Assembly: GCA_051047955.1 (NCBI GenBank)
Contig: JBPGPT010000004.1
Span: 310,001 to 374,000, forward strand
From: Cystobasidiomycetes sp. EMM_F5
Lineage: Eukaryota
Reading direction: 5' to 3'
DNA: 64,000 nucleotides
In this document: positions 1-64,000 of the stretch, piece by piece
Numbering within the stretch: the first letter of the stretch is position 1
Layout of the letters: each line of letters begins with the position of its first letter
The notes under the pieces: model-generated
Database searches by the model: none
Told to the model about the DNA's origin: nothing
What the model saw: only the letters and a program-made list of their open reading frames with translations
Position numbers and translations under genes: made by a program

Positions 1-1053
1 CAGGCACTTCACTCCAGATTTCTTCCGCGACCTACTTGGCGGAAATCTGGTCGGGGGGAACCCTACGCCCGCCTGGAATATCTCCATGACGTTTGATGCC
101 ATGCGTCAGCAGAATATCAGTCGGTCAGTCCGTTGTTGCGAGCCGCTACTGACGAGACGACCTTGCTGAACCCTAGCTCACCAGCACCATCTTGACGCCG
201 TCATATCCGCAGACTCAGTGGGTCAGAAGCATCGCAACTCCTATGTATGCTGATACAGATAAGCAGACTCAACAACCGTACCCTCACCGTTAATACTGCT
301 ATGCGACTCAACGATTACGCAGCGAATTTGTCTCGCACCTACCCAAACAACATTAGCTGGTTCGGAGTTTTACCTCTGCCCTACATAAACGATACTCTGC
401 AAGAAATACAGCGCATTCGAAGTCTTGGTGCCCTTGGATATGCGATCTACAGTAATGCGGAGGGCGTTTACGTTGGCAATGCATCATACAAGCCGGTCTT
501 CGAAGCCTTGAATGGTCTTAACGCTACAATCTTCGTCCATCCACAGTCGCCGAGCATCGATTGTGGAGCTGGTGGTCGCGTAGGAGCCAATCCTTTAGGC
601 GAAAGCGTCATCCCCATCGCAGCGCTGGAATACTTTGCTGATACTGCGCGTGGCTTCACGAGTCTATTTCTTGGAGGGTATCCGCAAAACTACACCAGCC
701 TGCGATTCATTTTTCCACATGTCGGCGGGGATATTCCCGCGATTCTCGAACGGGTGATTCCATACCTCACTCGCTTGTCAGCAGCACCGACGACCGCTGC
801 CCAGATATACTCCATACTGAGATCCCGTATGTGGTTCGATTCCGCTGGCCCAAGCTACCCTCAACAAGTGGGTGGAATTCGCGGATACAGTGTGCCATGG
901 TCGCAATTTCTGCTTGGAACGGACTTTCCCAGCGTCGCTTTGGCAGTCGCCGTCCCGAACACTGCTGCCGTCAAGAATTATACCTTCCCTACAGCTCAAG
1001 ACCGGGATAATGTCTTGTGCGGTAACGCACGACGGCTCTTCGGGTCTATATAG
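1..1053 (+). CDS. Amidohydrolase-2 family protein (ACMSD / aromatic-acid decarboxylase-like), 5' end outside window, multi-exon
   Basis: Motifs FGVLPLP, IFVHP, FIFPHVGG, WFDSAG, LLGTDFP and C-terminal GNARRLF. An upstream exon reads HFTPDFF...PTPAWNISM before a gtcagt donor. Confidence 0.85.
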
Positions 1054-1304
1054 TGCATAACCGGTTTCATGTGATAGTCGACAGAAAACAGCGTCTCCGC
1101 TGAACTTGTATACGTCATAATTTGCTACAACGCTAATCAAGAATTTCTTCTGTTGGAACACTTCTCCCGCCACTACTGCCGCTGCTATCATGCAAGATCT
1201 GCGGAAACGAAGTACATGCGGTATCATGTCGTTTGTTGCGTTTTGCCCCTTCTTTGCACTGGCAATGCCTGCGATGATTTGGTCGCAAAGCGATGCAAAC
1301 TCCT

Positions 1305-1418
1305 GAAGGTATTGCTGAAGCGGTGATTGCTGCGGAGGCGCTACGCGACGCTAGCAGGTGCTACAGAAGTGTTATGAAGGTACTGCGAAGACCCACGAAG
1401 GTTCTATAGAGGTGCTAT
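1305..1418. repeat. Degenerate ~10-11 bp tandem repeat (consensus about GAAGGTGCTAY)
   Basis: Units gaaggtattgc, ggaggcgctac, caggtgctaca, gaagtgttat, gaaggtactgc, gaaggttctat, agaggtgctat. Confidence 0.5.
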
Positions 1419-1435
1419 GGATGCCAGACCATCTA

Positions 1436-3023
1436 CTATGATGTCAAGCCCCAAGCCTTGCGAGGCAGCTGGCGTACAACAATGTTGTACGCTAGGCCCA
1501 ATAGGCCAAGGATAATCCAGGCCAGTTGACCGCTCAATATTCGATTCTCTACGCCGACTGCATAGATGCTGGACGCTGCTGCTGGCGCTACTGCACGTAT
1601 GGCTGAGATTCCCGACAATGCGATTCCGTTGAGGGCGCCAAGTGCTGAAGAGTGCGGTACTATGTCGTTAACGATGAGTTGTGTGCTTGTATAGCTCATG
1701 CATACGCTCGATCCGAAGGCACCGAGAGCAGCGCCTGCTATCCAGAAGCCAGTCGAGGACATGCCCTTGCGCAAGGCCAAGTTGATGACAGGGTATGCTA
1801 GACTGAAAAGCGGCCAAACGACTCCAGCCCAGAGGAACATACCGCGACTGCCTATGCGTTTGTGCAATGGCGGAAAGACAACCAAGACCCAAAACGTTTG
1901 GCAAAATCCGCCGATTGCGAGGAGCAGACTAATTTGTTGTGGCGTCAATCCAAACCCCCCGAGACGGATGGGTGTGAAAGACATGAGCGGATTTACTATG
2001 CTCGAAAGTCAGTCTACGTAAAAGGAACGCTCCTAACTCAACTCACAAGCTGTATAAGAGAATGCAAGAAGCATCGTGCTGAGATTGATGAAAAGCACCA
2101 TGGCGACTCCTTCACTCTTCAACAGCTGTTTGGTGGTATATTCAGCTGCAGGCACGCGATCACCAGTCTCGCTTGTTTTCGTATGAAGGGTCTACGTATT
2201 ATGACGAAGATCAATCAGATAATTCCTGTGAGCATGACATCTCGCACTTACTTCCTTCAATAACAGCAGATCTATGATAGCTACTGTGAGAGCGAGCAGG
2301 CCTGTAAACATGCATGGCAGCAAATATGGATAGTCGACAAACAGTCGCCACTGGCGAAACAGAGAAAAGTTATCGGCAGGTTTTGAAAGTAGCCCGCCCA
2401 TTAGAGGCGCAAAGAATATGGCTGCATTGCCTGCAAATGCAAACCAACTGAATGCGGTCGCCTGCGTTTTGGGCGTGCTGATTTCGGCAGTCATTGTTCG
2501 GATTGTGACGGTGCTACCGGAGAAGAGGCCAGAGAGACATCGAAACATGATCATCTGCCAAGGAGTCTTGGAGAGTCCGAAGAGCGTAGATGTAATGCTC
2601 AGGCCAAACATAGATATAACTAGAATGCCTTTTCGGCCACGCTAGATGTCATCAGATTAAACGCCAAAATTGTGGGACGAGCGCCGTCAGGATTAGGTAG
2701 TTTGGGTAGTTTGACGCATCAGATGTGCTTACCTTGTCACTTAACTTTCCCCAAAACGGCATCACTAGGAGCTGCGTGAGGGAAAACAGAGATTCGATAA
2801 GTCCGACGTAAAAGCCAGCCTGGTCTTGCGGAATGCCCGTTTCAAAGACCATTTGCGAGCAGAATGGGAAAATACTAAAATAGGCCACGGGTTCTACGAA
2901 TCTTGAAAAGGCCAGTAACGCCAATTGACCTTTCGGCAGCGGCCTGTCGAGATCGTCATCGGTTTTGGGAAGAAGCGGTCTTCGCTCGTCAAGAGCTGTT
3001 TCGGATTGGATGTCGTCAGCCAT
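1436..3023 (-). CDS. Major facilitator superfamily transporter (ZIFL/tetracycline-efflux-like), multi-exon
   Basis: Hydrophobic ORF segments 2652-3023, 2192-2611 and 1436-1984. Motif A WGKLSDK..GRK, plus FRCLSGLFSG and YPYLLPC. Confidence 0.9.
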
Positions 3024-3346
3024 GTAATGATCAGAGTGTAGAGTACAATCAGCCTGAATCGTTCAGAGCCAACATGAGCCGGGGGCACATGAAGCTTCGT
3101 GCGATATGACTGCAGAAAATTGAAGTCGTGAACGCGCGCAATCATAACAAAACTAGAGTGTATATAACTTGCTCCAGACACACGCAGCTCTTTTGTCACG
3201 GTTTCGCATCTAATCTCCTTGTACCTGCGCGTGCCTGTGCTGGCCATTTGCAAACTCACACAGGTTGAGCTTCCTACATTTGCGCGACACAACCAGAACA
3301 GCGCTTGGTGCCCTCCTAGGTCTCGCGAACTACTCTGCATTCAACC

Positions 3347-4352
3347 ATGTCGGCCTTCTTTTCGAGCGTGTGGAACTACCTATTCGACGTGCTTGCGTCG
3401 TTTGGCCTGGGTACGGACACGTCGGCCGCATTTTCCCAGTACCGCAGCCTGAGGCGCTGATACTGCCTCTGTCCGCTGCCACAGTCAACAAGAGCGCCAA
3501 AATCCTCTTCCTGGGCCTCGATAATGCTGGCAAGACGGTGGGTTCTTTGACGAACTATTCGACCTGGCATTCTTTGCAAGGTCGCAAGGATCGCAGCGAT
3601 GATTTGGCGCTGATGCAAAGTGCTACATGTCCTGCAGACTCTCCTGCATATGCTCAAGAATGACCGAGTAGCCATGCTGCAGCCGACATTGCATCCTAGT
3701 GAGTTTGCCATAGTGGCGCATTCAAACACTTTACGAGCTGGCGCTGATTGTCCGACTGCACCACAGCCTCCGAAGAGCTGTCTATCGGTCAAATCAAGTT
3801 TACAACATACGATCTAGGCGGTCATCAACAAGGTTTGTGAAGGTATACGGAGCACCCATTCAGGCCATCGGAGATCTGATTGAGTCGCATCCAGCCCGTC
3901 GATTGTGGAAGGACTACTTTCCAGAAGTTGATGGTATCGTCTTTCTCGTCGATGCAAAGGATGTCGAGCGGTTTCCAGAATCCAAGGTTCGTACCGTACT
4001 TTGACGCTTTCGGCTCGCGAGGATCAGCCCCGCTAATGCGCGTTTATAGGCGGAATTGGATGCGCTGCTATCAATTGAAGATTTGAGCAAAGTACCTTTC
4101 CTCATTCTCGGCAACAAGATTGACGCTGCTGGTGCAGTCAGCGAGGATGAGCTCCGTCATCACCTTGGCTTGTACGCTACGACTGGCAAGGGCAAAGTGG
4201 ATTTGCAAAATGTGCGACCTCTCGAGGTCTTCATGTGCTCTGTCGTGATGAGGCAGGGCTACGGAGAAGGTTTCCGCTGGCTGGCGCACTGTAAGTCTAT
4301 GCTTTCTGACAGCGCTTGCTCAGCTACTGACGCTTCATTGGCAGACATTTAA
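3347..4352 (+). CDS. SAR1: COPII small GTPase Sar1, multi-exon
   Basis: [71 protein letters not shown]. Confidence 0.97.
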
Positions 4353-4707
4353 GAGTCACATAGTGATAAAACGAGCTGACGGGTGCAGCGTGCAGCCTGC
4401 ACGTTCGGAATATAGGAAAGGACACCATGCCGAGCCTATACAAACATGGATATACTTTTTTGTCCCAACGCGGCAGGATGGCAGTCTACGAGGCTACGAC
4501 TCTTACATTTTCACGTTGTTGGTATTAGATTTAAAGCAAGCGTGCGTTGCGGATGATTGGCTATTTGCAGAACTACACCGCCTGATCGGGTATGTCATAC
4601 ATGCGACCGTCTTCAAACCAAGCTTGTATGACTTGCAACCACTGCTGGCTTAACTCTGCACGACAATACTGCGCACACCTTTCGACTAAACGCGACAGCC
4701 GCTGGCC

Positions 4708-7700
4708 ATGACGGTGTTTCCATCCGGGGTGAGCGAGCACCTGGTCAAGCTGTGCCAGTCTCCGGACACGATAGCCTCAGAACTCGCTCGCAACCCGACG
4801 TCTACGGTTCACTCAGTCTGGAAGGCTCGCTGGCCAAAGCCGTTTGTCTTGAAACGCTTCGTCAATAGATGGACAGTCAAGCACGACCTCTGGCACGGCC
4901 GTGGTGATCCGACAACGGAAGACCTCGACAGGGCAGAGCAATGCGGCAAGTTTCCATACAGGCCGAGTGACTTGTTCCTCAAGGTGCGTATTGTTCATGC
5001 TCTGCCAAAGATGCGAAACTGAACAACTCATCCCGCCAGATCTTTTCGGATGTCCTGCTATGCCTTGAGCGAGACCCGCTCAGCGGAGTTTGCAGTCCGT
5101 CACTCATGGGCAGCAGCGCCGTCATGCCACTGTCCATCATCAGCGTGTAGGTCTTCTATGTTGAGCTTTACACAATCTTTGCGCACAACTCTGACTCTGT
5201 GACATCACGTGTATGCGACGTCCCCTATTCCCGGACATACATAGCATCCCCGACATAATGAAGCACTGTGAGCCGTTCACAGATGGATGTGTGTTTTGTC
5301 GCTGTTCTGACGATGCTTCTTCTCAGACTACGACTGTATCGTGCGTGCCGAAAAAGAAGTCATTCTGGCTACAAACTACTGGCAGAACTCAAACTCCAAC
5401 CGAACAATATCCAATGCCCTGCGGGAACTCTCCAAACGGGCCGCAGTTCGTGGACAGACGCGACTGCCCGTAAAGATCATGTGGGACCGTGGTACTTTCT
5501 CTCAATTGGTCGAGAATCATGCGCCAGTCAACCAGGAGATTCGCGAAGGTTTAGAGCTTCCACAGCTGAAGGACATACCGAATCTACACATAGAAGTAAT
5601 CAACTATCATCGGCCAATGATGGGCACTTTTCACGCTAAATTCCTGATTGTCGACCGCAAGATTGCAATGCTAAACAGTAACAATATTCAAGATCGACCA
5701 AATCTGGAGATGATGATTCATCTCGAAGGTCCAGTCGTCGAGTCGTTTTACGATGTCTTTCTGTATTCTTGGCATACCCAGCTACGACCCATGCTTCCAT
5801 GTTTATCGGAAACGCCGCAATGGGGCAAGACGCAACACGACTATCTGTTCCGTGAAGCAAATCCGTACCTGGAAGATATTCAGCTCGTCAAGGCTGCAAA
5901 AGCGGCGAGAGAGATGCTCAAACGTCAGCGTGGAGACGACGAGGAACTCGAAAAACTCCGGAAGCTACATCCTACAACCGGCGGAGGCAGGCTTCAAGCA
6001 TTCCTGGGTGGTCTTGGGGAGTCGAGAAGAGGTAGCTTTGCTGATGAACGCGTGCATGGAACCCATTCGCCGCCGAGGCAAAACAAGGAGAGCAGCGTCA
6101 AGTTCAGCGATATCGTCACGCGGGCTATGGAGTCTCGACGGAAAAGCTTTGCGGGACCCTCAATGAGCAGACCTCGAGATGAAGGTTCGGTTGCTAGTCC
6201 TGCTGGAAATGCAGTTACGGCATCGGAACCGACTTCGGCTGTACAGCCACACCCTGTGGAATCAAGACGTCGACAAAGTCTGAGCGAAGCATCATCGTAT
6301 AGGCTGCGTCGAAGTTTCTCGAATCCGGGTCAGACGGAAGCAGACAGGTTTGAGCAAATGACCAACTCGGATGCACGATATACAGAACACCTTCGAGCGG
6401 CACAGAAATCAGTAGAACATTTACCTAATTCAGTTCAAGAAACGGAGATTGGTTCTGAGAATGCATCTCGCGATGCTACCGTGCCAAGCCTCTCCTTCAC
6501 GACTGCGACTCCCGCTCATAGCTCTCCTAATACACCCATAGAAGCGGCAACTACCGCCATAGGTAACGAGAACATCATTCATACGAATGGCTACATGGAT
6601 GGAAAGCCTGAGATATCAAACGCGACACATACAGACCGTATATCTGCAGCGCACCCCGCTGCTGCTGCGACAAAAGAGCAAGGCAGTGGTGGGGCGACGA
6701 ATGCTAAGCGGATACCGATGCATATGCCAACAAATGGCACCCATGCCGATGGAAACTCTCAACCTCTTCCGTCACCTGGTGGTCGAAGTATCAATAAGCA
6801 GACGTCAAGTTTAAGTAAGAAAGGCTTCAAGCCCGGATGTGAGTTCACGTCGTTATGTCTCGACGAGGTAAGATTGCTGATGCGGATATGCGTTGCCCAG
6901 TAACAGCAGGCAGGCCTCGATCTAATTCTACCAAATCAAACAAGAGCAGCACTGGACCTCCTACGGCTCACACGCCGCGCCAGCGAGCTCTGTCTACTGC
7001 GCTTAACGCTGGTGCCCTCTCCGAAGCATGGGCGGCTGTCGATGATACCGATGTGCTTGACGAGTTCAACCCGCACACCCTTCATCACGCTCACGATCCC
7101 TTCCCAATTGCCATGGTCAATCGGAAACCGCATGGCTTACCAGGCCACCAAGATATCCGCGTACCCCAGGATGCCGCATGGCTAGCAGGCTTCAGGTACG
7201 CACAGAAGAGCGTCTTTATACAAACGCCGACATTCAATGCGAAACCTGTGGTGCGAGCGGCACTGCAAGCTTGCCGTCGAGGTATCCAAGTGACCATTTG
7301 GGCAGACTTGGGTTTCAATGACAAGGGCGAAAGCATGCCTTTCCAAGGTGGCACGAATGAGCAGGTCGTCGAGCGTATGTATAAGGATCTACGGCGTACA
7401 AATCATCAGAAGAACCTGCACGTCTACTGGTATATCGGTAAGGACCAAGTGCGGCCGCTGAATGCGGTGAAGAAGCAGAGAAATTGTCACGTCAAGGTCA
7501 GTCTCCATTCTTTCTGAATGCGCTTTCTTGTTCCTATACTGACTGTCTGCTCCTTACACCTTCAGTTCATGCAAATAGACGATGCAGTAGGGATACAAGG
7601 CAACGGCAATCAGGACACACAGTCGTGGTACCATTCCTGCGAGATCAACGTCATGGTAGACTCGAGGGAGATTGTACGCGAATGGATGGAAGCACTACAT

Positions 7701-7952
7701 CGTCAACAAAACACTCAACTATATGGCCGCTTGGACGATGATGGTATCTGGCGAGACAAAGCGACCGGTCTGACTGCCGCCCAGCTGGAAGACCGTGAGG
7801 AAGCTAAACGCCTTCAACGACTTGCTGAGGAAGATCAAGGAAAGGCAAATGCACCTCTACCTAATGGCCATCTTGCACAAGATGATGAGGGTGCTAAAGC
7901 TAGAGATTTTGCGGAACCATCGAAAGTTGCGCTTGTTGCCGCCAGCACGTAA
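4708..7952 (+). CDS. Phospholipase D/nuclease superfamily protein with two HKD motifs, multi-exon
   Basis: HAKFLIVD...NSNN and HVK|FMQID...GNGN (split by intron 7497-7565), with a long disordered region between them. Confidence 0.88.
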
Positions 7953-8578
7953 TGCGTCTAATTGACAGTGCAGTATATATATACCCTAAAATGCGGCCGT
8001 TTGTATCGATGGACAATAGGTAATACTGTGTTGAGATTATAGACATACACGGAGAAACAGATACTTTCGACATATTAGAGGAAGCGGCATGTGGAGCATT
8101 ATGATTTTTTGGTTATAGTAGAGGTCTGAGCGATGTGTAAATGATCCTTCCAAACGCGATGCATGCCGGTTCGTTGGGAAAACGAAAAGACAGGATCCGA
8201 TTGTATGTCCGCGCTCCTTTGTATATAACAAGGTAAGGGTGTTGGGCTGAGCGCGCGTCTACGATAGCCAGCCAGAGACGGCGAGGGACCTCAGCAGAAC
8301 CAGCAGTCTCACACGCCTCTTTCGAGTCGCAGGACGCGGTTTACGATGGCCGGGTCCTCCACGCACGTCCACCAGCGGTCGTGGTAGATATGGCTCCCAA
8401 CTTGGATATCTTCATGCCCTGTTTGCTTCTGTTTGGAAGGATGGAGAGCTGCAATAATGGTTTGGTTTGCAAATTTGTACTTGAAGGTCTTTGATCGAGG
8501 AATACAAACGCAAGCATCACCGCAGCGCTCTGTTGGCTTCCTCTGCAAACTCGCTGACACACTGCCATACTCTGGTCC

Positions 8579-11500
8579 ATGCTGCGTAGCTTCCTCGCTC
8601 AGCGATGTGGCCGCCTCAAGCTTCGCACAGCAACTTCTGCCAATTTGCCTCGCCGACGTGGCATCATCGCTCGTTCTGATAGCCCGTCAAAGCCCTCTTC
8701 ACCATATAACCTTCATACAGAAGCAAGCCCCGAAGCTGGTCCATCCACAATCCCCCTCTTTGCAAATCAGCTCTCTGTTGATACCGTTCCGACGCCACTA
8801 CCTTCCGCTCTACAAACGACACCCCTGTCCCAGCATGCCGCGTTTCCTTCATCTGGCACGTCGGAGCAGCTCATACTCCTGGATGTATGCCTCGCGACCG
8901 GAAACATCGCAAGAGCAAAGAAGATCTATCGTTCTTTGAGGGCAATGTACGATGACGAAAATAAATACACTCTTGCTCCAGACGAAGCACCTTCGTCGGC
9001 TAGAGTGCACAGCTACTCTCGGAGGAGATTACGCTTGGCCGATATTATACCCGTCGCCGTACATACCGGCTTCCTGAGGGGCATATTCCGGCAAGCACTG
9101 GTGCATAGTCAAGGCGGGTCGACCAACAAGCAGGCCAGGAAGAGAAGATATGTGTCCGAGGCTTGGGAATGGTTTGAAATGCTTTTGAGCGATGAGGATA
9201 CTCATGGGCAGCTGGATAATGCTGCTTGGGCTGTCATGTTTAAAGGCCTGGTAGCGTGAGCAACTAAGTATGGCCGACTTTTGCTCTTACTGATTACACA
9301 CCACATTTTCCACCCTTGTGCTGTTCGATGCAGTACGCAGTCAGTGAACCCACCCGCAGGGCTTGTAGATCCTGCGGCTCCGCACCTGAGGTCCATAGCC
9401 AGACTGTACGACCTCTCTGTTCTGCACCATCGCTCGCTACTCCATATTCTATCGGAGCCCATCTTTTCTTTGAATAGTTTGGCGAGCTTGAATGACCACT
9501 CCGGTGTTGAAGTGGCAGAAGAGTTGGCTTCGTCGTTGGCATCGGCTGGCAATACGGACGCTCTTGCAAGAGTAGAGAGCATACGCATACGTCTTCTAGA
9601 TGGCGATCAATTCGAGGATCGGCAATATCGCCCCTCAGTAGAGACTACGGCTCCGCCAGAGCCGCGGATTCCACCGCCTCCACTACAGCCAGCGCGAAGA
9701 TCTCTGGAAGAAGCCGTTCCACAGCAGCTAGATGCTTTAGTGGGCAACCTCAACTCGATACACGGTCAACATGCCACCACGACCGACCCCTATATTCGTC
9801 AGGAGCAATTGGAGGAGTCCGCATACGATGCAGCGCGGTGGCAGCGCCTGTACGATATGGATGTGCTTGGAAAGCTTGGACTGGCCACTGAGGTGAATCT
9901 CAAGTCGGACACATTACAGAAATACATGGCTTCGTGGCTGCCGAAATTGCGCAAACACTTGGAAGACTCGATAGCCATGACAGCGTCCGAGGTCGCGCTC
10001 AGCGAGAAAGAGGAGAGGGAGATGGTGGATAAGAGAAAGGTGCTCAGCGCAGGAATGCTCACCGAGCAGGCTGACGATGATGCCGCAATCCGAAGTTTGT
10101 TGCGCCTGCTCGACGCAAACAAGCTGGCTTTCATGACAATCGTCGAGATGCTTCGTACGGTCGGAGATATGTCTTTGGCTGCTGGTGGAGTCAGAGCTAC
10201 GCGAGCCATCGTTGAATTGGGCAGACACGTCGAAGACCAATTCGGGGCTGAGGCTTGGAAGATATTGTATCCGGATGTCTACGAAGCGACTATACAGGCG
10301 GCCCGCACGATTAAAGGAAATGCCGCTAGGACTTACAAGGCACAGAAGATTCGGCAATTCATGCAAGGGCAGGGCATCGAGGCCGGAGCTGTCAATGCTG
10401 CGCAAAGACAAGGCTACGGCGACACAGTAGCAGTGGAGATGGACGCAGGCATGTCTCATGCGGAGCGGCAGACGAGAAGACAAGTGTCGAACAAAGCGCT
10501 GCCCTGGAGTCAGCGCATGCGTGCTAAAGTCGGAGGCTTCCTGATCAAAGCTCTTTTCGAGGTCGCAACAGTCGAGAGAACAGCCACTCTACCTTCTGGC
10601 AAGATCGTGACGGAGCAACAGCCCGCGTTTTACCAGACTTTTCAGTATGTTATGGGCAAAAAAGTTGGTGTAATCAAAGCAAACGAGAAAATTGCCGATC
10701 GACTCGATAAGGAAGCTGTCGGAGCCGCCTTCTTTCCTCGCTATCTGCCGATGCTTGTTCCGCCGTTGCCGTGGACAAATTGGAATAGGGGAGGATACCG
10801 TGTACATCCTGGTAAGTCCCCGCTGCGTAATGGTGTGACAAGTGGCTTCGGTCCCTGACACATTCAATCTTACGCAGCGGACGTGATGCGTGTACGAGAT
10901 TCGCCCGAACAATCTGCCTACTTGCGCCATGCCAGTCAGCAGGGGTACCTCTCGTCAGTCTTTTCGGCTTTGGACGTACTCGGCCGGACTCCGTGGCGCA
11001 TCAATCGAGCAATTTACGACATTGTGACCACCGTATGGAACTCGGGCGAAGCGCTAGCCGACATACCAGTTGACTTGGCAGAGACTGTCATCCCGGATCC
11101 AGAGATTCCAGAGGGCACCGATCTGAAAGACCCGTCATGGCGGGAATGCAGACGTATCGAGCTGCGTACAGTGAAAAGACTACGCCAGAAGTCACACTCG
11201 CAGCGTTGCAATACAAACTATAAGCTGGAAATAGCAAGAGCTGTAGGTGTCAAGTAACATCATGCTTTAAGTGACTAGAAACTGATGTATAAGCCCTAAT
11301 TAGTTCTTGGGGGAGACATTTTACTTTCCTCACAATCTCGACTTCAGAGGGCGAGCATACCCTATTCCTCCCAATCTATCCCACATAGGCGATGATCTCT
11401 CGCGAGGCTTACTCGAATTTGGTCAAGGTCGTCCGCTCGGCAAGCGGGGCCTACGATGGTTGCGTATACAGATTGCAAATACCGCAGGATTCGACAAGGC

Positions 11501-13280
11501 TTCATTTGACGACCGTGAAGCTTTTGCTATTGAAAGAATGGCAGAAGTGGAAGACTCGGCCGATCATCCGCTGGATGGACGTCAATGGTGGCTCAAGGCG
11601 GACGATCCTTGGCAATGTCTTGCGACGTGTATAGACCTAACAGCTGCCATCAGAAGCGGCGATCCCGAGTCTTACGTGAGCTATCTCCCCATACAGCAGG
11701 ATGGAACGTGCAACGGCCTACAACACTACGCCGCACTCGGAGGAGATCAATTTGGTGCTGAGCAGGTCAATCTTGCCAAGGGCTCCAAGCCGGGTGATGT
11801 GTATACGGCTGTTGCGAACCTTGTCAATGCCGAACTGCAGAAAGATCTCGAATCTGGAAATCCCGCCGAGAAGGAGGTAGCTCAGTTGCTGCAAGGTAAA
11901 GTGACGCGCAAGGTCGTCAAACAGACAGTTATGACGACGGTGTATGGTGTGACGATGATTGGCGCCAAAAACCAGATTGAACGGCAGCTGCGGGATCGGG
12001 GTGATATTCCCGAAATGCACATCTTTACATGCGGAAAATACCTCGCTCTGAAAGTCTTGTCTGGAATTGGAGATCTGTTTAGAGGCGCATCGGCTATCCA
12101 GCTCTGGCTGAGCATCTGTGCGAGATTGATTGGCAAGTCAATCACGCTGGAGGGACTGGATCTCGGTGAGGAAGCGCCGGCAAAAGACGGTAACGCAAGA
12201 CAGGCGTCGCCTTTGGTCGAGAAGAGGAAGAAGCGTTCTCGACTAGGGTACATTGGTGCTAAACCGACCCTTTCAGACGCCTTCAAGGAGCCAATGGCCA
12301 GTGTCATCTGGACGACTCCCCTTGGCATTCCAGTAGCTCAGCCTTATCGCAAAGAGAAGAAGGCACAAGTCGATACTGCCTTCCAATCTGTCTTTATTAG
12401 CGATCCGAATACCCCTACTCCTGTAGACTCTCGAGCACAAGGAAGTGCTTTCCCACCCAACTACGTCCATTCGCTCGATGCGACTCACATGATGCTCACT
12501 GCGCTGGAATGTGATCGCCGAGGTTTGATATTTGCGTCGGTACACGACTCGTACTGGACGCACGCTTGCGACGTCGATAGCATGGCCGAAGCGCTCCGCG
12601 ACTGCTTTATTCAGCTACATTCGCAGGATCTGCTGGAGAGTCTGTTGAGAGACTTTAAGCATAGGTATGCAGACTACTACGTCAGACAGGGCGGTGTCTT
12701 TGACGCTGCGCTACGTATGGCGAGATCGAGACAGAGTCCCTCAGATAGAGAAGCTGCGGCAGAAACCGCTGCGGCGGAGGTTAACGCTGCAACCGACCTG
12801 GCGGGCCTTGCCAGAGAACTTGGACCATCTCGACTTCCTCCGCTGGTTGCTGCTACGCAAAAGGATGTGCTCAAGACAGCTAGCGATGCAGCATATGCTA
12901 GTGGCAAAGCGTCAGCAAGACGGACGGCTTCTGCCTCTGATCCATCGGAAGAAGACGCAGCTTTCATGGATGGAGATGACATGCGTGACGAGGATGTCGA
13001 AGATGACGATGACGATCAGCCGTCATCCCACATTGAAGCAGACGGGGTGGCTCTGTCTGACGATGTGAACAGCCTTATCGACAAGCGGGAACGCGCGACG
13101 CCGTCCAATAAGAAAGCAGGCAGCCGGAAATCTACCGGATCGTCTCATGTCAATCTACCACCCGAGATCAAAATCGGCAGACAACGCCTGTACCGCCTAG
13201 CCGACGTCTTCCCTCCTGTCCCACCTCGCGGCGACTTTGACCTAAACAAGATTCGCGAGTCCCCGTATTTCTTCAGTTGA
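8579..13280 (+). CDS. RPO41: Mitochondrial T7-like single-subunit RNA polymerase
   Basis: YLPMLVPP, HNLDFRGRAYP, QDGTCNGLQHYAALG, RKVVKQTVMTTVYGVT, FPPNYVHSLDATHM, SVHDSYWTH, terminal YFFS. Arg-rich N-terminal presequence-like segment. Confidence 0.97.
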
Positions 13281-13579
13281 TATTTATCCCTGCTCTATAT
13301 TTGACTGGACTGGGAGTATGAACAGTACATTGTCGTTGTATGAGTATCTGAAAGAACACGATGCGGGGCTATGGCCTCAGCCTTCGACCAATTGATCATG
13401 AACCCTGGCGATGGTCGGACTCGCCCAACTGGTTTCGCACGATTCGGAGGGTCTGTGGGTTCGATTGCAAGATCTACAGTACAAGCCAACCACCCAAACA
13501 AACGTGGCCTGATCATGATTGCGTGAGGTTACGTAAGGCACGGTTAACGGTTGCGTACTGATCCCCGGAGCGCATACAT

Positions 13580-13636
13580 AGATGGAGAGATGGAGAGAGA
13601 CAGAGAGGGAGAGAGAGAGAGAGAGAGATGAGAGAT
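13580..13636. repeat. Imperfect (GA)n microsatellite
   Basis: agatggagagatggagagagacagagagggagagagagagagagagagatgagagat. Confidence 0.9.
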
Positions 13637-13854
13637 GCAGAGATTAGTCATCGTCCCCCTCCTCGCCTGCTCTCCTGTCCCATCCCTGACCCCTGTGATG
13701 TCTCACATACATCTCCCTGACCTAGTGCCACCCTCCGAGACACTGACCGTTAGAACCGTCCATGTCTTTGGTCTCGGCCATCGACACTGCTGACGGATTG
13801 TCAAACTCAGTCGTCTGCAAATTGTATCAAGGCAACTCAGAGACGGGCTCAAGA

Positions 13855-13914
13855 CAACATACACCATTCAAACATACAACAATTAAACACACAACAATCA
13901 AACATACAACACTC
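13855..13914 (+). repeat. 4 x 15-bp imperfect tandem repeat (AAACAYACAACAATY)
   Basis: caacatacaccattc aaacatacaacaatt aaacacacaacaatc aaacatacaacactc, just upstream of the ATG at 13940. Confidence 0.75.
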
Positions 13915-13939
13915 TCAACCCACACTACACTTCCACAAC

Positions 13940-16333
13940 ATGCCCTTCAATCCCTTCAAGCGGTCCACATCGAGCACATCCACGGCAACAATTGCTGACA
14001 TCGACAATTGTCAGATAGACCATCGCAACTGCCCGCAGACATCGCCCCGACATATCCTCGTTCCAAGCAAAGCGAGAGCGCTCCTGGGAGACGAGTCCCC
14101 GTCAAGACTGGCATTCCGTGGCCACCCTCAACCGGGGTTACGAGATGGAAAAGGAGAAAAGTCGATTCAACACAGACCGCTGATCCTCTTGGAGCAGAGG
14201 AATACCTCTGCACAAGAAAGGACGGTGAGTAATGTCCGCTTTATTTTGTTCGTGCGATCCGTCTGCTAATCTTCAGCTGGCTTCCATTAGAAGACGGTCC
14301 CTGTCCGGCCAGGGTTCAGTTGGACATCCGAGGGCTCCACCTTCTCAAGCTCGTCGTCCTCATTTCGGACGTCCAAACGACCTCCATGCCAACGTCAGAG
14401 AAGTAGATCCGACTCACCCTTTCACAGCCAGTCTTCTACATCCGCACAGAGTCTGTCTATCCACGCCAATGACAGCTCAGACGTGTACGATCCTGTCGAC
14501 TGTCATGATGCCTCTATTGGAATCACATCAGTGCATCGAGAAGCATCTCCACTTCCGCCCCTTCCCACAACTTCGCCTCCTGTCGTCGCATACTTTCCGA
14601 GACGCCCTATCCCAGTCAGAAGAGCTTCTTCCCTCGACAACATACACGTCGCTCACCTCGTCAGACTTCCTTCGCGTACCGTCCAATCTGTACGACTGAC
14701 CGCATCCTCGCCAGCCACAGACTACACAAACGACATCACGCACGGACCCTCACTAGAGCGTGTGGACGAGTTGCCGTCAATACAGGATGGAGCTAGCATA
14801 ACTTCTGAAACAGCTAGCAGCTTGGACGACAGTACAAACGCGTTTACACACACTTCGCCCGCTGCATTCTATATCCACCCGAATGTCGGTCGGAACTCGC
14901 TCAATGGGTCCGCTCCGAGCACTTGCGTCTCGCTGTCTTCTGGCACGCAGCAGGACCTTCCATCTACTCCTTCAGATCGCTCCGTCATATCGTCATCCAG
15001 TAGTGAGATCTCCTCTGCTGAGGATGTCGGATACGATTTTCCAACGCCACCCGCACCTCCATCACAGCCGTGCGATGTTGGTGTTGCGTCAACGTGTAAC
15101 GAATCCGCAGCTGCTACTTTAGGGCACACAACATCCTTCTTGTCCGTCTCATCTACTACAGTGAATACCACTGCTCCTCCGCTCGCCCCGTCTGCTGTGT
15201 CGGTATCGCCAGTCTCGTCAAAGTCGAGTGTTGCGGATCCAGACAAGATGAGACTATCGTTACTCACGCAGGGTTGGCTGAGGACGAGAATGGGAGAGTT
15301 TGACAGGGATGAGGATGTCACGCTCACTCTTAGAGGGGACAAGGAGGTTATGAGAGACGTCGATGTACAACTGGTCAGGATTGAAGAAGGTGATGAGATA
15401 GTCTGGGAGCTCAGGGTGAGGGGCGATAGAAATGAGCGGCAGATCTTGAACATCATTGGAAGGGGGGATGGTCCGGAGCGCGCTATGCAAGGATCGCACA
15501 TACTTCGAGAAACTGGAGGTCAACATCGTCCAATGTCTGACGCCTACTTCACCCTAGCACTGTCTGAAGGTATCAAGGGGAGCTCAGAGAAGGAAGAAAA
15601 GGATTTCAAGACCGACGATGGATACTTTAGCACAATCATCCGACAGAGCGGAGAACGCCCGTCATCGCCACCTTCTCTTCCCTGCTCTGTTCCCGTCACA
15701 CCCTTTCTCTCCGCCTCCACGGAAGTCGACTTTGATCCGGCACATCCTGCATTTATGTGCCACCCCTCGTCAGTATATAAGACAAGACAGCGTGAAGTCA
15801 CAGCCGATTCAGTTTTGTCAAATGAAAGTAGTCAAACAGCTCGGTTCCGACGTTCCGAACCGCTTACTCGTCACGAGACATTCGATGACTACTCTGCAGG
15901 ATATCGATTCCCAAGTCCACGCACCCCTTCATTCCACGTCGACGCAGAGATGAAGAGACAGATCTCTTCTTGCTCGACCGATAGCTCGAATTTGACGACC
16001 GCTTCCTCCACGTCTGCTTCCGATGATCTAGATAGTCATAGCACATACTTTACGGCTCGAGAGACAATTCGACATCTTGGGAGTTCAAGGGGAGCAAGAG
16101 GTACACCAGGCTACGTTCAGGCTATCCAGTCGCACTGGGAGGAAAAGCAGTTGGATAATTTGGCGACAGGCTTGTTCTTCCCTGACGTTGGACATGAAGA
16201 AGATGCGTTTAGGTTATGGCTGCCCCCTCATGCTGCAAGAAGACAGAAGCGTAATGCTCAATCAGCTTCACACAGGCGAGCCGTCTCGGCCTGGAGCGTT
16301 AGCGACGTTGGTGTTGACGTCGATGTCGCATGA
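13940..16333 (+). CDS. Hypothetical Ser/Pro-rich, largely disordered protein, probably spliced
   Basis: ATG 13940 (MPFNPFKRS), gtgagt donor near 14225 and a 616-codon ORF at 14483-16333. No recognisable family. Confidence 0.6.
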
Positions 16334-17064
16334 CGTTTCAATATGGGGTTTAAAGCACCAACACCTGGCGTGCTGCAAACATCCATTTCCCAAGCTTTGT
16401 GGCGCGACAACTACACATACTAGACTGGACTGGGACATTTTCGCCTGTCCCGACGACGAAAGCGCAATCTGTACACCTTCTCATCTTGCTCCCCCACCGC
16501 TGTTCTCCGATCCTGGATGCTTTTCTACGAAAGTCACAACCCCGCCCATTCAGTACGGGCGCTCTCCGCTGAAATTTAGAAGGCCAATTTAATCTAGCTT
16601 AATTCAGCATCAGCTTGCAGATAACACAGCACACTCAAACTTCTTCTCGATGCCATGCCAAGCAGTGCTCCTTAGTCTCTTAGTACCCATTAGCCTGCTT
16701 TTAGACAAGCTTTAATGTAACTTTTTGCAATTCAGACTATGCTTTGTGTCAGCAGAAGGCGAGGCTCATACGTCTTGAATAGCGATACCCTCGACGCACA
16801 GAATGCAGGAAGGCTTGTATTGCATTCGTACGGGAATAACATGAAAGAATGGATAGATCTTCGCTCCTATATACGCCGGTAGATAGCTTCATAAAAGCCT
16901 CCACATGCTCTCAGTCATTGTTACTCTAACTGAGCGGCACCTGTTGTAGCGGTGTTGAAGTGGGAAAGTTTGCCAACGACATGGATTGATCAATGCGTTG
17001 CACAAGGCTGAGCCAGAGAGACCTTCCGCATGGTCGTTCAGACGCAAACTGTGCCGTTAGTGCG

Positions 17065-18201
17065 ATGCCTCGTCTGCCTCAGACGTCAATACTGGAACAT
17101 GACTTTCTCTTGAAGGCTCTGAGCGAGCAGTCTATCCGGACTGACGGTCGAGGGCTGCTTGAAGCCAGAGAGCTGTCCGTGACCTGCGGGACTTCATACG
17201 GCTCTGTGGAAGTGACGTTGGGCGGAGGAGGCCACACGCCGGCTACGAGAGTGTCTGCGCAGGTATCGGCAGATATCGTTAAACCCAGAGACGAAAGACC
17301 ATTCGAAGGCTTCCTGGTCGTGCATAGCGAAATATCACCGATCGCAGGCAGCAACCACGAAGCTGGAGGGAGGTGAGCAGACTCCCGAGCTAGAGCGATA
17401 GTGCTGTCCCGACGTGTATGCTGATGGTGTTGCGGTACCCGTTGTCCATAGGCCAAGTCAGGATGAAGTCAGCATAAATCGGTCACTCGAGAAAGCCTTG
17501 CGGCGAAGTGAAGTCGTTGATCGCGAATCTCTCTGCATTGTTGCTGGTCAGAAGGTGCGCATTCCTTCGTAGTGCACGCTGGGCTTATCCTGACCATTGC
17601 GGCTACCTTTGAATTGAAATCTTCAGGTCTGGCAAATAAGAATTGATGTGCATTTCATCAATGACGAAGGCAATATGGTCGAATGCGCAAGCATAGCGTG
17701 TATGACTGCTCTTCTACACTTCCGGAAGCCGGAAGTTACGATCGAAGGGACTCAAGTGACGGTAGTAGGTTCTCCTACTGTTCTTTCTGTTGACCCACCT
17801 CACGGATGATCTCTGCTTGAAAGCATTCTCTTGAGGAGAGAGTTCCCACTCCGCTATCCCTAAATCACTCTCCGTATTGCATCTCCTTTGCCTTCTTTGG
17901 CTCAATGTATGCTTCTCTACCTCAACTCGGCATGCATCACATCTGCTAACTTTCGTTTCTCAGAACAATCCTAGATCCCAGTCTATTGGAATCTCAATTA
18001 TGTTCTGGTACCATTACCCTCACACTCAATCCGCAAAACGAAATTTGCGTCCTGACTAAAGCTGGAGGAGAACCACTTTCCGTACGCGAGATTATGAGAA
18101 TAGTTGGCATCGCAAAACAGAGAATAGCGACCATTGACGAGGCCGTCAAGAAGGCGCTCAAAAAGGCGCAAGCCAAGATGGCCGCGCAGATTGGCTATTG
18201 A
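17065..18201 (+). CDS. RRP45: Exosome complex RNase PH-like subunit Rrp45
   Basis: RTDGR, SADIVKPRDERPFEG, DRESLCIVAGQKVWQIRIDVHFINDEGN, ALLHFRKPEV, EICVLTKAGG. Confidence 0.93.
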
Positions 18202-18436
18202 TAATCTTAGTCTCAATCGTATCTGGGTATCCATGTTGTCGTGGCAAACATTTTTCGTCGTTTTCGCAAAGAATCAAACATGTAGATATGTCCGAGCTTC
18301 TGTCTGGCAGTGTAAGGGTAGGCGGGGTATGGGTCGAAGCATCTTAATTCCTCAGACAACAACAACGTCCCGTCAGCGCTTTGCTTGCCAGTCGGCCAGG
18401 AATGTATATTGTTTGTAGACAATTGTGGCTTGGACG

Positions 18437-18509
18437 GCGCCGGTGGTCCAGAGGTTAAGATGTGCCCTTCCCAAGGGTGAGATCAAGGGTTCGAACCCCT
18501 TCCGGCGCA
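18437..18509 (+). tRNA. tRNA-Gly (anticodon CCC), intronless
   Basis: Acceptor GCGCCGG/CCGGCGC+A, D arm GTCC-AGAGGTTA-AGAT, anticodon arm TGCCC-TTCCCAA-GGGTG, T arm AAGGG-TTCGAAC-CCCTT, followed by a T-run Pol III terminator. Confidence 0.93.
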
Positions 18510-18860
18510 ATTTTTGCTCATCTTCACCGTAATGTACCATGTCGGCATTCGCCATTGCCTGGCCTGGCCGATGTTCCGAACATTGCCTCTTTCGCTTCGG
18601 TGCGCTCGCTGAAAGGTATGTAGTCAGCGCTCAGCTCTACATTTTGGCTTGATAGCAGAGTGGCTTGGTATTTGACAACCTAACATCGAACCCCGTCGAG
18701 CCGCTATAGCTAATGTCGAATACAATTGCCAGCAATACACGAGTAACTCGACAACGATGAGTATTACATCATACTCGACAGAGAGAGTGAATGGAAAGAT
18801 TGCTACGATAGTGCCAGACTAAGGTAAGGCTCCAAGCCGATGGTGCTTGGTCTCCGGGTC

Positions 18861-20070
18861 TCATACTTTGGTGATTGTACCGCTTTTGATTGTAATGCTC
18901 CTGCCCTGAGCCATCGATGCAAGATCAGCAGGAGCTGGTATCTTGACCTTGACCTGGCCAGTACGGGCAGCTCTATTAGCCTGTATGCGTAGCTATGGTT
19001 CTGTCCCTTAGCAAGATCCGGCTGCTGTACATTTGGGGACCCAACCTACTCGTGACAGTTGACTGTTAGCTAGCTCGTCAGCAAGCCAGTGATTGACTTC
19101 TGTCCCATGGCGAACAGTTGTGTGCTCGTATCTGTACTTTGCTGGATCAAAAGGCTTGAAACCTTCCATCTGCAATGTAACGGCATTCGTACGTGTGCAA
19201 TATACTCTGCTGCAGGCTTACGAATAGATAATATGCATTCTTCGACTCTGCGGAAACGTCCGACCAAGTCTGGTCCAGGGGTGCAATGTGAGTCTGGACG
19301 AAATTGAGAGAAAATTTCTGGTATTCTGCAGCGTCAGCGGCATTCACAATGCGTGTTTCATCCATGTTCGAACCCACTGTTGCTTCGGTCCAGGTCTTGG
19401 CGTTGCATCCCGGAATCCCCGCCGCAAGTAGTACCTTCCATGACGCGTCTCGTAGATTCCGAGGTTGTTTGAGTACGCATATATTGCCGTCCATCTCATA
19501 TTGGATCTCATTGGTAATACTGCGATTCTGCGTTTTGGCTGTCTTCGACACCTGCTTGTCGGGTTGACCGCCGCTAACAGTCACATCCTCAGCGGGTTGC
19601 TTGCGCTGACGACGCCGTTTTGCCGGACCAGAGTGCACGGGGTCTGCTGCAAATACATCGGTGCCGGTATCGTCATAGTCCGAGTCTGCGCTCGACTTCC
19701 GTTTTCTCTTCGCACGCCTTCCGACAGATTCTCGACGACGCTCCTTGCGAGATTCTGTGGTGTAACCGTCGGAGTCATCGATGGGATCCGACCATCTTAC
19801 CCTTCTTGCTTTTCCCTTCCCTTTCTCCTTGTTTCTAGACGAAGAATCCTTGAGTATAGACCTAGGAACCTCGACCTTGTCTTCTCCAGCGAGTTCATCA
19901 TTGTCATCGATATCTCCCCCTTCATCTGTTGTTTCATCTTCTTCCACACCGCTCGTGTCGATATTCGGTGCGTTACGCACGGATCTGCTTGATTTGGAGG
20001 CCGTAGCCGATGTCGAAGCTGCTGGTTGAGACCGCGACGCATGCGGAGCAGTATTGTCTGCTCTTTCTGC
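18861..20070 (-). CDS. Hypothetical protein with acidic/basic NLS-like N-half and a small folded C-terminal region; 5' end unresolved
   Basis: 277-codon ORF 19147-19980 with KRKRK and KRRRQRK. Plausible downstream exons MEGFKPFD...HWLADELAN and ANRAART...TITKV*. Confidence 0.55.
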
Positions 20071-20352
20071 AAGGAGGGCAGCTAGTCACACCGACAGTTT
20101 AGTATAAAAGAGCGAATTTAGCTGTGCTGTGGAGAACTTCCTTTTGTTTTTACGAGTCGTTCTGAATAATCACTTTTGCCCTTTGCGCTGTGACCTCTAC
20201 CGCGTAGCAATGCGGCACGTTGTAAGACCAGGAGGACTATTAATTTGTCGAGAGTATTCAGCTGTCGTTGCATCTATGTTTCCATGGTATAGGTAAATCC
20301 AAACCAAATTGCGCGAAGGGTGCGTGAAGGTCGACTTTTTTTTACAAGGGCA

Positions 20353-21265
20353 TAATGCACCCTCGAGTTTGTGGGTAATGTACCCCTTTACTGTTCGAAT
20401 AACCCCCAAGTAGGTCAACCCGCCCCTACTTCTTGTCTAATGCGCCCCCGAAAGATTTGTAATCCTTATTGCTATTTTCCACAGCGTGCGAATCGACTTT
20501 TGACAACGCAGACATGTTATTCTATAGTTTTACTACTGCTATCCAGCCCCTCTCGCCATTGCGACTTGTTTCTGATGTCTGACTTGCCCCGCATTGCCAC
20601 CGTCATAAGTCTGCCCATAGGGACAAAACAGCTTGTGGAACACTCGAAAGACTTTGGTGAGTAGCATATAGCAATTCAACTACTCGTAAACTATGTCAAG
20701 TATTGCTGATAACATCCGGAGGTGGATTAAAGTAGGTAGCAAATGAGCTAAGTGAGTCAATCTACTGTAAGAAGACAGTGCATTCCTTTAAGTCAGATAG
20801 GGCTACCGCATGGACCGCACGTGTGGGCACGGACAACTCAAAGGGAATGCTTGTTGCGGTGCTGGAAGAATTGCTTAGTTTTCCGTCCAAAATTCCTCCA
20901 CAATGTGGGAAGGTCAAAGAGATGCTTCAACACGACAGCAGACTCAACAGAAATGTGCATTTGTGAATATCAGTGCTCTTCAGCCTCGAGGACGTGTCAA
21001 AGGTAGCTGATTGTCGATTTGATCGCAACGTCAAAGGGGGAAAAGGAAAAAGCGGCGGCGTAAATGGTCTGAGGAATTCAAAAACACTCCAATTGACTTT
21101 CTTCCATCGTAAAATGTAGTTCACAGTATCATGCCTACTCTGGTCTTTCAGCTATGTGGCTCGCAAGTCTTATGGGGGTCGATTGTGCCTGATTTGGGGG
21201 CGATTTTTGAATGTTGGGGGCGGCTATGACTCGTGAGGGCGGGTTGTTCCAAGAAGGGGCAGGTA
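20353..21265. repeat. Pair of inverted, ~21-bp-phased motif arrays (5 + 5 copies) flanking a lower-GC core
   Basis: Left C-tracts start at 20360, 20383, 20403, 20423, 20445. Right G-tracts end at 21178, 21200, 21220, 21239, 21259. caacccgccc (20416) is the exact reverse complement of gggcgggttg (21237). Confidence 0.6.
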
Positions 21266-22255
21266 AGCTTTTTATGCAGGTAGCAGCCTTTTCGAATTCA
21301 ATTTTTCCGTGCGGGTTTGTAATTTTCGGGCGCGAAGGGCAGGACGACGGGGGATTCACTCAGCTTGGAGCTACTATGTATCAAGAAGGACTGGCTCCAC
21401 TGCTAATTCACGTTCCATACTTTCCTACTGCCTAAATATGCACGCTCATGCGGGCTTTCCTTGAAAGATAGAGCGGACTCCAATGGCCGAACCCGCTGCA
21501 TTCAACGTGGACGGGCGCAGAGTGTCCGAATCACATATGTTGGTTATGAGTTGCATTCGCTGCTCTAATGGCAGGCTCGTAACCAGACGACTGGGAGCAC
21601 AAACAGGGTAATGGCGTTACACAGAAGCTGAAGTTGCCTCTGTTCGGCTTTGGTACTGTCAGTCTCAGTTGAGACCATTTGGGACTGGACTTCGTAGACC
21701 CGGTGTGGTGCGTGGCACTCTAAGTCGCATCTGTGTCCTCGCTGTCTGCTCTGCGCTTCCGTGCCTCGTCGGAAGTGCTCCGCTTGACGGATCCTATGCT
21801 TGGTCCGTCTGTGTATACGCATCAGTGCATCAGTGTCTATGCCCATCGGATAGATACTCACGCTGTCTGGCACAATTGTTTCTGCGGCCAAAATACACGA
21901 ATGCACTTGTATTGCACCAGCGAGGCGAATTCAAAGTGAGTGAGCCTAGATCTGCAAAGATGCATCAGTTGTATCAGTGAGACGGCTGTCAGCTTCCACC
22001 TTAAGCTCGGAGCAACTGCAGGTCAATCGTTTTTGTTCAGTGTTTAGCACTAGTACAAGCGCGATTCGAGTGCCATCAGTATTAAATCAGATGTCAAAGT
22101 CGCGAAACGTAGCTAAGAGCTGGTCTCCGTTATATACTCGAGCTCGGTGTATGCACAAACTACCATCTTTGGCAATGTTTTAGCAATCACGTTTCTATAC
22201 GGCTACCCTCAATTTACCATCCCATCAAATCGCCTCTGCAACGTAATGCCAAACT

Positions 22256-25200
22256 ATGTCGGCATTCTCCCACTTGTTGCGACAAGCTCCGTATTATAGT
22301 CCTTCTGCATACGACAGTTCGCCGAGGGCAGGACCGAGCAGGCCAATCCCGACTTACCAGCGTCCGAAACCGCTGGTCAATCCGTACACTTCTCTCTCCG
22401 CGGACGCATTCGATAACTTTGTAGATGGAGTCTCGAGCAAGATTCGAGATGCGCTGTCCTTTGATCCGGCCAGTACCGCACCGAAACGAAGGGGATACGC
22501 CAATGACGCAGAATATTGGATGGACGTTGGCGGACTACCTGGAGAGTTCAGCTTGAAGCGGGTCGAGCAGAATGAAAGCGCGCCCGATGGCGATGGTGAT
22601 GCCAGTCCTGACCTCTCCATTGATGCTGAGAAGCCGGAGCAACCCAGAGCGGCCTCGAAGACTGGAAGCGGTACAGATGTCCTGGATGAATTGGACACCC
22701 AAGATGAGCACAATGCTGACGATCTAGAGCAACATCACAGCTCAGAATCAGAATATGAGAACGAGTAAGGCCAGCCAAGTCTGCCCTAATATGAATGACA
22801 TTGGCTAATCAAAATGCCTTTGAATCAGACTTACAGATGCTGACGGCGATATACAGCCAGAAGAATCCATCTATTCTGATAACAGCAATGGCGAGACATC
22901 TGCGCGTATGTATCCGATACTAGACGACCTGCGAGGGGCAGGTTCAACACAAGCGACATACAAACCCATACAGGGATTCATCCCGGCTTCCTCCTTACTA
23001 TCTTCGGAACCCGATTTACCGCCAGACGATCTGTACGCCGAGTCAAACAATGGCACCGACGCTTCTGCGGACGACTCTGTGCAATTGGGCGTCTTGCCGG
23101 AGCTGAATGGAGAAGCAGACGATGCTGACCCAACAGACATACTACTTGGCTCCGAAGATATCAACATTGATGACCAGCTTATGATGCGGACAGGTCCGCT
23201 GTCAGATCCAGCTGGGATTGACGAAGCCATCGCGGCTATACAAACATTCGATGAGCAGGAGCAACAGCTTGACGATGATCTGATTCATGCATTGCAAGTG
23301 CACCAGCAAGCGCTCGAGGACGATAAGAATGACCTGCCAGAACTTTCCGATAATGAAAATGACCACCGCAACGCAAATCCGCCGACCTTGTCCCAACCGA
23401 CAAGCTCCATACCAAAGGCAGCTAGCGTCAAATCCCGCTCTGCTTCGGCAGTCATAGAGATTGGCTCAAGTTCAGAAGGGGAGCAGGAGAATGACAGCGA
23501 AGGAGATCAGGAGGAGGAAGCAACCCCGCCTCCACTCGGAAGCACGCTCTCACAGTATGGCGGGAATGTCGCATCAACCAGTTCTGCACTATATCCGCCA
23601 CCCGCGTCACAGAAACGCCTGTTGTCGTCACGCGTTCTGCCGCACCTAGATCGAGAGGACAGACGAGCAAGCGGATATCAGAATAGTGACGACGATGATC
23701 AGGAAGACGAGGATAATGATGGCGATAGTGATTCCTATTATCGAATCGAGCAAGGGAACGATGCCACTGTATCAGATGAAGAGGACCGCAAGGAATACGC
23801 TCGAATAAGGCGGTCCATACACAGAAGAAAGCCACAACTGGAAGACGCAGATGCGGAAGATCGGTATTTTGACGATGATGATGGGAACAATGCCGCCAAT
23901 AGCGAAGATGGTGACCATACAGAAGATCACGAGGAAGCCTACGATACATCATCTTCACACGGAACCGCCGCCAGCTCTAGAAACAAGCGCAAATGGGCAG
24001 AGGAGATGGATGATGAGCTCAGCGACGGAGAGCTTGATCGGATAAACCAGAAAGAAAATGGCAACCTTGAGGAGAGGGTTCCAGTCCCGCACTTTTTCAA
24101 GAAGATCAAAGGTACTGGTGATTACGATTTGATAGCTGTAAACGACAGCGAGGATGAAGACAGCGAGGACGTGGATGAGCAAGACGAAGAAGAGAACGAC
24201 ATTCGCGTCTTGGAGACGCCTAATGTTGACGTCCCGATGAATGCCACCGCACAGTATATACTGAATCAGGAGGTTGGCTTAGACAGTTTTACGCCCCCAC
24301 ACGCTGAAGAAATGCCGCGAAGCATTCTGCCGTCAGTCAGCTTTCCAGAGCTGGAGTTTCTCACCAATCTGCATACCGAGAGGACCCCTTCACCTGCTCT
24401 CGATGTCGACGCTGCCTTGCGGAGCCTTACACAGGGAGCAGCGGATCTACCTCCCCCCGGCGACATCGTGGTATCAACTCCCGACACTAATTTTGGTGCG
24501 ATACTAGCCGGACATGCCACGGAAACGTTGCAAGCAGACCTGGAAATGGCCTCTAGCGAAACGCTCTTGGACCTGGTAAGCCACGTGGACGGTACCCTTG
24601 CGAAACCATCGCTTCACGCGACAGACATGGTGCAAGAGACAGAACAACCGTCAGCGCTACAGCCAGTGCTGGACAACCTTTCGGACCATGAGATGCTGGC
24701 ACATACGGTACAGCCTGAAGCCTCTCTCGCACATACTGAGGCGTCAAACGCGAGTCTGGGAACCTATCTTCCGCCAGGCAATACAAGCATCATCAGCTCA
24801 GATAGTACGGCTGACGTCCTGAATCCAGCGAGTCCGCTGTCTGCCGATATTGCGGTAGAGATGACGTCCGCCGCAGAGAATGATGAGAGCGTCAATGTCA
24901 AACCTCCTTCTGAAACCGAGCCATCTGCGCTTTCCCCTCATCCGCCTACCCTTTTCGATGACACGCAACAGGAAGAAGTGTCCGGTCAGCCAGCGTCGCC
25001 AAACCAAGCAATGGATAGAGAAGCAGCATCAACGGAAGGCATTATTGAAACTAGTGCAAGAGGCAGCCCTTCGGCTTCCGCAGCCCCTGAGGCCGAGCGG
25101 ATGGCCTCGTTTGTCGAGACAAGCGATGCGCACATGGAGGCAGCCGAGTCAGTCATGCCAGAAAACGACAAGAAGCTCAGCGTTGACGACGACGTCGGGG

Positions 25201-27372
25201 TCAATCGCGACTTGCCTGTACTGACACCTGCCATACCTGCTGTCGAATCTAGCGAAAGCAATTCGAACACTCGGATAATAGAACCCGTCCCAGACATGAG
25301 TGAAGCTGCCGGCTTGTCCGCCAATGCAGAAGTCGCCAATGATATCTTGGATGACACCGTTTCGACGACAAGTCAAGTAGAGGAGGAGTCAACACCTAGT
25401 GTCTCCGCTGGGAGTCTCTTTTCGGCTGTAATCCACGCTGCTGTACCCAGCCCCCGCAAACCAAGGCAGAAACTGAAGGCAAACGGAAGCCGGGATGTCG
25501 TCGATTCTGCGCGCCAGGTACTGCCGTATGGTGCAGAAATTTTGGACGTCAACGCATTACTGGCGAATAAGCCCGAATGCTCACAGGACAGTGTGATTGA
25601 TGATCATCGTGATGAGCCTACCCTGGACAGCAATATCGAGAGCGATCTTCCAGCCCAAGCTGATGCCACAGAGAGTAGTGCAGAAGTCGCGGCCGTGGAA
25701 GCAGTCAAGGAGGCTCTACCGTCAGATGACACCATGGCCTTGGACTCGCTCAAGCCACTTGAAAGCAGACCTGGTCCTCATAGTGCACAGGACAATGACG
25801 CGACCGCTACGGACGACACAAGCATTACACCGGATACGCCTGACGCAGCAGATGTGACTGTATCGGACTTTAATAGCAGTCTCCTCATTGCGCCGTACGT
25901 ACCCTTATTGACGGAGAAGAGCAAGCTCGAGGATCCGCAGCCAGCTGAGAATACGCCCACCCGAAATGTCAATGCTATTCTGCCAGGACTATGGAACCCA
26001 GGCACACCTATACGGTTCGGTGGCTCCAGCTTGGAAGCCGCGGTACGAGAAGCTGCTTTTGATCCTGATCGTTCTGCCAACCTGCGACACTCACTCGGCA
26101 TTGTGGACAATGAAGAAGATGGAAATGCTGAATCTGACACTGAAGAAGCTACGGATGCCGTCGACATATCCGAAGTGCCAGTGAACGAAGGTGCGGACAC
26201 CGGTGTAGAATCTGAAAGGGTAGACCTAGATCTAGATCGAGACGAGGTATGTAAGCGCGCCATTTCATCTACAAGCAAAATTGACCCCCGTTTAGCAGGA
26301 AGTCATTACCTTTGACAAGGACAGTGAAGCAGTTGATTTTTCTGCTCGCGAACCATTCGCGACAGCCAACTTGAAGCAGGAACAGGTTGTCAGCCCGTCT
26401 CAGGTGGTACCAGACGACCCTCAAATTTCAGATGCCGGCGGTGAAGAACGTGCTGCAAGGTCTATGCGGCATATGTCTACTTCCACAGATGACTCGGACG
26501 CAGCCAGCGATTTTGTACACTCTTTGTTATCGCCAAAAGCGAAACTCGCTGCGAAGACTCGCACTCCCCGAACCTCGAAACAACCATCTGATGGCGCTGG
26601 GCGTCGTCAATCGACACGCTTGCAGAAGGCAGTTGCCGACGACAAACAGTCTGAAGAGGACTCGACCCATGATTCACAGCGGCGCTCGGACCGAGAATCC
26701 ACACCACAGTATGAAGTCCCATCAGCAGGCAACACGCCCGCCGAAGAGTTAGAAATTGCCGATCTATTGACGCCGCCGAGAATGAAGCCTCGAGTACACA
26801 CCCATCAGCATCGTCGAGGAGCGGCGTCTCGGGATGTGCGAGCCGGCAATGAAAATCGCGCTGCTGGCGGCGGCACTCCAGACCGCCAAGTAGGGTCATC
26901 GCCCGTGACAACACGTTCGCACTGCACATATCATAAATTGTCCATCCCTTACGCACCCTACCGCTCTACACCTGTGCGCAAGACTCCTTCGCGACGAACG
27001 CGGGGTTCGACTGCTGAAGGGCAGGCTGATTCTACGATCTCATACGTCTTCCTGGTACCTGGCTGTGCATCCGCAGACCGGCAAGACGAGATGCGCGAAG
27101 AGGGTATAGTGGATCTCGGGAATGCGAGCGCTGACGACCAGGGTGCAGCTGTCCGCTTACTTGGCGACATGGATGAGATGACAATCGAAGGCATACCTGA
27201 TTCGGTTGTCAAAGCGCTCATCCGCGTAGTGGGCATTGAAATGTTCAGAGAAGGAGACTGCGAGCTTCTGACGCCTTTGCTGCCTCATCGTGAAGCTGCA
27301 GACAGGAAGCGGCGTCGCGAGTCGAACAATACTGAAAGCCCGCCCGCGAAGCGACCTTTTAACGCGAAATGA
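22256..27372 (+). CDS. Large (~1650 aa) acidic intrinsically disordered protein, 3 exons, unknown function
   Basis: ORFs 22256-22768, 22908-26315 and 26371-27372 can be joined by GT-AG introns near 22765-22828 and 26248-26298. Confidence 0.8.
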
Positions 27373-27594
27373 GCGAACTTTCGTTGTCCATAGTTTGCGA
27401 TTCGTAGCGGGTCCCCAGTGTCGTATAACGTAGTGAGCAATGGCTTCCGAAAGCATACTGATACAGTCGTACGAAGTCCCTTCGGCGATAACGCGGCACT
27501 GTTTCAGATCAGCGATTGCCATTGTCGCGCTTTAATCTGCAGCGATTGACCCAATTGTCGCTCAGCCGGTCGCCAGCCAACAGTCTCGCAAGCC

Positions 27595-29401
27595 ATGAAT
27601 ACTCAGCGGGCTGTCCCAAAGTCCGCCAATGGCCAAGCGAACGGTCATGCCAACGGCAACAGTGCGCAGGACGATAAACAGGACAACCAGATACAAAAAT
27701 CGACGTTGGCGTACGATCCTGCGCCCCATTCTGAAGAGTACGAGTTTATGGGACCTCCTGGAGCGCTGGGAATCAGCGTGCTCGTACCATTCTTCACCTA
27801 CTTTTTTGCCTTGGGCTGCGATGAAAGAGGCTGCCCGCCCACACCCGTTATTCCCTTCTTCGAGCAAGGTTTTAGAGCAGCTCTGACTTACGACTTCTGG
27901 AGTTCTCTGTGGGACACAAAAGCTATGGCTGTCTATCTGGCATGGTACGCTTGGATAGTGATTGCATGGGCCACCATTCCCGGTCCCTGGGTTGAGGGCA
28001 GCAAGCTCAGGAATGGCGAAAAGCTCTTCTACAAGATTAATGGTGAGCAGAATTACTGCGCAATCATTGATGAAGCCCACAAGGATACGGCTGACAGTAT
28101 GTCTTGCCACCGCTCAGGGCTCCGCACTTTCTGGGCTACGGCCATTCTTGCCGGCGTTTTGTCATTACAGTATGGGAAAGCACCTTTCGTGTTTGTCTAT
28201 GATCACTGGACTGGTCTAGTGACGGCATCTCTAGTCATGTCCTTCGTGCAGGTGCTGCTTACATCTTAGGGTTTCGACGGCGCAATGCTTACACGGAATT
28301 CAACCACCAGGCTACGTACTGTTACGTGCTCTCATTCACGCCGGGTACTATGCTAGCTGTTGGCGGCAACACGGGCAATGTCCTCTACGATGTGAGCGCA
28401 ACTTACGGCCAGCGTTACGTGCGCATCTGACAACATGAACGTAGTGGTTCATTGGCAGGACTCTGAATCCTAGAATTGGTGTATTTGACATCAAGACCAT
28501 CAAGTATGTGTACTTTATGCGTGCATTCAACATTCTAGCCCCGCTTACTCAGGAATCCTCATCAGCGAGCTGCGTCCAGGTATCATCCTCTGGTTCTGGC
28601 TGGATATCTGCATGGCGGTCAAGCAATACGACAAGATTGGTCGCGTGACCGACAGCATGATTCTTGTTCTTGTCTTTCAGACGATATACATTTTCGATTC
28701 GGTATACAACGAAGCTGGCATCTTCACTCAGATGGACATCACCACAGATGGTTTCGGCTTCATGCTATCTGTCGGCGACCTGACCTGGGTACCTTTTACG
28801 TATGGTCTGCAAGCAAGATACCTGGCCCTCTATCCGAAAGATCTTGGCTTGTTTTGGACGGCGGCAATCATCTCCCTTAACCTGCTAGGCTATTACATTT
28901 TCCGCATTAGCAATCTAGAAAAAAATGACTTTCGTAATGGCAAGAACCCAAAGAGTCTGTGCATGGGATATAGCATTAGTTGGAGCATGACTGACGGACC
29001 ACAACAGAACTTACCTCGATGCAGACAGAGCGCGGCACTGCGTTGCTGACATCGGGATGGTGGGGTTGTAGTCGGCATCCAAACTATGTTAGTAATGCTT
29101 CTCGGGCTTCAGTGAGGTGCTGATGCATATCTCCCGCAGCTTGGCGACTGGATCATGGCTTGGGCGTGGTGCTTACCGACTGGATTCTCTACTCCCATAA
29201 CGTACTACTATGTCGTGTACTTTGCAATCTTGTTGCTACATCGGCAGAACAGAGACGACGAGGCGTGCAAAAAGAAGTCAGTGAAAGTCTATGACGACAT
29301 CGATAGACTGAGCTAATCTGCCGCATTCATCTAGATACGGCAAAGACTGGGATAGATATTGTAAGATTGTGAGATGGAAGATCGTGCCCGGCTTGTATTA
29401 G
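27595..29401 (+). CDS. ERG24: C-14 sterol reductase
   Basis: YEFMGPPGA, GGNTGN, WFIGRTLNPRIG, MDITTDGFGFMLSVGDLTWVPFTY, SGWWGCSRHPNY, LLHRQNRDD, YGKDWDRYC. Confidence 0.95.
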
Positions 29402-29506
29402 CTTGTGTACATATGTAAATGTAAATCTCGCCTCAATCGCTGGGTTATCAGATCAGATAAGCAAGGCTGTGTCGAAATGCAGGCTTTGCTTTTGACTTCA
29501 AGCACC

Positions 29507-31502
29507 ATGACGAGCACTCCATACGTCAGAAGCACAGACGGCGTACAAAGACGCAGTCAGGATAAACCGCCCTCCAATTCTTCGACGCATTCTATACTGC
29601 CCTCACCGCCAGCGTCACCTCCGCTGGCAGCGACCAGGACTTCATTCACATCAGACAGGAAGCAATCCATTGGCATTGCACAGACGTCGACAGAACGCGA
29701 TGTCGAAGCAAATCGATTGTCTCAAGCAGACTTGTCGCTGGGAATGCCCGCCGAGGCGGTCGAGATGTCGTACATGAATCCAGGCAGTATTGGCATGACG
29801 CCGATGCCGTCAAGAGTGACAAACGACAGCGAGCACGATCCACTGCTGTTACGGTCCAAGGTGGTCACTGACGACGAGATTGACTTGCGCCGGAGAGCAT
29901 CTCGTCGAGCTGGTCAATCCCGCAGAGGGGTGGCCAAGCTTGGAGAGTAAGCTAGTGACATATTGACCTTCTAAGCGTCTTATATTGCTTTGCGCTCAGC
30001 TTCTATGCTGGACAAAACGACCACATCAATGCCCTGCTGAAGCCGCTCTCTAAACATGCCGAGGAAGCTCAGGATAATGAAGATGCTGGTCGCCTGCCAG
30101 TACGTGTCATCTGCGCCATAAGCATCTTCACAATGCTGATCCAGCAGTCATATCTCAGGTCAAGATTGCGGTGCGCGCGTCTCTGATTGCCAATTGCTGT
30201 CTGGCTGTGTTGCAGATTTATGCAGCAGCCAGCTCCTTATCGCTGTCCTTCTTCGGTATGAGCGTCATTCGCACAGCTTTATACAGCCGACTAATCGGTG
30301 CTTGCGACAGCCACCGCTCTCGACAGCGTTTTTGACCCTTTTGCCAACGTGTTGCTGTAAGCGATGTGACCAATAGGAGGGCAACTAAACTCCAAGCTGA
30401 CTTCACCCCTGCAGGTTCCGCCTGCATGTCAAGTCACAGAAAGCCGATCCATTTAAGTATCCGGGCGGCGCTTCGCGACTCACGACAATCGGCAACATTG
30501 TCTACGCATTTGTCATGGGATCCGTTTCGCTGGTCCTCATCGTAGAGTCTATACGAGACCTCGCTAGTCACGGGCCCGGCGATGACACCAATGACTTTCA
30601 CATGTTAGTTTCCATAACATCTGCCATATTCAACTGGCCGGACTCACCCATGCTTGAGCAGCTCTGCAACAGTAGCTGTAGCGGTGGCGTTTGTCGTCAA
30701 GCTGCTTTTGTTCCTCTACTGCTTCTCGATACGCAAGTTGAGCAGTCAGGTCCAAGTCCTGTGAGCTTCTATCAACGATGCGATCTAGCAGATGTATGCT
30801 GATAAAGAGTCATTCTCGAAGGTGGGAAGATCATAGAAATGGCAAGCGCTCCGGCTCCCAGTATCACAGCTACAACTGACGCCAATATATCTTTGCAGAT
30901 TTGCTTATCAACGGTTTCGGTATCTTTACCAATGCTGCCGGTGCCAAGATCGCATGGTGGATCGATCCTATGGGGGCCATCATCATCTCGTGTATCATAA
31001 TTGGCTCGTGGGGTTGGACAGCATATTGTGAGCTCGTCCGAATGGTTACGCAAATCCATCTTACTGACGATTGAAATGTGTCTAGCCGAGTTTTTGTGCT
31101 TAGCTGGCCGCTCAGCAGATCCAGACTTCCTGAGACTGGTGGTATATAAAGCAATGACCTTCTCCGACGACATCACCGCAATTGACTCCTGCAAGGCCTA
31201 CCATTCTGGCCGTGAGTCCAAAATGGCTGTAGTCTGATTGAGGAAGACAGTCTGACTGTGTGACTATAGCGGACTATGTGGTCGAAGTTGATATCGTAAT
31301 GCCTGGTGACACTCCGCTTTGGAAAGCACACGATGTCTCTCAAGATTTGCAGGATCAGCTAGAGACGCTACCGAAAGTTGACAGGGCGTTCGTTCATGTT
31401 GATCACGAAGTAGCCCATCAACCGGTGAGCATCCGAACCTCTGCCTAATGCAATTAGTGCTAATCGCGAGCTCGCATCCAGGAACATCGAAAAAACAAGT
31501 AA
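29507..31502 (+). CDS. Cation diffusion facilitator (Mn-CDF / MTP-like) metal transporter, many introns
   Basis: ALDSVFDP, KYPGGASRLTTIGNI, WEDHRND, WWIDPMGA, VEVDIVMP, AHDVSQDLQDQLE, RAFVHVDHE...PEH. Confidence 0.92.
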
Positions 31503-31969
31503 ACCTGTTGGTCAGTGTGTCTAACGAGATGGGACGCTGGGATTTGCCAGCTATGTACAACGAAAACGAACAATACCGAAAGCGTCTGGCGGTCGTCATA
31601 ATGTAAGGCGCTAGAAGCGACGCCAACGCCATATTCTGATAGAATCCAAAGACTTCCCACGCTGCGCAATCGTTGCCGTAATCTCCCCCTGGCGACTGAG
31701 AATGCGCTCGTAGGACTGCGATACATAATTTGCGCGAGGCTGACACGCGGTGGGCGATGTCTCGGTGCTTACTGTAACCACCGCTACACGCATAGCCACT
31801 ACAGCTGTGTGATCAGCATGAATAGCATTCTTGCTGGGTTTGGGAACTGAATCTTTCTTTCCTTCGACTCTTCAGGATTCATCCCTAGGCCTCTTCTACC
31901 ACTTGCCTCCTCATCTCACACCCCGTGCCCTTGACGGAACCGGGAATCAAAGCCTATTCACCTTCCACA

Positions 31970-32491
31970 ATGTCCGACTACGTAAAGAACACCAATTTGC
32001 AGCGATCAGGCAGCGGCGGCACGAGCAGCATGGCGCTGATCCGGCGCTCCGGCAAGTCGGCTCAGCAGACGCGGGATCCGCTGAGGAGCGGCCAGCACTT
32101 TGGTCCACCGATTTCTGCAGGGCCATCTCGGGTACAGAAGAAGCAAGACACACCCTTGCCCTCTTTTCAACCACCTAGCGCGATAAATCAGCTTCGTAAA
32201 GACATCATGAAGCTTTATGACGATGTTTCTGAGCAGGAACGGCAATTTCAAGCCACCTTGGATAAGTTCAATGAACCATGCCCGTTTAAGGACTACAAAG
32301 TGCAAGGATCCCGAGATTACCACAACGATGTTGTCAAAAGGAAAGACGCTTTACTCAGAAGCCAGTCACTTGAAACACGTTGGCTGACGGAGCAGATCAG
32401 CCCGGCTCTTGTAAACGTGCGCGAGCAAGTCAGTAACTTGATCACGAGTCAAGGCCAGTCTCAAGCCCTTTTGAGGGCTCGAGCCTTTTGA
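31970..32491 (+). CDS. Hypothetical small protein with predicted coiled-coil segments
   Basis: Open frame 31925-32491 with first ATG at 31970 and amphipathic segments INQLRKDIMKLYDDV and LVNVREQVSNLI. Confidence 0.5.
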   Translation: MSDYVKNTNLQRSGSGGTSSMALIRRSGKSAQQTRDPLRSGQHFGPPISAGPSRVQKKQDTPLPSFQPPSAINQLRKDIMKLYDDVSEQERQFQATLDKFNEPCPFKDYKVQGSRDYHNDVVKRKDALLRSQSLETRWLTEQISPALVNVREQVSNLITSQGQSQALLRARAF

Positions 32492-33606
32492 GAACACTCG
32501 AGCAGGAGAAGGTGTCTGCGAATGAACACTTGCACAAAGTCAAGTATCTCCTGGGCAAATTGAGGCCGCCATACCAAAAGCCGATAACACGGTAGCGTCC
32601 AAATTTCGCGCCATGGGTCGTTCCCCCGTCATTGCTTCGTGATTACCCGCCGCCTCCACAATCTACATAAAGCCAGTAAGACTTTGTGTGCTAGTAAGAG
32701 TTCGTCGTAGACGTGCGCGAATGTACTTCGCTTAGCGAGGAAGTAAATGATGTCTCGTCCCGCTGTATCAAAACGACCCCTTTCGGCTTTCACCTCGCAG
32801 ATGAGTAGGTCAAGTGCGCGCACCGCCCCGACGCACAAAATATGTAAGCACCGTTGTCGGTAGCTGGTCCACTATCTTACCGCAATGCATTGCCTCCCAA
32901 TTATATTCGATTTCTCGGTCAGAGTTGCACTCATGCTGTAGCCCTTCGGAGCTACTCGCCATCCAATACTTCCGACTTAACAGCGTTTGCGTGTGTTGTC
33001 AGTGATGTGGGATCAGTATCTACAGACATGTTTTGCGATTGGGCGGTGTTTTCGGGTCAAGTTGTTGCAGTGCATTTGGTCAGGTGCGTTAGCTAGCTTA
33101 TCACAAAAGCGGTTCTGTTCAGCTTGCACAAGCAGGTTCATTCGTCCGGACTTCTCCACTTCCCAGAGATATGTGTGTTGAAGGTGCTACCTCCTGCGAG
33201 CGTCAATGTCTTTTGCACCATCCTTGCGGACGGACCAGAATGATAATACGCACAGCCGCTGACCCGGCGCTTCCTTGTAGAGAGGGACGAGCGGGTTTGA
33301 TGGTGCCAGGACTTACTTTCCTTACAATAAGCATGTTCTGCAACTTTAAAAGTCATTACAGCTGTTCCTCTGCTTATTGTCATCTGCGGACATGTCACCA
33401 AATTCGCTTGTATTCAAATGCCGGCGTTGTCGACCAACTTTGCGGTGCGGCGGGCTGTAGGACGCATACACAGCCCGGATTGCAGAAGTTTTGAGATGAG
33501 CTGCTCGACAGCTGCTCCTGTCAACGCCATCCGCTAGAGTTGCCCTCTGTCACACTTCACGTCGATTTATCACGCGACATACAGCTCGCCCGTCAGTATC
33601 AGTAAG

Positions 33607-34056
33607 ATGTACAAACCACGCAGTACACATACGCACAAAGTACAGAAGAGTCAGTCAAGGCGGTCGGAAATGCATCAATATAAACCGCCTGCCAAAATCA
33701 TCGCCCTTCGGAAAGCGATAGATCTGCCTATCACAAACGTTGCGAGCCAGGTTGCTGGTCGCTATATTGGCTTGCGTCTGGGTCTAGAACCTACTACGAC
33801 AGCAGCGAGCAGCCCGTCAAGTCAGGGTTGGCCGACTCTGCGACAGCTGAATTTGAGCCACGATCTGGAAGAGAAGGCTCGGCTATTGGGCTCACTTGCC
33901 GAGTCGTCCGGGTCTGAGCGAGTAATACGACAGGGCGATATTGGAAGGCCTCGGGAGGCGGAGCGGGACAGCGTGGCCCAATTGGAGCGAGTGAAGGCCC
34001 TTTTGGCGCAATATGCAAGGGTTTCACCGAGCTCTGCCGCAGTCATCGTTCTCTGA
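33607..34056 (+). CDS. Hypothetical protein
   Basis: 149-codon ATG-initiated ORF with no recognisable motifs. Confidence 0.4.
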   Translation: MYKPRSTHTHKVQKSQSRRSEMHQYKPPAKIIALRKAIDLPITNVASQVAGRYIGLRLGLEPTTTAASSPSSQGWPTLRQLNLSHDLEEKARLLGSLAESSGSERVIRQGDIGRPREAERDSVAQLERVKALLAQYARVSPSSAAVIVL

Positions 34057-34534
34057 CATAGCTATGAGTCAGTGATTGATAGATGCCTGTCGGTATATCA
34101 TCAGACGATACAGCTAGAGTGACGGAAGGAAGTCTGAAGTAGCTGTCAGTTCTATGAAATGTAATAACAGTCGTTGTCGTAGAGTCAGCTTGTGATGAAT
34201 GTCTGTGTGTGAAGCGTTGTCCTCGTTTGCAGCTGGATTAACGTCTGCGAATAGCTGAAACGACTTCCTCTCTCGGCGTTAAGCCTCGTGGCTCATTGAA
34301 AGATGATCGAAATTTGTGGAAGCAGTGGGCAGGCAAGATGAGACGGGTGCAGCAAGTTGAGCCAGCCAGCCAGCAGCAAACAAAGTCAAGAGCTCGAAAG
34401 AGTCACTGCGCAAGCCTCTCGGGAGGGAACGTATACAGCGAGTATACTGTAGGGAAATAGGCAAGAAGCAGGCCGCAGTGGTGCTCTTCGGTTCAGGGCT
34501 TTGACGGTTCAATTACGTCTGTCGCGTCGAGAAG

Positions 34535-35617
34535 ATGGTAAGTTTCGAGGATGTCAACAGCAGAACTATGGTACATCTAGACCCATGACAACGTATGCTC
34601 ACATTCGCCCCGTTCTTCGCAGGCCGACACGCCGTCTGGTTCGGCGACCGGAGCTGGTCAGGATGCACAGATAATCGACATGGAGACGTTTGAGCAGCTG
34701 CTGGAAATGTGAGTGGACACTGTGCACCTTCATGGATAGGCAACACCTCTGCTCGCAAGCCACTACCACGCTCTGCGCATCGTGTCGACCCTCGTCACCG
34801 CTCAGCCCTGCATAACGTCATAGCCGCCCAAAGGCGCAAAGGGCAGCTATAGCAGGGGCCGCGATGTGTAGTCGGAGAGTCGAGAAAACGGCATTTACAA
34901 CAGAACGGCGTACGCGCAGTTACTGTCACGCATTCTCCTCCCATCACTCTTCGTATGATGGCTCCTGCGTGTGTACCGTTTATCGGACTGTCAATGCCCC
35001 GCCGAAGAGGTGCGTATGGGAAACAGGCGTATGGCCAGACATATGCTCTATTCGTCCATCCATCTCCTCGGTTCTTCTTCTCACTTCTCTAATTTTGGAC
35101 CGCGCAATACTCCACCCTTCCAATTTTCTCGGCCGTGCCTAATTCCATGATATTTTCCGAGAACGTACCTGACCGTTGACGTTTCGCAGAGACGACGACG
35201 ACTCCAGGGAGTTTTCTAAGGGTCTCGCACAACAATATGTGGAACAGGCAGTCGCTACCTTTGCAGAAATGGAAGACGCATTGTAAGTTGATTGCCGAAG
35301 CATGGGTTTATCCGGCGCTCGGTTTTGTAGCTTATCAGTTACCTTCTTGGGTGATGAACAGGTCAAAGCAAGATTTAGACAAGCTGTCCAAGCTAGGTCA
35401 CTTTCTGAAGGGATCATCAGCGTCCATAGGCTTGATTGCCGTTTCAAAATCATGCGCCGAGATGCAAAATTTCGGAAACTGCTTGGACGAAGCTGGGTCA
35501 AGCCGTATAAGCTCTGAAAAGGCTCTGGAAAACTGTACTGGCCTTATTGTAAAGCTCAAAAAAGAACAAGACGCTGCGAAAACGTGGCTCGAGGATTTCT
35601 ACAAGGAGAAGTGGTGA
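34535..35617 (+). CDS. YPD1: Histidine phosphotransfer (HPt) phosphorelay protein
   Basis: Spliced: M|ADTPSG...IIDMETFEQLLEI|DDDDSREFSKGL...MEDAL|..DLDKLSKLGHFLKGSSASIG, with the HPt His motif. Confidence 0.92.
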
Positions 35618-36286
35618 TTTAATTCGCAGAACCGGAGGACCCCATTCCTGCTTCCTCCTTGTTGGAGGCAACGTATCGTTCTCATCTTCACTCGCTTCTC
35701 GGCATAATAATCCTCAGCCTGTCGCGAGGACTGGCATCGTTGGATTGCGCATGACAGATACGTATGTGCTTTTGGGTCTGCTGACGGCAAAGACAGGACT
35801 CTAATGTACAACCAGCAGGGAAAGGCCTCACCCCGTCAGCGCTTTTCGGAAATGACTGTACAAGTCGCCGCGACAGCTCTTTGTCCATTATTTCCCTCTT
35901 TTTTCCATCTTCCAGTCGTTTCGCAGCAGTAATGATTTTTCGGTCTGCCAGACCTGATGTAATGAATCCTTTCTATCAAGCGCTGTCCAGTAGTAATAGC
36001 AGTATGAGGGGGCAAAGCAGAGATGAAGAGAAAATGAAAGGATGCCTTGACCTAAAAGAAGCACCATATCTTGCCTGATACACTCACAGACTCGCTTCTA
36101 CTTAATTGTACGCCCATTGTCCAAGCCTGCTTGTTCTGTCGTCTGCAATTTTGCTACTCGCGCTGTTTTGGTATATGACGCTGCTTTGATACTTAGTGGC
36201 TGACCCCGCTGCTGCCGAAGCTTCTGCGCTCTTCGACTTGAACATTCTGAATATCTCAGACAGCACAGAGACGCCCTCACACAGCC

Positions 36287-37810
36287 ATGACAGACCAGCT
36301 CGCAGCACTCAAGCAGTATACCACCGTCGTGTCGTGAGTTTGTGAGACATCTGGCGGCTATAGCAGGCCTCTTGAGTCGCTGGGGTTGAGGAGAAAGTAA
36401 CGGCGATGATTTACTGACTGTGTCTCCGCTGTGGTTGACGAATACAGCGACTCTGGTGACTTCCAGAGTGAGTAGACGCAGTCTTCGTTGGCTCGTCTGG
36501 TTGCCGTGTCCGTGCGACTCTTGGTTGGTTGGATATAGCTCGGCGTAGCTGTCCATAAGGTCGCACGGCCGCATGACGGACAAACGAAAGCACTGTGCCT
36601 CGTTAGTAATAACACTGACGAGAACTCCTCTGCTGCGTGTTCAGGCATCGCCGCATACCAGCCTCAAGATGCTACGACCAACCCGTCCCTTATTCTTGCA
36701 GCCGTCAAGGACCCCAAATACGCCAAGCTCATTGACGTGGCAGTCAAATACGCAAAGGACAAGAACTCAGGGTGAGTTGCACGCCTGCGTAGAAGAGAAT
36801 CTCAGGCATTGGAGCTACGCCTGACATGAGCAACAGTGACATTGAGCAGATGACCGACGACTGCCTGGACCGCCTCGTGAGATTTACTTAATCTGTATTG
36901 TACCGTGGCTAACCCTACTCTCTTCGTCTATTCGCAGCTCGTCGAATTTGGTCGTGAAATCCTCGAGATTGTGCCTGGCCGAGTCTCCACCGAGGTCGAT
37001 GCTCGCTTCTCATTCGACAAGCAAGCCAACATCAACAAGGTCAGCCATGTTTCATGACACTTTGCCTGAACATACTGACCATCAAGCCCACATCTAGGCC
37101 CGTCATTTGATTGAGCTGTACGAGTCCATCGGCATTCACAAAGACCGCATTCTCATCAAGATTGCCTCGACTTGGGAAGGTATTCAAGCTGCTCGCGAGC
37201 TCGAAGCCAAGCACGGCATCCACTGCAACTTGACCCTCCTCTTCGGATTCGGTCAGGCTGTCGCGTGCGCAGAGGCTGGCGTTACCCTCATCTCGCCATT
37301 CGTCGGTCGTATCCTCGATTGGTACAAGGCCAAGAAGCCAGACGGCGACTACAGCGGTGCTAACGACCCAGGCGTAAAGTCCGTTGCTCGTATCTACAAC
37401 TGTAAGTAGGACTAATCTCCCACAATCGCAAGGCTGTCATAGGCCTGATGCCATCAAATCCAACAGACTACAAGCAACACGGCTACAAGACGATCGTCAT
37501 GGGTGCCTCATTCCGCAACACTGACGAAATCGTCAATCTTGCCGGATGCGATTACCTCACCATCTCGCCGTCCCTCTTGGACAAGCTGCAGAAGAGCGAT
37601 GACAAGCTCGAGCGCGTCTTGTCTGCCGACAAGGCCGCAAAAGCTGAACCGATTGCAAAGGCGACCTATGTCGACAATGAGCCTGAATTCCGATGGACTC
37701 TCCTCGAGGACCAGATGGCGTTCGACAAGCTGCACGAAGGTATCTCCAAGTTTGCAGCAGACGCCGTTACGCTCAAGAACATCCTCAGAGAGCATCTCGA
37801 GAAGAAGTAA
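36287..37810 (+). CDS. TAL1: Transaldolase
   Basis: [70 protein letters not shown]. Confidence 0.97.
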
Positions 37811-38016
37811 TGTACCTTATGGTAGACAATTATATTCGAGGTTAGATGATTCGTAATGTCAAATCAAGTATCTGATCCATCCCCCTATCGAGTGTGTGGT
37901 CACTTTGCGCTGCCAACGCTGCGCCTATCTGAGTACCGCTCAACAACAAACGTTGGACGCAGTCTCCATGAAACGGCCGAATGATTGCCGACTGACACTG
38001 CTATGAATCGCGATGA

Positions 38017-40818
38017 CTAATGAATGGTGACCGAAACAATCTTGATGTCATCGTACGGCTTGTCCATCTTATCGACGCGAGCATTCTCGATATTATGTAT
38101 GACTTCGTACCCAGATGTCGCTCGTCCGAAAATGCTTTGTAAGACACTCAGCAACGCACTGCACAGCAAACATGTCCGCGCCGACTTACGTATGCTTGCC
38201 GTCGAGCCATGGACATGGCACAGTAGTGATAAAGAATTGAGATCCGTTTGTTTTGGGACCAGCGTTGGCCATGCTCAATGTATAAGGCCGGTCATGCTTG
38301 ACGTTTGCGCTGATTTCGTCTTCGAAAGATTTGCCCCAGATCGATTCTCCGCCCGTACCGTCGCCGAGCGGGTCACCCGTTTGCAACTGTCATACTCGTC
38401 ATCAGTACCATTCGCAACTCAGGATCATCACTGCTCACCATGAATTTCTTGATGACTCTATGGAAGATAATGCCTTCGTAGTATGTAGACCTTGCATGAC
38501 CGACGAAATTCTCGACGGCTTTCGGCGCTACGTCCGGAAGCAGGTCAAAGTGGATGTCGCCTTTAGTCGTATGCAAGGTCGCTTGTCTAGCGAGTCTCTG
38601 AGGCTTATTGGCGCTCGATGTAGATACGCTTGCGATTGTGGCTTCTTCTCTCGTCGGCTTCTCGTTGAATACGTCACGTTCCGCTTTCGAGTCACTGTGC
38701 AAAGGGAGACCACCTTAGCGTTTGGAGTTGGGCATGACAGGGCGGAAACACACCTTTCCGGCTCAATTTGTGAGAACATGTAGAATCTGGAGCGCTTGAA
38801 GGCAGTGCAGAATAAGGTAGGATCGCGAGTTTTAGCTTGATTGAGTAGCGGGTTTTCGGATGCTGCCATGGCCTGTCGTTGATCATCTTAAACATCAGCG
38901 CAAGGAAGCAGATATAATCTGGGGATCTACTAACTATTGTTTGTAATCCTTTCTTGATCGGCGCTCCTTGGTACAGGCTTATGTTGAGGAATCTATGGTT
39001 CTCATCTCGTCCGAGAATTCGAACTAGCCTGTTGGTAATGGTGTTGATGACTTTCGAGAGTGGGTACGTCAGCAACTGGCTGGGTGCCAGGGAGCAAGCA
39101 ATACGGGTCGTACCTTTTATGCCGACCAGACTGGGATACAATATGAAATTGCCAGTCTCGTCCCAAGCTGCCGTCTCTCTTCTAGCAGATTCTGGGCTCC
39201 GTTCAGCTAATTCTTTCTCGATGGCAAGTCGTCTACCAAACTCCATTTCATCGAGCTTCATGCTCAATGCGCCATTGGTATCTGTCGAGGGTGCAGAGGA
39301 TGCTGTTCCCGCCTGCTGCAGCTCCTGTATAGCAGTAAGCGTCTCATCATACTTGCGATACAGCTTGCCAGTCAAGAAGGAGAATATCCTGATGTGACGA
39401 TCTGTCAGGAGCGAGGTTGTTACGAAATGGGATCCAGATGGGGAGATCGTGATGGAATTTGGCAGAGATTTCGTCTATCATAAGTAGGGTATTCAGTTCA
39501 GCTTGTGGCCGGGAGCGTGTAACTCATGTGGCAACGATACCTTTTTAAATTCGTACAAATCGGTATCGCTCTTGTATTTCCACATTCCCGGCACTTCTGC
39601 AAGCTCAAAGGGCTCCCTCGGCGACCAGTATTCGACCATGCCTTTGTCGTCAGCGCTGACGATTGTATCATATGCATCGTTGTACTTTTGACACGAAAAA
39701 TTGAGTGCCGTCAGCTTTACGGACATTTAAAAATTGAAGAGCAACCTACTGCTATAATGGTGACCTGCGATCCTTTCCTATGTACATTGGAGACCGTCAT
39801 CAGAGGTTGCCCATCGCCACTCCCATCATATATTCTGATGACATGAGATGACTCCTCTGCTACAGCCAATAATGCTCTGGCTTGCGTCTTCGGGTGCACC
39901 CAACACGCTGTAGTCGGTGTATAAGAAAGCGAAATCTGATTGATCATGTCTACAAACACACGTTTCGTCGTTAGCGCATACGGAAGAGAGACAGGGTCGT
40001 AACGACTGACCAAAGTTCTCCACATCGTAGACCTTTATGCTGCCTAGTGCGCTTTGATTGCCCGAACCGTCCGCTGATATCGTTGCGGCAATAGCACCAT
40101 CGGCAGAAACGGGCAGCGCAAGTATTGGGCTCAAATGCGCCCTGAACTGCTTGACGAACCTGTTTGAGCGAGTTTGTTGAGTACGCGTGTCAGCTGGGAA
40201 ACGTTTTGAGGGGAAGAAGCATGATCGTTACTCACTCTATGCCAACGCCGCCTAGCACGTCTGCCTGTTCTGAGGAAGATGGATCACGCTTCTTCCAGAA
40301 TTTCAACCAGCCGTCAGCTGACGCTGTCAGGACAAAGTCGGTTCTGCAGTAGTCAAGATTAGCCGTTGTCGTTGTCAGAGTGTTTACGAGCTTTGGACGT
40401 GCTTTGTGACTGCGACGCCAGTCAGGACATCTCTATGCATAAATGAGCCTGGAGAAAGAGAAGCATGTTAGACTTGAACAAAAGGGGTTACTGGAAGCCC
40501 ACGATAGTATCTCTCTGCGCTGGGCAAGTTATCCAGGTAGACTTGCTCGTGTTTGAGTATTCGACGTTTCTTTACTGCAACTGCCGCTTCGCTCGCGGCT
40601 TTACCACCATTCGACCCGTTCCCAGTGTTTAACGGCAGAGGCATTGGCCCAACATCGTCGTCGTCGCTGCTCTCATCATCTTCTGCTGCGCCGTCTTGAC
40701 CAACTCCGACTGATGGACTTGCTGACTGCTGAGCATTCTGACCATTCTTACTGCCCCCAGCATCAGCGTCTCCAGCTGAAGAGCCTGACCGGCCTCGCTT
40801 TCCGAGGCTTGTTGACAT
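38017..40818 (-). CDS. WD40-repeat cyclophilin (PPWD1/Cyp15-like peptidyl-prolyl isomerase)
   Basis: GPMP...[83 protein letters not shown]. Confidence 0.93.
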
Positions 40819-41304
40819 TTCTCCTCAATAGAGGACTACGGTAGTGAAATCAGGCAGAGTAACCACTTCGAGCTGCAGTTCCCAGACGGAAGCAGAGCCA
40901 AGGCGACCTTGTATTCCAAACGAAAAGCCGTCTAATCAAACAGCTGGAATAACACGACATCCGAATGAAGAACGTCGTCTACATATTATCGAGCTCAGAT
41001 TACTTTCAAACCCGCTCGCTGCTCGTTACAGGTCTGGACAGAGTCGCAGACCGCAGCGGAGACGGAAGACTGCGGGACCAGTCGACGACAGCCTGGCGAG
41101 CAGTGTTCATAAAATATCAGTACTGGAAGCAGTCTTTGCATTCTGCTTGTTGTCCGGTTCATTTGTACCTGCCGTGACATCTGCCAGGACTCATTTCAAA
41201 CTCCGAAGTCCTCCGTGACTTCATTTCTCTTGCCAACACTTTGCAGCTTTCTTGCTCAGACTTGCATACAACCCGCATACCAGCACAGCAACCAACCCGT
41301 CACC

Positions 41305-42641
41305 ATGACTTCCAGCATCAACCTGAAGCCCTTCGTTGCGTAAGTTCAGCGGCAGCCAGCCAGCGAGGAACCACAGAAACAGCAAAGGAAAGCTGACCGC
41401 AGTGTCCCGTATTGACCGTCAGCCCAATCCCGCCGTCCTACAAGGACTTTGGCAAGCCAATCACTGACCTGCTCGGCAAGGACTACCCGCTCGGTGTCTC
41501 CCTCTTGGTGCGTTCAGGCAGAAGACGGGCCTTTTTAATCAGAGCAGCGTCGACCTGGAACACAGCCAGCAATGGCATATAGCGGTGTTTGACTGATACA
41601 TTGTGTCTGCGCTCTGGCTGCGATGCTGCTCCCACATACAGGAGGTCAAGACCCGGGCTCCAAATGGCGTCAACTTCACCGCAAAGATTGCCCAGGATAC
41701 CGTAAAGGATGTCATCCTCGGGTGAGTCGCACCAGAAGGTGATACACGAAAATCTATCAAAGCTGAAGCAAACGTTTATCTCGCGTCTGCAGCGACCTCG
41801 AAGGCAAATACGTCGACGGAAAAAACGGCATCACCGTCACCCAGACATGGCTCACCAACAACTCGCTCAAGACCTTGGTCGAGCTTGATGGCCAGATTGC
41901 CAAGGGTGAGCCAGATCGCTTCCATATGCACAATCTAGGGTCTTGCTCACCCACTCTCTGCTGCCAGGCTTGAAGGTAGAGGCCCTGGGTCAACTCAACC
42001 CGGACAAGAACACAAAGTCAGCTTTGGTCACCGCGACTTACCGTCAACCCGCTTTCCACGGCCGTCTCATCACCGACGTCTTCAACGGACCCGCGGTCAC
42101 CGCCGATGCAGTAGTCGGCCAGGACGGCTTCCTCGTCGGTGTCGAGTCCAAATTTGATGCCCAGAAGCAGGTCCTCAAGTCGTACGCTGCCGGTCTCGGC
42201 TACTCTGCTCCAGAGTACTCTGTCACTCTCAAGGCCCTCGATGCCCTGTCCACCTTCCAGGCCGGATACTACCACCGCGTCAACCGCGATACTGAGGCCG
42301 GTGCTCTGGCCACATACTCGACCAAGAAGCAGGGCGCTGTTGGCCTCGAGGTCGGTGCAAAGACCTACCTCGATGCTGCTGCCTTCGTCAGTAAGTGGTT
42401 ACATGTTTAGCTGTATTATCTGCGTAGTATTTGACTGATATTGACTATCCACAACGCAGAGGCTAAGATTAACAACACTGGTCTAATCACCTTTGGCTAC
42501 ACTCAAGCCCTCCGACCAGGCGTCAAGTTTACCGGCGGTCTCCAGCTCGATACCCTGAAATTCTCGGGCAAGGACGCCGCGGAAAAGCCAGCTGTCGCGG
42601 ATGTCGCAAAGGTCGGCGTCAGCTTCGTCTTTGAGGCCTAG
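41305..42641 (+). CDS. POR1: Mitochondrial outer-membrane porin (VDAC)
   Basis: PPSYKDFGK..DLLGKDYP, EVKTRAPNGVNF, GYYHRVN, GLEVGAKTYLD, AKINNTG...YTQALRPGVK, KVGVSFVFEA. Confidence 0.95.
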
Positions 42642-42876
42642 ACTGTCGACAGGCAGAAGAAGGCCTTGGGATGAGACTCAACTGGGTGACCTTGGGCCAG
42701 TATGACGACGGCGGTTTATAGCTTGAAAGGCGTTGAAGCTCGCTCGGGATTTCATCTAGACATCTATTCTTCCGTTGTTCCTTCATATCATACAAAAAGT
42801 AACTCCTTATATGCTCAGATGCTTTGCGGTTGCTCCCTCTGACACAACTTGTGCCAAACTCGCTTCTAACAATGCC

Positions 42877-45800
42877 ATGCCAGCACCGCAGCCAGAGAAG
42901 CTCGAGGACAGCACAGATGTTTTGGGGAAGGAGTCTGTAAACCTGACGCTGTGGGTGCACAGTCCCGAGCAGTACGCCAGCCAGACGCAGGCCAGAGAAC
43001 AGCCAGACGGTGTTGCCAATGTCGCGGGCGATACTTTGGCGGGGACGACAAGCAGCAGCAGTACTAATGCGACGACAGCAGCAGCCGGAGCAGCGCAAAA
43101 GACTGCAACTTCCAGTAATGCTACCGCAGGCTTGAAGGCTTCTACGTCTGGACCGCCGGCAGGTCCACCTGCATTAGCCACACCACTATCGCACGAAATC
43201 ATCATAGCCGTCGAGCAATTCAGGCAGGATAATCCCAATGGCCTACATCTATCGGTCGGAGATGTCGTCGAAGTCCGAAAAGCGCCAAAAGTGCCGACAT
43301 TAGCCAGAAAAACGGGTTCAGATAAGATTGCGCAGGCTGACGGTGCCAATCCGACGGCTAACGGCGATGCTGCTGGGCTCATCATCAGACTAGAGAAAGC
43401 CTCGATGGCTCCGGATAGTTGTAGTCCCTTGCTTCAGGTGCGCTGTAACCTATACTCACTGTACATTGGGTGAACATTCTCACATTCGCCGTGTTTCAGC
43501 TATCAATGACGAATACGCTTGCACAAGCATTCAAGCTGGAGAACAGAGATCAAATCGCTATGAAGAAGGTGAGTTGTACTAGTTGGGTTCGAGCGATTGA
43601 TTGGCATTGAATCCGCGACGCGGTAGATACCTTCCCCGCTTCCTGCCGAATACATGGCAGATCACGTCGAACTATTCTTCAAGGACCAGTATCTGTTCGT
43701 TGATGAGAGCTCTTTCGAGTCTTGGATACTTCGGCTGAGTACCACATCCGTGACAGAGGGCGCACCGATATGCATCGCATCTCTTTGGCTTTAGCCGATA
43801 CATGCGTATACATCGGTCAAAAAGTTCATCTGGCTGGCCTCAACACGCGAGCTAGAGTTGGTGGCATATGGGTACATGGCAAGCAGGTGGGATTATTGCC
43901 AGCGTACACTTGCAGAGCCTGCGCCTGAACACGAGATTCGACAGCGCAAATCAGCTCTCGTGACGAGTGAGACGCGTACAGTGTTTCGCTCGGAGAGTGC
44001 CAAGTTCTACATCTTTGTTCAACTATCTAAGGAAATGTGGGCTTTCGATGATGACGGCTCGGTAAATCGTGTGCTTCCGGAAATCTGTATCTTTGAGGCT
44101 GACTACAAAAATTCCTCCTCAAGCTATTCTTTGAGAAGGCGGTTGATCTCTTCCTGCCCGAATTGTTCTCACGATGGCAAAAGCGCGAAACCAATCATGT
44201 CGTTTCCCTTGTGGCATTTTCGCGTATAATGTATGAGGAAGCCGATGCCGAATTTCTGCAGATTCGTGCCCTAAACAGCTCGACTACGAGTTGCGCTTCT
44301 GGTGGTAAGCAAAGATATGTGGACGTCTATAAGGTCAGAACTTCCGCCGGGCGAGAAAGCCAACCACTATCTAACGTCTTGTGAAGGTCATCATTGACCT
44401 CGAAACAAATCCTCACTGGCCTGATGTTCTCCGGTCCTTGCGCGGACAATGTGAGTACTACTTTCTACCCTTTTATCCTGTATTGACACTCTTCATATTA
44501 CACAGTCCACAACTTCCGAGAACAAGTCCTGCTAAACATTGCACCGCGAATGGATGGGAAAATGGCTGGCCGAATCTCCTGGGCACACGAAGGTGGTGTA
44601 CTTGAAGCAATCAATATGGCTGTGTCGGCACTGGACAAGCATTATGTCGATCGGGATCTGCAGAGAACCGGTCTCAGCATTATTGTGATTACAGCAGGGA
44701 CTTCTAGATTCAACGTGGATAAGAATCTGCTTAGACTTACGACAGAACGTATGGTGGACGAAGGCTTCGGCGTCGATTGCGTTTCCCTTGCCAAGATGCC
44801 TCTGCATGCCGTACCTTTGTTCCGCTACACCGGGGCGATCCTTAACAACGATAATACCAGCCAAACTGTCGATCATCTATATATCGACGATGCGGCTGTT
44901 CGATCAGATGGGCAGACAGATGGAAAGCGTGCCGAATTCTATGCTATACCGCATTGGGTGGACTCCAGTTTCTATGCCAAACATCAGGACAAGCCGTTTC
45001 GTTGCGACCGTTTCCTTCCACGATGTCGAATGCCGCAGATCCAGAAGACTGGAGTGGCCGAATACGAGAATGCAAGCATTCATTTGCCTCTAATCAACGA
45101 CGAAACGCAGTCTTTTGTCAAAAATACTCGAGAATGGCAGGAAATGTCAGAGCGCGAGAAAAGACACAAGAATTGGGCACTGTACGATCAAGTGGCATGC
45201 GGCGCGAAGGGCAAGTATGAATTGCTGGATCTGGCCGGAGAGCGGACCAGGTCTACAAGCGGTCTGAGCGTCGACGCAGGGAGGTCACTCGGCTCTAGCA
45301 CCAGTCTTTCTAGTTCCTCCTCTTCAGTCAGCAGCAATACTTCTGGGAATCGCACACACATTCCTGAGGAGGTCGGGCCTATCGAGGTGACAAGCTTGCA
45401 GGCAGGCGCATCCGGCAACCGCGAGAGCTTTACTGCGCGGCGTCAGCGTATGCCGTTGAGTTTGGATGTCAATACTCAGGATCCTCGGACGAGGAAGGAG
45501 CAAGGCACCTCTTTGCCTTCACCAGCAGGTTTGGCACTGGCAGATACTCCCATCACGGCGGCCCAGCTCAGCCCGCTCAAATCATCACGTTCCATTTCGC
45601 GACCGGGAAGGAAAAGGGCTGACTCAGGAGCATCGTCATCAACCATATCTCGGGCAAACAGCGGCTTTCTACCACGCGCTCCTTCGTTAGCCTTGGCTCA
45701 TCTCGGTAGCGGACCGCCCACACCTATTCGTGAAAGCCCGTCCGCGGCCCCGACAGATCGTCGTGTTGCGTCTGGTATCCTGAGCACGGGTAGACAGGAC

Positions 45801-48800
45801 AGCGACGGCAAAATTCTGGCGTCCAAAACCTCCTCTTCTGCTCTGTCCGCGTTGAGGCTAATCGGTACAAAGTCCAGCACCAACGCAACACCAACGCCGA
45901 CCAATGCGTCCGCCGGCACTGGCTGGTTCTGGCAGAGAAAGCGTAATGCATCAATAGCACCGAAAGCTGAAGCCGCGGCACCAGACACCGCACCAAAGGT
46001 TGTCGGGGGCAGACAGGCGGGGAATCAAGACACCTCACCCAGTCGCGGTGTATTCGGATCTGCAAAGCCCTCTCTGGCGCCACCAAGCCTTTCGTCCCTC
46101 GCCCCCTCCGAAGACTCACCGAAGACAAGTGCGACCTTGTCCGTGACGCCGGCCACACCAGCATCTGCCTCAGTTTCCTCAACTCCCCATATTCCAATTT
46201 CGACTGTAGGGCAGCACAGACTTTCCGCTCTGCAGACCGCATCTGCGGCTTTCCAGGTGACATCAAATGACGCCCTTGCCGACCCAAGGTCGCTGGAGGA
46301 ACACAGTCTACACACCTACTTCCTCGACGCGGCGCGGCAAGGAAATGTCAGTATGCGAGCCGTCAAGGAGAAACTGAATCGTGCTCGACTAAAGCGGCTC
46401 AGCACCCTGAATCCTAGCAATCCAGCGGTCAGCTTTACTATGCTTATTGATCAAAGCCGCCGATGGATCAACATCTTTCCTCGAGCCAGTAAAAGCAACA
46501 ACCAGCGAAGCATCAAGTGGAAATCTTTATGTGAGCTTACTGGCATTGGTACTAGGGCATTTGCTGATGTCGTCCTAGGTACACCGGCCTGCCTGCCACT
46601 GTATTCTGACTACATACCCCTTGTTCACAACCTGGAGAAAACGCATACTAGAGACACTTGGGCGCTCCCAGTGACCGCCGGGACTATATCATTCCTTCTA
46701 AAACCTGGCAGAAACGTCACCGAGGCGGCTGGCAATCTCCTTAGAGAGCTTGTGTACCAGCGTCTTGCTCAATCATACCAGATACTCATGCCCACATATG
46801 ACGATATCCGATCTCGGAGAGCAATGTTTAAAGACGATCAGCAACAGCAGCCAGACGGCTTCATTCTGCCATCTGCGGGACAGATTCGGCATATTTTGTA
46901 CAACACAACCGAAGGCGAGGGTCGGGACATATATCTTGGTCTTTCCAATTGTATCCAGCGGTTGCGCTTCGATAGACCGTCATCCTCAGTTGTCATAACT
47001 CGCTGGCGAGAAAACATCGCCTGGTCGTCCGAATCTGTCTCATATCAGTATATGCTGTCATCTGGACAGTCTTCAAACTTCATTGGGCGCACTGCACGCT
47101 TTAGCTACCCTCAAGTCAACGAGTATAAGTGGGAAGCCCTAGATAGGCTGATTGCAACTTCGCTGGAGCCCGCATGGGACGAAAAACTACGGTATTGGCG
47201 GACACGATTTATCCTCGTGCCCACTGAGGTCGTCGATGTTCCGTCAGCTGTCCTGGCCAGTCATAGAGTTCTGGAGGAGTCGGCCACCGATGATGATGTA
47301 CGTACATTCGGCATCATGAACCTTTACGAAAATTTCAGCAAAGTCCGATGGATACCGCAAGGCAAAGACGCTGCGCCTGCCGGGTTACCCCTGTCAGTCG
47401 CACGATCCGATGTTTTACATATGTTGACTTATCTCATACCCGACCCCCGCGCAGATCCTACTCGACTACGATACTGGACCCATCACTGTTCGCAGCTGCC
47501 GAGGCTTTCCGGCTCGGTCCGCTCGTCCCAGACTGGAGGTCACCATCTCTGGATGTTCCCCTTCCCGACGCATACGAGGCCGACCTTTTCGTTGAAGACT
47601 ACAGTACAGATGAATTGGCCCGTCATTTGCAAGAAAGCTCGCGACCTTTGAATCTTCAGCCTCGTCGTAGAGGGTTTCGTAACGTTGAGCATTGCTTCTC
47701 GGGCGAAGCGCTCGTCAGTTGGCTCATCAATGAGTTTGTGGATGTTCCGAATCGGGAGGTTGCTGTCGGTATCGCCCACAAACTGCTCGACGCTGGCAAG
47801 ATTGCTGCCCTCAACCCACCGAACTACTTCAGAGACACGTAAGCTATACATCCACAGACGTATCGTATGACTGAATCTATTGAGTCATGGTCATAGATAT
47901 ACCTTCTATCGCTTACCGAATCATGTAGTGGTTCAGAGCGAGAAGCGTTCTATCAAGTCCCCCACCATATGGCAGCAGACAGGCACTGCCTACTCGAACC
48001 GGAATCACTCACAGACACCTTCGTCAGAGGAGCCGCCAAGCTCTGTGCCTTCCGATACCAGTCCACGTCTAGACAAGGCTGGCCATCCTGTCGTAACTAT
48101 GTCCCACAAAATCTACATCAACGTTGACACTCATAAGAAATCAGATCGTAACGAGGTAGCATTGCTGCATTTCGATATCGCTCACAATATAGCAAACGGC
48201 TTCCATCTGCAACTGGATTGGATGTGTACATCCCGCCTTGTGGAGGACTTGATCTCCAGCTGGCAACGCAATATAGAAAAGTTTGGCTATCGAATGATGT
48301 ACGTGGGACTCTCGTGATCAAGCATCAATTGACGTATTGGCATGTTTGGTCTGTAAACAGTGAAGGCAATATCCGACAGATCAAGGACATAACTCTTGAC
48401 AACCCCTTGCAAGGTGAGTCAGCAGGAGATTTCGGAAAAAGCTCTTATAAAACCTCTCTGCAGCTCCTGAATACATACACCTAGCGACATCTCCGCCCAA
48501 CATTCATAATCTCGCCGAAGTGAGCAGAGACGGAGAACATTACCACCATCCGCTGATTTCGATTATACCGCAGAAATTGGGGCCGCAAGTCGTGGCGAAG
48601 GACTATTTTCAGAATCAGCTACTACGAATGTTGGACTATCTTATGGATATCGGTGCGTCTTGACCTCGCTTGCGTCGACGATGATGTATACTGACACTCT
48701 ATCATTGTTGCCAGAGGCCGACTCAAACTTTGCATCATATCTACATGCCGAGTACTCGTATCGCAAGTCAAAGTGCGAACACTCGCAGTTTGTACATCGT

Positions 48801-49109
48801 TCCGGAGGCGCCTTTGTACAGATCGCACCCAACGGGAGAGGCTTCTTATTTCTCAAGAATCGACTGTTCTTATCGCATCGCCAGCAGGGCCGGTCGAGCA
48901 CGCAGGAGGAAGCAGGTTGGGTTGATCCTAATATGCTCAAAAAGGAATTGCAAGACATCTGCGGGGATGTCGATGCGCTGTCTCAACGATGGGATGACAT
49001 ACTAGCTGCAGGGATCGAGCGTGCTGAGGCTATGGCTCAAGCCGAGAGATTTGACGACATCGATGACGAGTCGGATGAGGCTGAAGTGGAACCTTCGACA
49101 ATAACCTGA
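42877..49109 (+). CDS. IML1: GATOR1/SEACIT subunit Iml1 (DEPDC5 orthologue), multi-exon
   Basis: ELFFKDQYLGRTDM, VFRSESAKFYIFVQLSKEMWAFD, LEAINMA...DRDLQRTG, PLHAVPLF, KWKSL.TPACLPL, DEP domain CFSGEALVSWL, QFVHRSG. Confidence 0.93.
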
Positions 49110-49396
49110 TGGCGACGAAGCAGGGTCAATATTCGATCGTGGAACAGTCATTAAGCAATTTAGCATTGAAGCAGTACATTCTGTTGTTGATACCCTGAAG
49201 GCAACTAAGCACTGACAGTATGCAGGCTGCCACTAAGCAAGCCAGCTAGAAATACAAGGTAATCCACGAAAGCATGCCGTTGGAAGCTGCGAAGCGAATA
49301 CAGAATGTACAAATTGTCTCGTGCACAGATACCGAGAGTTGTTGCCCATTTCTGAAGGGAAGTTGTCGTTTGTGCATGCCGTTCTTGTCTTATTTC

Positions 49397-52300
49397 TTAC
49401 ATTGTCACATGTGCGCTTATTCTGCCATGACGGATGAGCGCGTCTTTTCTCGAGAAGGTTTTTCTGCACGTCGCACACGACCATTTTGCCTTTTCGCCTG
49501 TCGAGTTGTGTACAGTCTCCATATGTCTCGCTTGATCGTACGGGCGTCTGAACTTTGTCGGGCATCTGATGCCAGTCTTAGGATCAACATAGTCGCATTC
49601 AATGGTGCCAGAGCCAGCAGGCGCTTGACGTGGTCTGGATGCAGATGAAGAAGCTTCCGGAAGCGGGTTGCCTTCTGCGTCAAGGGCGACTGCGCCCGGT
49701 GTAGCTGGGCCACCGAGCGAGTTCCGCCCCGACTTGGCCGAGTTACCACCGAGTCCAGCTAACTGAGCAGACGATGATGGTCCGACGGGAGTACCTGCAG
49801 ATTGCTGGGCATTCGAATTTGGTATCGCTCTTCGATGCTTCTTTCGCGCGGGTTTGCCAAACGAGTCGTCGGAATCATCTGCAACCCACTCATCCTCGTC
49901 CTCGTCCGACCCAGAGTCATCATCGCGCAGGGCTTCAATGTGATCTTCTATATTTTGTTGCGGCACTCGCTCGCCAGACAGTGCCGCAGCGGCAGCGGCG
50001 GCGGCAGCAGCTTCCGACGATAAGTGATTGCCAACACCAATATCGGGTCCGCCGGTAAGCATACCGTTGTTGAGATGTAATCCTCCATTGTTTAATATTC
50101 CCAGGCTCGCATTGCCCATGGCGGAAGCCTGAGCAGCAGCAGCCTGTTCCTGAGCGGCCTGGTTCTGATAGTATTGCTGGATGAGCTGTCTCTGCTGTGC
50201 GAAATGGGCTTGAGCTTGTTCTGCCGACTTTTTGCGAGACTCGCGTATGGGTCTGCCCGTCGCTGATTGGTCTGCACCTCCTCCAAATCCAAACACGCCA
50301 TCATCGCCATCAGACGTATCGTCTCCGGTAGTTGTACGAATCGACCGACCGCCTTTACCATTCCCTGCACCTCCTGAATTGGATCGACGTGGAGGGTTGG
50401 GTACCCCAGCTCCGGTAGACGATACCGATCCTTTGCCTCTCGCTCGCTTCCTCGCACTCCCGTTTCCGTCCATACCACCTAGAGCATTCATTGAAGATTC
50501 TGCTCCGCCTCCGCTCGAGAGATTTGCATTATGCGCATAGTGTTGTGCTACATCTGCCGCAGACATGAGATTACCATAAGGTCCACCTGGCGCCTGCGCA
50601 TACTGTGAAAACTGATTCATCTGCGGTGGTTGTACGCCTCCTACACCCGCATGCTGTTGTTGCTGATGAGCTGCAAGCTGAGCAGCAGCATGTTGCTGGG
50701 CCTGATATTGCTGCTGCTGATGCTGAGGCGGGAAATGCTGGGCAAAAGCGTGTGCATGTGCATTGTGATTATTGGCATTATTGGCATGCTGTGATTGTCC
50801 CATGGCAGCAGCAGCAGCCGCAGCAGCTTTTGCGTTTTCTTCGGCTGCTAGACTAGCTAGGATAGCTTGATGCGAAAAGAAGGAACCGTCATGAAACCCT
50901 AGTGGAGCCGGTGCAGATTGGTAGTTGAGAGGACCAGGCCCGCCGGCACCGGACGTCCCTTGTTGAGACTGTTGTTGAGATTGCTGGGATTGCTGCTGTG
51001 CTTGTGACGGTGACTGCATCTGCGAGCCGGGCACGGCGATATCGTTCGAGCGCGTGGCAGACATGCTGAGTGCTGGTGAATTGAATCCGGCAAATTGGGC
51101 ATAGGCGGGCGATGATTGTTGTTGTGTGATATTCTGTTGCCCTCTGAGTCCCGCTTGATGCGCTGTCGGCATAGGAGGCAGAGGTTGGGGACCCTGAGGT
51201 TTCTGATCCTTCATCTGCATGTTTGTCTGTTGTTTGTGTTGTTGAGGTATGCTTGGCTGACCTAGCATGCCACTACTGCCCTTCTCCACCCTCTTGTCGG
51301 CGCCTTCGTCAACCGGCGAAAGTGATGGCTTTCCAGTAATGTCTGAATAATCGCCAAACGCTTCCTCTGGCAAAAGGGTCTGCGCAGGTCCAGGGGTACG
51401 GATGAGACCGTCACCGGTATTCTTGAGAAAACTAGGCTGGCCTGATCTATGTGGTCTCTTGGATCCTTCTTCCCCTTGACCCGGTAAGTGCTCGTCAAAA
51501 TACGAAGTATTGCTCGCGTTTGAACGAGACGAAACAGGCTTTAGCGTAGAAGGCTCAGTCTTGACTCTATCTGACGTAGTATCGTGGCTCGCTAGCCTTG
51601 CAACTCGATGCGCAGAAGCTGTCGCAATCTCCTGTCCGGCTGTTGTTGTGCGCGTTGGCGAGTTGAGAGGAGGAGACGCCGGGGGAAAACAGACTGGACC
51701 ACTCTCTGCGTCTAGCTGTCTGTCGAGGTTGCTGTAGTAGCAAAGAATCGATAAGTCTCGGAATGCATGCGACAGCGTCTGAATATGTCATGTGGCCACT
51801 CACTCTTCACCGATTCTCTCTTGAGTTGCCCGACTGTTGCCGTCACTGTTGTCTTCAGGCGGATACTCTTGCTTTACTGTCGGGGGCTCGGTATGATCGC
51901 GTAAATCGTACGAGCAGGCTGAAGATTCGCTGTACTTGTTGGAGGATGTGCCAGAAGTGGACGCAACTGGGTTGACGGTACCAGAGTCACCAGCTAGACT
52001 AAAGTCGTCCTGAGAAGCGAGAATGGTGTTCGAGTTGCGGAAACTCGTCGGACTAGTCTTCTTCTGCGACAATGGCGATGGAGGCCTCGATAGGGTCTCG
52101 TTCATCCGAGAGTGGGGGTGATGCACTACCTCTGGAAAGAGGGTCCAATCGTCTTCCTCGTCGGTGTAGTAGTCGATGTGCGAGGTTGGATTGTAATAGT
52201 CTTTATACGGGCTGTAAATGTACCCTTCTTCCTCCTTCTTAATACCCTTGATCGGGCTCGTCGCAGCGGGAAAGAGGTCGACGAGTCCACCGCTGCCGTG

Positions 52301-52402
52301 CTCGCTGTGCCCAGACTGCGGGCTCAGGAATAGGCTGTCCGAGTCTACTCCGACGATGAAGGGGGATGATGTCGTAGGCGGCAGTCTGTGGGCAGCGTGC
52401 AT
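49397..52402 (-). CDS. C2H2 zinc-finger transcription factor (two C-terminal fingers, Rpn4-like), Gln/Ala-rich, 2 exons
   Basis: CPTKFRRPYDQARHMETVH and CATCRKTFSRKDALIRH. The frame stays open from 51373 up to an acceptor near 51732 and joins ORF 51800-52402 via a gtgagt donor. Confidence 0.88.
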
Positions 52403-52705
52403 GGGATTGTTAATGGATGATTAGGAATGGGTTGTAATGGATTACAAAGGAGAGAGGGGGGTTGAATTAGAAAATAAATGGACAACCACTCAGAAACAAG
52501 ATGGGATGACTCCTGCTTACATCTCACGCCACCCTTGCAGCCGTTCTGTTGTAATGTGGCGATTACGGAAACGCTCAAGTTCACCGCCTCCTCTTTGAAG
52601 ATTCTCGGTCGATCGCTGAGTAAGCACCCGACATTACACGGAGCACATCGCACATCGACCACAACACAGACAGCACTGATGACTAATTCACACTCTCTGA
52701 CTAAT

Positions 52706-55700
52706 CTACCCCCTCCCACTGCTACTCTCGACAAACTCGACTGCGTCATCGTGCGTGATGGGACGGATGGAAGACACCTTGCGAGCGTCAAAGACGACTC
52801 CGAGGTAGTGGTCTGCACTGGCGAGCAGCTCAGGGCGAAAGGTAGTAATGATGAACTGCGCATGCTCGGACAGTTCTCGAATCATGGCTGCGAGAAGGAC
52901 CAGTCAGTCTTGGACGTCTCCACCTTTATCATGCCACTCACCAGCAACGGCAGTACGACGATCAGCGTCCAGATTCGCATCAATCTCGTCAAACAGGTAG
53001 AATGGCGCTGGATCGCACTTTTGGATGGCGAAAATCATGGCTAGCGCAACCAGCGACTTCTGCCCACCAGACAGTTGGGTGATCCGGAGTCCCTCGTCAG
53101 ACTTGGAGTTGAATGATACCTTGATGGACACGCCAGTGTAGCTGTCAATCTTGGACTGATGACGTGCTGCTTTGCCCGTCTTGCTGGCCTTCTTTGCTTT
53201 GGCGGTCGTTGTGATGGACTTTCTGGTCTTATCCTTTGCCTTCGTCTTTGCCTTGCCTTTACCCTTACCCTTACCCTGCGTGTTGGCTGCTGCTCCCTTC
53301 TTGCGTCGTTTGCTGGCAGGCTCCTCGTCATCCTCTTCCTCCTCCTCCTCCTCCTCACCTTCCAGACCATCACTCTCTGCATCCTCGTCCTCATTGTCTT
53401 CCTCTTCTGCTTCCTCCTCCTCGACTACTTCCTCCTCACCCCCCTCACCCTCATCCAACCTCGTCTGCATGATCAATCTCCCCCGTCCAGCAGGCACCAA
53501 TTTTTCAAACACTTCTGCGAAATTCCTGCTGACTTGCTTAAAAGTCCGTTCAATCGCTTCATCTTTACGCTGATCCAGCACATCGATAAGATCCGTAATG
53601 CTCTGTCCAGACGTATCCAGCTCTTCTCTTCTGTCCGTCAGAGTCTCTCTCTGTTTCGTAAAGTCGTCATACTGATCAAATGCCTTTTTATTGACGCTCG
53701 TAAACTTTTTGAGCGTCTCTAGTGCTTTCTGGTGCTTTTTGATGAGCTTTGAAGGGAAGTCGTTTCGTTGCATCAGCTACCGCGCTCCCAGGCTGCAGCT
53801 ATCCAATACCACTCACTGTCTCTACTTTGAAGCCCTTTGCATGCATCTGATAAGCTTCATCCGGCAACACACCCAGATCACGAATCTTGCGATTCAGTTC
53901 ATCCCGCTTTCCGAGCAACGCTTGCCTTCTTCCGAGATTACGCTCCAAATGCCGTTGCTGCCGTGCTAGAGCTTGCGCTTCGTCGCTCACTTTACTCTGC
54001 TCCGCTTCCATTGCCGTACGTTGTTTTTGAATTTCAGATTTCGCCTTTTCAGACGCCTTGTCGATGGCTGTATTTTTTGCACACAAGACGCATGTAGAAT
54101 AGTCATTCAGTAAAAAGTCATGCGGGTACTGATGGGATATTCGTCAAATTCGACTTACCGTCCAGTTTTGCCTGAAGTCGGGTGAGCAAAGTGTCGAGAT
54201 GAGCAAGTTCGGAGCGCTTGGCAGCCAACGCCGCGGAAGATACATCCTGAGTACCGCCTACACCACCACCTACGTCAGAGCCGTCGCTCAAGCCATCGAG
54301 TTTCGCCAACAGATTTGTCCGTTTCTTCAGTAGATTCTGGGACAGCGACATTTCCAGCGTTGACTTCTTGCTAGCGAGCTGCATTGACATTAGTCTACGA
54401 TCAGTCGGCCGATACAAATGGCATCCATCAGGTAATTGACGCACGTTCGATCTGTCAATGGTAAGCTGCGCCAAATCTCGCTTGAGCGCCTGCGTATCGA
54501 TACCCAGCTTGTCCATCGTCGCAACCTCCTCATCCGACAGCGCATCCACCATCTTGGTGCGCAGCTCATCCTGTAACGCTTCCAGTTGAATCTTGAGTGC
54601 CGAGACTTCACTCTGTGCCTCAGTCTGTTGCTTGCCGAGTCTTTCAATCCTCGAGCGGATGTTTTCAATATCGAGCTGTCGTTCCTGCAACTCTCGCTGT
54701 AGCGGTTCTCGAGCATCGCGTGCCGTCCTCAGTCGTTTCGCAACGACTTGCTCTCGGCCTTTGAGCGCGGTGATTTGTTGATCAAGGACAGTCATACCCC
54801 GCTTTAATTCCTTTTGCTTTGCACTATCCGTTTCCAGCCGTTCAGTCTGCGCTTTCAAAGTCTTGATGTTCCGCAAGCGAGACTGCTCGGGTGCGTGGTA
54901 TCCGCCAGTCATTGATCCTTTCTTCTCCACCTTGTCGCCAGCGAGTGTGATGGCCGTCAGTCCATGCGAGCGCGAGTATTTCGAACCGAGCGTCAGGTCT
55001 GGTACGATGATTGTCCGACTAAACACCTGTTGTATAGCAGCTTCATATTGTCGATCATAGTTGAGTTTCGCAATCCTAAAACATCAGTCTAGTCCGTCAG
55101 CCGAATGTCTCCAATTGTACGCTGAGGTACTAAACTAACATGGGAACCGGTGCTGCCTCCCCTCCGTCGGTCGGATAGTTGACAGCCTTCGGCTTCAATC
55201 GGTTCAGCGGTACGAATGTCACTCTGCCAGATCGTTCTTTGACCATGACTTCCAGAATCCGTGACGCAGTGTCATCTGAATCGACGACAACATGGAAGAG
55301 ACTGACGCGTAGAGAAGTGAGTGTCCTTGCGACGAGCTAGAGCAGCAGGTCAAAACTCACCTATTTCCTGCTGTCACCTCAACAGCAGTACGAAAGATGT
55401 CCTCTGTCTCGAAAAGTTGATATAGAGGTCCGTGCACGCCCCCTAGTCGTAGCCTCTCGGCGATCTTCTCTACAGCTTGCAAACCTTCCTTCGTCGACTG
55501 TGAGTAAAGCAGTCAGCAATGTTTCAGACGGCCCGGCGATAAGCAATCCACCCTGTCCATCGTCCGATACAGTTGATCTTCAGCCTGTCTTTGCGCTTCT
55601 CTGGCAGTCTTGACCGAATTTTCGATAATCGCGTCAGACTTCCACGTCTCCTTTCGCTCCTCATTCTTCTCTTCGAGCTCTTTCCGCACTTCTGCAGCCT

Positions 55701-57252
55701 CATTCGCAAGCTTTGCGACAGTCTGCTTCCCGGCTTCCAATTCCTGATTGATCTCTGCCTCGCGCTCTCTCGCGGTCGTCAGGTTTTCATTTGCCTCCTC
55801 AATACTCCGCTGAGAGACACGCAAACCTTCTTCCCTGGCGGAAAGGTACGTTGTATTTTTCTGAATCTCTTTCCGAAGGAATGTGTCTCGCTCTGCCTGG
55901 TTCCGGAATTGAGATGTACGACCCTGTTTGGCAAACAGGGTAGCCTGTCTTGCTTCCATCTGCTCCAGCTTCAACCGTGCCGTCGACTCCTGCCGTAAGG
56001 TTTCATCATAATTCGGCTGAATGTCCGCCAATTGCTTTTCTGCTTTGGCGATGCTAGCATTGACGGCATCCAGATCCGCTTGCATACCTTTCCGCTGACC
56101 CTGAGCACGCTCGTTGGATTCTTCCAAGTCGCGTATAGTCAGGTTGACTTGCGTTCGTGCCTTCACACTCTCTGTACGGTCAGCCTCTGCCTGACTGCGT
56201 TCGAGTGACAGAGTCTCGACCTCCTCTTCGAGCTCAACTAGCTTTGCATTGATGACCTTGGATACAGTCATCAGAAGCTGGTGCCGATGGCTTTGACAGT
56301 GGTGAACTCACAGCGATATCAGCTTGCCGCTTTCGAGCTTCTTGGCTGCGCTCTTCTTCTGCGACAGTCTCGTTGTGTCTCTCAATGTCGATCTAGAGAT
56401 TAAAGCAAGGTATGTCAGATACGTAGCATGTGAGTCGCTCATAAGCGCGTCACGCACCGCATCTAAGGCTGCCTTGGCCTGCTCAAGATCGTGTTGGTTG
56501 ATGGAGTAAGCCAGGCAGCGTCGGGTCTTGTCTGCATCTCTGTACTGCCGCAACTCCTCCTTCTCCTCTTCCAACTCTTCCAATCTTTCGTCAATGTACA
56601 CGAGCAATTCATCAATCTTTGCGCGCTTCTGATCCGTCTCCTCCATGATTCTGACACTCTCGGATCTTTTGTCCTCGTACAACCGCGTGCCGGCAATCTC
56701 CTTGAGCAGTTCCAATCTTTCCGGATCCTTCTGGTTTGTGAGAGCTGTGACGCGACCTTGAGGCACGATGAAGAATGGATTGGAGCGGGAGAAGCCAGCG
56801 GATTCGAGCAATGCCATGACCTCGCCTTTGCTTGTCGATTTTCGGTCCAATGCATAGTCATCCTTTTTTGAGCCTATGGTCCGTCGAAGGATAGTCTCAG
56901 CTTTGCCGGTCGGTATCCTGCCATCCGCATTATCGAACACAATCTCGACGTAGGCGGAGAACGTTGCTGTTGTGGATGAGCCTTCGTGTAACAGAGCCTG
57001 ACGTTCGGCGCGTTGCATGGACGTGTAGGCATCGGACAACACGAATCGGATTGCGCTGAAGAAGTTGGATTTGCCAGCACCATTCCGCCCAACTACGATA
57101 TTGACCTTTTCACTGCCGACGTTTTGATGAGGGGGTTCAGCTTGCTAGATTGTAATTACAACGTCCGACGTTTTCACTGACCTGAACGGATCAATGACAA
57201 TCTGATCCCGGTAGCTCTTAAACCCTTGAATAGTGAGCTTCTTGATGTGCAT
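52706..57252 (-). CDS. SMC3: Cohesin subunit Smc3
   Basis: [14 protein letters not shown], Walker [25 protein letters not shown], hinge [54 protein letters not shown]. Confidence 0.97.
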
Positions 57253-57734
57253 CTTGGCGGCGACCAAGTCAGAACTGCCAGCTAGTTTTGCCTGATCCTG
57301 TCAAAGCGGGCGCGACAAGTCGCCAGAAGAAAACAGGATATCAAATCCGATAGCAGGACCCAGCGACAGTCTTGAGTTGTGGTCATACACAAATCATGGT
57401 CAGGCTGTGCATGCTTTCGCTTCGTCAAATCAGCTGGTGCATGCGAAGCCAACGCGTAAAGTGTTATCGGATCCAGCTTGGTTTCGCAACAATTCTGGCG
57501 TCACAATGCAAAGCAGTATCGATACCTGCGATGCCGCGACTTGTCCGTCTACTCGCTAACACCCGGTCATCCATCCGTTTCAAGCCCTTATCCATATGCA
57601 AACAATTCATTACCATTCCTCTACTCGCAACCTCCAACATCTACCGTCGAACCCCTGTCTGTATCTAGATTTTGCTTTTAATGGCCCTAATCAGTTTGTT
57701 GACCTCCGCCTACCATTCTACTCTAATCCCGTCG

Positions 57735-58764
57735 CTAAGCAAGCTGCTTCTGCGACATGACCGCCGGAGGAGTTCCCGCTCCATTCAGTGTAGACGCATC
57801 GTCGCCATAATTGGCTGCTTTTGCGGTTGCTGCATTCTTGCGATACTTGCGGACACCGTAGACTGCGGCACCGAGGAGGAGAAGACCGCCCAGAACTGAT
57901 CCGACTGCAATTCCAGCTTTCTGGCCTGCGGTTAACCCTGCACCACCGAGATCATCGGTGTAGTCGTTGTTGTCCTACGAGACAGCGACATCAGTTATCA
58001 TTGCGCTGAACTACGCATCAAACGATGACTCACTACTGTTGCGGTAGTCAAGGCACCGGTAAAGCACATTGCTCCAGCTGGAGCGACATACAAAGCTCGG
58101 TCGACAAGAGTGATGTCAGCGCACTGATACAACGTTGTCTGCTTTGTGCCGGCAGTCCATCTGGCTTGAATCGTCAACTGCTGACCAGCCTTGAAGCCAA
58201 GGGCGGCAAAGTCGGGTGCAGCTCCACAGTGATGTCCGCGGTACGTTGTAGTGGAAGCCTCATGCGTGAGCATCGTGAATTGGGAGTTTGAATTGGCATC
58301 TGTTTGCACAGACACATCCATCAGCTCAGCATTCATGGACAATCGAGCAGCCTACGCACTTGGATCGGTTGCGTAGTTGAATGCAAGTCGGTTCGCATCT
58401 GCTCGAACAACGTACGACAGGTTTCCGCCAGCTGAAATCAGGCTATATGTCAGCAAACGTTTAGACGAGCCTTGCAGATTGTAGCAGCTCACTCAAGGGG
58501 AAGTTGGTGCGAGTACCATTGAAAGCAATGCCTCCGCATGGTTGGGCGCTATCAGTGGCATCAGCCCACAATCGCGGGGCTGGCAACCCGAGAGTGACTG
58601 GATGAGACGGAGTGGTCAGTTGAACAGCAAGCGTAAAGGCTCGCTGATCGAACGAACTGACCAGCACTGTTGGATAGATCGCTCGCTCGCTCTTCAAGCG
58701 GGATCGCTATAGCTGTGAGGCTTAAGCCCAAAGCCAGGAGGCTAAAACTGGTGAAGGAGTGCAT
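57735..58764 (-). CDS. BIM1/X325-like extracellular-domain protein with signal peptide, single TM helix and cytoplasmic tail, 5 exons
   Basis: Spliced: signal peptide, then VTLGLPAPRL...QPCGG...RTNFPL...C...LTIQ...LYQCADITL...C, then AGIAVGSVLGGLLLLGAAVYGV-RKYRK. Confidence 0.75.
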
Positions 58765-59239
58765 GATTGAAAGGGGAGGCTGTCTTAAGCTGAAGCAATA
58801 GGGAGGACACGAGGAGGGTGAGGATGGGAAGAAAGAAAAGACGGCGAGGGTGCACCGAAGCAAAGTAAAGCTTTTCAGACGAGCCAGCAGCCGAAGAGTG
58901 CCGCCGTTCTCTTTGCCGACGCATCGGAAATCTAACGCGTCTAGTGCATCTTGGCAGTCCGGGTTCCACCTCGTCTCGCTTGCATAATCTTGCCTTCTTC
59001 CCAACCAAGATGCGGTTCAAGGCAACTTTCCCATCTAATCTGATAAGATTGGGGATCATGCCAAGTGATACCGGATGGTCCGGACTGATCTCCGGAGCAA
59101 TCAGATTAAAATGCCACCTCACGAGAGGGTCACACGATGCATTGTCGCTTAATCGTGAAAGCTAACTTGCCAGCTACCAGGATACAACTTTCTCATCGGC
59201 CGGAGGCTACTGTCCCGCTCCGGACCTCGGATAGCAGAT

Positions 59240-60896
59240 TCAAGCTTTTCGACATTTGTACGTGACTACCGGCTCCATGACTGCTATGACCGAGCATGCT
59301 CCAGCGTTTACTAGATCCTCAATCACTAGATCGACTTCCTTGTACGCATCCGGTGCTTCTTCGTAGAGCAAGTTCAAGTCTTCGCAGATGACCTGAGATC
59401 CGAAAACCGTAGTGTGCAGTTTTCCCTTGTAGAACGGCTTCGAAAACTCTGCTTTGGCTGTTGTGCGAGCCATACTCCTTCCTGCACCATGCGCGAGAGA
59501 GAAGGCTGATGGAAGAGAATGTATCAGCCACTGCACTGACTGCGAAACGACGAACCATCCGTACCATTGTTCAAGCAATCGCCGGTTGGCAATACGACAT
59601 AACTTCGAGCTCCTCGACTACCCGGTATAACCACCGCACCATCAAAGGTAGACGCAGCGCCTTTACGATGAATATAGACATCTCGTTGGCCAGAGCCCTG
59701 CCAAGCGGCAGCGTCGACCGTCCGCTTCTCCACGAAATTGTGCCATACATCCAAAATCTTGACAGCGTGGCGTGTGACATCGCCAGCTAAAGCGTCCATT
59801 ACTCTTCTAGCAATCAGAGCACGATTCGCTCTTGCCCAATTCAGAGCTTGATCGTGAAGTTCCAAGTAGTCATCTGCTTCCTCAGTGCCAGCAGATAGGT
59901 TCTTGAGCGCCTTTGGAACGGTGTCTAGTACGTGCTGGCCGAGACTTCGCGATCCAGAGTGTACGAGCAGAACGAGCTTTTCGCTATCAAGGCCAAGCGC
60001 TTCGGCAGTATCAGCATCCCGCACCTCGACCACTCTGAGGATCTCAGCAAAGTGGTTGCCACGACCGATAGTACCGAGGTCATCAAACATTGTGCTGAAT
60101 GCCGTTCCTCCTGGAAGATGAGCTTTGACTTTAAATTCCGACAGCAGTGCTTCTCGCGCCTCGTCATTCGGAAATGGGAACGGTCCTTCGATGTTTGTCA
60201 ACTTGGCTGCTAGCTGCTGCGGTCTGTCTGCACTTTTTGACGGCAGGGGAAGGCTGTAAAGCTGTGAAGACGGGCAGGTTTCAGCTAGACCCCTCCATAG
60301 TAAATAAATAAGAACCACTTGCCGACATGCCGCAGCCGATATCACCGCCAATGAGAGCCGGATAGAAAAGTCCATCCGTGATGAAGGTCGCTCCTATCGG
60401 GACTGAATCAACTGTCAATACCCGCATGCGCGGATGGGCGGTCGAGTAACTCACACTTTCCGCCTGCGTGCAGGTCGGGCATGCCGACGCTGAGCAGCAT
60501 ACCCTTGAGACCAGCAGTCGCCTTGAGCTGTTTCCATGCTTCGGCATCGACTGGTGAACTGTCTGCAATGATCCTGTACCGGCCGCTCGCCTCGGAAGGC
60601 GTACTGGCCACCATACCAGTATAGGGTTCCCCCATTGAAAAGTACAATTCGACCTGGGTATGCGATGATGCTGCCATTTCACCAATCTTGCCGGCAATCC
60701 GGTCATCTGTCAATGCGGCAGACAAGGCAAAGCCGGTAGACAAATAGATAATGGTTGCCGTCTTCTTCATCTTGAGTTTCTGCTTGCCTCGGTTTGCCAG
60801 GTGGTTGTATATGCCAGTCGTCGGGAGGGTCATTTTGACAGCACCTCGTTCGTTGTGCTTGGAGTTTAGGATGAAGAGGAACGTAAGGTCACTCAT
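59240..60896 (-). CDS. RtcB-family RNA ligase (RtcB2 / release factor H-coupled-like), 4 exons, with N-terminal extension
   Basis: GMPDLHAG, PIGA, IGGDIGCGM, GTIGRGNHFAE, VHSGSR, WARANR, DVWHN, HRKGAA, IPGSRG, SLAHGAGR, YEEAPDAYK, PVVTYK. Confidence 0.93.
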
Positions 60897-61848
60897 GGCA
60901 GAGGATTAACTATCAGATGGGTGAGTGATTAGTGTTGCAGAGTCGAGCCAGCCAGGACATGTCTGCATTTGTGACTTTTACACCGCGAGTCATTCCACAG
61001 CGCTGTCAGTTTGACAGTGTCCAGTCACATTCACCGTCACAGTCTTCAGACTCGACAGTCATAGTCTTGTATGCAGCATGCTGACACATCAAGCTCCAAT
61101 CTTGCACGCCGACCGATAGTTGCCATATGCGAGAGAGACCCGAGTCCTACTTCAAGTGATGCAACTGCGACTATTACAAACCCCACAACAATGCTCATAT
61201 CGCCGTCAAGACGCCCAAGAACAGCTGCAATATTAAATTTCGGACTGCGCTGATCTACTTTGGCTATCCCGCTGCGATACGCCGTCTATTTCTCGACATC
61301 GCCATCAGCGAGTTCCCTGTGGCCGCAATGCGGCAGGCTTGTAGCACATTTGACTTGTCTGAAGCGGTTCATCTTGCCAAGCATGGTGGAGAAGCGACCT
61401 TTGCTCTCCAGCGGACGAGACAAAGCTTCACCCAGGAAGCGCAAGGATTATGGCTAAGCGCACTTCGTTTGTCAAGTGACGGTGGTCGGACAGCTGCAGT
61501 CATGTCGGAAATACAGACCTGAGATAGCGACCAACGAACAAGGGAAGATTATGAGCGACTCTTGACACCACTCGGTACGGTAATCGCGGAGAAGTGCGTA
61601 GAAATCCTATATCCAAAGCCGCAGAGACGTCTGAGCAAAGACTTGATGGCTTCTAATGGTCCTTTTGCTAGATTCCGGCTGTCGTATGTACAGACTGCCC
61701 AATCTTGACGGAGAAATCGTCCGAATGAAGTCTTACCTTCTCCTGCCCGACGTCAATGAGGCGCAATGAGGCTTGGTAGGACTTTGGACTAAGGCGAAAG
61801 TACTTTGCTGTCCGGATCGCGACTGTGTGCACCTGATAGAAGAAGTAG

Positions 61849-62802
61849 CTACCTCAGAGCGTACCTAGTACAAATGTCAGCTTATGCTGCATGAAATACT
61901 CCGGACCAAGGAGCCTCACATCCACACTGGGAAGAGATCGTCCGGAAAGCCGTGCTGCAGATCCTCCCTTATGATTGTCAAGTCTGCCTTCTGGAACAGC
62001 TGTTTCCACAGTTTCGTGGACCGCGTCCATGAGCGGTCTTCCTCGTCGAATTCGCGTTCACGTCCGCCGACCGCATTTTCCTTAACTACGATGACCGACT
62101 TGCTGTCTCTCAAGCCTCTTTTGCAAGCTTTGAACCAGTCTACGAGCTCGTCGTCTGAAACTATTTTAGGAAGAGCTTCAGACATTGTATCTTTTCTGCT
62201 TGGAAACTTGACGCACGATGTCCCAAACACCACTGGCACCAGATTATATCGTAGCCAGCCGGCTCTTGCTCATTCACCGCAACTCCAATGGAGCCTATAC
62301 AACCAGACTCGTTGCTTTTGACGTCGTCCGGACGGAAATCCTGCAGACCGAGTTCGTAAAAGCGGACGGTCTTCACCTCCTGCATATTGCGGGTATCGTA
62401 CAGCGACTTCCACTCGCCGGCTTTCGCAGCTCGCAATGCTTCCTGCACGAAATGAGGAGTAGGCTCTACAATGTCAACATAGTCGACGAGGGGCAAGAGA
62501 ACAGTGGAAGTAACGCGTCCAATTCCGCTTCCCACGTCCAAAGCGCGCGTCTTTTGCTTTGTTGTTGCCGCAGCTTTGCCGTCTGAATTGCCCGGTCCTT
62601 TGATCCGAGATAGGTGAGGCGCTACCGTCAAGAGAAACATGCGACTCGACATTGCGTCTGCGTGCGAAAGAGTTCCGAAGCCTCCGAGTACGCCATCTAC
62701 AGTCGCCGGTCTGGAAGTCCAATATTTGACCCCTCCCTCCTTGTCTGCGGGCTTTCTGTGCGCCGCGTCGGATTCTTTCCGTTTCTTTGACGGCGGTGCC
62801 AT
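61849..62802 (-). CDS. NTM1: Alpha-N-terminal protein methyltransferase (Ntm1/Tae1)
   Basis: YW...ATVDGVLGGFG, ALDVGSGIGRVT, VDIVEP, GLQDF, YDIIWCQWCLGH, IVVKEN, DEEDRSWTR, LFPVWM|YALR*. Confidence 0.93.
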
Positions 62803-62972
62803 GACTGAACGAGTGCAAGTATCCTGTGTGGTGCGCAGAAAGGATAGCAGGTCGTCGGTCTTTTTGGTTGCTGTCCACCTCGATCGTCGATAATTTGGGC
62901 CAATATGTCTGTAATTCTGGCTGGTGAGCTTGTTTTCCGCCAACAAGTACGCCTTTTATTTCAATATCAACC

Positions 62973-64000
<1,028 letters not shown>

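What the first reader, a model, noticed from the sequence alone, without database searches (positions are those of the whole stretch)
20353..21265. Mirror-image arrays of five helically phased GC-box motifs bracketing a ~725-bp lower-GC core
Seen: the left array is taatgcaccct, taatgtacccct, gaataaccccc, caacccgcccct, taatgcgccccc (spacings 23, 20, 20, 22). The right array on the opposite strand is ttacctgcccc, caacccgccct, atagccgccccc, aaaatcgccccc, caatcgaccccc (spacings outside-in 20, 19, 20, 22). Spacers are not conserved, but motif and two-helical-turn phasing are. Three spot-counted 60-mers in the core are about 40% GC and there is no convincing gene. Inference: this looks like cooperative protein-binding sites on one DNA face. 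Candidates are a small sequence-defined centromere, an origin, a recombination/transposase-binding site of a decayed element, or a C2H2-factor enhancer.
Basis: partly seen in the sequence, partly recalled or inferred. Interest (0 to 1): 0.7.

Follow-up and report, generated by a model that had tools for sequence, protein, structure and literature searches.

The report
Mirror arrays of phased binding motifs
Two mirror-image rows of five evenly spaced short DNA motifs bracket a 0.7-kb non-coding stretch between two genes of a poorly sampled basidiomycete yeast; they look like docking sites for one DNA-binding protein, perhaps the ends of a mobile element, but what they are could not be settled.

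Summary
All ten motifs are at the stated places, with spacings 23/20/20/22 and, outside-in, 20/19/20/22. These are the only chains of 3 or more RCCCY sites at 18-24 bp spacing in the 64 kb. None of 200 dinucleotide shuffles reached a chain of 5. A matrix trained on one array finds 4 of 5 sites of the other. The core is 44.5% GC, not about 40%, and the flank to its left is just as low. The core shows no coding signal, no Rfam family and no stable RNA fold.

The window is nuclear DNA of an undersampled basidiomycete, nearest to Pucciniomycotina yeasts. The element lies in a 2.2-kb gap between divergent genes.

The identity is unresolved, because no genome, relative or RNA data could be reached.
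- Best reading (0.4): the two ends of a roughly 0.9-1.0-kb non-autonomous or fossil cut-and-paste transposon with subterminal binding-site arrays. No terminal inverted repeat or target-site duplication was found.
- Main rival (0.27): host regulatory site arrays.
- A centromere is unsupported.

The parts
20353..20449 (+). Left array: five sites (starts 20353, 20376, 20397, 20416, 20438), C-rich on the + strand, spacings 23/20/20/22
20450..21173 (.). Core of 724 bp, 44.5% GC, non-coding, with no structured-RNA signal
21174..21266 (-). Right array: five sites, C-rich on the - strand, spacings outside-in 20/19/20/22
21274..21285 (-). Degenerate sixth right-hand copy (CTACCTGCATAA), in phase 19-20 bp outside the last good site
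   Evidence: read; shares TACCTGC with the neighbouring site
20818..20823 (.). CACGTG palindrome, one of only 3 in the window, 9-11 bp from the geometric centre of the element (found post hoc)
20311..20330 (+). Two tandem copies of a second motif, GCGYRAAGG, 23-42 bp outside the left array
21330..21338 (+). Third copy of GCGYRAAGG, 64 bp outside the right array, in direct (not mirror) orientation. With 20311-20320 it forms a perfect 10-bp direct repeat.
20180..20188 (-). Fourth, inverted copy of GCGYRAAGG
20200..20273 (-). Probable first exon of the left gene: ATG at 20273; the intron to acceptor CAG at 20066 keeps the reading frame. This places the left array 80-176 bp upstream of the start codon.
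   Evidence: read by eye; codon score +6.7 bits. Inference, no RNA data.
19147..20085 (-). Main exon of the left gene, an orphan protein
22256..22768 (+). First coding exon of the right gene (ATG 22256; TATA-like TTATATAC at 22131), about 990 bp from the right array

Best explanation
The ten sites are docking sites for one sequence-specific DNA-binding protein. It reads a bipartite word: AA, then RCCCC five bases on. The sites repeat every two helical turns or so, so that five protomers line up on one face of the DNA at each side.

The two rows point in opposite directions and bracket a non-coding core. They are therefore most likely the two ends of a non-autonomous or fossil cut-and-paste DNA transposon of about 0.93-1.0 kb. 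It would be of the kind whose ends carry arrays of subterminal transposase-binding repeats (foldback-type MULE or P elements, hAT, CACTA). It would have landed in the promoter region shared by two divergent genes. The arrays would load several transposase subunits on each end and bring the ends together for excision.

Shown: the arrays, their phasing, their shared motif, their mirror polarity and the non-coding core. Inferred: protein binding, mobility and the superfamily.
For: - The arrays are real, unique in the window, and share one motif across the two sides.
- Conservation is position-specific. Four of 12 columns are invariant in 10 of 10 sites, while six columns carry 4-6 mismatches to the consensus and two carry 2 (32 of 120 cells in all). 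This has p about 1e-4 under random placement. The linkers are unrelated. The same pattern is reported for Muta1, whose 145-bp ends are a 10-bp terminal motif plus nine 12-bp repeats with 3-4-bp linkers, the two ends differing only in the linkers (PMC5499845, passages).
- Opposite polarity of subterminal repeats at the two ends is reported for hAT ends and for the fossil hAT element between MATa1 and MATa2 of Kluyveromyces (PMC4763223, passages).
- The two sides match in copy number (5 and 5), length (97 and 93 bp) and inside-out spacing (22, 20, 20, then 23 or 20). This points to one symmetric unit rather than two unrelated promoters.
- The unit is non-coding and about 0.9 kb long.
- It sits inside a cluster of a second motif, GCGYRAAGG. 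Four of the 7 window copies lie at 20180-21338, against 2.39 expected in the whole window. Those copies are not mirrored, as expected if a symmetric unit was inserted into a pre-existing promoter cluster.
- The right array is about 865 bp from the TATA-like element of the right gene, while the left array abuts the left gene. This asymmetry does not fit two promoter-proximal modules.
Against: - No terminal inverted repeat with a matching target-site duplication was found. Among 44,496 candidate end pairs only two weak combinations appear (TTACAA with TTTT at 20342-21322; GCATAA with AGG at 20350-21277), about what chance gives.
- The one perfect 10-bp flanking direct repeat (GCGCGAAGGG) has no inverted repeat inside it, and it belongs to the four-copy second motif.
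- The motif cores are too intact for an element old enough to have lost its termini by neutral decay.
- There is no other copy or any dispersed repeat in the 64 kb.
- There is no transposase remnant in the core.
- The core shows no clear repeat-mutation signature: CpG observed/expected is 0.78, against 0.80-1.11 in other intergenic stretches.
- Copy number and presence/absence in relatives could not be tested.
Confidence: 0.4

Rival explanations
1. Host regulatory arrays. The two rows are homotypic clusters of sites for one transcription factor, for example a C2H2 zinc-finger protein with an AT-contacting arm. They would serve the two divergent transcription units. The G-rich strand of each row is the sense strand of the gene it faces.
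For: - The element lies in a divergent intergenic region.
- The left array is 80-176 bp upstream of the probable ATG of the left gene, with a poly(dA) run between them (by eye).
- Both arrays have the same orientation relative to the gene they face.
- A second repeated motif resembling CGCGAA-type cell-cycle boxes (resemblance recalled, not tested) surrounds them.
- The motif cores are intact, as expected under selection in place.
- No transposon termini were found.
Against: - The right array is about 990 bp from the right gene's ATG and about 865 bp from its TATA-like element. No coding unit lies between them.
- Equal copy number, equal spacing pattern and a 724-bp unrelated spacer between the rows are not expected for ordinary upstream activating sequences.
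- No other promoter in the 64 kb has even a chain of three sites.
- The motif matches no factor I could name. Comparisons with Mig1, CreA, Adr1, STRE and BrlA sites were made from memory only.
Confidence: 0.27
2. A symmetric host chromosomal element. Possibilities are a sequence-defined replication origin with iteron-like initiator sites around an easily unwound core, a boundary element, a target of a domesticated transposase, or a miniature centromere.
For: - Phased direct repeats of about 20-22 bp next to a lower-GC stretch are the layout of iteron origins (established knowledge, recalled).
- The core is in the lowest 0.4% of the window for GC.
- One such element in 64 kb is compatible with yeast origin density (recalled).
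- A CACGTG palindrome, one of 3 in the window, lies 9-11 bp from the centre (post hoc).
- A domesticated hAT transposase acting on fossil ends in an intergenic region has a precedent (PMC4763223).
Against: - The core is only 55.5% A+T, and the adjacent flank is just as GC-poor.
- No cellular eukaryotic origin or centromere of this design is known to me.
- Against a centreomere specifically: genes abut the element, and the window's GC minimum is elsewhere, at 63.1-63.9 kb.
- There is no similarity to plasmid records and no pattern match in viral contigs.
Confidence: 0.12
3. A functionless relic: two old, inverted minisatellite-like arrays of a roughly 20-bp unit that have decayed, with the apparent motif being what is left of the ancestral unit.
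For: - The ten copies differ from their consensus at 32 of 120 positions.
- The spacings deviate from 20 by 0 to +3 bp, roughly what a few small indels would give.
- Tandem Repeats Finder no longer sees the arrays.
Against: - Mismatches are far from evenly spread. Four columns have none, p about 1e-4.
- The spacing is still regular, p about 0.0015 per array.
- Each array predicts the other.
Confidence: 0.08
4. The core holds a small gene or non-coding RNA, and the arrays are its flanking control elements.
For: - Two canonical GTGAGT donor-like sites lie on the + strand at 20658 and 20753 (by eye).
- A TATAAAAG lies at 20103 on the + strand.
Against: - No codon bias or period-3 signal.
- No homologue of the 102-residue ORF (0 of 4 candidates scored).
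- Nothing usable in Pfam for 13 ORFs even at E up to 10.
- No Rfam match at E up to 1.
- RNA fold z-scores of +1.40 and +0.55.
- No ORF in the core ending in a CaaX box.
- No telomere-template-like word.
Confidence: 0.05

Closest known systems
Foldback-type (type 2) ends of MULE and P-superfamily transposons, e.g. Muta1 of Aedes aegypti (PMC5499845, passages read)
   Same: Each end is a one-directional row of short repeats separated by unconstrained linkers. The two ends are mirror images. Non-autonomous derivatives have a short non-coding interior. Repeat number raises transposase binding and excision.
   Different: Muta1 repeats are near-identical 12-mers at a period of about 15-16 bp, with a 10-bp terminal motif and 8-9-bp target-site duplications. 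Here the copies share only about 7-8 of 12 positions, the period is about 21 bp, and no terminal motif or duplication was found. No fungal example turned up in one literature search (listing only).
Subterminal repeats of hAT and CACTA elements (Ac, Tol2, Tag1, Hermes, En/Spm), and the fossil hAT ends cut by Kat1 in Kluyveromyces lactis (PMC4763223, passages read)
   Same: Short degenerate motifs are repeated in the roughly 100-200 bp inside each end. Polarity differs between the ends and the spacers are unrelated. The Kat1 case sits in an intergenic region between two genes and serves the host.
   Different: Those motifs are 5-12 bp, irregularly spaced and often in both orientations within one end. 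They come with recognisable terminal inverted repeats, which are not seen here.
Iteron arrays of plasmid and viral replication origins (recalled, not tested)
   Same: Initiator sites of 17-22 bp repeated at about 21-22 bp, so that the proteins sit on one face, next to a less stable stretch of DNA.
   Different: Those belong to plasmids and viruses and lie beside the initiator gene. Here the context is a fungal chromosome, the core is only moderately A+T-rich, and no plasmid or viral similarity was found.
Homotypic clusters of transcription-factor sites in fungal promoters (e.g. STRE, Gal4 or pheromone-response-element clusters; recalled)
   Same: Several copies of one short motif upstream of a gene; a C/G-run core typical of zinc-finger sites.
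   Different: Such clusters are irregularly spaced. They do not come as two equal mirror rows 724 bp apart.

Membership tests
Cut-and-paste DNA transposon with subterminal repeat arrays (foldback MULE/P, hAT, CACTA) | Rows of short transposase-binding repeats just inside both ends, in opposite polarity | tested here: met
   Five plus five sites, with a shared motif confirmed by cross-prediction
Cut-and-paste DNA transposon with subterminal repeat arrays (foldback MULE/P, hAT, CACTA) | Terminal inverted repeat or terminal motif at both ends | tested here: not met
   Only 6-bp matches, at chance level, among 44,496 end pairs. No CACTA, CACTG or CACGG pair and no YARNG...CNYTR pair at the array borders (by eye).
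Cut-and-paste DNA transposon with subterminal repeat arrays (foldback MULE/P, hAT, CACTA) | Target-site duplication directly flanking the ends | tested here: inconclusive
   A perfect 10-bp direct repeat lies at 20311 and 21330, but it has no inverted repeat inside and is part of a four-copy motif. The TTTT and AGG candidates are at chance level.
Cut-and-paste DNA transposon with subterminal repeat arrays (foldback MULE/P, hAT, CACTA) | Several copies in the genome, or presence/absence between strains | not testable with these tools
   No genome is held. Only a few metagenome reads were found, and they lie outside the element. Metagenome scans found no relative. There is no second copy in the 64 kb.
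Cut-and-paste DNA transposon with subterminal repeat arrays (foldback MULE/P, hAT, CACTA) | Autonomous partner encoding a transposase with the same end motif | not testable with these tools
   No transposase-like ORF in the core or among the window ORFs scanned. The rest of the genome was out of reach.
Promoter cluster of transcription-factor sites | Lies upstream of a transcription start | tested here: inconclusive
   The left array is 80-176 bp from a probable ATG (by eye). The right array is about 990 bp from the next ATG. There are no RNA data.
Promoter cluster of transcription-factor sites | Same motif in other promoters of a regulon | tested here: not met
   Only isolated matrix hits elsewhere, and no chain of 3 or more sites in the 64 kb. 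Only this window was tested.
Promoter cluster of transcription-factor sites | Conserved in orthologous promoters | not testable with these tools
   The left gene has no homologue other than its own record: 1 hit among 3,527 candidates. No related locus was found.
Iteron-type replication origin | Phased direct repeats beside an A+T-rich unwinding region | tested here: inconclusive
   Phasing is met. The core is 44.5% GC against 51.5% for the window, but it is no lower than the flank.
Iteron-type replication origin | Supports autonomous replication or initiation | not testable with these tools
   Needs an ARS assay or replication profiling
Point or short regional centromere | Very A+T-rich core, or the main GC trough in a gene-free region | tested here: not met
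   The core is 55.5% A+T. A probable start codon lies 80 bp away (by eye). A lower-GC stretch lies at 63.1-63.9 kb.
Point or short regional centromere | One per chromosome, bound by CENP-A | not testable with these tools
   No genome is held; needs ChIP

The most novel reading that the evidence does not exclude
The element is not mobile. It is a host-maintained, sequence-defined chromosomal site in an undersampled basidiomycete yeast. Two mirror rows of five same-face initiator or adaptor sites would load a protein complex around a less stable 0.7-kb core. That would make it an iteron-style cellular replication origin or, less likely, a miniature centromere or a programmed-cleavage site of a domesticated transposase.
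Probability: 0.1. Interest if true: 0.85.

Novelty: new variant of a known kind. Interest (0 to 1): 0.4.

Why it matters
If these are transposon ends, this would be a fungal example of the foldback or subterminal-array design, with an unusually degenerate 21-bp-phased site. It would come from a branch of the Pucciniomycotina with almost no sequenced relatives, and it would give a ready motif for finding the transposase and its other copies.

If the arrays are host-maintained, they would be a rare case of strictly phased, mirror-symmetric binding-site rows in a fungal chromosome. That would give a directly testable candidate for a sequence-defined origin, a boundary or a cleavage site.

Either way, the motif and its geometry define a simple pull-down and genome-scan experiment.

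Tried and rejected
**Searches that gave nothing**
- Whole-genome search: no genome is held.
- Earlier findings of this scan: nothing for this place or sequence. A word search gave two analogies from other genomes.
- Sequencing runs: 2 phyllosphere metagenome runs were listed, each with a small share, and no RNA holder was listed. When laid, they gave five short pieces. Four lie at 21476-22000 with no differences. One is a 37-base partial match at 22675-22711. No bin between 19000 and 21411 has depth. This says nothing about the element.
- Metagenome contigs with the left-gene protein: 81 pattern matches, 0 confirmed.
- Metagenome contigs with a two-motif pattern: 10 loci, all chance. Their GC ranges from 38 to 76%, their chains are 3 or fewer, and nothing aligns beyond the pattern.
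- Viral contigs: 0 matches. Plasmid records by blastn: no match.

**Tests on the core and flanks**
- The 102-residue ORF has no homologue.
- Pfam on 13 ORFs overlapping the element, at E up to 10, gave only one sub-threshold hit (APS-reductase_C, E 0.032).
- Rfam: 0 matches at E up to 1.
- RNA fold of the core: z +1.40 and +0.55, 20 shuffles each.
- Pheromone-gene idea: the only CaaX-ending ORF lies at 21858-21965, outside the core, and ends in an atypical CQTA.
- Telomerase-RNA idea: none of 15 near-matches to AACCCTAA lies between 17863 and 28266.
- Repeat-induced-mutation idea: core CpG observed/expected is 0.78, only slightly low.
- K-mer enrichment in the intergenic region: nothing clearly beyond the array words after allowing for multiple testing.

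**Side steps**
- Central symmetry: the CACGTG and a 7-bp inverted repeat near the centre were found post hoc and are not counted as evidence.
- The crude gene map is too insensitive to judge whether the 2.2-kb gap is unusually long.
- The protein atlas gave no taxonomy.
- Folding the left-gene protein without an alignment gave pLDDT 41 and was not used.
- NCBIfam gave nothing usable for the neighbours.
- Literature searches for centromeres or ARS elements of Pucciniomycotina yeasts gave nothing bearing on this (listings only).

Full report
**What is there.** All ten motif strings were found at the stated places. Five lie on the + strand, starting at 20353, 20376, 20397, 20416 and 20438. Five lie on the - strand, at 21174-21185, 21196-21207, 21216-21227, 21236-21246 and 21256-21266. 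Anchored on the word RCCCY, the spacings are 23, 20, 20, 22 on the left and 20, 19, 20, 22 outside-in on the right. The means are 21.25 and 20.25 bp, about two helical turns.

**Aligned sites.** Aligning the ten sites gives g..nAAYnnRCCCCya.
- A at column 3 in 10 of 10 sites, and CCC in 10 of 10.
- A purine before the CCC in 9 of 10.
- A at column 2 and C at column 11 in 8 of 10.
- G five bases upstream in 7 of 10.
- About 10.6 bits of information in all.

The remaining 5-9 bases of each unit are unrelated, and Tandem Repeats Finder sees no 20-21-bp array. A degenerate sixth copy lies in phase at 21274-21285.

**Is it more than chance?** Yes.
- The two rows are the only chains of three or more RCCCY sites at 18-24 bp spacing on either strand of the window.
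- In 200 dinucleotide-preserving shuffles of the 64 kb the longest chain was 1 in 1 shuffle, 2 in 172, 3 in 26, 4 in 1 and never 5. The observed values are 5 and 5. With plain CCCC runs the observed chains are 4 and 3, and no shuffle exceeded 3.
- Given five sites with fixed outer ones, four gaps all within 19-23 bp occur with p = 0.0017 and 0.0014.
- The statement that both sides carry the same motif was tested without circularity. A matrix from the left array alone places 4 of the 5 right sites in the top 153 of 127,978 positions. A matrix from the right array places 4 of the 5 left sites in the top 179.
- The 32 mismatches to the consensus, out of 120 cells, are very unevenly spread. Four columns have none, with p about 1e-4. 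The units are therefore not simply decayed copies of one ancestor.

**Corrections.** The core (20450-21173) is 44.5% GC, not about 40%. That puts it in the lowest 0.4% of 724-bp windows, but the flank 20086-20352 is 43.8% and the window's minimum is at 63.1-63.9 kb.

**Context.** The window is fungal nuclear DNA with ordinary housekeeping genes, including mitochondrial RNA polymerase, IML1, RtcB, an ERG4/ERG24-family gene and an SMC-like gene (the last named by eye, not scanned). The polymerase fragment is closest to Pucciniomycotina yeasts such as Rhodotorula, Sporobolomyces and Microbotryum, but at only 50-63% identity. The lineage is therefore poorly sampled.

The element lies in a gap of about 2.2 kb between divergent genes.
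- On the left, the long - strand ORF 19147-20085 has no in-frame ATG in its first roughly 200 codons. Read by eye, an ATG at 20273 can be joined to it in frame. The donor lies near 20199, a CTAAA branch word near 20103, and the acceptor CAG at 20066. That short exon has a positive codon score. This puts the left array 80-176 bp upstream of the probable start codon, with a poly(dA) run between. This is inference, and the donor GTAGAG is weaker than the GTGAGT, GTAAGG and GTAGGT-or-GTGTCA donors seen in three clear introns.
- On the right, the next gene starts at ATG 22256, with a TATA-like TTATATAC at 22131. That is about 990 and 865 bp from the right array.
- Between 20274 and 22246 nothing looks coding. 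The best ORF scores 9 bits, against 38-350 for neighbouring exons. The period-3 signal is at noise level across 20100-21800.
- The left gene's product has no homologue except its own record: 1 hit among 3,527 candidates.

**What the core is not.**
- No Rfam family at E up to 1.
- No unusually stable RNA fold on either strand.
- No homologue of the 102-residue ORF.
- No transposase or other domain in 13 ORFs even at E up to 10.
- No CaaX mini-ORF in the core.
- No telomere-template word.
- No strong CpG depletion.
- No similarity to anything else in the window, which holds no dispersed repeats at all at E up to 1e-5.

**The search for transposon hallmarks.**
- I enumerated 44,496 combinations of left and right ends around the arrays. 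Only two weak candidates emerged, about the number expected by chance. One is TTACAA...TTGTAA with a flanking TTTT (20342-21322). The other is GCATAA...TTATGC with a flanking AGG (20350-21277).
- A wider search for flanking direct repeats found one perfect 10-mer, GCGCGAAGGG, at 20311 and 21330. The sequence just inside it shows no inverted repeat.
- That 10-mer belongs to a second motif, GCGYRAAGG. The motif is tandemly doubled at 20311-20330 and occurs four times between 20180 and 21338, out of 7 in the window, against 2.39 ± 1.52 in shuffles; 0 of 100 shuffles reached 7. The pattern was defined after seeing the data.
- These copies are not mirror-symmetric. They look like a host promoter cluster into which the symmetric unit is set, which gives mild support to an insertion.

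**The search for copies or relatives.** Every route open to me came back empty or uninformative.
- No genome is held.
- Two metagenome runs hold a few reads identical to the window at 21476-22000, but nothing over the element.
- Metagenome contigs hold no relative of the left gene: 0 of 81 pattern matches were confirmed.
- A two-motif pattern gave 10 chance loci.
- Viral contigs and plasmid records gave nothing.

Copy number, presence or absence in relatives, and transcription therefore remain unknown.

**Weighing the readings.** The geometry is the design of transposon ends that carry subterminal binding-site arrays. That geometry is equal rows of one-directional, same-face sites in opposite polarity around a non-coding interior of about 0.7 kb.
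- Muta1 has a 10-bp terminal motif plus nine 12-bp repeats with 3-4-bp linkers. Its two ends differ only in the linkers. Its repeat number controls transposase binding, cleavage and excision, and a natural non-autonomous derivative has a 315-bp interior (PMC5499845, passages).
- hAT ends and the fossil hAT ends cut by Kat1 in a yeast intergenic region carry hexamer repeats of opposite polarity (PMC4763223, passages).
- Basidiomycete yeasts do host CMC and KDZ elements with terminal inverted repeats of 24-241 bp (PMC12810828, passages).

Against this reading, a defining feature, the terminal inverted repeat, was tested and not met. The target-site duplication is inconclusive. The motif cores are too intact for an element old enough to have lost its termini by neutral decay. 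I therefore say it works like such ends, but I do not file it as a member.

The regulatory reading explains the position of the left array and the intact motifs. It does not explain the distant right array, the equal rows, or the 724-bp spacer.

An origin-like or other symmetric host element is not excluded. A centromere has nothing in its favour beyond symmetry.

My odds are:
- transposon ends, 0.40
- host regulatory arrays, 0.27
- other symmetric host element, 0.12
- functionless relic, 0.08
- hidden gene or RNA in the core, 0.05
- the remainder is unassigned.

**Verdict.** This is a real, statistically solid and unusual pair of phased motif arrays. Protein binding on one DNA face is the likely mechanism. 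The identity is unresolved for lack of a genome and relatives. Interest is moderate. It would rise sharply if a genome scan showed a host-maintained, origin-like distribution, and fall if it showed an ordinary multi-copy transposon.

Noticed in passing
window 20180-20188 (-), 20311-20319, 20322-20330, 21330-21338 (+): A second repeated word, GCGYRAAGG, surrounds the arrays. Four of its 7 window copies lie here, against 2.39 expected in the whole window. It contains CGCGAA, like cell-cycle (MCB/SCB-type) boxes; that resemblance is recalled, not tested.
   Followed up: partly
window 20818-20823: CACGTG occurs only 3 times in the 64 kb. One copy lies 9-11 bp from the geometric centre of the element, inside an imperfect inverted repeat, GCATTCC(C)TTTRAG, at about 20780 and 20838. 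It was found post hoc.
   Followed up: partly
window 19147-20273 (-): The left neighbour encodes an acidic and basic low-complexity protein with a C-terminal region of about 110 residues. It has no homologue in the protein collection other than its own record. Folding it without an alignment was uninformative.
   Followed up: partly
window 20658-20663 and 20753-20758 (+): Two canonical GTGAGT donor-like words lie on the + strand of the core within 100 bp, the first followed by a CTGAT branch-like word and an AG. No coding signal accompanies them.
   Followed up: partly
window 21174-21266 (+) and 20353-20449 (-): On the strand that reads outward from the core, each array is a series of five G-runs of 3-5 bases about 20 bases apart. 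This gives long-loop G-quadruplex potential, which was not evaluated.
   Followed up: no
window 21476-22000: Four 151-base pieces from two phyllosphere metagenome runs match this stretch without a difference. The organism or a very close relative therefore occurs on leaves.
   Followed up: no
window 59524-60393 (-): An RtcB-type tRNA ligase domain in a basidiomycete (Pfam PF01139, E 3.2e-35).
   Followed up: no
window 1-64000: The whole window has no internal dispersed repeat at blastn E up to 1e-5. At least this part of the genome is repeat-poor.
   Followed up: yes

Follow-up and report, generated by a model that had tools for sequence, protein, structure and literature searches.

Bacterial RtcB2 requires PrfH for access to its site in 70S ribosomes. 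To our knowledge, it is the sole enzyme shown to repair a ribosome, and we know of no eukaryotic counterpart of PrfH.

The closest characterised enzyme to the protein described here is RtcB2 of E. coli ATCC 25922, which is rRNA-specific (PMC9304027). It is encoded in an rtcB2-prfH operon and shares the best-scoring protein family models, the short core, and the signature motifs with our protein (PMC9304027, PMC9223846, PMC13166195), but it lacks the beta-grasp domain that our protein carries, and its translation is coupled to that of PrfH, for which no gene lies near ours. Tian et al. (2022, PNAS 119:e2202464119; PMC9304027) counted 98 RtcB2s among eukaryotes, chiefly from fungi and plants, and predicted 40S repair for them, because the fungi and plants with RtcB2 use Trl1. 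They are the same kind of protein as ours, namely cluster-2 RtcBs from fungi and plants, two groups in which Trl1 splices tRNA and PrfH is lacking; that paper confines PrfH to bacteria and also points out that no toxin of the colicin E3 type is known to attack eukaryotic ribosomes. The paper provides a count and a prediction, and the portions of its text that could be accessed mention no extra domain, introns, or phylogeny. A sequence-only reading of the present locus had proposed a fungal RNA-repair system; this idea is not new, as it is contained in the Discussion of Tian et al. with the count and the 40S prediction, and our gene adds one member, of putative function, to an already published kind of eukaryotic RtcB2.

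Two other ligases are relevant. Canonical RTCB (HSPC117; PDB 1uc2, 7p3b) has the same Pfam family, metal ligands, and His nucleophile as our protein, but it is a protein of about 480–510 aa whose core has additional segments, it lacks a beta-grasp domain, and it is distant (about 40–43 bits for exon 3). Its partners are archease and, in animals, DDX1, FAM98B, CGI-99, and Ashwin (PMC8668186). Fungal Trl1 acts on the same end types as RtcB2 (2',3'-cyclic phosphate and 5'-OH) and also mends toxin-cut tRNA in yeast (PMC10946435). Unlike RtcB2, it has an unrelated fold and mechanism, with three domains and ATP dependence, and leaves a 2'-phosphate. S. cerevisiae has no known RtcB.

Genomic setting of the gene

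The window, i.e., the whole 64-kb stretch of DNA that was analysed, carries on its minus strand (59240–60896) an RtcB-family gene with four exons, encoding a protein of 494 aa with a complete set of catalytic motifs (Table 1). The frame starts with an ATG at 60896 and ends with a stop codon (59240–59242), and Met1 aligned with Met1 in 34 homologues. It is surrounded by nuclear genes of eukaryotic type, namely those for mitochondrial RNA polymerase, IML1, SMC, and an NTM1-type methyltransferase, and the GC content is even (0.51–0.54) over the gene and its flanks. The best matches of the mitochondrial RNA polymerase (50–63%) were to Microbotryomycetes, and all those bearing names among the 120 matches listed were basidiomycete. 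The gene is intact, nuclear, and basidiomycete (Pucciniomycotina-like). The three introns, the eukaryotic neighbours, the even GC content, and a nearest relative in Phenoliferia of the same subphylum indicate that it is nuclear and has long been resident, and the sequence-only reading of an intact nuclear gene that is not contamination was borne out.

Table 1. Predicted features of the RtcB2-type gene and its product (positions in the window)
Feature	Position	Strand	Description
Exon 1	60455..60896	-	aa 1-147 + one base: start codon, beta-grasp domain, linker, start of RtcB core with GMPDLH
Intron 1	60403..60454	-	52 nt, GT-AG, GTGAGT...CAG
Exon 2	60323..60402	-	PIGATF...GGDIGCGMS, with Asp/Cys metal-ligand motif
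Intron 2	60262..60322	-	61 nt, GC-AG, GCAAGT...CACAG
Exon 3	59565..60261	-	GNHF, HSGSR, WHN, HRKGA, IPGSRG; Pfam RtcB match 4.8e-35
Intron 3	59506..59564	-	59 nt, GT-AG, GTACGG...CTGAT...CAG
Exon 4	59240..59505	-	SLAHGAGR (nucleophile His412), EEAPDAYK, stop codon; Pfam RtcB match 1.1e-15
N-terminal beta-grasp (ubiquitin-like) domain	60612..60896	-	aa 1-95; predicted fold

Exon–intron structure

For the choice of splice sites, a profile built from 33 eukaryotic homologues was used to score 24 in-frame models. The best model, with introns of 52, 61, and 59 nt, scored 492.9 bits, and the next model scored 486.1 bits; the 12 models that lacked both the GC-AG and the 59-nt intron scored 462.6–473.6 bits. 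The individual introns outscored their alternatives by about 7 bits (intron 1, against 43 nt), 12.5–13.8 bits (intron 2, the GC-AG form against three GT-AG forms), and 8–10 bits (intron 3, against 20 and 29 nt). The gene models with the shortest GT-AG introns (20–43 nt) were rejected because the longer introns scored higher and restored the modal motif spacing: the 52-nt intron 1 yielded the 5-residue distance from DLH to PIG typical of the family (29/33 eukaryotic and 64/75 bacterial sequences), and the 59-nt intron 3 yielded the 20-residue distance from PGSRG to HGAGR (16/33 eukaryotic and 52/70 bacterial sequences). The translation of exon 2 corresponded to positions 54–79 of the NF007153 profile, and a metagenome fragment (P0248) was 39% identical along exon 1 and broken at the same lysine. 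We infer splicing at these three introns, among which intron 2 has the least certain boundary, its rivals being GT-AG introns of 31–34 nt. The three interruptions of the frame in the sequence-only reading are real, but the boundaries that it implied were not the best, as the 52-, 61-, and 59-nt introns fit the homologues best.

An unexpressed or decaying relic, with an open frame produced by the choice of splice sites, would be consistent with the non-canonical GC donor that intron 2 calls for, as well as with the longish terminal branch and patchy fungal distribution described below. It would also fit the outcome of a search of sequencing runs, which listed three DNA runs (0.06–0.10 of the sampled words) and no RNA run. 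However, GCAAGT is the usual form among GC-AG donors, and the top splice model recovered the modal family spacing at two junctions, although this spacing was not fitted. As the catalytic and signature motifs are also all intact and the N-terminal domain is predicted to fold (pLDDT above 88), we regard a relic as very unlikely.

The neighbouring mitochondrial RNA polymerase gene has an intron of ~57–61 nt with a CTGAT box at about 11243–11303.

Ligase core and subfamily assignment

The five motifs named in the sequence-only reading were located in the protein as DIGCG (aa 168–172), GNHF (242–245), HSGSR (275–279), WHN (347–349), and HGAGR (412–416), together with PDLH, IPGSRG, and EEAPDAYK. Exons 3 and 4 matched the Pfam RtcB family (PF01139) with 122 and 58.2 bits, respectively (cut-off of 27 bits). 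The metal ligands and His nucleophile of Pyrococcus horikoshii RtcB are Asp95, Cys98, His203, His234, His329, and His404 (PMC10630183). In HMMER alignments with the P. horikoshii chain 1uc2, His243, His275, and His412 (HGAGR) corresponded to His203, His234, and His404, and His348 (WHN) was aligned with the His of 'dvahni'. The 28-aa piece of exon 2 had no match among PDB sequences, and Asp168 and Cys171 of its DIGCG motif are near-invariant across the family alignment. Thus, the predicted metal-binding and nucleophile residues are all present. The ligase chemistry is presumably common to our protein and E. coli RtcB2.

NF007153 and TIGR03073 were the best NCBIfam models for each of the four exon pieces. 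Scored exon by exon and not on the whole spliced protein, the bits sum roughly to 288 for TIGR03073 (cut-off of 271.8) and to 344.5 for NF007153, which is below its cut-off of 407. The signatures PDLH, [IVL]PGSRG, and EE.P..YK occurred in 75, 71, and 59 of 76 bacterial RtcB2 sequences and in 27, 33, and 32 of 33 eukaryotic sequences, compared with 0, 0, and 1 among the 10 other RtcB paralogues. When RtcB2-type ORFs from 80 bacterial loci were compared with the core of our protein, the scores were 187–322 bits, as against 63–110 bits for the 10 other paralogues. Its sequence places the protein in the short RtcB2 subfamily and not among the canonical tRNA-splicing RTCBs. The earlier RtcB2-like assignment agrees with the top-ranking models and the signature counts.

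These scores bear on whether the gene encodes the tRNA- and HAC1-splicing ligase of the organism, replacing or backing Trl1. Yeast TRL1 is replaceable by E. coli RtcB (PMC10946435); in principle, the role is therefore open to any RtcB that is active. However, exon 3 scored 40–42 bits against human RTCB chains (E-values of 1e-9 to 4e-9) and 148–177 bits against the RtcB2 models; a full-length relative (P0006) scored 75 bits against human RTCB and 105 bits against P. horikoshii RtcB. Moreover, three-domain Trl1 is found in fungi of three phyla (PMC10946435), and the fungal carriers of RtcB2-like proteins are named in a few scattered genera only. We therefore give a splicing role little credence.

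Phylogenetic placement and distribution

The sequence-only reading had suggested a phylogeny with bacterial, archaeal, and metazoan RtcBs. Our trees had an outgroup of 10 bacterial paralogues (6 in the 43-sequence tree) and included no archaeal or metazoan sequence; the RtcB2-like grouping held against these bacterial paralogues, with support of 99 (120 sequences), 99 (88 sequences), and 100/99 (43 sequences). In all three trees, our protein joined a group rich in eukaryotes and stayed outside the bacterial clade to which all of the sampled PrfH-linked genes belong. The support for this bacterial clade without our protein was 99 (120 sequences) and 98/92 (43 sequences). Forcing our protein into a clade with 19 bacterial sequences cost 21.1 log-likelihood units (AU p of 0.012, 43 sequences, with the tested group named after the tree was seen). 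The resemblance to bacterial RtcB2 noted in the sequence-only reading thus holds for the subfamily, but the protein is not simply bacterial-like. Its nearest relative was from Phenoliferia, a microbotryomycete yeast (support of 92/87 in the 43-sequence tree), and its terminal branch was rather long (0.8 changes per column versus 0.64 in Phenoliferia in the same tree).

The most similar bacterial cores were those of RtcB2-like proteins of Myxococcota (374–395 aa), with the highest pairwise identity (50–51%) to a Corallococcus protein. These proteins have no beta-grasp domain and fall within the bacterial clade. Their similarity could point to contaminating bacterial DNA, or to a gene acquired very recently from a bacterium that has an rtcB2-prfH operon; however, this explanation is rejected by the three introns, the eukaryotic neighbours on the same contig, the matching GC content, the cost of a joint bacterial clade, and the N-terminal domain, for which the 80 bacterial ORFs have no room.

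Relative to the bacterial clade, the eukaryotic sequences may be a clade or a grade: a single branch split them from all others in 18% of the 200 bootstrap trees (43 sequences), and in the 88-sequence tree, a clade with support of 98 comprised all 34 eukaryotic sequences and two bacterial MAG sequences. We therefore claim no donor or direction of transfer.

Among fungi, the distribution of carriers is patchy. Outside fungi, RtcB2-type ligases were found in liverworts, a lycophyte, rotifers, and protists (amoeboflagellates and ciliates), and a copy is also present in a giant virus. Named carriers include Phenoliferia psychrophenolica, Selaginella moellendorffii, and Marchantia. Some RtcB2-like proteins are fused to a macro (PF01661), AAA (PF00004), or deacetylase (PF00850) domain.

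N-terminal beta-grasp domain

The main difference from bacterial RtcB2, which was absent from the sequence-only reading, is an added N-terminal domain that is predicted to have a beta-grasp fold. A domain of about 95 aa at this position is common to the eukaryotic RtcB2-type proteins, and in a profile search, it was found on RtcB2-type proteins only. The bacterial RtcB2 ORFs (318–457 aa, n = 80) are too short to hold it.

The AlphaFold2 model, which was built from a 35-row alignment, had a mean pLDDT of 86.4, with blocks of 88–97 over residues 1–90 and a b-b-a-b-a-b topology. With VIA-align, the domain model (residues 1–95) matched CIDE-N with a Z-score of 9.3 (rmsd of 2.2, 78 aligned residues), which is slightly above the 7–8 that the tool gives as typical of unmatched models; the matched fold is also a very common one. 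PB1 (9.1) and DCX (7.6–7.8) domains matched as well, and all of the best 50 matches shown were beta-grasp domains. A Foldseek search of the domain model against the PDB retrieved nothing at E ≤ 0.001; its top matches were DCX, CIDE, and PB1 domains at E-values of 0.014 or worse. The beta-grasp assignment is therefore based on VIA-align and the topology, not on Foldseek.

No Pfam match was obtained for exon 1, and PF25510 was detected in one of 10 homologues with 21.9 bits, below its cut-off of 30.4 bits. The N-terminal 85 aa of a homologue had no usable match in the Protein Atlas. A phmmer search of the 95-aa domain against 1.84 billion representatives yielded two matches: P0248, which is the exon 1 fragment of a relative, and P0247, which was dismissed as a chance match because it is a repetitive protein in which a 26-aa stretch was matched seven times. 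No earlier description of the domain was found in the searchable literature, including the accessible text of Tian et al. (2022).

Proposed function

Six-frame translation of the 64-kb window gave 1642 segments, none of them PrfH-like, and the best E-value (0.01) was inside the SMC gene; the sequence-only reading had likewise seen no release-factor gene in the window. PrfH adjoins the ligase gene in 51 of the 80 bacterial loci sampled. The RtcB2-like genes of Myxococcota lack PrfH, like our gene, and lie downstream of rsfS-rlmH, which encode a ribosome silencing factor and a 23S methyltransferase.

We propose, with a probability of roughly 0.55, that the gene encodes a eukaryote-type RtcB2 that repairs broken RNA of the translation machinery without PrfH and is not a housekeeping tRNA-splicing ligase. 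The protein would consist of the N-terminal beta-grasp domain, a short linker, and the complete RtcB ligase core. Following the chemistry of the family, a Mn-dependent reaction with GTP would load GMP on His412, from which it would pass to an RNA 3'-phosphate once the 2',3'-cyclic phosphate is opened; attack by the 5'-OH end would then seal the break. The repair target may be translation-machinery RNA cut by ribotoxins or stress nucleases, and the likeliest substrates would be small-subunit rRNA, as Tian et al. predicted, or anticodon-cleaved tRNA. The best candidate for a targeting module of the ligase is the clade-specific beta-grasp domain, which may stand in for PrfH. A more specific form of this proposal, which we consider doubtful, is that a single polypeptide would repair ribosomes, with the beta-grasp domain in the role of PrfH docking the RtcB2 core on a damaged 40S subunit, a stalled 80S ribosome, or a bound rescue factor, and the core resealing small-subunit rRNA.

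Alternatively, the enzyme could act on another nucleic acid with no special link to the ribosome, such as in the capping or sealing of DNA 3'-phosphates, RNA circularisation, or repair of mRNA or noncoding RNA. RtcB paralogues vary in activity: E. coli RtcB caps DNA (3'pp5'G), and the paralogues of Myxococcus xanthus show variable RNA and DNA ligation and capping (PMC10630183). Since eukaryotic RtcB2s group apart from the bacterial clade with the PrfH linkage, they need not have kept its substrate specificity. The macro, AAA, and deacetylase fusions of some RtcB2-like proteins also speak for this alternative. However, the rRNA specificity of E. coli RtcB2 and the adjacency of the Myxococcota relatives to ribosome genes, even without PrfH, argue against this alternative, which we consider unlikely.

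Implications

Tian et al. (2022; PMC9304027) asked if cut rRNA can be rejoined in eukaryotes and which factor takes the place of PrfH there, and no follow-up was found in the searchable literature. Scattered fungi and the liverworts, lycophyte, rotifers, and protists listed above retain a second ligase, of the RtcB2 type, and its conserved beta-grasp domain offers a concrete handle on the question of the target. If the single-polypeptide form of the proposal is correct, a cytosolic rRNA-repair pathway would exist in fungi, early land plants, rotifers, amoeboflagellates, and ciliates, which are groups listed in current reviews as having lost RTCB, and would have been copied by a giant virus. 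For antifungals that target Trl1, a second ligase for the same RNA ends could be a possible bypass in carrier species.

Gene model and genomic setting

The RtcB-like reading frame was interrupted by three short frame-shifting stretches, and their removal as introns of 52, 61 and 59 nt gave a predicted product of 494 aa. When 24 in-frame splice models were scored against a profile built from 33 eukaryotic homologues, this model ranked first with 492.9 bits, followed by a runner-up at 486.1, with the lowest at 462.6. It sets DLH and PIG 5 residues apart, the modal distance (29/33 eukaryotic and 64/75 bacterial rows), and PGSRG and HGAGR 20 residues apart, which is likewise modal (16/33 and 52/70). 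A model using the shortest GT-AG introns was dropped; its boundaries were judged wrong because 3-9 surplus residues were left at each junction compared with the homologues. The three-intron structure is a splicing prediction inferred from sequence, in which the limits of the GC-AG intron 2 are the least secure. P0248, a 158-aa gene call from an ENA metagenome contig of 1935 bp, was 39% identical to exon 1 and spans exon 1 alone of a closer relative; the match breaks off at the same lysine, which would be expected if it represents an unspliced orthologue with an intron in the same place. The mitochondrial RNA polymerase gene of the window also has a predicted intron with a CTGAT box, about 57-61 nt long, deduced from the gap between two tblastn segments with contiguous query residues.

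Coordinates of the RtcB2-like gene, its surroundings and related bacterial loci
Feature	Location	Strand	Remarks
RtcB-like reading frame	60896 to 59240	-	interrupted by three short frame-shifting stretches
Intron 1	60403-60454, 52 nt	-	GTGAGT...CAG
Intron 2	60262-60322, 61 nt	-	GCAAGT...CAG, GC-AG type
Intron 3	59506-59564, 59 nt	-	GTACGG..CTGAT..CAG
Mitochondrial RNA polymerase intron	11243-11303	+	CTGAT box
NTM1-type methyltransferase	62161-62955	-	PF05891
Downstream frame	58561-59016	-	signal-peptide-like stretch
Eukaryotic-type cores on MAG contigs	L080:3906-5081, L077:1332-2626		grouped with eukaryotic sequences in tree
Myxococcota-type RtcB2-like loci without PrfH	L001:2381-4637, L002:4649-6897, L003:4712-6900, L008:4657-6897		rsfS then ligase; rlmH in three

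The gene is resident in a nuclear genome. The long frames of the window include the mitochondrial RNA polymerase, IML1, an SMC protein and an NTM1-type methyltransferase, among others, and the GC content was 0.51-0.54 throughout. Among the 120 matches listed for the polymerase frame, all named ones were from basidiomycetes and the top ones from Microbotryomycetes, with identities of no more than 50-63%. These matches place the host in the basidiomycetes, probably in Pucciniomycotina, and show no annotated genome close to it. Contamination or recent transfer was rejected as the origin of the gene. Its upstream neighbor encodes the NTM1-type protein N-terminal methyltransferase, and in the frame just downstream an internal Met is followed by a short run of hydrophobic residues that resembles a signal peptide.

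Ligase core

The NCBIfam models NF007153 and TIGR03073 ("release_rtcB") were the first matches for all four exon pieces, and Pfam RtcB was matched by exon 3 (122 bits) and exon 4 (58 bits). The catalytic histidines aligned with the P. horikoshii RtcB residues His203, His234 and His404, described in PMC10630183 as Mn ligands and the guanylylated nucleophile, and the Asp/Cys motif DIGCG was present. A silent relic gene is one rival to a working enzyme; as translated from the splice model, the ligase core is intact and retains every catalytic residue, which bears out the sequence-only reading of an intact RtcB2-like gene. Another rival, a housekeeping tRNA ligase, is to be weighed against the distance from canonical RTCB, the human chains of which scored about 40 bits against exon 3. 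The PDLH, IPGSRG and EEAPxAYK pattern, taken in that reading as an RtcB2 mark, does distinguish the subfamily, being common in bacterial RtcB2 (75, 71 and 59 of 76 rows) and rare in other RtcB paralogues (0, 0 and 1 of 10). The reported lack of a PrfH partner also held, as none was found among 1642 frames of the window searched with a PrfH profile (best E 0.01, inside the SMC gene).

Relatives and phylogeny

Exon 3 matched 271 proteins of at least 423 aa, the best of which were only 46-48% identical. These were from fungi (the microbotryomycete Phenoliferia, Mortierellomycota, chytrids, Hyaloraphidium, Tilletia and Geopyxis), plants and animals (Selaginella, liverworts and bdelloid rotifers), and protists and a virus (Naegleria, Acrasis, ciliates and the giant virus Edafosvirus). 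Precomputed Pfam annotation of the RtcB2-like matches P0032, P0034, P0066 and P0124 showed fused macro (PF01661), AAA (PF00004/PF07728), histone deacetylase (PF00850) and enoyl-CoA hydratase (PF00378) domains.

Relatives were encoded by 562 of 584 candidate stretches from bacterial genomes, with identities of 37-50% for the best 80. PrfH adjoined the ligase in 51 of these 80 loci, as searched with a profile from 13 NCBIfam-confirmed neighbors (TIGR03072 was assigned to 17 of the 33 ORFs tested). The bacterial cores most similar to the window's protein were those of Myxococcota, which lack PrfH and lie downstream of rsfS and rlmH; of five such loci tested, four had rsfS and three rlmH. This neighborhood of a ribosome silencing factor and a 23S rRNA methyltransferase sets the ligase in another kind of ribosome-linked context. 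The ligase of L002 (BNCN01000002.1), labelled Comamonas sp. KCTC 72670, was sister (95*) to that of Myxococcus sp. 1LA and shares the rsfS-rlmH neighbors of Myxococcaceae; mislabelling or contamination of this assembly is possible.

Three trees were built (FastTree, 120 rows; quick IQ-TREE, 88 rows; careful IQ-TREE, 43 rows), all rooted on other bacterial RtcB paralogues from five genomes, with no archaeal or metazoan RTCB among the rows. These paralogues split from the RtcB2-like proteins with 99*, 99* and 100/99, respectively. The 120- and 43-row trees had a single bacterial clade (99* and 98/92) that took in the Myxococcota genes and all PrfH-linked genes but no eukaryotic row. With 88 rows, the starred branch is the complementary one, a 98* clade of all 34 eukaryotic rows and two bacterial MAG rows. 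The eukaryotic sequences may form either a clade or a grade, and the trees single out no donor. In each tree the window's protein was placed among fungal sequences, adjoining Phenoliferia (92/87, 43-row tree), and constraining it to one clade with 19 bacterial rows, a group chosen after inspection of the tree, changed the log-likelihood by -21.1 units (AU p 0.012). The Selaginella protein also fell among sequences of fungi in each tree. The MAG contigs L080 and L077 encode a eukaryotic-type core without the N-terminal domain described below or PrfH. They were assigned to Planctomycetota and Bdellovibrionota; the core of L080 is flanked by bacterial genes, and that of L077 is split over two frames beside an integrase-like ORF.

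N-terminal beta-grasp domain

A conserved N-terminal stretch of about 85-95 aa (M-P-x-x-R-x-T-L-x-x-N ... AKxKLRxKK..R.F...G.EL ... VS.GE.FVG) was found in all but a few of 34 aligned eukaryotic and viral homologues, whereas bacterial RtcB2 proteins (318-457 aa) lack it. The predicted fold of the window's copy was b-b-a-b-a-b, with pLDDT of 88-97 over residues 1-90 and an extra helix at residues 64-77, where P0248 has an insert. In a VIA-align search of this model against 48,161 chains, all 50 rows shown were beta-grasp domains, led by CIDE-N (Z 9.3, rmsd 2.2, 78 aligned), a mitoribosomal protein domain (Z 9.2) and PB1 (Z 9.1), with DCX near the top (Z 7.6-7.8). Foldseek gave DCX, CIDE and PB1 as leading hits, but with E of 0.014 or worse, and PF25510 (DCDC1 ubiquitin-like domain) was a sub-threshold match in one of 10 homologues. 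The structural model shows a predicted beta-grasp domain fused to the ligase core, and the same architecture occurs outside fungi in Selaginella, liverworts, bdelloid rotifers, heteroloboseans, ciliates and Edafosvirus (P0005, P0015, P0022, P0033, P0055). A profile of eight N-terminal domains retrieved 13 proteins, 12 with PF01139 and the thirteenth a 185-aa fragment continuing into the RtcB core. The domain appears confined to RtcB2-type ligases at the sensitivity of this word-index-limited search, in which absence elsewhere is weak evidence.

Predicted function

By family chemistry, His412 would be guanylylated from GTP with Mn, and GMP would then move to the 3'-phosphate of the RNA, followed by attack of the 5'-OH end. 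As the most likely role, we propose that the enzyme mends translation-apparatus RNA cut by toxins or under stress, without PrfH; a different substrate class is the rival to this role. The repair idea of the sequence-only reading is reasonable, but the prediction was already published. The Discussion of Tian et al. 2022 (PMC9304027) counts 98 RtcB2s in eukaryotes, mainly fungi and plants, and, given that these organisms splice tRNA with Trl1, predicts a role for them in repair of the 40S subunit; as PrfH is described there as bacterial only, the origin of the damage and 80S rescue are raised as questions. Our literature search found no later study of eukaryotic, fungal or plant RtcB2, and a 2026 RtcB2 paper does not mention eukaryotes. 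It also found no RtcB with a ubiquitin-like, doublecortin or beta-grasp domain, although the architecture may be described in Burroughs and Aravind 2016 or in the SI of Tian et al. The clade-wide beta-grasp fusion is the sole feature for which no description was found in the literature searched, and it allows a direct test of what takes the place of PrfH in eukaryotes. The beta-grasp domain would serve as a targeting module. The protein is likely cytosolic or nuclear, because it opens straight with a folded domain and has no presequence.
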